From Octopus vulgaris (taxonomy: Eukaryota): a stretch of 64,000 nt of DNA. Positions 1 through 64,000 of this stretch are shown one piece after another. Under the pieces are notes generated by a model that did not search any database, was not told where the DNA came from, and saw only the letters and a list, made by a program, of their open reading frames with translations. A program made the translations under genes and the position numbers. The DNA is taken from positions 3,224,001 through 3,288,000 of the forward strand of contig OX597814.1 in the NCBI GenBank assembly GCA_951406725.2. Reading direction: 5' to 3'. Every line of letters starts with the position of its first letter. Position 1 is the stretch's first letter.

Positions 1-417
1 CTTACGTCCCTGGCACTTTGGTATTAAAGGGGTGTGAAATTGTAATGACTTTCCAGAAACCGGCCGATGAGGAAACTTCCCGCGAATGGTCCGTGTATCT
101 TGTTTCTGTCCTGTTTGCTCATTGTGATGCCATTGCCTATGTTATCGCTTGTGTTATCGTCTATTTCTCCGCATGTTGTGTTTTGTTCGATTCAGCTTGT
201 TATGTTCTTTTCGTCCGACCTTTGATTTGTAATCAACAACTTCCGTTATATACAATAGCCATAACACGTGCTTGATAACGTCGAGAACTGAAAGTGCTTG
301 CACATTTATTAAAGCCTAAACACAATTTGAGGAATTCCTTCTTAAAGATTAGTACCATTCTACTCTCTAAAAAGTTTTTTTTCTCAATCTCAACTTTTTG
401 AAAAAATCTTTCTCTAA

Positions 418-459
<42 letters not shown>

Positions 460-462
<3 letters not shown>

Positions 463-649
463 GGTCCCGGGTTGATTCGGGGTTAACCACAGTAAATAAG
501 GTACTCAATACATAGCAGAGTAAAATTAATTTATTATATAGAAGGAGCTTCTACAGGACTAGAACTGTTTCATTCAAGAGAAATCTTCAGAAGATTTCTC
601 TTGAATGAAACAGTTCTAGTCCTGTAGAAGCTCCTTCTATATAATAAAT
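460..649. mobile_element. Penelope-like element terminal fragment with fold-back hammerhead palindrome (copy 1)
   Basis: Starts GTAGGTCCCGGGTTGATTCGGGGTTAACC directly after (TA)n; near-identical to 9786 and 23899. 529-588 and 590-649 are perfect 60-bp inverted arms containing hammerhead core sequence. Penelope assignment is inferred from the minimal type I hammerhead and the inverted terminal arrangement. Confidence 0.7.
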
Positions 650-817
650 ATATATATATATATATATATGGGGGGTAAATATAATATGTGACAATTATAC
701 GGTAGCCATGAATAATTGTCAAATACAATGTTTACAGATAAATTCCTCTATTTACATAATATCGAGGTCTCTTTCAATACTGCAAGGCGTTTTTGTGCTC
801 TTGCACCACTTATTCCA

Positions 818-850
<33 letters not shown>

Positions 851-866
851 TCTCTCTCTCTCCCTC

Positions 867-903
<37 letters not shown>

Positions 904-911
904 GCATTCTC

Positions 912-955
<44 letters not shown>

Positions 956-1127
956 TGGAGCAAGACCACACATGAAAACGAAAAATGTCGATGAAGGGAT
1001 CACAGATGCGTGACGAAAGATTTCCGGACAATGGACATGAGTTAAAATAAGAAGAGTAATAAACGAGTGACGAACGAATATACAGTGCGTGTGCTTATTT
1101 GACAAAAAAAAATGACCCTCCCGAAAT

Positions 1128-1165
<38 letters not shown>

Positions 1166-1267
1166 TGGTAAATCGCTGCTGTTTTAAGTATGTCGAACAA
1201 CCGTGTGCAAAGTCCACATAACATTGGGAGCAAGTTTCAGTAATGATGTTGATTGTGATGGCGATAG

Positions 1268-1628
1268 TGGTGGTGGTGATGGTGGTTTTGGTGGTGGTGG
1301 TGGTGGTGGTGGTGGTGGTGGTGGTGGTGGTGGTGGTAGTGGTGGTGGTGGTGGTGGTGGTGGTGGTGATGATGGTGGTGGTGATGATGGTGGTGGTGGT
1401 GGTGGTGGTGGTGGTGGTAGTGGTGATGATGGTTTTGGTGGTGGTGGTGGTGGTGGTGGTGGTGGTGGTGGTGGTGGTGGTGTGGTGGTGGTGGTGGTGG
1501 TGGGTGGTGGTGGTGGTGGTGGTGGTAGTGGTGGTGGTGGTAGTGGTGGTGGTGGTGGTGGTGGTGGTGGTGGTGGTGGTGGTAGTGGTGGTGGTGGTGG
1601 TGGTGGTGGTGGTGGTGGTGGTGGTGGT
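1268..1628. repeat. (GGT)n trinucleotide microsatellite
   Basis: About 360 bp of GGT with GAT/AGT interruptions. Confidence 0.95.
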
Positions 1629-2425
1629 CATCGTTGTCGTCATCATGGCTGGTGATAGTCTTCATCGGAGACTTGGCTTAATGATCGCGTAGAATTTGTG
1701 GCGTCTTTCCCAAAAGCTCCAGAAAACCAATACGGGTGTCAGCAACGCTGTCAGATATAGCAGTCGGGGTGGCGGTGGTGGTGGTGGAAGAGGAGAAGAT
1801 TGTGGGTGGGATGGGGTTGGAGAGGCTCCATAGAAGGCTCGAAACACGAAAGGTGGGTGGTATATTTTACTCTAACCAATGTGGTCTTCACTTCTCAGCT
1901 TTTTATCAAACGGGACTCTTGTGGGTAAATACATCCATGGCACATATCAATTGAAGGGGTCGGGGCAGGGGGCTTAGAGGAGAGGCAGGAGTGAACTAAG
2001 GGGAGACGGTGAGAAGAAGTGAGATCTTTGATAGACAGGGACGTTGTAACTAACACCTAGGTTCCTCATATTAACTTACCCCACCCCTTTCAATATCTTA
2101 TAACTTCCTTCGCTGTCGTCTTCTTCTTCTTCCTCCTTCACCTCTTCTTCACTTTCTTCCTCTTGTTTCCATCTTCTGACATCTCTTCTATTTCCTCATT
2201 TTCTATTTCGTCTTCTCCTTCTTCGCCATCTTTACTATCTCCGCCATCTTGTCCAGCGATAATTTCCTAATTCTGACAGAACACACGGCCTTATTTCTGT
2301 TGCTTTATACGGCAGCCATTTTATTTCAATTACCCACCTGCACCACCACCACCTCAACACCCTCTTCTCCCCATCATCAAAGACAAGCATGATTGTCGTG
2401 CAATCTCATTTCTCAACCTCTATGA

Positions 2426-2725
<300 letters not shown>

Positions 2726-2777
2726 TTCTATGGAAACAAATCATTTGCGTAACCATTTTAAAAATCATTTCCTATAC

Positions 2778-3098
2778 TAGTTGTTCTCAACCGAGGTTCA
2801 TAGGTGACCATTTAAATTTTGGGGGTTCCATGGCAGTATCTAAGGGGTTAGTGAAAAAAATTTGCTTTGGATATACTTATGGAAAAAAATAAACTAGGTT
2901 TCTTAACTCTTTACGCAATTCGACATATTTCTAGTCCCTGAAACTAGGAGAATGCTATTGAATGGGTGAAAAACAATAGTAATTTTAAAAGAAGTATCGA
3001 TACAAACGGTTTTAGACTATCAATTAGCTATGGTGCGTTACCCGACAAAAGCAGGAATCAATAGGGTCCGTGGACAAAAAGTGGTTGAGAAACCCCTG
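2778..3098. mobile_element. hAT-like MITE
   Basis: Imperfect TIRs TAGTTGTTCTCAACC / GGTTGAGAAACCCCTG; TSD not convincing. Confidence 0.55.
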
Positions 3099-4219
3099 GT
3101 TTAAACGGCATCAAGTTCCCTCCCGGCCCCCGTCTCAGCCTGAGGGCGTCATGAGATCTGTCCTTTCTTCCAACTTAGCAGTAACAAAATATAAACGCCA
3201 GCAGTTTTCTAGAGAGACGTAAATTATTATAAACTTCCGCCTGAATATATTCCCAGAAGACTATGTCCAAAAGCATCTTTAATATGATGAATGCAGGCAG
3301 ACGTGATCAACGATATCACTGTACTTTCTGAGTTCGAATCCCGCATACGCAGCCGGCTTTGCCTTTCTGCGTTTCGGGGGCCTATAGGATAAAGTACCGG
3401 ACAAGTATTGGAGTTCATTTAATCAATTAATCTACTCTCCTCAGAAGTACAAGCCTTGCGTCTAATTAAGGAACAATCAATAAGGCGACAACCTGGCAGT
3501 GTCGTTAGAGCGTCGAAAACAAAAAAAAAAACGCCTTGCAGTATTGGCTGCGGATCCTTACGTTCTGAGTTCAAATCCCGCCGATTTCATTTTGAGCATA
3601 AAATAAAAAATAAAAAAAAACTACTTGCCTTGAGTCAAAGTCGGAACCAATTTACTATTATTGTTATTGTTATTGTTATTTAACTAAGCGTTTATAAAGC
3701 TAAAATATAAATAATATACACCCGGGAGTTAATTATTGGCCTATTTTCCTTTACCAGTTGTAATGATTTCACTTCATAAAGAACGACACCGTCGAGTCGT
3801 TTTGTATTATTCTAGATCCACTCTACCTCCACCGCCTCCACCACCACCACATTAACAAATCCTGATGGTATAGTATATGGTAGTAGTAGTAGTAGTAGTA
3901 GAAGAAGTAGTATGCGCTATTTAAAGCATGTAAGAGACTAAAAAGAAACAAGAAAACAAAAAAATGCTTTCCAAGGACTAAAATACATTTGCTCTTGTTG
4001 TTGTTGTTATTATTATTGTTATTATTGTTGTTGTTGTTGTCTTCGTTCTCCAGTGTTTGACTTAATTTATTGCCGAGCTGAATAACAACAAAAGGAACTC
4101 GTGTTTTTCGTTTAAAGAGGCCGACGCTCAGATTGAAATAAAGACGGAGCAACACCTAACACACACACACACACAAAACATATATGCTTGTGTATAGGAG
4201 TGTCTGCGCGCGCGTGTGT

Positions 4220-4263
<44 letters not shown>

Positions 4264-4557
4264 ATATATATATATATGTGTATATATATATATGTATGTA
4301 TATATATATGTATGTATATATATGTATATATATATGTATGTATATATATGTGTATATATATGTATGTATATATATGTGTATATATATATGTGTATATATA
4401 TATATATATATATACATATATATATGTATATATATATATAATTTATATATATAAACATGTGCACACACTCACACACACACACACACACGTGCTTTGTGTG
4501 TCTGTATACATAGAATTGTGCGTGTGGGTATCTGTATGTGTGCGTGCCTGCGTGTGT

Positions 4558-4603
<46 letters not shown>

Positions 4604-4986
4604 GTGTACAACAGTGCAGTGGACTCCTTCATAGACTCCTTATTGTTTGGTAGAAAATCAAGCTACGTGACCAAGTGACAGACAATAGAAACAGTAAAAA
4701 TTAGGGGGTGGGGGGACGGGTGGGAAAGGGGTACGTTGAAAGCATGACGGGAGCAGGGTGAGGTGTAGTTGGAGGGGTGTGGTGGTAGGGTGAAAAGGGG
4801 GGCAGCTGACAAGTAATTAGAGCCCCCCCCCCCACCGAATGGACGGGAATGGAGAAGGGCAAAACCCATAGTCTTTATGACGTCTACGAGACCTTGGGTA
4901 TAGACGAGGTTCTCGGCCGGGTGTCACGCATCGTGCAACAGTGACACCACACACAGCAGCGCAGCATTGAAGAGTGTGTGTGTGTG

Positions 4987-5021
<35 letters not shown>

Positions 5022-5222
5022 TGTGTGTGTGTGTTAGAGGGTTTGCGTGTGTTAGTAAATAAGAGCCGGTGAGGTAACTTGTATTGTTTGGCGAAAATAA
5101 AGACAAAAGTTATGTGTATGCACACACACACACGCACACACTCACAACACACACACACACACATATATATAAGTACACACACACACACACTTATAGCACT
5201 TATATACATATATACATACATA

Positions 5223-5442
5223 TACTCTTTTACTCTTTTACTCTTTTACTTGTTTCAGTCATTTGACTGTGGCCATGTTGAAGCACCGCCTTTAATCGAG
5301 CAACTCGACCCCGGGTCTTATTCTTTTGTAAGCCCAGAACTTATTCTATCGGTCTCTTTTGCCGAACCGCTAAGTGACGGGGACGTAAACACACCAGCAT
5401 CGGTTGTCAAGCAATGCTAGGGGGACAAACACAGACACACAA

Positions 5443-5485
<43 letters not shown>

Positions 5486-5651
5486 TACGACAGGCTTCTT
5501 TCAGTTTCCGTCTACCAAATCCACTCACAAGGCTTTGGTCGGATCGGGGCTATAGCAGAAGACACTTGCCCAAGATGCCACGTAGTGGGACTGAACCCGG
5601 AACCATGTGGTTGGTTAGCAAGCTACTTACCACACAGCCACTCCTGCGCCT
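5223..5651 (-). mobile_element. tRNA-derived SINE, family A (full length)
   Basis: Minus-strand head GGCGCAGGAGTGGCTGTGTGG (A box) ... GGTTCAGTCCC (B box), CORE-like CTTGGGCAAGTG, internal (TA)/(CA) tract and (AGTAAAAG)-type tail; several near-identical copies in the window. Confidence 0.85.
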
Positions 5652-5943
5652 TATATATATATAAGTTCAGCAAAAATTTAGATTCAAATGAATATGATAC
5701 TAAATTTAGATGCACCAGAATTTTGTATGGTGTTATCCATAAAAATTTGTGGGGTGATTATAATCAAAACAAGCAACAAGAATGACTCCGGTAATTTGGC
5801 ACAATCGTTTCGTACCACATCATTCCACCAAATGCATATATATATATTGCTGGCTTTGACCCCTTCAAAGAACCAGCGTCCCGTGAGAGACAAAAAAAAA
5901 AAAAAAAGAAAAACGTTGTGATCGCGGATACTCGTATGTTATG

Positions 5944-6260
5944 GAAACCAGGTACCCGGGTTTCTGAATCGCTAGGATCCAAGAAAACCAGGTACCCGGG
6001 TTTATGAATCGCTAGGATCCAAGAAAACCAGGTACCCGGGTTTATGAATCGCTAGGATCCAAGAAAACCAGGTACCCGGGTTTATGAATCGCTAGGATCC
6101 AAGAAAACCAGGTACCCGGGTTTATGAATCGCTAGGATCCAAGAAAACCAGGTACCCGGGTTTATGAATTGCTAGGATCCAAGAAAACCAGGTACCCGGG
6201 TTTATGAATCGCTAGGATCCAAGAAAACCAGGTACCCGGGTTTATGAATCGCTAAGGTCC
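5944..6260. repeat. 40-bp minisatellite, about 8 copies
   Basis: Unit GAAAACCAGGTACCCGGGTTTATGAATCGCTAGGATCCAA, nearly invariant. Confidence 0.95.
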
Positions 6261-8594
6261 AAAAAAAAAAAAAAAAAACAATAAGGAGCAGAGTGTATTC
6301 AGAAGAAGAACGGAAACGTATAACAAAAACCTGAATGAGAGAATTCTACAAAGACTGTAGCATAGGTGGTGGATGGTGGGGGTGAGTCCCCGCCCCGCCC
6401 CTCGATGACAAAACCATCCATCCACACCACGAAAGTATTTCTAAAATATTCACACAAATCACTGATAGAACGATTTTAAAAGGTTGCAGACAATTAGGTG
6501 AGATTAAATGAGATTATCATAAAGCGAAGTGATACCCAACAACAGCAAGAGCAACAGCAACAACATTTGAAAGGAAAATAAAGCGGCTGAGTTTGGGGTC
6601 TGCCTGTTGAAGGTAAATTCCAAGGATGAGGGATAAGCGTGTTCACATCAGGGGTAATTAGATGATGCTTAAGTGTGTCATATTTTGGCCTTGGAATGCG
6701 GTAGTTAACGCTGGTATGCGACGGTATGTGATGGTATGTGATGGTATGTGATCGCTATGTGGTGAGTCTGACGTTTGTTTAAAGAATAACAATCAAAAAA
6801 TAACAAACACGGGAATGAATGTCTCGTTCTATTAAAGAAGAATAGATTGAGAAGGGGTGGCGAGGCTGGCGAGGCTGGTGGTGGTGATGGTAGTGATGGT
6901 GCAGGTGATGTTAGTATAAAAACTGATAGTAGCGATGGTGACTATGAAAGTGTAGTAATGAAGATGGCGTTCATGGTGGTGGTGAAGGTGATATTACTGG
7001 TATGATGGTGTTGCTGCTGATGGTGATGATGGTGATGATGATGGTGATGATGATGATGGTGATGATGATGATGATGATGATGATCGTGATGGTGATGATG
7101 ATGGTGGTGGTGATGATGATGATGGCGATAGCGAAGACGGGGGTGGTGAGGTGGTGAAAGTGAAATTGGTAGTGGTGGTGGTGGTGGTGGCAGAGTTGAT
7201 ATCGATATAGTTGATGATAATGATAATGAAGATGTTGGTGGTGGCGATAGTGGTGTGGTGTTGGTGTTGACGGTCAAATTGGTATGGATTGGAGGTGGGG
7301 AGAGCACTGTGATCCGTGCTGATGATGGCGGTGGTTCCAACGGTGTTAGTGCTAGTGATGGTGGGGACGGGATCGTTGTTGTTTACTCGCAAGTCAACTC
7401 TTTTGCAGATTACCTTTGATCAAAGAGGTTCCCACCGTGACCATGCCGTCTGTCTGTACATACAGGACTTAAACTATATTGACCAGTATGCCTTTCATTT
7501 CAGAGAATGATTCGAGGGCGATTTAGCTACTATTTCTAGCTATCATGTCGATGACTACGTAGAGGCGCCTATATGGAGTCAGTGTGTTGTTTCTGGTAGT
7601 ATGGGGGAGGGCGCGAGTGGTGGTAAGAGTGGAGATTAATGGACTAAATGTGCGCACGCGCATTAATTATACTGCGGCCAGGCTGGAACACTACTCTCTG
7701 TGACATTATCGATTACATCTACCATCGACATTATTTTATTTTTATGAATTTGTCCGGCATTTGATATCAGCTTGACTGCAAGACTCTCTGAATGCTTGTT
7801 TTTCTATACAACTGCGCATGCGCGTGCGTGTGTGTGTGTGTGTGTGTAGGAAGAGAGATGCATATACACACAGGTTATTACATTTAATGTAGTGTAACAG
7901 TGAAACAGCAACAAAGTTATTTATTCGTAATTACACTCGTAATTGGAAGAGAAATGTCATTAAAGTTAATGAAAAGTCTTGTCATTAAAACCTAAACGAG
8001 GAAGAAAGCTTCGTAATTTCAAATTGTTTAAAACTTAAATAGTGACACGTTGTAGTAGACGTGTCTGATATTTAATAAGAAGGGGTGAAAACTCTGAATA
8101 TGTTTCAGTCTTATGAAACCTTTTCAAGGTAACAAATCCTTACCAACAGAAGGCTATGAAGAGATATCGAATTCTGTGAAGATTGTTGATTAAATAAATT
8201 TAAATAACGATTTCTATTATCAAAATATCGGGTAATTGTAAATAGCTTGACGATTTACCTTCCACGGGTTTTTACCTAAACCCCCTTTCTTTCTCTCCCT
8301 ATTCTTTCTACGTAGCTAATTCTGTTTCTGCCTTTATCTCTCTCCACTCTCTCTTGTCTCTATTTCTATCACTTTCCAGCCTCTATTTTCCTGCGTCTCT
8401 CTTTCTTTCTTTCTTACTTTCTTTCTTTCACGCCCCATCCACCCGTTTAAGCTGTCTTCTATGTTGTCACCATTTTGACTCGACATACTACCCGGAGCTG
8501 TCTCAAATTACAGACAATTGGTGGTGGCATCAGGCACACATATGCCGTATAGATGAACGGGTGGGGTGACTGGGTAGAAGGCCGACAAACAAAC

Positions 8595-8636
<42 letters not shown>

Positions 8637-9422
8637 CAGATAAGTAAGAGATTCTATGAAGGGGTGTAGTTGGGAGGGAGAGAGAGGAGTTCGGGGTGGG
8701 GGGAGGATCAGATGTAGTAAGAGGCAAAAAAGTCGAGATGAAATATCGCTAAGGTGTCTCCGTCAAACCAATCCTGACATGCCATTCCTAGCCAAAATGT
8801 CTCCATACACACTGACCTCTCACTCTACCCGTCACATCCGACATATTTAGGACCTTCTGTCTTAGATTCCCCGTCGCCAACGCCAACATTGCCATTAAGA
8901 AACCACCTAAAACAGTAGCAGCAGCAGCAGCAACAACAACAACAACTGTGACAGGAACTGATATGCGTCTATATTAAGGCTCTGGTTCTCTTCTGCTTCT
9001 ACTCTCTCACCCTCTCTTCTTCTCTCTCTCTCTCTCCTTCTCTATATACATATACTATTTTACTTGTTTCAGTCATTTGACTGTGGCCACGCTGGAGCAC
9101 CGCCTTTAGTCGAGCAGATCGACCCCAGGACTTTTTCTTTATAAGCCTAGTACGTATTCTATCGGTCTCTTTCGCCGAACCGCTAAGTTACGGAGACATA
9201 AACACACCAGCAGCAGTTGTCCAGCGATGTTGGGGGGGGGAGACAAACACAGACACATAAACACACACACAAGTATATATATATATATATATATATCAAT
9301 CACTGTGACCGACCAGGTTATCAGAAGTTGCTACACATCGCTGATCACAATGCGCTTCGCATTGTTTCAGCCTTCAAATGACGCCACCCCGCTGGCTAAG
9401 CAAGCAGGCCAAGATATATTTA

Positions 9423-9461
<39 letters not shown>

Positions 9462-9505
9462 GTGTATATGTTTATATATATATATATATATACATATGTG
9501 TATAT

Positions 9506-9567
<62 letters not shown>

Positions 9568-9575
9568 GTGTATAT

Positions 9576-9617
<42 letters not shown>

Positions 9618-9705
9618 ATAAACATATACACATATGTATATATATATATATATATACATATGTGTATATGTTTATATATATATATATATATACATATGTG
9701 TATAT

Positions 9706-9743
<38 letters not shown>

Positions 9744-9751
9744 GTGTATAT

Positions 9752-9785
<34 letters not shown>

Positions 9786-9788
<3 letters not shown>

Positions 9789-9979
9789 GGTCCCGGGTTG
9801 AGTCGGGGTTAACCACAGTAAATAAGGTACTCAATACATAGCAGAGTAAATTAATTTATTTTATAGAAGGAGCTTCTACAGGACTAGAACTGTTTCATTC
9901 AAAGGAAATTATCAGGAAGCTTCCTGATGATTTCCTTTGAATGAAACAGTTCTAGTCCTGTAGAAGCTCCTTCTATAAA

Positions 9980-9985
<6 letters not shown>
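9786..9985. mobile_element. Penelope-like element terminal fragment with fold-back hammerhead palindrome (copy 2)
   Basis: Same start as 460 and 23899, flanked by (TA)n on both sides. 9854-9985 is a 132-bp palindrome centred on AAGCTT with one mismatch (9910/9929). Confidence 0.7.
9918..9968 (+). ncRNA. Type I hammerhead ribozyme motif (intact core)
   Basis: AGCTTC (stem I) CTGATGA tTTCctttGAAt (stem II) GAA ACAG ttctagtc CTGT (stem III) A | GAAGCT (stem I'). Predicted cleavage after GUA at 9962. The 10.1-11.1 pair is a non-canonical U-U. Confidence 0.8.
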
Positions 9986-10021
<36 letters not shown>

Positions 10022-10483
10022 GACGGGCTTCTTTCAGTTTCCGTCTACCAAATCCACTCACAAGGCTTTGGTAGGCTCGAAGTTATAGAAAACATTAGCG
10101 CATGGTGCCACGCAGTGGGACTGAACCCGGAACCAAACCACGTGATTGGAAAGCAAACTTCTTACCACACAGCCGTACCTGCGCACATATATTAGTTGTA
10201 GTCTGAGTGTCACTAATGTGTACTAGTTATTTGTAGCATGTGTTGTATGTGTGTGTAAAGCAGCCTCGCCTCCCTCCTCCCTCCTCCCACCCACCCCCCA
10301 CTCCCGTGCCTCGCAAAATTCAAGGTTAAAGAGCGTTGTCCGATTTCCCCAAAAAAGCAATCAGAATTGGTAACGAAACCCGAACTGTCACGTGAAATCG
10401 GACACACTCTCAACGAAACTCGAGATTCTGGTCCGCCCCGGACCACAATTTAGGTCACGTTTTGTTGTCACCGCATAAAGCTT

Positions 10484-10589
<106 letters not shown>

Positions 10590-10992
10590 CAGCAGCAAAA
10601 ATTTGTTGCTGCGATTGAAACTAGGATTAACCCCCAGAAACTTCTATTGATGAAAGGTTTTCATACCGTGACCATCCCGTTATATTTTTGTACCGTAGTG
10701 TATGGAGAACTACATTAAAGTATCCTTCTCAAGTCAATAGTGAATGATATGAAGTAGATTCGGCTGCGATTTCTAGCAGGTCGATCGACTATTTAGTGAC
10801 GCACTCGTTGACCCTCACCACCACAACAACTGGTTCTGACAGTTGTGTCTGTTTGGTTTTTTTTTTTATCGTTAGCCCTAGGCCATCCTAAACTGACCAT
10901 ACCACTGACTATACAATTCTTCGCTTGTATTACTACAAAATTCAATGTATCCAACCCGTAGAGATCTCTACATCTATTGATACAGATCTCTA

Positions 10993-11513
10993 TACGGGTG
11001 GGGCACATCAGGCGGGATACTTGTGTCCTTACGGGTGGGACATACCAGGCGGGACATTTGTGTCCTTACGGGTGGGACACATCACGTGGGATACTTGTGT
11101 CTTTCCGAGTGGGACACATCAGGCGGGATACTTGTGTCCTTACGGGTGGGAGACATCACGTGGGATACTTGTGTCCTTACGGGTGGGAGACATCACGTGG
11201 GATACTTGTGTCCTTACGGGTAGAGCACATCAGGCGGGATACTTGTGTCCTTACGGGTGGGAGACATCACATAGGATACTTGTGTCCTTACGGGTGGAGC
11301 ACATCATGCGGGATACTTGTGTCCTTACGGGTGGAACACATCACATAGGATACTTGTGTCCTTACGGGTGGGACACATCATATAGGATACTTGTGTCCTT
11401 ACGGGTGGAGCACATCAGGCGGGATACTTGTGTCCTTACGGGTGGGACACATCACGTAGGATACTTGTGTCTTTCCGAGTGGGACACATCAGGCGGGATA
11501 CTTGTATGTCCTT
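10993..11513. repeat. 37-bp GC-rich minisatellite, about 14 copies
   Basis: Unit GGGATACTTGTGTCCTTACGGGTGGGACACATCAGGC with variants; internal inverted repeat TGTGTCC/GGACACA. Confidence 0.95.
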
Positions 11514-12207
11514 CCAATGTCATGTACTACATCGTCTAATAAGTCACCCGTGTTTAGTACTACTTTAGTACAATCTTTTGAAGACATTAGGGACAACCTC
11601 TTGGGTGATTGTTCTTTACCATAGCCATTTGATTTGAGTTTGGTAGACGGAAACCGTGTGGAATTCCTTCAAAAGAATTGTCTGTGTTTAGAAGTGGCAA
11701 ACTTCATCTGGTCAGCAGGTATCTTTACCGTGTCCACTGTGCCACAAGGATTCGTGCCATGTGTCTCGTCTCAGAACAAATTCCTTCAGTGCAACTTCCC
11801 AACCCATTCTCCAAGTCTCAGCAAAAATGTTAATGGAACTAACATACTTCCTCTGACTAAATTATTCGAGATGAATTAGGAATTTCAGCGAGATTAGACT
11901 GCTGTTTCTAGCCAATCAAATGACTACTAAATGAACGCTTTAACAGCAAAGTGTCGTTTTTGTGGATTCTGTTGTTGTTTTTAAAGTTGTTGATGTCCAC
12001 GTTGTTATAATAGTTGTGCCGGATTAACGGTGTTACAGTGTTGATGTTTTCTGTCGAAATCCGGCAATGTTTGTCTTTATCGGTCAAGGGAAAGTGGGAG
12101 GGGATCAACTTATATGACAACGCCATCCCCCCACCACACACACACACACCACTTACTCCTCACAAAATTCAGACTTTTATTTCAATGTAATGGAATCAGG
12201 CTTATTG

Positions 12208-12243
<36 letters not shown>

Positions 12244-12518
12244 TCAACGCACCTTAAAACACACACACAGCAAAATACTCTACACATGAACACACATTCT
12301 ACTGCACATACACGTATATTCCACACACACTTTAGCGCGCGTGCGCACTCTCTCTCTCCATTCTTTCTTCCTCCTCTTCATCTCTCTCCCTCTTCCTCTC
12401 TTTCTCACCTCTTCCTCTCTCCCACCTCCCTCTTCCCTCTCTCTCCTTCTCCATTCTCTACCCCTCTTCTTTCTCTCTCTCCTCTTTCTCTCTCTCGCAG
12501 TCTGTCTACATTTCTCTG

Positions 12519-12558
<40 letters not shown>

Positions 12559-12820
12559 CTAAATATTTCATTCACTTCAGCACACAAATATTCTTTGCAT
12601 TAGTGTGTACTTAGATAAATTTCCCACACCTCTTAACACACACACACACATACACACGCACAACAACAACAACAACAATCTATATTCTACATAGAATATG
12701 CCAAGAACCTCAAAACATTCTCCACGCACAGTAATTCTACATATATTCACAAAAAAAAAACAACAGAACACTGAGCACAACCATTAACTGACATCTCAAT
12801 ATACACACGCAAATATACTA

Positions 12821-12865
<45 letters not shown>

Positions 12866-13596
12866 TACACACACACAGACTCACAGTTGTTCCGCGCACA
12901 TTAACAAAAACCGTTGCTCAATACGCACATTAACACACACACACACACACAAACAAACAAACACTCACACACGTTAATATACACATTCAAATATCGTACG
13001 CGCTCTCCTGAATATATACATGCAAATATTCCACACACACAAACACACACACACACACACAACCACACACAAACACGCTTATTCCATGCACATTAACAAA
13101 AATCAATACTTCACGTACACATTGGCCACGCAATTATTGCTATACATCTTAATATACACCTGAAAAATATTCTACACACACACACACACACAACCACTTA
13201 TTCTATACATCTTAACAACTGTGAAGCCGGAAGCAGTTACTTGAGAATAATAACTTCTTGGAAACAAGAAACATAAGGAATAAAAAAACAAAACGGTAAG
13301 ATGGAATGAGCAGCAATAAAATGGCAAAGGAAGAAGTGAAGATAACTAAAACAATGATTGAAGAATTTTTCGACACCCCACCATATATTTATATACGTGC
13401 ATTATATATATATATATATATCTTCTTCACATGCAGACTCCCCACCACATATACACTCGCTTTCATTCAGCCACCCCTAAAAAATAATGACACTGAAGAT
13501 TATTACTGCCTCAAAGATAGACACCTGTTAGTTAGACAGCAGTGGGAGTACCTATATATGTATGTTCATATTTGTGTGTTTGCGTGAGTCTGTGTG

Positions 13597-13670
<74 letters not shown>

Positions 13671-13732
13671 TATGTATGTATATGTAAGTATACATATTTT
13701 ATACACATACACACACGCAAATATATATATAT

Positions 13733-13776
<44 letters not shown>

Positions 13777-13992
13777 ATATATGTGTGTGTGTGTGTGTGT
13801 GTATGTGTGTGTAGGGAGACAAAACTTCACACGTTGTTACTCAGAGTTTAGACATGTTTACATTTAATTGCATATATGTCTCCATGTAGTTGTGTGTTTG
13901 TGCATACATGCGCATATTAATGAATATACAGACATTTACACATACACGCACATGCATCATATGCGCGCTTCTGTGCATGTGTGTGTGTATGT

Positions 13993-14028
<36 letters not shown>

Positions 14029-14887
14029 TGGAGAAATGCGAGGTGCAGAAGACAAGGAGCTGATATAACACGTAAGAAACCGTTAAGAAATGTTCAATCA
14101 AGCAAAATTAATGCAAAGTAAAACAGAAGCAACGACAATAAAAAAAAATTCTCCGTCAATAAAAATGGCGACCGTAAGAATATAAAACCAGCGACAATAA
14201 CAACAACCCTATAAATAACAGCAGCAATCGCAAGTAGCAACAACAATGGTTTCTAATTTTGGTACAGCCCCCACAATTTTTTGGAGGAAGCTATACAGTA
14301 AGAGAATCATTAAAAATCCCATTTCGTGACTTGCGTATTGTTTTATCGTCCCTAACAAAATTTGAACTCCTGACGTTCAGAAATACCACGAAGACGAAAA
14401 TATTTAAACAAAGGTAGAAAGGTCATATTTGAGGTGGGATGAGGGGCGTTTAGTGAAACAACCTGTTGGACGTGATTGGTGTTTATATTATCGATCACGA
14501 ACGAATGGAAGGGAAAAATCGATTTTCGGAGAAATTTTCAATTGATTGTTAATAGAAATATTTAGAAATAGATCAGTGATTGTGTGTCACTTTGGAATCC
14601 ATATATTTTCGACAGCAATTCAGTAGCGACATCTATCCAACCAAGCTACTCCACGCTGATATAGGGCAATAATCCAGAAACCGGTCCGTGGCTGCGAGGT
14701 TGTGTTGGGTGGAGCTGCTGATCTCCCCTGTTCGAAAATATAAGGACACAGAATGTTTTGTGTCATATAACCTGCTGGAAACGATGTTTCCTGGGGCTAA
14801 ATAACAGTAACATTCGTCTCATTCTGGGTCTGCCACATTATGTTGGCAAAAGTCATTACTTTTTCAATTGATGACATAAAAAAAGAA

Positions 14888-15028
14888 ACTTAGTCGTTCG
14901 ACGAAGGACATCGACAGAATTAGTACCAGACTTTGAATAAATAAGTACTGGGGGCGATCCGTTCGACTAAAACCTTTTAAGGCGGTACTCCAGTATGGCC
15001 GCAGCCCAAAGACTAAAACAGAAAAGAT
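14888..15028 (+). mobile_element. SINE family A, diverged 3' fragment
   Basis: ...AAGGCGGTACTCCAGTATGGCCGCAG...ACTAAAACAG resembles the family A tail in + orientation. Confidence 0.55.
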
Positions 15029-15616
15029 TAATGTTAAGAGATAATTTCATGTCTTTTTTTTTAAATCAGAGACGAGTGTACAGTACTCACTATTGTTTCT
15101 GGAATCACTGAGAATAAAGATTGGACAGCAAGGAAGAAAGCATGACTAACGATTTATTCAAAGACCAGTCATGTGGTCCGAATATAAGCATCACCGTTAA
15201 AGACACCCGAAAGCCAGGTAGTGGTGTTAAACTGGGTGACTTATTAAGTCTATCATTCTTAATGACATTTTGTCCGTTGCGCCATCTATCATTAATTCCC
15301 AAACAACCAATGTATAAGAGACGGGAGAAAACGGTTAAAGAAAACTGGAATCCAAAAGAGAAAAAGATGGCTGATAAAGCATTATTTGGTCAGGAACCAC
15401 AAGAACACTATGAAGACTCTCAGAGATTTAGATTAAAACAATGAAGAAAATAAAGATTAAAGACCTGTGGACCAAGGATTACCAATTGTAAATTCTCTCT
15501 GGGAATGAAGCTAAATTCCATTATAACCATTCTTAAACCGAGAAAAATATTATTGACATCCATGAGAGCAAAATTAACAACAAAACCAAAATAAATAATA
15601 ATAATAGTAATAATTG

Positions 15617-15808
15617 CTTTAGGACAGGCACCAGGGCCAGCAATTTTGAGGGGAGGGGCAACTCATTTGAATCGATCTCCAATACTTGATTGATACATTT
15701 TTTTATCGACACCGAAACGAGGAACGGTACAGTTGACCTCTGCACGATTTGAACTCAGAACCGGACCGGAAGAAATGCCGCTAAGCATTTTGTCGAATGC
15801 GCTAACGA
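15617..15808 (-). mobile_element. tRNA-derived SINE, family B (diverged)
   Basis: Contains ATTTGAACTCAGAAC and GAAATGCCGCTAAGCATTT shared with other family B copies. Confidence 0.65.
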
Positions 15809-16833
15809 ATGTACCAATTCAACGACGACGATGATGATGATGATGATGATGATGATGAGGAGGAGGAGGAGGAGGAGGATGACGACGACGACGACGACAA
15901 CGACGATGATGATGATGATGATGAAGATGATGAAGATGAAGAGGAGGAGGAGAAAGTTAAAGGTGACGATGACGATGATGGCGACGTTGGGAGAACGACT
16001 GATGCTGAAGATGACGACAGTTAAGAGGTGGAAGGATTTGAAGATGCAAGAAGAAGAAGAAGAAGAAGAAGAAGACGATGACGATGACGATGATGATGAT
16101 GATGTGGAGAAATGCAGAAACTATAAATTAAATAAGTAAAATATAAATAAAATCATCCAAGCCATCCAAGATGGCGGAAAAGACATTTTTATGGAAATTG
16201 GCTGAAAGAGATATATTATTAGAATATTATGTTTTGTTTCTTTAGAAAGTCGTGTTCAGCTATCGATGGGTGGACGGTAATGGGTGCAGCCGGGTATCAG
16301 CGGGGTGGGGGGCGGTAGCAAGGTACGGCGGGTGGGGGTGGGGGGTGAGAATTAATGTGAAGCCGGAATCTCTCAGCTTTCTTTGAATATGGTTTGATAG
16401 GACATTGACATGGAATTTGGTAGGGAAAATAATAACAGTAATAAAGATGATAATGATGATGATGATGGTGGTGGTGGTAATGATGATGATGATGATGGTG
16501 ATGGCGATGATGATGATGATGATGATGATGATGATCTGCAAGAAAATCATTTCGAGTGTTTTAACGAAACATTTTGCGGATTTCGAAAGAATAGCTCCAG
16601 TATAGTATTATGAGAGGATGGACGGGTGGATGGATGGACGGATGGACGGATGAACAGGCGGGTGGGCGTTTAGTCATTATAGGCTTCAAGTGATGAGGCG
16701 GGGTGGGTCTTTGCTTCCATTTATACTGAAAATGTTGACATACGGAAGTATTTATGCTGTTTGAAAGCAGCATTATTATTTATGGGAAGATATTAGGGTA
16801 CTGCTCCTGTGTATATATATGTGTATGTACATT

Positions 16834-16902
<69 letters not shown>

Positions 16903-17012
16903 GTGTGTGTGTGTATGTGTGTGTGTGTGTATACATGTGTCTGAGTATACAGATGTATACATATACATACGCATATATACGTGTGGATGAAAACATATGT
17001 TTACATGTATAT

Positions 17013-17374
17013 TATTCTTTTATTCATTTACTTGTTTCAGTCATCTGACTGCGGCCATGCTGGAGCACCGCCTTTAGTCGAGCAAATCGACACCCCAGGA
17101 CTTAATCTTTTGCAAGCCTAGTACTTATTCTATCGGTGTCTTTTGCCGAACGGCTAAGTTACGTGGACGTAAACACACCAGCATCGGTTGTCAGGCAATG
17201 TTGAGCGGACAAACACAGAGATACAAACATATGCACAAATATACATATATACGACGGGCTTCTTTCAGTTTCCGTCAACCAAATCCACTCACAAGGCTTT
17301 GGTCGACTCGAGGCTAGCCCGTAACCATGTGGTTGGTATGCAAGCTACTTACCACACAGCCACTCCTGCGCCTA
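17013..17374 (-). mobile_element. SINE family A (internal deletion)
   Basis: Colinear with 5223-5651 but lacks part of the CORE-like/B-box region. Confidence 0.8.
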
Positions 17375-18912
17375 TTATATATATATATATACACACTCAC
17401 ACAAACTCAGACATATATATATACATATAACTAGCAGAAACCGTTACTCAGGGTCACATATAACCGATCATCAGACACATAACAAGTTTTTGATAATTGG
17501 TTACAGGAAATTCGAGGTAACAATTTAATGTTGGTATAGGATATCGGTGGATGATATTATTTAAGTGGCTGATATATGCTGTTGGTATTGGATGTTGGTG
17601 AGTGATACCTCTTTAGATCCCCAGTATATGATGCTAAGAGGCCGGTATATGATGTTAGGGACATTGGATGTTTTATATCTGAATGAGTCATGAAACACCA
17701 TGTTGTAAGGTCATATGTTAATTAAGAATTAAAGAACAAATTAATTAATTGACGCCACTATAATTAAATACATAACATGAAAATATTTTAACCAATTATT
17801 GAGATTAACATAAATAACAAATAATTGAATATAACTATAACTACTCAATATTTAACTAATTAGTTACATTATTAGATTAACTCATTAAATATACAATAAA
17901 CTAATTAAAAAGGTTATCACATTTTTAATTAACCAAAAATAATTAAGCAGCTTGTTAGTTATATAACCAACAATAACACAAGTTAATTAATTTAGCAAAA
18001 CTAGATAATTAAAAACAAGACAGTAATATACCTGACAAACTAATTAAGTCGAGCAAACAACTAGGATTTTAACTAATTATAGTTATTTGCTGTTGTATTA
18101 ATAATTAACCGACGAACCAAGTAATAATAATAAAGTGTGGTTAAAACTAGTTCGATAATTACACGTTTGTAACACGTAATTAGCTAACTAGTATTAAAAA
18201 ACGAACTCAAACCTCTAGCTTAAAGGCAAATGAAATAACCTGAGAACACTAATAGAGTTCAACTGATGGGTAAGATATTTGACACATGATCATGATGTCG
18301 TGGGTTCAATTCTTGATCGAATGAAAGTTTTGTGTCCATAAGCAAAGCACTTCAGTTTACAGAGGTAAAAAGGAGCCCCTGATGAGTACTAGTGGAACCA
18401 CCTCTCCCTCCAGTTGTCATCAACTGGATATTCTACACACACACACACACACATTCACACACAAACACGCACACAGTTTGAGGAGGCCAAGAGGGTATCC
18501 ATGTTCTTTGCGAAAACATGTCACATATTACCAAATCATACACGTAATTGATGGCTGGCACGCCTGTACTGTACTATGCTATAGAATTCCTCACATCATT
18601 TTTTTTCTTAGACTCTCCAGATAATAATGGTCTTAATAGTCATTTCAAACTTAGGCACAAGACCAGCAATTTGGAACGAGGAGTCAGGCGAGTAAACCGA
18701 CCTCGTTATTTGACTCTCTTGTAGCGACTCAATTCGTTAAGAATTTAACGAAATGTTTCACCTAGGTCGGAATTAAACCCATTAAGTAAACATTCAGGAT
18801 AAATATAACGAGAAATTTCTTCCGATATTCAAACAATTATGCCAATGTCACCACCTTAGTACGAGTAAATTTTGTCAACTAATAAAGTTATATACAGGGT
18901 GGGGCAAAAAGG

Positions 18913-19145
18913 TTTCTTATTTCTTATTTCTTTATTACCCACAAGGGGCTAAACATAGAGGGGACAAACAAGGACAGACAAAGGGATTAAGTCGATTACA
19001 TTGACCCCAGTGCGTAACTGGTACTTATTTAATAGACCCCGAAAGGATGAAGGGCAAAGTCAACCTCGGCGGAATTTGAACTCAGAATGTAACGGCAGAC
19101 AAAATACCACTAAGCATTTCGCCCGGCGTGCTAACGATTCTGCCA
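18913..19145 (-). mobile_element. SINE family B (tail type 1)
   Basis: Reverse complement of TGGCAGAATCGTTAGCACGCCGGGCGAAATGCTTAG...GAGTTCAAATTCCGCCGAGG...TAGCCCCTTGTGGGTAATAAAGAAATA. Confidence 0.85.
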
Positions 19146-19174
19146 AGTTTAAGGTTTCTGCCGCACCCTGTAGT

Positions 19175-19383
19175 AAGGCAGCGAGCTGGCAGAATCTTTT
19201 GTACACCGAACAAAATTCTTAACAGCATTTCGTCCGTCTTTACGTTCTGTGTTCAGATGCCGTCGAGGTCAACTTTGCTTTTAATCCTTTCGGGGTCGAT
19301 AAAATAAGCACCAGCTGGGAACTGGGTACGAGTAATCGATTTCCCCCTCCTCCGAAACTTCTGGCCTTGTGCCAAGATTTGTA
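19175..19383 (+). mobile_element. SINE family B (tail type 2), head-to-head with the preceding copy
   Basis: AAGGCAGCGAGCTGGCAGAAT...GAGGTCAACTTTGCTTTT...GGCCTTGTGCCAAGATTTG. Confidence 0.8.
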
Positions 19384-20573
19384 ACTAATATAGGAATATA
19401 GTAACCTCTACAACGATAATAGATTGTATTAACGATGGTTGGTTGGTTGCTTGCTTGCTTTCTCTAGCCACGTTTAGCAACATAGAGACAGAATGAGGAG
19501 ATAGTAAAAGAGAGATGCAGAGAGAATTAATACAAGCGATGTAGGATGGATCCACATAATAGACTTGGTGGCAGGCAATGAGCAAAGGAAGGTTACATGC
19601 ACACACACACACACACAGACACACACACACACAGTGAGAGAGCCATAGAGACAGAGGAGATGGCGTTAATGACAGAGTAACAGCAGGATGAATTATGCAT
19701 ATGAAAAATTTGTTATATTTAATTATATTTCGAGGAAATAAATATTTTCTTTTCAAAATTAGAATTCATTTCATCTTTTTAAATAAGCACCAAAACATTT
19801 GCTAAAATTTAAATTATAAATATTATATTATGATATGTCATATGTCCTGATATCTGCCATTCTGGCAAAAATATTCTTCCAAAGTTACTCTTTATAAGAC
19901 GGGTAATGGTCTAGTATAGTAATACTATTAAAAATAATAAACTTACTAATGGACTATTAAAGAAACTTTAGAAATAATATAGGAATCTAATAATCAAAAG
20001 AGCGTTGTAGATAATTGTCTAATGGAAATGACTATGTAATTAACAACTGAACACAGGCGGTAAATTGGGAAAGAAAGGCGGTGATGGCGAGAATAGCTTG
20101 CAGCCATCATGGAGAACTACGTCACCTTAAACCTAACCAAATGTAACTGGTGTTAATTAATTAATTTATATATTAATTATTAATTACAAACAAACAAAAA
20201 ATAACACAGCACAAAAAATTCTAATAAATTTAATCAACTTCTATGCATCACGTGACAAAGAGCTGGCAACGAAAACAACCAACCAGAACAACAGCAATTC
20301 TTAACAACAACAAATATAACAAACAAAAACAACAATTTTGTGTTACATGGCCACAACCTGCTAGAAATATCAGCTACATCTACCTTGAAACATTCTGTAC
20401 GTCTCTGTACATGCACACGCACACATACATATGTACATATACAGGTTTTTAATGAGAATGAAAAATTTCTCTATACTGTAATATGTACATACTTGTGTGT
20501 GTGTGTGTATGTGTGTGAGTATGTGTGTATGTCTGTGTAGGGATTTACAGATAACAATGAGGCATGCATACAT

Positions 20574-20629
<56 letters not shown>

Positions 20630-20632
20630 CAT

Positions 20633-20772
20633 AGGGCGGCGAAATGGCAGAATCGTTTAGACATGGGATAGATTGCTTGCGATATTTGTCAGAAATCTAT
20701 ATACTCTGAGTTCGAATTCCGCCAAGGTGAACGTTCACAAACCCTCGTCCTTGACCCAGCCAGAGTTGATAA
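20633..20772 (+). mobile_element. SINE family B, diverged 5' part
   Basis: AGGGCGGCGAAATGGCAGAATCG...CTGAGTTCGAATTCCGCCAAGG. Confidence 0.6.
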
Positions 20773-21249
20773 AGTCCTAGCTTATAGTAGTGTTTCCTTT
20801 TATCCTAAGCCATCTAGAGGCTTTTCCTGCCGGATCGGCGATGGAATATATGACCCTCCACTTTGCTGCTCTGGTAACTTTAAACTCCAGCCTCGCATTA
20901 TGAACATGCCACATATTCTCACGAAATCTGTTATGAAATTAATTGTTTTTGATGCGAAACTACTTTAATATAAAGCTGTGAACGTAATGTAGTAGTGTTG
21001 TATGCAAGAAAAATATAAGGTTGTTCATATTCTCTCTTTTTGTGCCATGCGTACAAGTGTCAACGATCAGTGACCACACTTAAAGATTATTTAGCTCCAC
21101 ATCAGTCAAGAATCAGCAGACGTTGAATTAAAAGACTTTGGAATGAAAGAAAATGTGTGAACGGGCGGAAATATTGATAGACAAACAAAAGTAAGTCCCC
21201 TGGACATAACTGTTTCCAGTCTTAGGACTCAGCGACGGTTCTTCGGCTT

Positions 21250-21459
21250 GCATGGCGTATAAGTGATCGAGATCACAACATTCTCCTTGAACGAGGCATC
21301 AATTCGCCGCAGGGTTATTCTTATACAGTTGAGTGGACTGTGGCACTGAAATGAAGTGTTTCGCCCAAGAACACGACACACCACTCGGTTCGGGAATCGA
21401 AATCACAACTTTGCAATCGTGAATGCAACATCCCTAAACACCCGGCCACGCACCTTCAC
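21250..21459 (-). mobile_element. SINE family C-related copy
   Basis: Reverse complement begins GTGAAGGTGCGTGGC...TTTCGATTCCCG...GTGTTCTTGGGCGAAACACTTCATTTC...CCACTCAACTG. Confidence 0.65.
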
Positions 21460-21943
21460 AGAGAATAAAAAGCTCTGTTACGAACCCTGGGTAGCTATTT
21501 TGTAAAGTAGCATCATGTAAAATAAAAAATAAATAAGTCTAACAGTTCTGCGATTGTATAACTTTCAAGAGGGATTAGTGATTTAAGTGTTGAGACGAAA
21601 GATGAAAGAAAATAATTTTATGTCTATATAATTTCCAATTAGTCCCAATAAGTTTATAATAATATTGGAAGGGAGGTTGTAATTAGAAGTAACGTAATTG
21701 TATGACGGTGTGTCCGACTAATGTGTGCGAAGGATGGGAAATTAGATCGTATATCAGAAGATTTAAAAGTAATTAGCGGTGGAGTTTAGTTCAGGGACGG
21801 TGTTTGTTTGGTTGTTTTTGTTTGTTTTCAGTAAGAAAAGTAACGGATATATGTTACACTCTGACAGGGATATTAACATCGGCTGGATACGGGTATTTCG
21901 ATATTATAGAGGAACTTAGTAAAAACGAATAACACCAACGACA

Positions 21944-21989
<46 letters not shown>

Positions 21990-22015
21990 TAAAAATAATA
22001 ATAATAATAATAATG

Positions 22016-22046
<31 letters not shown>

Positions 22047-22064
22047 TGATGATGATGGTGATGA

Positions 22065-22711
22065 TTTCAATTTTTGGGGCACAAGGCTAGCAATTTCGGG
22101 GAAGTCTATAACATCGACCCCAGTAAGCAACTGGTACTTATTTTATCGACACTGAAAGGATGAAAAACAATGCCGACCTCGGCGGAATTTGAACTCAGAA
22201 CGTAAAGACCGTCGAAATGCCGCTAAGCATTTTGCCCGGCGCGGTAACGTTTCGACCAGCTCGCCGCCTTGACAACAACAACAACGACGACGATGATGAT
22301 GATGATGATGATGATTTCAAATTTTAGCACAAGGCCTGCAATATCGGGGAGGAGTAGATACTTGTTTTATTGACCTGAGAGGAAGAAACCCCAAAGATGA
22401 CCTGGCAGGGATTTTGAGCTCAGTGGATAGAGGTGGGATAAATGGCGATGTTTTAATGATTCTGTCGTCCAATCGCCCTTCAGTGAACAACAACGTTTTC
22501 TGATTTCGGCAGGAGGTCTGAGTTTTTAGCGGATGGAGACGGTCGATACGAAAGACCCAAGTAGCTGGCTGGTACCTTATTGCATTGGTCCCGATAGAAG
22601 GAAAGAAAACGTTAGACTCGGCAGTATTTGAAACCAGAAATTAAGGGCTGGAACGAATGGGTCCGGGCATTTTATCCGACGCTCAACCGATTCAGTCATT
22701 CCACCGCCCTT
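22065..22711 (-). mobile_element. Three tandem SINE family B copies of differing divergence
   Basis: Units at about 22065-22270, 22315-22481 and 22497-22711, each ending (on +) in CGCCGCCTT, CGCCCTT or CCGCCCTT, the reverse complement of the head. Confidence 0.7.
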
Positions 22712-23287
22712 CTGCTAACAAGTACGTCCCCAACACCAGACCAGTTAAATATAAAAGGGTGGAGACTGAAGTTGTCATATTATAATTAACATTAGATTAA
22801 TTAATTTAGAAATAATTGGAAGACATGTAAAACAATCAGTAAATCAAGTAGAACAATCTTGTGTGTTGTAGAATAAAGGACAAATTGCGCTGCCTAGGGT
22901 TGAATTTTAACAATGAAAGGTCGGTATAACTCAGCTTGCCCGACGGAAAGTCGGCCCTGCGCCATTATAATCCATATATAGGGGCCCGTGTTAGTATCTA
23001 AGGAGCCCATCCCCTTAAGTTTGAGAAGTTTTTTATTCATTCCTCGAAGAATTTATTAATTATTTCAGCCTGGCTGTGTTTGTAGACACTTGAAAACAAT
23101 ACTTTTAACGAAAACAAAAAGGAGTTAAATGATAGCGTTGTAGTTGCGGGTGGGCCCCCTTGAATTGCTGGTGGGCCTCCTTAGTCTCCTGGCAACCAAT
23201 ATTTTAAACACAGTCCGCTACTGCAACACATACATGTACATATATGTATATATACATGCATACATACACGTCAAGACACTTGTGCAA

Positions 23288-23506
23288 AAGGCGGCGAGCT
23301 GGCAGAATGGTTAGCACGCTGGGCGAAATGCTTAGCGGTATTTCGTCTGTCTTTATGTTCTGAGTTCAAATTCCACCGAGGTCTACTTTGCCTTTTATCC
23401 TTTCGGAGTCAATAAATTAAGTACCAGTTGCGTACTGGGGTTGATCTAATCGACTGCCCCCACCTCCCAAAAAATTTCGGACCTTGTGCCTAGAGTAGAA
23501 AAGAAT
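23288..23506 (+). mobile_element. SINE family B (tail type 2, full length)
   Basis: AAGGCGGCGAGCTGGCAGAATGGTTAGCAC...GAGTTCAAATTCC...CCTTGTGCCTAGAGTAGAAAAGAAT. Confidence 0.85.
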
Positions 23507-23610
23507 ATACTTGTGCAAATATACACACACACACACACATATATATATATATGTGTGTATACACATACTCCCACAAGTATATGTATATATATATGTACGT
23601 ATATATATAT

Positions 23611-23670
23611 ACTTTGATAGGTTTCGGCCGTTATTGGCCCAGGCCATGTCTAACTTAATAGCACCACCAC
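23611..23670 (-). mobile_element. Isolated 3' tail of the same CR1/L2-group LINE
   Basis: GGTGGTGCTATTAAGTTAGACATGGCCTGGGCCAATAACGGCCGAAAC matches the tail at 54881-54940; within (TA)n. Confidence 0.6.
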
Positions 23671-23713
23671 ATATATATATATCTGTACGTATGTATATAT
23701 GTATGCATTTATA

Positions 23714-24390
<677 letters not shown>

Positions 24391-24445
24391 GTATATATAT
24401 ATATGTATATGTATATTTGTATGTATGTATGTGTGTATGTGTAGG

Positions 24446-24488
<43 letters not shown>

Positions 24489-24614
24489 ATATATATGTGT
24501 ATGTATGCATGTGTGTGTAGATACGTATACATGTGTGTATAGGTATAAGTGAGAATCTCCTTATTTACCTATAACTCTATCCCCCCTTTTTTTATATATA
24601 TATTTTTTTATATA

Positions 24615-24669
<55 letters not shown>

Positions 24670-25604
24670 TACACAGAAACGCATACATACACAGCAAACT
24701 GTAAACACATGCGTCACGCAAGTGTAATCAGTTGAATGTTTTGTTTTTCAGCAACGTGCGCCGCACAAACACACACACACACAAAACAAACACACACACA
24801 CACACTACACAGAAGAGTGAGCTCCAGCTGGTCTGTGGAATGATTTACTTTCCTTGAGAAGAGAGAGGAATTCAAGAGCCGAGCTGAATGGAATGGCAAA
24901 TGGCGTTGTTACTGTTGCTGCCGATGGTGGTGGTGGTGGTGTTGGTGGTGGTGGCGGTGGCGTTGGTGGTTGCACTGTGGTAGTGTTGGCGGTGGTGCGC
25001 CAAACGAAATAAGGGTGGAGTTACACCTGTTTCTACCTGTTAACAGATGAACAATTAACTCTCATATGTGATGGGAGGTGATGCTGGTGACGGATGGTGG
25101 TGGTGGTGGTAGGTGGTGGTAGCCTGAGGCAAGGAGAGAGACAGGAAGAAGTTTGTGAGGTACAAGGGTGGGGCTACGGGTACAAACGTCAGTAAGTTGA
25201 TAGCGTATTGCAAGTGACAAAGAGAGAGTGACAGCGAGAGATACCCTACTTCCCCTCCCCCTCTTTAAACGGGAATGTGTCGGGTAGCAGGTGAAAAGGC
25301 ACGCTATATAAGTGCTGGGTAGACAGCACTGTGAGACGAGGGTGAAGCATGAAGGGTAGATACAGGCAATAAGGGTGTCGGGTGTTTTGTCTGTATGAAA
25401 GGCAGGGATGTAAAAGTAAAACCCGGTATTAAAAGATTGGATTCCAGAAGTTAAGTTCTACACACATATACACACACACACGCAGAAATATATATGCGCA
25501 TGTGTGTGAGTGTATGTGCGTGTAAATTGCGTGGGTATAGAGTATACGTGAGTAAAAGACATATCTATATATGTGTGGTGTGTGTGTATATATATATATA
25601 TATT

Positions 25605-25820
25605 TACTTCTTCTTTTATTGTTTTACTTGTTTCAGTCATTTGACTGCGGCCATGCTGGAGCACAACCTTTAGCCGAACAAATCGAACCCAGGACTTATT
25701 CTTTGTAAGTCTAATACTCATTCTATCGGTCTCTTTGCCGAACCGCTAAGTTACGGGAACGTAAACACACCAACATCGGTTGTCAAAGCGATGGTGGGGG
25801 ACAAACACAGACACACAAAC
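25605..25820 (-). mobile_element. SINE family A, 3' half
   Basis: Matches TTACTTGTTTCAGTCATTTGACTGCGGCCATGCTGGAGCAC...GGGACAAACACAGAC. Confidence 0.8.
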
Positions 25821-25903
25821 AGACATGCACTACACACACACACACATATATATATATGCATACATACATGCATACATACATACATGCATGCATGCATACA
25901 TAC

Positions 25904-26000
<97 letters not shown>

Positions 26001-26928
26001 GATTTTCAGTCGTTGAAGGCGATGTATGAATGTTCAAATTTTGCCGAGCGAATTCCTCAAATTAGATCAAATATCTTTTTGCTGCACATTAGCTCTCACT
26101 CAACGATTCCTTTACAGTTGCAGGCCGTACCACACCCCAGGGTTCAACGTGGTCGCAGGATAACGAGAAATGAAATGTTTTACTCAAATTCACAATGCAC
26201 CAACCAGCCCAGAAACTGAAACCACGCTCTCGAGGTCGGGACAGCAACACCTTAACCACTAGGTCACGGAGAGCCATCCAGTTTTAATTAAGACGCTTTT
26301 TTGTAATCTTCGTCTTGGTGGGTCGTGGCTATTATTACAGTGTTGTTGTTCTTGTTTGCGTTGCTGGTATTGATGGTGGTTAATAGACACGTGTGCTCGT
26401 GTGTTTTCTGAGACCAACACATCTTCAGAAACAATACATTAACATCAGCCGCACCAACAATCACAAAAATGGTCCTGTTAATTATAGCCATTAGAATAAT
26501 AACAATATGGCGTCGGTGGCGACGACGACGATGATGATGGTGACAATGATGGTGATGACGTCCATCATCATCATCATCATCATCATCCTCATCATGAAAA
26601 TTGCGATCAGATCATAATTGTGATTAAGACGATGGTAATGATGTTGATGGTGATGATGATAATCATGATAACAACGAAGATGGTGATGAAGATAAGATGA
26701 TGAGGATGATATCGATGATTATCGTGATAGCGGTGGTGGAGGTGGGAGGTGGTGTGGGCGTTTGATGGGACGGTGGCCGTGGTGGTGGTCGCGGTGTGGA
26801 TGATTAAATCCGACACATTCATCTGGAAACTTAAGTCTGATAAACTATTTTATCTGTCTTAGATATCGATCCTATTAAATGATCATCTCTCCCTCCCCCT
26901 CATCCATCAACCCCCCTCTCTCGCTCTC

Positions 26929-26970
<42 letters not shown>

Positions 26971-27129
26971 TAGTAGAATATATTGTTAATATTATCTATA
27001 TCGTCTTTGTTATATATATCTTCTTCCTTCTCCTCCTCCATCTCCTCTTCAGCATCATCATCATCGTTATCTCCACCACCAGCACCGCCACCATTATCAT
27101 CATCATCGTCATCATCATCATCATCATCG

Positions 27130-27164
<35 letters not shown>

Positions 27165-27474
27165 GCAGGTGTTAACACCATTGTCCTCTTCAGTGGCACC
27201 ATGCGGCGCTGTTGTCGTTTATCTCAGAGATTGCCCCGATGGTTGTAGTGGTGTTGGTCACGGTTAGCGAATATTAGAAGCTGTAGTATAACTAATCCTA
27301 ATAATAATAGAAATGGTGGTGGTGGTGTTGATGTCAGGTGAGGGGGAGGGTTGTGAGTGGATGTGACGACTGAATAAGTTATTATGTTTATCGATGACAA
27401 TTAACAACTAAGTTTGCTTTTTCTCCGTCTTTTTCCCACCCCCACCTCTTCCTTTCTGCTTCTATGTCTTTCTC

Positions 27475-27511
<37 letters not shown>

Positions 27512-27598
27512 GTATACATACAAACATATATATATATATATATACATATATATGCATGCATACATACATACATATATATATATATACATATACATACA

Positions 27599-27642
<44 letters not shown>

Positions 27643-27699
27643 TATACACATATAGATATATGTACAAACGCATATATATGTATACATGAACATACATAC

Positions 27700-27752
<53 letters not shown>

Positions 27753-27863
27753 CGTATATATATATATATGCATGTATATATAGAGATATATATTTATATC
27801 AAGATATACACTCACACACAAATATATATATATAAAGGGAAAAAAAGAAAGAGAGAGAGTGAC

Positions 27864-27920
<57 letters not shown>

Positions 27921-28546
27921 CTCTTCCACCAAATCCTCTCCTCTTCTTCCTTATAACCTCCTACATTCTTCACCACCGAATCTCCCAGTCCTGTCTCTCT
28001 GCTCACTCTCATATATCCCCTTCTCTCTTCCCTATTATCCATGATTCCCTTACGCACTCCCCCCTCTCTCTCTCTCTCTTTCCCCTTCTCTCGCTCTCTT
28101 CACACTCATCTCCTATCCCATTTATAATAAATATTTAACCTCACAGTTTACTCACGATTTCAAGTAAAATATTTATCAATATCGTTTATCGATTCCGCAC
28201 CCACCCACACCCTTTGCCTTGCCCTCACCCCTCATACAACTTACAAACAACGGCTGCGGACTCCTACTACATCACTCTTAACATCGCTCCTCGCACGAAA
28301 AATGCAAACTCACGTATATGCACACTTTTATAAGCACACACTTATTCCTATATACGTATGCATAAAAAATATATATATATTATATATACATATAATATTA
28401 TATATATATTATATTATATAAACATAATTATTTTTACTGTTTACCTATATATATATATATATATATTTGTTATATACCCATATATATTATATAAATACAG
28501 ATACATATATTATATAAATACATATATATATATATGTTACATAAAT

Positions 28547-28609
<63 letters not shown>

Positions 28610-28948
28610 CATACACACATACAAGTATAAATGCGCAAATACGTAAAAATGTGTGTACGTGTGTCGTGTATGTGTAAATTTGTGTGTGTGTGTGTGTGTA
28701 TGTGTGTGTGCCAACTCCTACAGCCGACACACAGACATATTACCTTTGAGAGAAAGGTGAGAAGAAAAAGCGTTGGGTCTGTCCATAACGGGTGTGAAAA
28801 CCCTATACTCATAACACAACCCATTCTAAATAATGGCTGTGGCCCTTAATTTTTCGATTGTTTTTCTAGGGAGATTGCTGTGTGTTTGTGTGCTGTTGTT
28901 TTACAGTATTGATTTTAGCAAAATGGACGTCGTTGGGATCGCTCCTAA

Positions 28949-28994
<46 letters not shown>

Positions 28995-29402
28995 CATGCA
29001 CACATGGTGGCGTTATACATATAGCAAAATATATAAACACAAATGTATGAACGTGTATATAGATAGTATTTATATACACATAATAATTTTACATATGTAG
29101 ACATAAATACACTTATATCTGTAAATATCTCTGTATATACATATACCTACATATATACACATTATATATATATGTGTGCGTATCCATACACACACGTTAA
29201 TTATTTAGTCGTCTGATCCCCTTTTAAAGTCGTTGAAATAATTAAATGATAAAAAAAAAAAACTTTTCTTTCCCACTTCAGCATTTTACTTATTTTGTTT
29301 GTTGTTATTTATTTGTGTATATGTTTGTTATTTGGTATTTAATTTTATTTTGAAATTAGCTTTTTTTTTTTTATTATTTAGTTATTTTTTTTTGTTAATC
29401 AT

Positions 29403-29434
<32 letters not shown>

Positions 29435-29783
29435 GAAAGGAAGATTTGGTTGTTTTAACTAGATTATGTAGTTCACGTGTAAGCTGGTTGATTGTGTTGG
29501 AACGTAATAGGTTTGTTAGTAAGTAAAGAGAAATTGAATTGGTATGTGTGTGTGGAGGGGGAGGGGTGTCAGAGGGGGGAGGATTTAAGGAGCACGATGA
29601 GTGGGAGTGGGTGTAAAAGATGAGCGGTGGGGGTGAGGTGAGGTAGAGGAATGGAACGGAGTGAAAGCGTGTGTTTTGAAGAGGGAGTGAGTGAGTGAGA
29701 AAGTAAAGTGGAGTGAAGCTTTGAGATGAGACGAAGGGAGAAGAGAGAATTTATGAATGAGGGGATCATAAAATAGGTGTGAA

Positions 29784-29817
<34 letters not shown>

Positions 29818-30392
29818 AGCCGCTCATACAAAGTAAGTGTATATATATATGTGTGTGTGAAGTGTATGTGGATGTGATGTTTTGTTTCTAGATGGTGAAA
29901 AAAAATGTAAACCAGAATTGCAGACGACATACATACTACATCGCATTGCACACACCTCTAAAAGCAATATATAATTAACGGATTTATAAAGTACTTTCAT
30001 GTTTGCGTAGCAGAAAATAAACAAACACGCTACGTTAGTAAACATATATATAAATATATACATACATATATATATATATATATACATATATCTATACAGT
30101 TATATATATATATATATATGCAGTTATATAGATATGTATATATATAGTCAATCCAAACATGAACAAGCAAGCAAAAACAACAACACGAGGACGTGGTACA
30201 AGTACTGTGTTATTGGACGCTCATGAAACGAGAAAAGGGAAAGGGGATTTCACGTTTCGAGCGGAGCTCTTCAGCAGAAATATAGGAAAAGTCCAAAGAA
30301 AAGAAAACGGAGAAAGAAAATCGTCATAATATATATATATATATATTGAGAGAGAGAGACAGACATACATACAGACAGACAGACAGACAGAC

Positions 30393-30473
<81 letters not shown>

Positions 30474-31262
30474 TAGATAGATAAGATGGAGAGAGGGGAA
30501 GACGTCACTAAAGTGATAGAGGGTACAAAGTGGCACCGACATTGCTAGAAATAAATGTATGTTCGTCTTTTAATAGGAAGCTACCTGCCACTTAGCCACT
30601 CCTGATATATATGTATACAAATACTTACACACATACATACATACATACATATATACATACACATACACACATTTTTTTCTATGTCTCTCTCGCTTGGAAA
30701 GGAGAGAAGGTAGAGAGATTTCTGTGTTCATGGCGTTTGATGAGGCTAAAATACGTTCTCGCAGTTGTCCTTTTGGTTCTGGACTTTCTGACTCATCACT
30801 GTTCTTTAAGGTTTGGAGAATACTTGATTCTTGATATTATCTTTCTTCTTCGTTCTGAAGTCAATAAAAAATGGCACTAAGCGGTCGATCTACCCTTCCT
30901 GGGAACGAAGATGATTTCAAGAAATTAAGAATTTAGGTTGTATGTTATTTAGTATTGCCGTATTCGTTTTTGGTGTTCAAATATACACCATTGGCCTCCT
31001 AGGCTTATTTCTCTCAACTCTTTAGCATTCCATTCATATGTATATGTGTGATCGTAGAACTATATTACATATACACATATATATACATATACATAATAGT
31101 TATAGATATATATATATCTTAACACGCTTTTCCATCAACGCTTGTCTCTTCAAATCTCGTAGTCTTATAAGCTAAGGTTTTAGTTTTAAGCTGTATTATT
31201 CGGCATACGGTAGAGATTATAAGTAACTGCCACACTTTCTTATTATATAAATTAATGATATC

Positions 31263-31310
<48 letters not shown>

Positions 31311-32002
31311 ACACACACACACACACGCATATATACACACATCTCCAGAAAGGTTTTCTCAAATCAAAAATTATTATGGAAAACGTCTTTAAAAAAGAAC
31401 CAAAATGACACAAACCTTATGGAACGAAGTTTACACGCCGTGCGTGTGCGTGTATATATATATATATGTGTGTGTGTATACACAGATATATATATATATA
31501 TAAATATTTTTGTATGTGTATTATATATGTTTATACATGTGTTATTTGTATTGGCTACCATTCAGTGAAACCATACAGATGACTCACCAAAACAACTAGC
31601 TACCAACCAAGATAAAATAAATGAATTAAAAATTGGAATATTAATTCTATATATTTCTATTGGAAAAGAAACAAACTAGAGCAGAAACATGAAAAATAGA
31701 ATTAAAATGGCGTAGCTAAAATATGGCGAACTTGCATGAAATAGTTTAAATATTAATAGCATTAGTGAGGTCAGAAGCAGTCTTCCGGTGAAAAGGATCA
31801 CGGGAGCCCATCAATTACATGTTAATGGAGAAGGAAAAAAGAAAAAGAAATGAAAGGCGGACAAAAAAAAAATCAAGAGATAACTTAAAAGGATTCTTTC
31901 GTATTTTTTGAAATTTTTTTTTTCTCTTCGAATAAAATAATTTAAAGAATTTACAAGCAATAGAATAAAAATACTAATGCTAAAACTAGTTATAATGCTG
32001 CT

Positions 32003-32118
<116 letters not shown>

Positions 32119-32126
32119 TTATATTA

Positions 32127-32217
<91 letters not shown>

Positions 32218-32404
32218 ATGAATGAATAAATGGTGCTGAAGAATGTTTCTTGTTAAATCAATCAATGTTTTTTCGCATTTCTTGAGAATAATTCTCAACA
32301 TAATTATGGAACTGTACAAGACTATTCAAAGCTCTCGTTTCTGAAACCATGAAAATGGGTTGCAAAGATATGTGTATATACACATATAAATACATACAAT
32401 ATAT

Positions 32405-32467
<63 letters not shown>

Positions 32468-32690
32468 CATATATGTATGTATATATGCATGTATGTATAC
32501 AGATATATATATATATATGCACACATACATACATACATACATAGTTACATACATACATACATTCATACATACATATATTCACGCTGACAATACATGTGTG
32601 TACGCGTTTCAACCATTAGAAATGAAAGAAATTTAATTTGTTGAAATTAATGCTGCGTGATCATCACACACGTACTTGCAGTGTGTTTGA

Positions 32691-32731
<41 letters not shown>

Positions 32732-32760
32732 CATAAATACACATATATATGCAAACATAT

Positions 32761-32807
<47 letters not shown>

Positions 32808-32814
32808 TACATAC

Positions 32815-32847
<33 letters not shown>

Positions 32848-33466
32848 CCTACACACAGACACATTTACACTTTAGTTCGAAAATGAGAACTAAGTGTGTA
32901 TGTGCGATTGTATGTGTCTGCGTATATTACATATATATTATATGTATATTTTATATATATATATGTATGTATATATATTATATGTATATATTATATATAT
33001 ATATGTATGTATATATATTATATGTATATATTATATATATATATGTATGTATACACGCACACACAAACATACATGCATGATAAAACATGCATCTTCACAT
33101 GACTACTACACAAACAAATACACGCGCGCATACATACGTATACACATGTAATTCCTACATGCATTCGTACCTACACACATGTATGGATATGTACATGAAG
33201 CGAAGAACACAATAGTTTGCAACAGGAAGACATAAACACATTTTACCAATTCTCAAATCTCAAAAATGTTCACGTGGAACCAAAATATCGATCAGTTCGA
33301 TTATTCTTATTCTGGTTTCTTTTTTTTATATATATATTTTTTTTTTTCTTTTCTTAATAGTGTTTTATTAATCGTTGTTGTTGTAAAGTTGTCTTTTAGC
33401 TTTTATAATTGTTTAAAAATTTTATGTGTTTATTTTCAATATGTCTGGTCAAACTATACCACATAT

Positions 33467-33497
<31 letters not shown>

Positions 33498-33927
33498 GCA
33501 GCAGCAGCAGCAGCATCATTATCGACAAAACAATAATAAAGACAACAAAAAAAAAGATAAGAAAATAAAAATATATATAAAATAAAAACGATGGCAAATC
33601 TATTTTAGTTCAGCTTATCAATCAGTTAACATGTTCAGTGGGTGTGATGAATTATAGCCATTTAATACCGCCAAGGGCATAGGTTAACAGTCACCACACC
33701 GCCACTTTCAACGCCCCCTTCTCATTGACCTGTTCAACGCCAAACAGCAATAACAACAACAACAACAACAACAATAACCAGGTTTAATATTAATCGACAC
33801 TTCCTTCCTAACAGTGCTCTACTTGTTGTTGTTACTAGTGTTCTTTATTTTATTTTATTTTTTGCTATTAATTATAATATTAATAATAGTATTAATAACA
33901 GCAACAACAACAACAACAATAATAATA

Positions 33928-34022
<95 letters not shown>

Positions 34023-34488
34023 AAACTAACAATGATAATATCGGATCTAGGTTAGTTGAATAAGACATGTACATAATCGAAGATAAACTGTATCGAAGAG
34101 GAAGCCTATTGATTTCCTTAAATTCACAATTTCTCTCCAAAATAGATCAGTCAAAACTTCGTTTGTATGTGTGTGTGTGTGGTTTATATATTTTCATTTT
34201 CTATTTTCATTTTTTAAACTTTTATTTTCGTTTATTTTATATTTTTTTTACTATTTTTACTTTGTGTTGTCGCTTTTGTGTGCAGGGTTTAATATCTTTA
34301 TGCAATGGAAGTATCATCGTCCATTGAAGTCAGAAGTGACCACAGACAGAAAATGGTGCCATCGTCATTAGAAGAGGAGACAGACGGTGGCGGCGTTGTG
34401 ATGTAGAAGAAGAACAACCAGTTGGGATGTCGACACATGTTAACAACTATTATATATCTAAAAACACATTATTAACGTAGCGAATACA

Positions 34489-34533
<45 letters not shown>

Positions 34534-34678
34534 ATACACACAAATCAAACAAATACGTACGTATTAAGGAATGCAAGAGTCAAACGAAAGCTACTTCAAG
34601 TTTCATGCAGTAATCGGACGAGCGTATCGTGGACCGTATAGTGTACTCTACACGATTTACCAATCGTTCAGGCCCACG

Positions 34679-34709
<31 letters not shown>

Positions 34710-34813
34710 GTCTATACACATGCATATATATACATATCTATTTATATACATAGATATATACATATATATATATACACATACACATATATATATATATATA
34801 CACACATACACAT

Positions 34814-34874
<61 letters not shown>

Positions 34875-34893
34875 CACACACACATATATATAC

Positions 34894-34929
<36 letters not shown>

Positions 34930-34990
34930 GCATACACACAAGGCCATCTAGATTCACACGCATACACACATTTCTGTGTGTCTTCTACAC

Positions 34991-35306
34991 CAACGTTTCT
35001 CAACTGGATTCCTCACGAGGGGGCGGGGTGAGGAGTTAAAATTTAGGCGCAATAAATTGGCATTTCTTCTACAATACTGAAAACATTTTAACATTTTTTT
35101 GTTCCTAGTCTCTTTTTACTCTCTTTTACTTGTTTCAGTCATTTGACTGCGGCCATGCTGGAGCACCGCCTTTAATCGAGCAACTCGACCCCGGGACTTA
35201 TTCTTTTTGTAAGCCCAGTACTTATTCTATCGATCTCTTTTGCCAAACCGCTAAGTAACGGGGACATAAACATTGTCAAGCAATGCTAGGGGGACAAACA
35301 CACACA

Positions 35307-35367
<61 letters not shown>

Positions 35368-35708
35368 GACGGGCTTCTTTTCAGTTTCCGTCTACCAAAT
35401 CCACTCACAAGGCTTTGGTCAGCCCGAGGCTATAGTAGAAGACATTTGCCTAAGATGCCACGCAGTGGGACTGAACCCGGAACCATGTGGTTAGTAAACA
35501 AGCTACTTACCACACAGCCACTCCTGCGCCTATAGTAATATTTAATTATTAAAATATAAGAAGAATTTTTTAATATCGAATGGCTCTGAGTATCATTCGA
35601 AATTCTCTGTGTTCGGCCCCGCGGTGCTAATAAAGAGATCTATCCAGGAGCGTAATATAGGAGGCAAAGGGGCCCGTAAGTAAAAAAGAAAATGGTTGAG
35701 AACCACTG
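34991..35708. mobile_element. hAT-like MITE interrupted by a family A SINE
   Basis: TIRs CAACGTTTCTCAAC / GTTGAGAACCACTG; 8-bp flanks TTCTACAC / TCCTACAG match 6/8. Confidence 0.6.
35111..35532 (-). mobile_element. SINE family A (near full length), inserted inside a hAT-like MITE
   Basis: Colinear with 5223-5651. Confidence 0.85.
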
Positions 35709-35717
35709 TCCTACAGC

Positions 35718-35940
35718 TATTTTTTATTTCTTTATCACCCACAGGGGGCTTATCATACAGAGGACAAACAAGGGGATTAAGTCGATTAGATTGACCTCAG
35801 TACGTAACTGGTATTTAATTTATCGACCCCGAGAGGATGAAAGGCAAAGTTGACCTCGGTAGAATTTGAACTCAGAAAGTAACCACAGACGAAATACAGC
35901 TAAGCATTTCGTCCGGCGTGCTAACGATTCTGCCAGCTGG
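35718..35940 (-). mobile_element. SINE family B (tail type 1)
   Basis: Colinear with 18913-19145. Confidence 0.8.
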
Positions 35941-36523
35941 CTTCTAGTCCCCCCAGCAGGATATGAAAACCTCGTGAACAAATAGCCGACCTCTCTGCCC
36001 CGTTGTCAAGCACCCAGCCTATCTACGCAGCGATGTTGTTCGTATGGAGTTATTTTCTATGAAAATATTCCGACCAATCAGTGTTTAGATGTGACTTTGG
36101 AGAGATTTTGATGTTAGTGTAGTGGGATGTGGCGCTTCAACCGTAGCAATTAACCAACATCACTGACACCACTCCGCCCTGCACCAATATTTCCACGGTC
36201 ATCAGAAACTCCGACTGACGTCACACGTACCACCGCTGGCGCCACCAGCACCACCACAACCGCCGCCATCAATTGTAGCACCACCACCACCACCACCAAC
36301 AACAACAACAGTATCACTAGCACCACAACCACCAACATCACTCCATTATCCTCTTCCCCCTCCCCTCTACTCCAACACCACCACCGTTTCTACAATCACA
36401 GACCACCCGCCCGGCCGCCCCCTCCACCAGCTTTCACAAACCATTGATTCCGCTGATTAAGATCTCATTCATTTGATGATTGTTAAACAACAACAACAAT
36501 AATAATGATAATAATTGTCGTTG

Positions 36524-36572
<49 letters not shown>

Positions 36573-37261
36573 CGACTGAACATCTAAAACAGAGAAGAGA
36601 GAGACAGACGAACCATTTTTCAATCATAGATGTTCGTACGGTGCAACATTAGTTTTGTTCTCTCCCCTCCATTTCCATACCCACCGCCATCTCCCCCCCC
36701 ATCACCAAAACCATCTGGACACACCCCACCCTCCCTACAGCACCCCCACATCATTCTCACCCCCATCCCCCACTCCACCCCCGCTTCATCATCAGAAGAA
36801 GAAAGCAACATCTATCAGATGCAATGTTCAATGAAGCGTGGAGATGATTCTCATTTCTCAGAATTCTCTCTCGTTCTTCAAAGTCGTTTTGGTTTTCTTC
36901 TGACTTTTTTTTTTTGTAGTTCTGGGTTTATTTTGAACAGCAGCACCCCACCACCACCACCACCACCACCAACCCATCCACACACCGCGTCCCGCTGTCC
37001 CCGCTCCCCTCTCAGTCCTGCTCCCACCCACCCCCCCTCCTCCCCGAGCACCCTTCTCTCGTCATCTACCGATTTAACTTTCTACTGTTATTTTTTTTTA
37101 TCAAATATTTCTTGATTGACCTGTGTGGTGGTGGTGGTGGTGGGAGGATGTGTGCATGAGTGAGAGTGTATATTTATGTGTGCGGAGAACTGTATAACAA
37201 TGTGTGTATGTGTATATATATATATATACACACACAAAAAAATTTTTTTTATACTTGTATG

Positions 37262-37314
<53 letters not shown>

Positions 37315-37449
37315 CTGATATATATATATATATATTTATTATATTCATATTATACATATATTGTATGTATATATTATACATATTATATATGTATATATAT
37401 ATATACACACATATATATATACATATATATATACATAGTATGTATATAT

Positions 37450-37492
<43 letters not shown>

Positions 37493-37964
37493 TACATATA
37501 TATACATATATATATATATATATGCGTTCTTGTCCCATTTTTTGTATTCTTTTTTATATACATACATATGTATATATACATATATAGTTTATATATATAT
37601 ACACACACATATAGATAGATAGATATGCACAAACAGACACACACACACACACTTATGCAAATAGTTTGTTTTCACTCTTATATTAAGAATCTATATTTTA
37701 TTTGTTGCAATTTTTAAATTTTTTTTCCATTTAATTCAAGATAAGATATTTTCAGATTTTAAATATTTGTCCCCTTTCCTCCACCCACCTCTCTCACTCC
37801 CTCTCCTCTCTCTTACTCATTGTCCCTTATTCTCTTTGTCCCAATCTAATTACCCCTCCTCTCCCATTTTGACCATGTATTTTTGCCTCTCTCTCTCTCT
37901 CTCTCTGGTTTCCCCTCTGTATGTTACTACTCTTTCTAAACCTCTAATTTTTGGGTTTCATCAC

Positions 37965-38012
<48 letters not shown>

Positions 38013-38450
38013 TCTATCTTTTACCAATTTTCATCATCAGTTTGTATGTATCAGCTTTTCTCTTCTTCTTTCTCACTTTTTCTCTGTCTACCATTTTTTA
38101 TCCTACGTCAATAAAAGCATCTTTTCCCTACAGTTACATTTCGCCTCTACCACCTCCTACTCCTCCTCCTCCTCCTCCTCATCCTCCACATCATCATCAT
38201 TATAATCATCATAGCCATCCTTCTCTTTCTCTTCATTATCATCATCGCCATCCTTATTAATCATTAGCGTTCCCACCACCACCATCATCGTCATCGTCAT
38301 AATGCTCACCGGTCAAATTCAAGATGTCTGATGTCAACGTCTATGTACGTGTATGTGCATATAACGCGCGTGTGTGTATGTGTGTGTGTGTGTGTGTGTG
38401 TACGGGTGTTTTAAAGTGTGTATGTGTAAATGCCTACATGTGTGTGTCTG

Positions 38451-38483
<33 letters not shown>

Positions 38484-38562
38484 AATGTCAAAATCTGTAT
38501 GTGTGCATGTAATTTATATATATATACATGCGTGCGTGTGCATGTGTGTGTGTGTGTGTGTG

Positions 38563-38593
<31 letters not shown>

Positions 38594-38957
38594 AATGAAG
38601 CAGGTTTTTATATGTTACGCTCCATCAAACAGATGCCAAAGTTAATCAAGAGAAGAGATGTTCCTTGTCAAATTGCACCTCCACTGCCTCGAACTACCAT
38701 GGACGACTACAAGCAACTCTTTCTTGCCACAATAAAGCACTGTACTTTTGCTCTGCATTGTGTGTCTACAGTTCTACACTGCTTTGTGACACTTATTGCC
38801 AACCATACTTCTGTCTCCTAATATCAATAAGTGACCCGTTTTGCCATTCATACTTTTTCTACAGATTTGCTGTAGAATTTCTGGATCAGTTTTGTAACGT
38901 TCTTGAATCTTGTGACCAAAATAGGATTGGAAGAGAAGAGATTCGATAATAAATATG

Positions 38958-39127
38958 GGTTTCAAACTTCGACACAAGACCAACAACAGGTACTTATTTA
39001 ATCGACCCCGCAAGGATGAAAAGCAAAGTCACCCTCGGCGGAATTTGAATTCAACCCCTTAAGACAGACGAAATGCTGCTAAGCATTTTGTTCGACGCAG
39101 TAACGATTCTGCCAACGCGCCGCCTTC
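38958..39127 (-). mobile_element. SINE family B (tail type 2, internal deletion)
   Basis: GGTACTTATTTAATCGACCCC...CTCGGCGGAATTTGAA...CGCCGCCTT. Confidence 0.75.
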
Positions 39128-39413
39128 ATTTAAGAACCAATATTAAGAAGGCAATGAGTAAACTCTGTGTGGTTCATTGATCTGAAAGAAAAAGCAGCCA
39201 AAATAGTCTCTGGCATTATTTTAAGACGGTGGGGGGGGTGACATGAGGGAGACGTGGTTACTATTTTTGCAGGTAAAACGCTCACTTCAAGAGTTATTGT
39301 CTCACTTTCACATATGTTGGCCAAAAACGTGCGGTTGTTGCTTTCACCCCAGATCAGTCCACTAAACCTTATCAAAGCCTTCTGACCATGACCATCGCAC
39401 CTCTCAGACAATA

Positions 39414-39836
<423 letters not shown>

Positions 39837-40382
39837 TTCAAATTCCACCAAGGGCGACTTTGCTTTTCATCCTTGCGGGGTCGGTTAAATAAGTACCACT
39901 CAGACAGACAAACAGACAGATAGATAGAGAGAGAGAGAGAGAGGGGGGAGCGAGAGAGAAAGAGAGAGATGAGATAGACAGATAGATAGACTACATACTT
40001 CAATATGCCCATACATTTTTCAGAATGCTTGAGGCGATACGGTTATATATTTTACTACTATTTTTAGCATGGAGAGCGACCAGAAAGAGGCATCGTCGTC
40101 GCCCGATCGCTTCTAAATAAACAGGTGTTGTCATGTAAGCGGAACTTCACACCCACCATTAACGATTGTGTAAAGTAATTGTCGCGCGGGAAGACGGAAA
40201 TGTGCAGACGAAGGATAGGAAAATAAGAAGAAGAGGAGACCGCATCAAAGACAGAAGTGAGTTTCACTTCGCCATCTTTGCAGTGTTTCTAACAAATGGT
40301 CGAAAGTCAACTGGTGCAGTAGCTCGACTTGTAGCCGTAGGTTACGATATGTGTTACTGATAGGTGGATATAGAGGGGTAGC

Positions 40383-40800
40383 AAGAGAGAGAGAGAGAAA
40401 CAAACAAGGAGGGAGAGAGAAAGAGAGAGAGAGAGAGAGAAACAAGGATGGCGAGAAAGAAAGAGAGAAAGACAGAGAGAGAGAGAGAAACAAACAAGGA
40501 GGGAGAGAGAAACAGAGAGAAAGAAAGAGAGAAAGACACAGAGAGAGAGAGAAACAAACAAGGAGGGAGAGAGAAAGAGAGAGAGAGGAGAAAGAGAGAG
40601 AGAAACAAGGAAGGAGAGAGAAACAGAGAGAAAGAAAGAGAGAAAGACAGAGAGAGAGACAGAGAGAGAGAAACAAACAAGGAGGGAGAAAGAAAGAGAG
40701 AGAGAAACAGAGAGAAAGAAAGAGAGAAACAGAGAGAAAGACAGCGAGAAAGAGAGAGAGGAGATAGACAGATAGATAGTGAGACAGACAGACAGACAGG

Positions 40801-40876
<76 letters not shown>

Positions 40877-40917
40877 AGATAGATAGATAGACAGATAGAT
40901 AGAAAGATAGATAGATA

Positions 40918-40960
<43 letters not shown>

Positions 40961-40961
40961 C

Positions 40962-40994
<33 letters not shown>
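40383..40994. repeat. GA-rich cryptic minisatellite followed by (AGAT)n
   Basis: Recurrent GAGAGAAACAAACAAGGAGGGAGAGAGAAA units, then AGAC/AGAT repeats. Confidence 0.85.
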
Positions 40995-42315
40995 TGTTTC
41001 TTTATTAGCCACACAGGGCTGCACACAGATAGAACAAGTTACAAGGTAGAGCTTTTTCTTTTGAAGGTTTAAGAAAGAAAAAAAAAAAAAAAAAGGAAGG
41101 GGGAGTTTCGATCAAAAGGGATCGTAAAAGGAGAGAAAGAGGACAAAAAAAGGGGGGAGGAAAAAAATTGATCAATAGGGATCGTTATCACAGAAATGTC
41201 AATATGAAGTGTAAAGGGGAGGACAGGTGAGGTTTACCCGTGCAAAGAAAAGCCTACGGAAAAGACCACGGTAACCTCGGTCAATGATGTCACATTTTAT
41301 ATTTCTTTTTTTTTTTTTTTTGCAAATAAGCAACTCTCTGTTTTCGATTTCTGGGTTCATAGGACTATGCTCAAGGTGGCTTCGTCATTCATACGTGCCA
41401 TTCTTGCTACATTCACCCATCTTTTTTAAAACATTCGCTAGACAAAACTTGCCTCTCTACTCTCACTTTCCTTTTCAAGTGGTACTTGAAGAAGTTGATG
41501 AGAGATTGACCAGAGAGGAAAGTGTTTGTCTCCAATCCTTTCAGACGCGTCCACCAGATACATTCTTTCGCCATAGCCACAAGGATGATGAAAATAGCTC
41601 TTCCTTCCCGTTTGAAGGAAGGAGGCGTGACAATATTGACGATAGACTCAGCTGATAAACCGACTCGTCCCACACGTGACAGCAGTTGTTCGACATAAGC
41701 CCACAGGTCGGAAATTGTTGGACACTGAACGAGTGCGTGCAGAACGGTTTCGTCGCTCTGACCGCATCTCGGGCAGGTCGGCCCCGTGTTTCTCGAGCCG
41801 TGTCTGTAGAGCTTATCCCGAACGGGTAGCGCTTCTCGGTAGCACTGCCAGGCCAGGGATCTCTGGAAGTTGTCCATGGGCCCTGGCCCGAAAGTCGTCC
41901 TGAACAGGCGGGTCAGGTACTCCTCGTCGACGTCCAGGTTCGCCCCGAGCTCGTCGTCGTACCTCCCCTCCACTAAACCCCTATAGAATGCTTTGGTTGT
42001 GTTGAAGTCACTTAAGGTCGACCCAGGACGGCAGAGTTGCTTGAGAGCAACGCGACACTCGCGGTGCCATTCGCCCTTCCTCGGCCTCTTTTTGATCCAC
42101 GACTGCAGTTCGGTCATGGAGACGAGCTGCGGGAAAGCGTGCCTCACAAACGGCGACCACACCTGTTCACCGTCGTCTACATAGAGCCAGAGATGCCGCA
42201 GTCTCAGCGCGTGTCTGCGCATCATCAACCACGGCATGCCCAGCCCTCCTTTTAACGAGTGTTGACAGCAAATGGATCGCCTGACCATCGGGACGCATCC
42301 TTTCCACAAGAAGCG

Positions 42316-42316
<1 letters not shown>
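40995..42316 (-). mobile_element. 5'-truncated L1/Tx1-clade non-LTR retrotransposon inserted in a (GATA)n microsatellite
   Basis: GC-rich segment with the ORF2 C-terminus, then a 3' UTR with T-rich tracts ending AATAAAGAAACA-(TATC)n. (AGAT)n lies on both sides. Confidence 0.85.
41413..42309 (-). pseudogene. LINE ORF2 C-terminal fragment (post-RT region and zf-RVT-type zinc knuckle)
   Basis: 298-codon open frame with LWKG...KGGLGMP, LPVRDKL and CPRCGQSDETVLHALVQC (C-X2-C-X9-H-X4-C), plus IWWTR, motifs typical of L1/Tx1 ORF2. No RT core or endonuclease because of the 5' truncation. Confidence 0.85.
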
Positions 42317-42413
<97 letters not shown>

Positions 42414-42833
42414 GAGATTATTTGTGGATATCATAAACACCAAACATTAAGAATAATATGCATCGACATTCACGTGTTTGTGTGTTTGTGTGTGTTTGTG
42501 TGTATGCGTAATGGGATATTTATAGAGTCATACTTTGTAACCCTTGTACTAAGCACTGCATTTTCTTTTGTAAAACTCCCAAATGCTCAATACCGACTCA
42601 AGACCTCGTAGAAAGTTACATATATACTTAACGCCGGTTGTTATTTCCGTAATGTGGGTTCTCACATGAATGCAAGAATCCAGACATTGGCTGTCATTCT
42701 TAAAGTATAGAATGCCGAATTTTTGAACAAATTCAGTCAACCCACCGGATCAGGCCTACAATTTGAAAATTTCTCCAAACCAGGCTTAATTTTAATTTTT
42801 TATCTCATGTATTTATTTAATTATGATGGCAGT

Positions 42834-43056
42834 AAGGCGGAGTGGTGGCACAAACGTTAGCACGCCGGGCGAAATGCTTAGCGGTATTTCGTCCGTCTTT
42901 ACGTTCTGAGTTCAAATTAAACCGAGGTCAACTTTGCCTTTCATTCTTTCGGGGTCGATAAATTAATTACCAGTTGCATACTGGGGTCGATCTAATCGAC
43001 TGCCCCCCCCCCTCTCCCAAAAAATTTCGGGCCTTGTGCCTGGAGTAGGAAAGAAT
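42834..43056 (+). mobile_element. SINE family B (tail type 2), about 50 bp from the GATA exon donor site
   Basis: Colinear with 23288-23506. Confidence 0.85.
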
Positions 43057-43096
43057 TATGACAGCAGTAAGAAAGTTGAAATACAATGTAAAATTA

Positions 43097-43270
<174 letters not shown>

Positions 43271-43980
43271 TCAAATATTGCTGTATTAGAAATCACAATT
43301 ATTATATTGTCAGAAAAATTATTTTTATTATAGGACAAAAAGCTTTAATGCGGTTAGAACTCAATGCTTTCTTTTCGGCACAGAGTGTCACCGGTAGAAG
43401 CCCTACCATAATATTCTATCAAAGGATACGAGTGACGATGGCATGAAGACAGTTTTGGGTGTAGACAAGGACAATTTGATTAGTTTCTTATGGTGAATTT
43501 TCTCTTTGAGGATTACGACCTGATCTAACTGTACAGCATGATTAGATATTCTTTACCGATTCCGAATAAACCCTATAAGTATGGCTGTGCTGCAGCCGTC
43601 GGCGAACATCACCGTCTGAGATGTACGGAGGGAGGTGAAACAGCCCAATACGAATTCAATGTTTGATTAATGAGTGCACGTTGTGCAAAAGTTATCATGT
43701 GTGCGACAATTCCAACAAGATGAGTCTTCTCTTGTCAGACGAGTATGGCGGAGGATGTCGTGTTATGGACGAAGGTAGAGGTGACGGTTCTAATTCCTCG
43801 TGTCTCAATGTGAAACCTTCACTGTCATATCTTACTTCTCAGAGCTCTCCGTCTTATTTGCTCCAGTTAATTCTGTGAGGGCGGACAGCAACCTGTTGTT
43901 AAAGATCTCACCGGGTCTCTTTTCACAAATTGTAAGACTTGGTACCTAGATGTTAAGTATTGTGGAACATACTTAACACT

Positions 43981-44006
43981 CATTATTATTATTATTATTG
44001 TTATTA

Positions 44007-44041
<35 letters not shown>

Positions 44042-44130
44042 GTTATTATTATTATTATTATTATTATTGTTATTATTGTTATTATTATTATTATTGTTAT
44101 TATTATTGTTGTTATTATTATTATTATTAT

Positions 44131-44175
<45 letters not shown>

Positions 44176-44201
44176 CAGTAGTAGTAGTAGTAGTAGTAGT
44201 G

Positions 44202-44238
<37 letters not shown>

Positions 44239-44264
44239 TAGTAGGAGTAGGAGTAGTTTTATGA

Positions 44265-44322
<58 letters not shown>

Positions 44323-44374
44323 CATTATTATGAATTATTATGATTATTATTGTTATGATTTTTATTGTTATTGT

Positions 44375-44419
<45 letters not shown>

Positions 44420-44490
44420 TTTCATTATTATTATTATTATTATTATTGTTGTTGTTATAATCTTTATTATTGTTGTTATTATTATTATTA
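43981..44490. repeat. Compound (ATT)n/(AGT)n/(AGC)n/(AAT)n trinucleotide array
   Basis: Direct reading; source of several spurious poly-I/L/N/T ORFs. Confidence 0.95.
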
Positions 44491-44786
44491 TGAATTCACT
44501 GGTTTCACGTCAATTTCTCTTGCACCACCGGATGCGCATCTGTGTTGCCCAAGTGAAAATCAGTATTGTCTTTTGTATTTTCTACTTCGCTTCGCTTTCG
44601 CTTTGTTCCGGAATTTATGTTGCTTCCGGTGTTTAATGTAGAGAGTGCTTCGCCTCTTCGTCGCTGCTGTCGCCGGCGTCTTTGTTGAATAAATGTTTTG
44701 TGCGGGTTATTATGTTTTTATGCACTGCGATTGTGTTTCATATATGGTATGTGCGAGTTGTGTTCTGGACAAGTGGTGTGGGCTGT

Positions 44787-44823
<37 letters not shown>

Positions 44824-44995
44824 GGGAGGCACTTGACTAGGGTATGGGTTGCTTGAATCGTTAATAGTGTGTAGAATGTGTGGATAACTCGTTGAGTGAT
44901 TGTTTAATGGCATGGATGGTGTTATATCTGCATCGATTGTGCACGTGACTGTGTTGAGTAGGTTTTGTTTTTAATGGTATTATTTCTGGTTATTG

Positions 44996-45240
44996 AAGGC
45001 GGCGAGCTGGCAGGAACGATAACACGCCGGGCGAAATGCGTAGCCGTATTTCGTCTGCCGTTACGTTCTGAGTTCAAATTCCGCCGAGGTCGACTTTGCC
45101 TTTCATCCTTTCTGGGTCGATAAATTAAGTACCAGTTACGCACTGGGGTCGATATAATCGACTTAATCATTTTGTCTGTCCTTGTTTGTCCCCTCTGTGT
45201 TTAGCCCCTTGTGGGTAGTAAAGAAATAGGTATTTCGTCT
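44996..45240 (+). mobile_element. SINE family B (tail type 1, full length)
   Basis: AAGGCGGCGAGCTGGCAGG...GAGTTCAAATTCCGCCGAGG...TAGCCCCTTGTGGGTAGTAAAGAAATAGGTATTTCGTCT. Confidence 0.88.
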
Positions 45241-45659
45241 GTGTTTAAATACATGGATACAAATAGTGCCGGGAGAGGTACTGTTAGTTACATCGTCCCC
45301 AATGTATTACTGGTACCAATGCAAGTTTCCCTCACGAGAATGACAAGCAAGGTCAACCATGATGCGATATCAAGTAGAAACGTAAAAGAACGTAACTAAA
45401 TACCGCTCTATGGAATTTACCAACCGACCGTTTTATTTTCATTTCAACCACCGCCATCATCGTCAAGCGAGCGGAGGATGAAAAAAAAAAAACAGTTGAA
45501 GTTGTGCCAGAACATGAAATCAAAGTTGGAGAATATCGGAATTTAAAACGGAACAAAATGATTAAAGAAAACCACATTCATACGACCTGAGCCAAACGAA
45601 AGAGAAGATGAAAGAATTCCATTGACGTATTTTGTCGGGTTTTCGTTTTGGGTTTTTCA

Positions 45660-45859
45660 TTCTTTTATTTGTTTCAGTCATTTGACTGCAGCCATGCTGG
45701 AGCAACGCCTTTATTCGAACAAATCGACCCCAGGACTTGTTCTTTGTAAACCTAGTACTCATTCTATCGGTGTTAATTTGCCAAACCGCTAAGTTACGGG
45801 ACGTAAACACACCAACATCGGTTGTCAAGCGATGGTGGCGGACTAACAGAGACACACAA

Positions 45860-45904
<45 letters not shown>

Positions 45905-46125
45905 ACATACACACATATATATATATATATATGTATGTATGTATGTATATATTTATACGACGGGCTTCTTTGAGTCTCCGTCTACCAAATCCACTCATAA
46001 GACTTTGGTCGTCGGTCCAAGGCTATAGTAGAAGACACTTGCTCATGGTGCCACACAGTGGGAGTGAACTCGGAAACATGTGGTTGGTAAGCAAGCTACT
46101 TACCACACAGCCACTCCTGCGCCTA
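45660..46125 (-). mobile_element. SINE family A (full length)
   Basis: Colinear with 5223-5651. Confidence 0.85.
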
Positions 46126-46382
46126 CGTGGCCATTAAAAGAAATGTTTTCTTAGTTCTTATATGGAAAGAGAAGTGAGGATGGAGAGGGAAATGCTCCCT
46201 CTCTCTCTCTTTGTCTCTCTCTCTCTTTCTCTCTCTCCCTCTCTCCGCCATCTTTTATGTAAACTCCGACACAAATAGTAAAATGTCCTGGTAATGTCCT
46301 TCTCAAATGATACCCTTGAGGCAAACAACAGGACCTATCATTACTATGGTTACTGACGTTGAAAATACTAATAAAGCTACTA

Positions 46383-46439
<57 letters not shown>

Positions 46440-46440
46440 G

Positions 46441-46509
<69 letters not shown>

Positions 46510-46922
46510 ACATACATACAACCATTCCCACCGCTCTGTCAGAGGACGTAACTACTAATAAATAAGTTTGAAAATCATATTTGATAAGTGATCGATAGAT
46601 CAATATACTTCAACTAAAATCTTTACCAAATACTTCGCCGAATTTTGTTTTTATATATATTTATTCACTTATTACATTTTTTTTTTTTATTGATATATTA
46701 TTTTATTGATTTGTTTGTTTGTTTATTAACTTCGATCAGTAACGAATGTATCGAACTGTCTTCGATATAACAACGAAGAAATTGGCAAACAAGAGGACGA
46801 TGACGCTGATGATGATGATGATGATGATGATAATGATTTTATAAACACACGTGTTCATGTTGTATATCTGTGCGTAAGCGTATATTTGTACATGCTTACA
46901 CATGGTCATATGACCATATACA

Positions 46923-47069
<147 letters not shown>

Positions 47070-47229
47070 TGTGTGTTTGTGTGTGTGTGTACATACATAT
47101 ATGTATATATAAACGTATATATATATACGTATATGTATATATGTGTGTATATTTATATATATATGCTTATGCATATATATGATGTATATACCTACACATC
47201 CTTTCACATGCATATATCTTTGTCCTGTC

Positions 47230-47287
<58 letters not shown>

Positions 47288-47490
47288 AATGTATCAGTTT
47301 CCCTGCCATGGCTGTTGTGATATTTTGCTCAATAACCTCATGACATATCCTGTAATATAACACAGCCTATCGACTTATCACGTTCCACTGCGCAAATACC
47401 TTCACTGATTCAATTTACATCCTCCTCCTCCCCTCCTCCTCCTCCTCTCCTCCTTCTTCTCCTCCTTCCTATTCATTATTGTTGTTATGA

Positions 47491-48095
47491 GAGGCTGCGA
47501 GCTGGCAGAAACGTTAGCACGCCCGACGAAATGCTTGGCGGTGTTTCGTCTGTCGCTACGCTCTGAGTTCAAATTCCGCCGAGGTCGACTTTGCCTTTCA
47601 TCCTTTCGCGGTCGATAAATTAAGTACCAGTTACGCACTGGAGTCGATATAATCGACTTAATCTGTTTGTCTGTCCTTGTTTGTCCCCTCTTTGTTTAGC
47701 CCCTTGTGGGTAGTAAAGAAAAAGGTATTTCGTCTGTCTTTATGTTCTGAGTTCAAATTCCACCGAGGTTGACTTTGCCTTTCAGCCTTTCAGGGTCGAT
47801 AAAGTAAAGTACCAGTTGCACACTGGGATCAATCTAATCGACTGCCCTCCTCCCCCAAAAGTTCGCGGCTTGTGCCTTGAGTAGAAAAGAAATGTTAGCG
47901 TGTCAGGAAAGGTATTCAGTGGTATCTCTTCCGACTCTTTACGTTAAGAGTTCAAATAACGCGAAGGTCGACTTCACCCTGCATCCATCCTAGGGTCGAC
48001 AAAATAAAGTATTAGCCAAGTACTGGTGTCAGTGGCATCGACCTACCCCTTCTCCCTAAGATTGGTAGCTTTGTACCAAAAATTGAAACGATTAT
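47491..48095 (+). mobile_element. Tandem SINE family B array (tail-1 unit, headless tail-2 unit, diverged unit)
   Basis: Three successive GAGTTCAAAT...GAGGTCGACTT...GGGTCGA-type bodies at about 47565, 47748 and 47948. Confidence 0.8.
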
Positions 48096-48210
48096 CTTTA
48101 TTTACATTACACACATATCATTATACCTACACTCACACACACAAATACACACACATATGTACATGTATATACATATACATACATGTACACATCTATATTA
48201 GACACATTGT

Positions 48211-48526
48211 GAAGGCGCGTGGTTAGGGCATTCGGCTCGCGATCGTAAGGTCTTGAGTTCACCTCCCGGTGGCACACGGTGTCCTTGAGCAAGACACTTT
48301 ACTTTACATTGCTCCATTCCACTCAGCTGGCAAAAATGAGTTGTACCAGTAATTCAAAGGGGCCAGCCTTGTCACATTCTGTGTCACGCTGAATCTCCCC
48401 GAGAACTACGTTAATGGTACACGTGTCTGTGGTGTACTCAGCCACTTGCACGTTAATTTTACGAGCAGGCTGTTCCGTAGGTCGTATCAGCTGGGATCCT
48501 CGTCGTCGTAACCGGCTGAGTGCTCC
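48211..48526 (+). mobile_element. tRNA-derived SINE, family C
   Basis: GAAGGCGCGTGG head, GAGTTCAC B-box-like motif, CORE-like GTGTCCTTGAGCAAGACACT, CCACTCAGCTGGCAAAAATGAGT. Related copies at 58745-58950 (+), 21250-21459 (-), 26165-26270 (-) and a diverged one near 18290. Confidence 0.75.
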
Positions 48527-48684
48527 TAGACACATTATAATGCATGAGCGTCCATATAGTAATACACACACAGTTATGTGTACATGTAAAATAAATTAAT
48601 TATACAAACAAGCATAATTATACAAACGTACATACATAGATACATATATGCGCGTGCTCGTGGGTGTGTGTGTGTGTGTGCATG

Positions 48685-48741
<57 letters not shown>

Positions 48742-48861
48742 GATGATATTTCAGTAAATGATTAATAGAAAACAGGGTGTTCGTTTGTAAGTGGAATGAA
48801 CATAAATAGATATTATATTTCAAGTTTAGGAAAGTAAAGTAGATTGTTACTTAGGTGTAAT

Positions 48862-48898
<37 letters not shown>

Positions 48899-49154
48899 AC
48901 ACATACATATATATCCCTCGTACACACTCTCATACCTGTAAATATGTCTGTCTCGCCTTCCTTCTCACTATCATTCTGTAAGTTTTTGTGTGTATGTGTG
49001 TGTGTATATATATATATACACACACACATACATATATATTCCTACAAATGCTCACAGACGTACACACATATACATATATGTGTATGTGTATACAGCTCTC
49101 TATGAATATATATATATATATACATAAATGTAAATGTCTATGTATAAATGCGTT

Positions 49155-49256
<102 letters not shown>

Positions 49257-49660
49257 CTCAGTATACACATACACGTATACACCTACCCACTCACAAACAG
49301 AGGCAGTTAAGCACAGCTAAATAACTTACGGCACCCATGCAAGCTAAGTGGTCTTAAATAAAGACACCTAATTATATTACGTGGCCCTTCTTTCCATGAC
49401 CGCCTCCTCTTGCGTAATTGCATCACCGTAAGAGGAGCAAATCAATTAAACACAAACTGTGACTGTGTGGTAGTCATGCATTTCTGAAATGATTTTACTA
49501 TTAAAAAGGAAATAAATTAGATTAAATCGAAAACCGAAACCCGGCTCCCGCAAATATTGCCCGTCGGGTATTTTCTGATCATTCTCAGATGTTCCTTCAT
49601 CCATCCATCCATCCATACATACATACATACAAATATACACATATATATGTCTGTATATAT

Positions 49661-49722
<62 letters not shown>

Positions 49723-49918
49723 GTACACGTATAGATGTGCATATATAACATATGCATATATATATAGATATAGATACATACATATATACGTATATATATA
49801 TATATATACGCATATATAGACACATACATATATGCATATACATACCCATATATACATACATATTCATATGTATATATATATATATATATGTGTGTATGTG
49901 TGTGAGTGGCTGTATATG

Positions 49919-49949
<31 letters not shown>

Positions 49950-50482
49950 ATGACAGTAGCCATACGCAAATATATACATACGAGCATAGACACATATACT
50001 CATACACACACATATACACCATCATTAAATACATACACACGCGACTCAGCCAGCAAGAGATGAGCTACCACATTACCGTTCATGCAGCTCGATATGGCAG
50101 GCAACTCTCCCTCGAACCACACGCCGCTAACTATACACACTGTCCAGTGTCTCATAAGCGCAGAGGCTGGGTGACACGGAGTTCTCCTGCATACGGGTGG
50201 AAAATAGACGGCATTGCTACGGGTTTACGAGTCTTCCCCAACAGATCTAATTTGGGGATAAACAAGAATATACACGTGCACACACACACACACTTATACA
50301 TATATATATATATATTTGTGGTATTATATATACTTATTCATAGACTGATGCGGTTATCACAGAAAGCTCTTCCAGCAGACCCGGTTAGCAGATCACACAG
50401 TAATCATCCTATACGGAGGAGTATCCATGCAGCTGAAATCTAGGAGATCCGATCGGTGAGATTATTTCATGATGAGAGCACA

Positions 50483-50895
50483 AACCATAGAAATTCAGGA
50501 GGTGAATCTATTTATTTAACCATTTATCATCCTTAGGGTAACGGCCGTTTCGTAGCTTTCATTATGTAATAATAATTTAAGTATATAAAAAATTATATTT
50601 ACATGTCTGAAATATTTGAGGAGGGCGGTAGTCGATTACACTGACCTCTAGAATTGAAGCATTCAGGTAAACACGGTGTTCTTGAGCTATTTTTCTTTAT
50701 CTGCACTGATTTGTAATTATATAATTGTATTGTTTAATACGTTGCATGCATAATCGTGCAGGTATGTAAAAATAATTTATTATATGCTGAAATTATTATT
50801 ACCTGAAGAAAGGCTGCGAAACAGCTGTAATCCTAAGAATAAACAATGGTTAAATAAATTTATTCACCTCTCATACTTCCTGAATTTTTATGGTT
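50483..50895. mobile_element. Old inverted pair of Penelope-like terminal repeats with degenerate minimal hammerhead motifs
   Basis: 50483-50604 is an imperfect inverted copy of 50764-50895. The right arm has CTGAAGA..GAAACAGCTGTA; the left arm (minus strand) has GAAACGGCCGTT. Confidence 0.55.
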
Positions 50896-50920
50896 AGTAA
50901 GCAGATAGACACACAGAGAC

Positions 50921-50963
50921 AGATAGGTAGGTAGGTAGGTAGGTAGGTAGGTAGGTAGGTAGG

Positions 50964-51056
<93 letters not shown>

Positions 51057-51109
51057 GGATGGATGGATGGATGGATGGATGGATGGATGGATGGATGGAT
51101 GGATGGATG

Positions 51110-51188
<79 letters not shown>

Positions 51189-51204
51189 GATGGATGGATA
51201 GATG

Positions 51205-51280
<76 letters not shown>
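50921..51280. repeat. Compound (AGGT)n(AGAT)n(GGAT)n microsatellite
   Basis: Direct reading. Confidence 0.95.
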
Positions 51281-51392
51281 TTGTTTGGAGGGAACGAATA
51301 AGAATCTTATCTGTAAGTGTAAGATATGACTTATCTGAGGATCGTGTTCACATAGAGGTGAAGCTCAGATTAAAACAGAGACTGACTCGGCT

Positions 51393-51452
<60 letters not shown>

Positions 51453-51486
51453 CGTTAATTACTCATTATATCGACGGTCAACATTA

Positions 51487-51532
<46 letters not shown>

Positions 51533-51840
51533 CATACACATACACGACAACGTGGAAGTTTGACTACAACTGTAACAAAGTACCAAAGTGACTTAAAATC
51601 TCGGCGCATGCGCTTGTCGATGTAGAGATATGGATATGGTAAATATCTGATCTGCTTTCGTAGGAAACAACAAAATCTGGGTTAATATAGAATATTAACA
51701 AAATATAAACGAGAATGGCAACAACAGCTGTATGGGGTTTGTTGGAGAGAGGTGTAGGGCCAAGCTAAAGTACAACGGCGTGTGTATGACACATCTCACG
51801 CCTCACATGTGTTCTCTACGTGTGTGTGTGCGAGTGCATG

Positions 51841-51887
<47 letters not shown>

Positions 51888-52044
51888 ATGAATATTTTTA
51901 TATGCATATTTGTGTGTGTGTGTAAATATATGCACAAACAGATATAGACACAAATATTCTCAGACACATACATGTGCGGATGATTATGCATACTATGTAA
52001 TCATGCATATTTACATATTCACACAAATATCTCTCTCTCCCTCT

Positions 52045-52113
<69 letters not shown>

Positions 52114-52159
52114 TATACATACATATATATATGCATATATATATGTCTATATATGTATA

Positions 52160-52207
<48 letters not shown>

Positions 52208-52780
52208 TATGGTATATAAATGTACAATAGAGAGAAACAGCAGTACAAAGTATATACATACACACATACAGCATTCCACAATTTAGTTTACAAAAGATCT
52301 ATATGTTTGTGTATATGTGTATATATATAAGCACTCACACATACACACGAGCGTTTACGCGCACTCCCTCCCAGATATATCCACGCACACAACACATTCT
52401 GCATAAATTTTATTTCCAATTTTTTTTTTTTCCTACCGATTTTAATAAATAATAGAAGAGGGTAGCGAAGTAACACTGGAATCGGTGGATTTTCTTGATA
52501 AGATTCTTCACTAACTTTATCTTAACAAGGAAAGATAATGTCGACTTTAAGAAATAAAACATACAGTCACCCGCCTAGTTTTTTTTCTATTATTATTAAC
52601 ACACGCAGCTGCATACATACACACAGGCGCACACATAGACACGCGCAGAACAATTGTATATGTCTATATTACAAAATTGCTGTATAACAAAGCATTTTTG
52701 TGCATGAATATACATACGTACACAACACACGTACGTATTTACGTATATACATATAAACATATAAATGAATTTGTGTGTGC

Positions 52781-52865
<85 letters not shown>

Positions 52866-53122
52866 TATATCCTCACATAAAGAATTTACAGATGTATATA
52901 TATATATATATATGCACACATTCACATTTTTCTGTGCAAATACACAACAATATGTATTTGCACATAGATATGTGTGTGTGTATATATATATACATTCAGA
53001 GAGAGAGATATACACACAGACACACACACATATATACATATATGATATTCATATAGACACACACACACATATATGTATATGATATTCATTTAGACACATA
53101 CATACATTACATCATATACATA

Positions 53123-53210
<88 letters not shown>

Positions 53211-53271
53211 TATACATATATATATATATATATACATATATACATATATACATATATACATATATATATAT

Positions 53272-53443
<172 letters not shown>

Positions 53444-54232
53444 CATACGCACTTTTCCTTCTAAATCTTTATTTATGTACATATTTGCTTATTCTTACTC
53501 TTTGCATTTCGATATGGAACCGAAGAAAGAGAATATTACAAGAAAATCTTGAATATTCGCAGATTCTGGTGGTGGAGACGACGTTGGCGATGTTAGAAAC
53601 GAATAGATAAATACATAAGTAAAGGTAAGAATTCTATGCCTGAAGATGAAAGGCTGCGTACAACGAAGATTTTAGATTTGAAGAATTTGGTGAATTTTTT
53701 CTTTCCTTTTCTTTTTCCCTTGACTTTTGTAAACTCTTCTTCTTTTGCTTGCTCTTCTGTTGCTTGTCATTGGATACACGTTTATGGTTGTTGTTCTTGT
53801 TGTTGTCGAAGTTGATGTTTTAGTATTGTAGGTTTTTGGAGCTGGAGATCGAATGATGTTTAAAAAATGGCAAATAGATTGGGGGAAACACGTGTGTGTG
53901 CGTGTGTGTGTGTGTGCATGTGTGTATACGCACACATATATAGTCTAATATTTGAACGTGTACCATATACATATGCTGGACCATATTGCTGTTTTAAACG
54001 TACGCAATATGCATGTGTGCGCGTGTGAAACTCAATATGGATATATTCATCAATGTGTACTTATGTATATGTGTGTGTGTGTGTTTTATTGATTGTTTTT
54101 ATGTCAGGCTACATATAAGATAATTGAACATTAAACTAAAGGGTTACGCAATCCTTTTTAACATATTTATTAACTTAACCAAAGGAAATATTGGCAAAGA
54201 CTTGCTCTGTTTCACCTCGCTCACCTTCACCA

Positions 54233-54270
<38 letters not shown>

Positions 54271-54444
54271 GAAATACGAGACTTGAAAAACAGCCAGCGA
54301 CTGATGAAGGGTCGTTCTTTATGTTTGTTTTGTTTTCCATTTGTGTCTTATGTTGTTCGAAGGAATAGTTCCTGTTCCATGTACTTGTGCTTCGTATTTT
54401 TTGTTGAACACGTTTCGTGACGTCCTGTGCCCACATAAGCATTC

Positions 54445-54509
<65 letters not shown>

Positions 54510-54759
54510 TGTATGTATGTATGTATGTATATACATACACATAAATGAATATATATATCAAATATATATACACATGTAGATATAAATATAGACGACGTAT
54601 TTGTTTGGCATATAAATCGAAATTTTCAGACAAAAATTTATAACCAAAAATGTAGGTTGATTTATACACTGACATCTTTGGAGAACCATAAATTCTTTGC
54701 ATCAGAATTAAGAAAGATAGTGACCAGTGACCATATTTGAATGTTTACACTACTCCGGA

Positions 54760-54829
<70 letters not shown>

Positions 54830-54880
54830 ACCTGTCTTCGTCTTATGTTTTCGGTAAGTTTGAACTATATATATATATAT

Positions 54881-55180
54881 AACTTAGATATGTTTCGAAC
54901 GAACATTGGTCCAGGCCATGTCTAACTGAATAGCATCACCTGATAGGATTATCTAAATCCTGTTTAAGTCAAGTTTTGTGGTATTATGGTCCATTCAAGT
55001 AGTGAGTTCTTGTTGAGTGTGTTGTAACCAGGTATGGGTGGCTTATCTGGTATTCCTTGAAGACATTTGGCCAAATTCCGTTTAAAGGTGATGGGATTCT
55101 TTTCCTCTTTGATCAGTTTTGGGACAATATTACACAGGGCAGGGCCTGTTGAGGAAAAGAGATTGTGTCGCATTGTACCT
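54881..55180 (-). mobile_element. 3' end of a CR1/L2-group LINE
   Basis: Frame ...[56 protein letters not shown] resembles CR1-group ORF2 C-termini. It is followed by a 3' tail (CATGGCC...GAAAC) and flanked by (TA)n. Confidence 0.65.
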
Positions 55181-55219
55181 ATATATATTTCTATATGTAT
55201 GTGTGTGCTTAAATGAATG

Positions 55220-55668
<449 letters not shown>

Positions 55669-56244
55669 GATTTCAATTAATGTAGAAATTGATCTGACCT
55701 GATAAACGTTTTATAGTGAAATTTAAAGTTCAATAAAATGACTTATGGATATTTTTTTTACAAAATATTGGTTTTGTATTTCGCGAAAATAGATTTATAC
55801 TATTCAATTTCTAGTCTAATTTCTTAAAAAGTATTAAAATATGTAAGACAACACATTTATAGCCCCTTGATCTGGTATCCTCTGTTGCATATACTTTGTC
55901 AGAAATTGATATATATGAAGGCTCTGTTTTTTCTAAGCATTTTTACGTATATGGACAGTTGTGGTGTCCACCGTTTCGGCTGCAACCAGTATTTTTTACC
56001 GTTCTGGTTCCAAAATTAAAATGTTTATCATTTCTTGAAGGGATTCTTGTTTTAATTTAATCTTATCCAAAACTATTTTCGCTAAATTAATATCAAAATG
56101 ACAAAAGTTTCTGATTTCATAATTTATTTCAAATTTCATATATTTCCTAATTCATTTCAAAATCAATTAGTAAATCGGACAGGAGGAGGTTATTAAGACC
56201 ATTGAAAACAACTGTAATATCCCGTTTCATCAACTTATACACAC

Positions 56245-56305
<61 letters not shown>

Positions 56306-56356
56306 AACAAAAGTAGAGACCTCGATATTAAGTAAAAGAAAACTTACTGTTTGTCG

Positions 56357-56422
<66 letters not shown>

Positions 56423-56479
56423 CGATAGGACAAACAGTAAGTTGTCTTTTACTTAATATCGAGGTCTCATACTTTTGTT
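56306..56479. repeat. Inverted repeat (fold-back) with a self-complementary microsatellite centre
   Basis: AACAAAAGTAGAGACCTCGATATTAAGTAAAAGAAAACTTACTGTTTGTC-(CT)n(AT)n(AG)n-GACAAACAGTAAGTTGTCTTTTACTTAATATCGAGGTCTCATACTTTTGTT. Confidence 0.9.
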
Positions 56480-56534
56480 GCCACTTTTTATTATTATCAT
56501 TATTATTATTATTATTATTATTACCATTATTATT

Positions 56535-56569
<35 letters not shown>

Positions 56570-56570
56570 C

Positions 56571-56620
<50 letters not shown>

Positions 56621-56691
56621 CATTATCATTATTATCATTATCTTTATCATTATTAATATTATTATTATTTTCATTCTCATTATTATCATTG

Positions 56692-56740
<49 letters not shown>

Positions 56741-56950
56741 TATCATTGTCATTATCATTATTATTATTATATGATCGTAGTAACAAACAAGGAAGAATTC
56801 GCTTTTAAAATCAAAAGTCGTATTACTTAAATTATTCGCCTTTTTGCAATATGACCATATGATGTTTCTGCCATTTCTCCTTCTGAGGAATCTCATCCAT
56901 AAAGAGGACTTTTGAAACATTTTCAGCAAATTGCATGAAAAACGGCTAAT

Positions 56951-57009
<59 letters not shown>

Positions 57010-57357
57010 GCGCACACACAGATTCACACAAACATAAATGCATACACACTCACCCTCATATAAATGCAGTTGGATAAACATATTACTACGCACGAGCGCG
57101 TGTGCTTGTGTGTGTTTGTGTGTGTGTGTATGTGTGTGTGTGTGTGATACGTGGAAACATCATTTATAAAGTGGTGTACCGAGGCTTACATACGTCTAGA
57201 GTTTTTTTTATATATTTTAGTATTCTTTTGCTGCAGCTTCCTTAATTAGCAATTTTAATCAAGATCCTGTAATAACGACACTCTTCCTAAATGGTTGAAG
57301 GTTCTACGAGGTTGATGTCGTCTCAACTCTGTTTATATCCTCAGGTTTAGCATTCCT

Positions 57358-57424
<67 letters not shown>

Positions 57425-58273
57425 TACATACGTACGTACACGAATGCGTGTACATACACATCTGTGTTCTACATGAAAATATAGATACATAGATACATAC
57501 ACAGACACACACAAACACACACACATACATACATACACGTGCACATACATGCATACTGTTAGGAGCACATTTTCTAGATCGAGATCAATATTCTTGTACT
57601 GCAAGGAGGCAACAGACGAAATAATCTGAAGAATTGAGGATAAATTTATAATGAACAACACATACAGAAACACACACACACACACATACACATGCACACA
57701 CACACACACACACATGCACATATGCTCACTCACGCACTCGCGCGCTCGCGCAGGCACACACAAGCACACACATGCACATTCTTGGCGCATACGCACAGCT
57801 ATATATGTGTAGAAGAATTCTGAAGAGAATGGAATGTTTTAAAGGTTTTTCACAAACAGACGTCAGAGGCAGGGAGAGGGCAAAATGTTATTCTAGAAAC
57901 CAGGTAAATACACCAACTGACCACAGATCAGCCGGTCAAAGCAAACACTAACAGATTAAGCAGCCTACCCGGCCAGGCACCCGATCCATTCATAAAAACC
58001 ATCGAAAAGAGAACAAAAGTCGGCAAAAACACCACGTTTGTTGTTTTTAATGAATGACTATAGGTATGTGTATATGGGAGAGGAGGAGAAAGAGGAGGAG
58101 GAGGAGGAGAAGAAGAAGGAGGGGAAGGGGAGGAGGAGGTGGAAGTGGTTGAATAAGAGGAAGGAGGAATGGGGTATGAAGTTTGTAGTGAAGGGTACTA
58201 GATAAGGGTACACGGGCATTGTTATGATAAGCAGTATTGTGTTAGATAGCAGGTGAGAGCATATAGAGACGAC

Positions 58274-58365
<92 letters not shown>

Positions 58366-58744
58366 TAGATCAGAGTGCAACAACCGTGTTTGAAAATAAT
58401 GTTTATATTTAAATGAGGTTATATTAATTAAAATCTCATTGAATTTGATTCATCATTAATGAGGGGCTGTTTAATTGCTTTACAGTGTATCAAGGTTTAT
58501 TGTTGTTGTTTTTTAAAGCTCAAGGCAAATCAGGACCGAGCAGTGCTGCGTTTACAGCCGTGACCATCACACAAACATTTTTTTAACGCACATAATGTAA
58601 CTTGGAGTACATTGGCTAAAGTTTCTTTACTCCATATTCTTGTAGCAAATCCAGACAGACCCTTAACAAGTAGACCCACGATAAAAACTTATTTTTTCCT
58701 TTATTTTATCATATTTTATTTATATATTTATGGGCCTATTTTTT

Positions 58745-58950
58745 CGCACGTGGCTTAGCGGCTTTGGTTTTTGGCTCACAAACGAAAGATCGTGAGTTCG
58801 ATTCACGGCGGCTCGTTGTGACCTTGAGCAAAGGCACTTTATTTCAAATTGCTCCAATCCACTCAACTGGCGAAAATAAGCTGTACCAGTAATTCAAAAG
58901 GGTTTGCATTGGAACCCTCTCATTGTCGTAACCAATGGGAATCTGCCAGT
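58745..58950 (+). mobile_element. SINE family C, internally deleted
   Basis: CGTGGCTTAGCGG...GAGTTCGATTC...GTGACCTTGAGCAAAGGCACTTTATTTC...CCACTCAACTGGCGAAAAT. Confidence 0.7.
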
Positions 58951-59501
58951 CAGTTATTATTACATTTTTTTTTTCCATCTCCTACTTTTCCAGAGACAAT
59001 TTACCTTGGATTGTAACATTTAAGAGTGAAATTTCCTTTGACAGCACTATAGATGAGATTTTAAACGAATGGGCTTCTATTTCTAGCAGATCGAACAACC
59101 ACACAAAGTCTCGCTTGTCGGTAAGGAGTTTTTGGGAGGTAGGCATCTGACACGTCCCCAAAGGTTTAAGGCGATTAGTATTTTGTTATTAATAAGTTTG
59201 TGTAAAGGATATGATGAAGATTAGCTCTTTAAGGACTAAAGCGTTTAGACGACTAAATATCAAGATATTTATGAGTTTCGATGCATGGCAGAGTTTTTGC
59301 ACGAAAACAAGTAATAGTGCTCATGTGGGGATACCTAAGGATTTCAGGTAGGAATTGGGGAAGAAGAACCAGAAAACAGAATGATGATAAGGGACGTGAA
59401 TAAAGAAGGAACCACACGGACGTTTCACATGTACTCTTGGACGAATCAGAGAGGTTCATTATGAAGACCAGAAGTTCACCGCTTGTTTCTGACTCTTCCT
59501 T

Positions 59502-59568
59502 TGCCGAAGACTTTGGTGCCGAAGACTTTGGTGCCGAAGACTTTGGTGCCGAAGACTTTGGTGCCGAA
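59502..59568. repeat. 15-bp tandem repeat, about 4.5 copies
   Basis: (TGCCGAAGACTTTGG)n. Confidence 0.9.
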
Positions 59569-59748
59569 GGCATTGATGAAGTCAAAAGCAAGCAGTTGAA
59601 ACAACATGGTATCAATATCGTAGCAGACTTTGCTGGTAGTTGTCAGAGATCAACACGTCGAGATTACAGGGAACTCCCCCAAAAACCAAGGCACCGGAAT
59701 GGTAGAATGTGTAAGTGCGGTTATATATATAAATATATATATAAATTT

Positions 59749-59812
<64 letters not shown>

Positions 59813-59971
59813 ACATACCTACATACATACATTCATACATACATACATACATACATACATGTGTGTGTGTGTGTGTGTGATATGCCGCTATATAACTATG
59901 CATGTATATATAAATATATATGTAGGTATGTACATATATGTATGTATATATGCATATATTTATATAATATT

Positions 59972-60012
<41 letters not shown>

Positions 60013-60056
60013 AATATATTATATATGTTATACATATATATATATTATATATATAT

Positions 60057-60095
<39 letters not shown>

Positions 60096-60563
60096 TGTAT
60101 ATGTAAAATATAAATATATATATATATCAATAATAAAAGGGTAAAATCAATTAATTATTAATTAATTTCACCAAGTAGTGTTCAGTATGTAAAAGGACCA
60201 TTCAAGGTATATTCGAAATATTACGTTATATAATTAGTTATATAATTATATAACGTTATATATATATATATATATATGTACAATATATGATTCTATGCAA
60301 ATACAAATATTTATACACACATATTCAAGTGCGTGTGTATGTGTGTAAGAGTGTGTGTGTAATGAACTGATAGTAACTGATAGTTAGGGAGGGCGGGTGT
60401 GGAAGAGACAGATAGTTATATATGCATGTATACACACACGCACACACACATAAACGTTAATATATAAAATGAGGTTGTAGTTAAGAATAGTGGAAGGCAG
60501 ATAGATAAATGCGTATACATACATATATATATATATGGGTGTGTGTGTGTGTAGAAACATATG

Positions 60564-60604
<41 letters not shown>

Positions 60605-60956
60605 GCACACTCACACAGGCACACAAACTTATTTGAACAAGTACGTATGTTATGAAATATATATATATATGTGTGTATATACATAATGAGGTGGTGGTCA
60701 TGGGTGGCATTGTAAGGCAGATAAACATACTAACCGCTCTCAAGACGGGCCTCTCCGTAATATTTGCTTGATATTTCCGCTAGAGATATGTTCTGCCAAC
60801 AGTCATCTGAATAAGTAACATGGAAGAATTAGGGATCTGCTTGGGAGAACCTCATCATAATACTAGAACATAGTCCTACACTTCAACCAACCGCCCACCT
60901 TTCAATACAGAACCGAAACCGTACCCAAATCATCCATAGGATATATATATTACATA

Positions 60957-61017
<61 letters not shown>

Positions 61018-61204
61018 AAATTATATATATATATGCAAGCATATATACCTATACATATACAGTAACAAATTCACGGAAATATTTAAATTTTATAATTTTT
61101 GTTATAAACATTATTTTCATTACTATTTTTATTATCGTTATTATTGTTATCATAATTATCACTACCATTAATATAATCATTATTATTATCAATATTAATA
61201 TTAA

Positions 61205-61256
<52 letters not shown>

Positions 61257-61417
61257 TATTAGTGGGAATCCAGGATATTTCTTAAATTTATACATACATG
61301 CACACATACCCATGTGCATGGGTAACTGTATATTTGCATATATATATATATATATATGCACTCATATATATATATGCGTATATATATGCATATGTATATA
61401 TGCTTATATATATATAC

Positions 61418-61455
<38 letters not shown>

Positions 61456-61814
61456 ATATACATATATATATATACACACACATATATATATACAAGTAGT
61501 AGACATGTATGTATACTTAAGTGTGTACAAATATTATAAACGATTACATGAAAACAAGAGTGCTAGTTAAATTTATATCATATTAGTGTTACAAAGTCAT
61601 TAAAATTATCTCCTAAAAATTAACACTAATAATTAACCTAATTAAGCCTAGCTATTGTCCAGGTTCTAGCAGTTTAATGACTAATGACCAGTGTGATTTA
61701 TGATAGACTTGACTATTGGCAGACCTTTGGAAGAATTGATCAGATTGCAGATTTATGGAAAAGGGATAGGATATATATATATATCTGTATATATACATAC
61801 ATATATATATATGT

Positions 61815-61858
<44 letters not shown>

Positions 61859-62256
61859 TGTTTGTGTAGAGAGATGTATGTATTTATAAATATACATGTT
61901 CTTCAATACAGGTGTGCATATATGTGCGCATGTGTTAAATATATATATATATAGATAGATAGATAGATAGTTAGATAGATAGATTGATAGATATATTATG
62001 CATGTGTGTGTATATTTATATGCCTGTGTGTGGGTATGTATACATATATATATATACACATACATACATATATAATATATATACATATATATATATATAT
62101 ATACATATATATACATACATATATATATATATATATATAAATTTATATATATGATATATATTTTGTTTTGTATTTATTTACATATATAAGCATATATACG
62201 CTTACTTTTCTTTGTATTTTGTCTTCATGGATTTGTATTGGAAACCAGAGTAGCTA

Positions 62257-62304
<48 letters not shown>

Positions 62305-62665
62305 TGTCTGTCTGTCTGTCTGTCTGTCTTTCTGTCTGTCTGCAAGTGTACAGAGGGATATATTATGTAAGCATTCGATAAAATCCTTCGCTGCAGGGAG
62401 GAGTCCATATGTTCAAAATCTGCTGACAGAAAAGTAATAACATAAATAGAGATGTGCACAGCCCAAATATATATATATATATATATATCTGTGTGTGTGT
62501 GTGTGTAAGTCGGTCTTTCTGTCTGTGTGTGTGCAGAAGCGTACACACACCTACATGTGTATGGGGAGGGGGGGGTGACTGCCTGTGGGCGTATCTGTAA
62601 CTGCACAGGTATACATGTGTAAAATTGTGTTTATAACATGAAGTATACATTTATATGCATGTATT

Positions 62666-62716
<51 letters not shown>

Positions 62717-62947
62717 ATGTGTGTGTGTGTGTGCACGCAGACAATATGCACTCATATATGTATATATAGAGAGATGGAGACAGAGTAAGAAAGAGACAAA
62801 CCGGGGGGGAGGCGGGGGTGTATATGTAGAGAAATGAGACTCCATGAAATAATGTATGGATTGTGTATGCATGTTTATATATACACACAGACACACAGAC
62901 ACACACTCATATAAAGAAAGATTTATTATATACACAATCAGCATGTT

Positions 62948-62986
<39 letters not shown>

Positions 62987-62992
62987 CAATCA

Positions 62993-63032
<40 letters not shown>

Positions 63033-63215
63033 CATTCATATATGTATATATACATTCATATATATATACACATACACATTCATATTTATATGTAAAGTTT
63101 TATATACACATATGTTATAACATATGTATGGCTATATATATATATATATATATATGTTATAACATATGTATGGCTATATATATATATATATATATATGTT
63201 ATAACATATGTATGG

Positions 63216-63279
<64 letters not shown>

Positions 63280-64000
63280 TATATTCGTGCGTACCGTCTG
63301 TGTGTGTTCTACGTCGTTGTACACAGGTCTAAAGATATCTGCAGACTGTTCGCAAATACACTGTAAAAGTTTCTATCTCTATACACAGTGTATAGCGGAG
63401 AGGTTCTCAAAACCGATTTGCGTTCAATAATTAACGTTAGTACTATATAATACATACATGATGCACAGTCATACACACACACAGACACACAGACACACCC
63501 ACAACATACACACGCACACATACACATACATAAATAGATAGATACATGTGTATTTATACATGTGTGTATAATTTATCCATATATCAAAAAATATATATAT
63601 ATATATGCATATGTAAGCATGTATATATACGTATAGATACACACATATATATATATGTTTATATTTACATAGATATGCATATGTGCACGTGCACACACAC
63701 ACTTTTATAAGCCTAGCTACCAAAGCCCTCCTGTCGTGACCACAACGCCTCTTTTTTATTTTTTTTCCTTGACTTTCTCATCTCCCTTCATCTACATTAA
63801 CTAAAATGTTCCTAACCTCATTTTTTGCTTCGTTGTTTAAGACTTGTGTGTCTCTTATTTCATGAATGATATTTAACTGGTATTTCTAGCAAATCGGGAA
63901 CCATTACGTAGAAACCAACTTCCTTGGCACGAATTTAATGATGTCTGCGAACGTTTTAAAGAGAACTCTAAGCACTGTTGTTGTTGTTGTTAATGATGGT

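Follow-up and report, generated by a model that had tools for sequence, protein, structure and literature searches.

The insertion and its genomic setting

The window, by which we mean the whole 64-kb stretch of DNA analysed here, carries part of a GATA gene on the minus strand, and the insertion at 9786-9985 lies in the intron between the two zinc-finger exons of this gene. The second finger exon falls outside the window, about 390 bases ahead of its start, and the intron, as defined in the GATA sense, is about 43.5 kb long. The first-pass annotation had described 9854-9985 as a palindrome encoding a hammerhead on each strand. We found that 65 of the 66 pairs match around a centre between 9919 and 9920 (AAGCTT), that the sole mismatch is 9910 T against 9929 G, and that the hammerhead pattern is indeed present on each strand, the minus-strand core reading CUGAUAA. 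The palindrome itself stands, but the extent had to be enlarged, as the full unit comprises the 200 bp of 9786-9985, including a 68-nt extension on the left side. The 30 best genomic copies fetched have identical ends, and the unit aligns to positions 1-141 and 1-68 of a 5.2-kb parent unit. The flanks of these 30 copies are TA-rich, which points to insertion into (TA)n, as for Hydra-clade Penelope-like elements (PLEs), and no target-site duplication is readable at the (TA)n flanks of 9786-9985.

It had also been considered that such palindromes might be an assembly artefact. This doubt was not borne out, as the centre is bridged by contigs of an independent run (X9, records 26, 29 and 30), which are family copies under another organism label and separate from the 9786-9985 locus, and the inverted arm is found at the same junction in 19 contigs of run X1. 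As a separate observation, many joints in run X9 likewise fall at 9919-9921 and are joined to tail sequence, which suggests the same +1 hot spot under that other organism label.

A descriptor scan of the 64-kb window gave the two hammerheads of the palindrome and that of one sister copy, and nothing more (Table 1). Elsewhere in the window, 10905-11496 is a tandem minisatellite with a 37-bp unit, and 59735-60202 on the minus strand is a diverged (72%) match to the 3' region of the element, perhaps an older fragment or a simple-repeat similarity.

Table 1. Features of the 200-bp insertion and of its surroundings in the window (positions of the window; a dot marks features without strand)
Feature	Position	Strand	Remarks
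Whole insertion	9786..9985	.	One tailed and one inverted tail-less arm of a Hydra-clade PLE; without promoter, without ORF
Tail, 68 nt, +69 to +136 of the putative transcript	9786..9853	-	On a single arm only; full elements continue from it into the ORF leader
Left arm, +1 to +68	9854..9921	-	GATA-sense
Right arm, +1 to +68	9918..9985	+	Tail-less
AGCT common to both arms	9918..9921	.	Putative capped transcript +1 and annealing point of the two cDNA ends
Type I hammerhead motif, intact core	9918..9968	+	Predicted cut after 9962, site GUA^; activity predicted from sequence
Mirror hammerhead motif, private G8A at 9910	9871..9921	-	Core CUGAUAA
AATAAA just within the tail-less end	9979..9984	+	Sequence
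(TA)n-rich target, left flank	9414..9785	.
(TA)n target, right flank	9986..10020	.
Sister palindrome, same family	457..649	.	Join lies a few bases within +1
Sister copy with TATA box, intact hammerhead (24035-23985) and short inverted upstream piece	23895..24648	-	GATA-sense
GATA first zinc-finger exon	43110..43255	-	Approximate limits

The parent element

A 28-nt pattern from the arm had 5,423 exact matches in the 2.8-Gb genome (reversed control, 0), and palindromes with the exact AAGCTT centre occur at 666 loci genome-wide. Many arm matches form inverted pairs with spacings from 24 bp to several kb; the long pairs keep the identical two ends, have interiors of up to about 7 kb, and contained parts of one open reading frame (ORF) in 3 of the 20 stretches first fetched. 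In full elements, which were retrieved by searching with this ORF, the tail runs into a leader followed by an ATG at +183, and tandem element units measure 5,193 and 5,387 bp. At locus L114 the frame is open over 713 aa and has 1,081 relatives in the database; it carries RWR, DKT, YRDD and CxCx5C motifs (the last as CNCHDKTTC at 567) and lacks the CCHH cysteines between its two tyrosine motifs. Among 40 aligned proteins, DKT is found in 38, RWK in 33 and RWR in 7, the query having DKT and RWR. Pfam and PDB sequence searches with this ORF returned no RT family match, and the best fold match of its structure model (pLDDT 89) is telomerase RT (TERT; E 1e-8). Its LVY...YIG motifs resemble, by eye, the Hydra alignments in the part of the PMC8557442 supplement available to us, and a Pfam GIY-YIG match was obtained for 1 of the 40 aligned proteins, the query not among them. 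Judged by these motifs, compared with references by eye, the parent is a young Hydra-clade PLE with a 5.2-kb unit and a 713-aa ORF for an RT and a putative endonuclease. The link to Penelope elements proposed earlier for the palindrome is thereby confirmed by a family with an ORF, RT motifs and the inverted one-tail layout.

In 47 palindromes the two arms differ by 0.6% per site, so the burst of insertion would be recent. Eleven arm haplotypes occur, and their variants match subfamilies found among the long arms. The continuations GGCTGTC and TGCTGTC/TGGTGTC were at one time taken for chimeras, a reading that was rejected when they proved to be other subfamilies.

Several side observations concern the family at large. 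Many young ORF copies (L096-L113) have a common frame break at a C run near ORF residue 495, possibly an assembly homopolymer error, while L114 is open. Retroelements are nested in the microsatellite-rich region of the family (L076:4252-6948, L077:4404-7448 and L078:4861-7141) and include one PLE-like ORF from a different clade, a LINE of the APE type (with Pfam matches to RVT_1 and endonuclease) and another Hydra-like ORF whose linker is rich in Asn. At some places the hammerhead end is duplicated directly over a short distance or forms compound arrays (G000:C17:54186450 and 54186671; L078:350-900), which are possible retrozyme-like beginnings.

The hammerhead motif

The three stems and the core pattern CUGANGA / GAAA / UH are present on the plus strand, whereas the minus copy fails at G8. 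In the plus motif, a 6-bp stem I (9918-9923/9963-9968) is followed by the core CUGAUGA (9924-9930), a 3-bp stem II (9931-9942) closed by a U.U mismatch, then GAAA, and a 4-bp stem III (9946-9949/9958-9961) whose loop is near-palindromic. An Rfam search, a check named in the first-pass annotation, gave no hammerhead model among its 90 matches at E<=10, which were generic hairpins only. Of 77 related metagenome loci, 38 carry a covarying type I motif on the strand of the ORF, versus 1 of 77 on the opposite strand. When these relatives were reduced to 27 non-redundant loci (2 short and 9 redundant ones left out), the U.U that replaces the canonical G10.1-C11.1 pair was also seen in 12 of the 27, and a U.U pair at the stem II base is known in an axolotl motif, according to the available portions of PMC7229834 and bioRxiv 2026.07.22.740005. 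Subfamily variants within the motif are confined to N7, loop 2 and loop 3, and a loop 3 dimer duplex is predicted at about -14 kcal/mol; dimers via loop 3 have been proposed for Penelope hammerheads, in the excerpts available. Because the relatives covary, the variants spare the core pattern and a loop 3 dimer is possible, the hammerhead motif is likely maintained in the parent element. Metagenome Hydra-like loci (L246-L322) carry diverse hammerheads, including forms with a long stem II and one U3-A8 core (L264).

Deletions just after the cut site, present in 18 of 280 assembly arms (20 loci picked for cut-site anomalies being left out of this set), were considered as a footprint of cleavage and rejected as probable sequencing or assembly error. 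For eight independent runs the contigs list no such deletion at a frequency of 1% or above, contigs being prone to drop rare variants. Genome-wide, 100 arms deviate at the cut site (a lower bound, owing to the terminal non-C filter), and those that end there can number no more than these; counted by eye on the listed arms, about 30 are point changes and about 30 are stem I microhomology joins. With just this number of deviating arms, the RNA templates would have been mostly uncleaved.

A fixed centre and the putative start of the transcript

What follows the arm differs sharply in outcome by class, for which the totals are again lower bounds owing to the terminal non-C filter, and stops, read-through and extra bases were counted by eye on the listed arms. 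In at least 1,079 arms the next base is C or G; about 95 of the 100 listed are true stops, joined to TA, to filler or to a partner whose start lies a few bases further in. At least 2,781 are followed by A, and about 98 of the 100 listed read through, with about five further truncations in the next 17 nt. For the T-not-C class (at least 296 arms), about 27 of the 100 listed are stops and about three quarters read through. By extrapolation, AGCT is the end of about 40-45% of arms, whereas each base immediately upstream accounts for about 0.3%. The native sequence of minor subfamilies supplies AAGCTT by itself, and with it a 6-base microhomology.

Upstream of this hot spot, 61 of 70 long arms, which are not independent copies, have a TATA consensus at -29, and it is held across subfamilies that differ between TATA and AGCT. 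Among the metagenome relatives, TATAWA occurs 32-40 nt before the core in 7 of the 27 non-redundant loci and is absent there from the other 20 (expected 1.6; 6/5,000 shifts), this interval having been taken post hoc, after listing, from the spacing in the octopus family. An extra untemplated C is found in 35 of 58 direct arm-to-TA joins, versus 3 of 50 internal truncations (p=1e-9); the remaining direct joins have no extra base (11), G (7), T (4) or A (1), and all seven G joins belong to a subfamily in which the G can be templated by the partner. Six of the listed loci have two arms that extend to +1, each of them with the C. Locus L122 starts with (TA)n-G-AGCTTCC and then continues into the ORF. 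In the available text of PMC11702581, the additional G found at 5' junctions of full-length L1 copies is ascribed to the cap. Because of the stop hot spot, the TATA at -29, the extra C, the G of L122 and this L1 parallel, AGCT is likely the +1 of a capped transcript of the element, which would then begin at the first base of hammerhead stem I. The extra C could alternatively come from terminal transferase at a strong RT stop, but the internal truncations are without such a C.

Of the ORF-linked upstream arms, L122 is the only one in 21 that starts at +1, and the other 20 retain upstream sequence; the template may therefore often be a short read-out from promoter-bearing fragments, not the full mRNA. 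A reading of AG|CTTCC as a splice acceptor was dropped, as the arms retain the AG and gain a C.

Origin of the palindrome

We consider it probable that the 200-bp unit is the shortest form of inverted PLE insertion, made of two cDNAs that were primed at both TA strands, ran off at the cap and joined through AGCT. A TATA promoter in the pseudo-LTR would start the RNA at AGCU, the first base of stem I, and the enzyme would prime at two internal sites, at about +68 and about +137, of the uncleaved RNA, the two reverse transcriptions starting at the two broken strands of the TA repeat. Where the sites used lie near the 5' end of the RNA, both cDNAs would be short and terminate at +1, in many cases carrying a C templated by the cap. 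Pairing of the two ends over the self-complementary AGCT would then give a perfect palindrome, while other joins would give the one-base-shorter, filler and single-arm variants. The product, having no promoter, would be a dead end.

The layout and the haplotypes of the copies constrain how the second arm could have been made. Exactly one arm is tailed in 50 of 50 palindromes and in 32 of 33 long pairs, and the three-site haplotype is equal in both arms of 47 of 48 palindromes, rare variants included (shuffle mean 8.6; L130 and L155 were left out of this count, and L152 as well from the set of 47 used for identity and divergence). Both arms would thus come from one source, which also favours the proposal, made for rotifers in the accessible part of PMC3846280, that a single cDNA (or, as for rotifer Penelope elements, an antisense template) makes the second arm by folding back and copying itself; some junctions, such as L037, are compatible with short hairpin priming. 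A copy of the tailed cDNA cannot, however, exceed its template in length, and among 18 clear long copies the longer arm is tailed in nine and tail-less in nine (lengths taken from BLAST through microsatellite-rich DNA, with L219, which has no pair, and 15 unclear loci left out). A single fold-back cannot produce this layout, joins without a loop or with a 1-nt loop are common, and the extra C, which at +1 sits on the antisense strand, indicates a capped sense RNA, so that we regard fold-back as unlikely. The first-pass annotation had viewed the unit as a fold-back retro-insertion; the retro-insertion origin of the inverted repeat holds, while the simple fold-back of one cDNA is not supported. 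Tail-less ends with A-rich runs before the TA repeat were noted at L088, L129, L146, L148 and L151, possibly from priming slippage.

The two remaining routes treat the short palindrome as an element in its own right or as the remnant of a longer one. A palindromic retrozyme or MITE-like master, transcribed and re-inserted whole, would agree with the fixed ends and the 666 exact centres, with the identical arms of 27 of 47 palindromes (daughters of such masters being also symmetric) and with one arm asymmetry common to L021 and L026, two of the 30 top copies. The unit has no promoter and is single, not tandem, and the 11 arm haplotypes track the long-arm subfamilies while the same terminal base is found in about a thousand sister arms that are joined in other ways. 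On these points the independent palindromic retrozyme suggested earlier is not supported, and we give a master of this kind a very small probability. A smaller one still falls to shrinkage of long inverted insertions after integration, by deletion between two AGCT words: AGCT is identical on both arms and so offers direct microhomology, and long inverted copies are abundant, yet the neighbouring palindromic words TTAA and AATT are no hot spots, and deletion leaves the extra C, the single arms joined to TA, and L122 unexplained. Twin priming with run-off on a capped RNA thus remains our preferred reading.

The copy in the GATA intron

The first-pass annotation had further suggested that the transcript could switch between a hairpin and a ribozyme, and that the copy acting on the sense strand had been inactivated selectively. 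Neither idea found support. The hairpin is predicted at -106 kcal/mol versus -6 to -8 kcal/mol for the ribozyme fold, a gap of about 100 kcal/mol in favour of the hairpin, and the predicted hammerhead pair probabilities are 0.00 inside the palindrome. On either transcribed strand, the hammerhead comes after its own complement, and inside the palindrome it is predicted to be dead, locked in the hairpin. As for selection, position 9910 is C in all 29 of the other top copies, so the change is private to this copy. Changes at G8 occur in 29 of about 5,400 arms, compared with 18 for a control G (p=0.14), which is a background rate, and the first 50 palindromes show one such change among their 100 arms; moreover, the same intron holds the intact sense hammerhead of a sister copy (Table 1). 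The G8A would be a neutral later mutation, the hammerhead being trapped in the hairpin.

That the palindrome works as a bidirectional ribozyme cassette on the GATA pre-mRNA, and that selection has inactivated its sense copy, is in our view extremely improbable. The location in a GATA intron and the fact that the mutated core is the sense-strand one speak for this reading; against it stand the background rate of G8 changes, the intact sense hammerhead nearby and the predicted exclusion of the ribozyme fold by the hairpin, and the insertion is one among hundreds of young copies. The 9786-9985 locus is probably inert.

An A opposite C is a context favoured by ADAR. In the GATA-sense hairpin, 9910/9929 forms such an A opposite C, and editing would give inosine at G8, with the motif still trapped.

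Implications and comparison with known systems

Although the locus itself would be inert, it is an informative record of Penelope replication, and such inserts likely mark the start of the element RNA. The family bears on how the head-to-head repeats of Penelope elements form, from sense or antisense template and by fold-back or two primings, and on the role of the hammerhead in PLEs. We raise as a tentative and rather doubtful possibility that Hydra-clade RNAs generally start at stem I, that the ribozyme is a self-decapping switch, and that about half of the arms are run-off copies of capped RNA. If the start is the first ribozyme base, cleavage would take off the cap 45 nt in, which gives the hammerhead a testable role; self-decapping would end translation and free a 5'-OH end. 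Thousands of genomic 5'-RACE records would then show that Penelope inversions arise via twin priming on capped sense RNA, and a 140-nt RNA would be the minimal substrate to reconstitute the inverted product. As a warning, palindromic ribozyme cassettes in introns may be by-products of replication. The element type and the inverted layout are known, while for the start-site and cap reading our searches of open-access literature gave no report of a cap signature or of run-off palindromes in PLEs.

Retroviral minus-strand strong-stop DNA is a short cDNA running off the 5' end of the RNA. The octopus arms resemble it as short run-off cDNAs, but here genomic DNA would likely serve as primer on both strands, and the product would stay in the genome as a palindrome. 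They also resemble the junctions of capped full-length L1 copies, which have an extra base opposite the cap in the available text of PMC11702581.

The comparisons that follow rest on the available portions of the cited papers. The closest relatives are the Hydra-clade PLEs, including Hydra-1_Obim (Craig et al. 2021, PMC8557442 / bioRxiv 2021.04.23.441226), with which the octopus element shares the single ORF, the DKT, RWK/RWR and YRDD motifs, the CxCx5C linker, the lack of CCHH, the (TA)n target, the pseudo-LTR hammerhead, the tandem and inverted layout and the one-sided tail. By eye, it belongs to a family other than Hydra-1_Obim, with a different N-terminus and a short stem II versus the long one listed there. 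Its unit of 5.2 kb with a microsatellite-rich 3' region contrasts with theirs of under 3 kb, its tail of 68 nt with 30-40 nt, and its massive single-base stop with a cap-like C has no counterpart among the elements as described in the portions of PMC8557442 available.

The Poseidon enzyme of Anolis nicks and extends both strands in vitro, with two internal start sites delimiting the tail; RNA cleavage is not needed and the template is uncleaved (Frangieh et al. 2024, PMC11167929). The octopus family would resemble it in its two internal initiation sites, the extension of both strands and the uncleaved template, features that we infer for the octopus. The text available on Poseidon treats neither head-to-head joins nor cDNAs running off the RNA at its 5' end. 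The Poseidon ORF begins inside the hammerhead (PMC11167929), whereas the octopus ORF begins at +183. Rotifer Penelope elements (Arkhipova et al. 2013, PMC3846280) share the head-to-head arms, the one-sided tail and junction palindromes in inverted pLTRs, and their pLTR has a putative TATA and initiator, a TATA being also present in the octopus element. Their palindromes were explained by self-priming, possibly on an antisense template, while the octopus data favour capped sense RNA and two primings (PMC3846280). The D. virilis Penelope has a TATA-less internal promoter (PMC2377424), unlike the TATA-based start that seems likely in the octopus.

Animal non-LTR retrozymes (PMC7229834; bioRxiv 2026.07.22.740005) are likewise non-coding and Penelope-derived, with a type I hammerhead. 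They are tandem direct repeats, each with a hammerhead, that yield circles, whereas such repeats are absent from 9786-9985, and the octopus unit is a single inverted pair.
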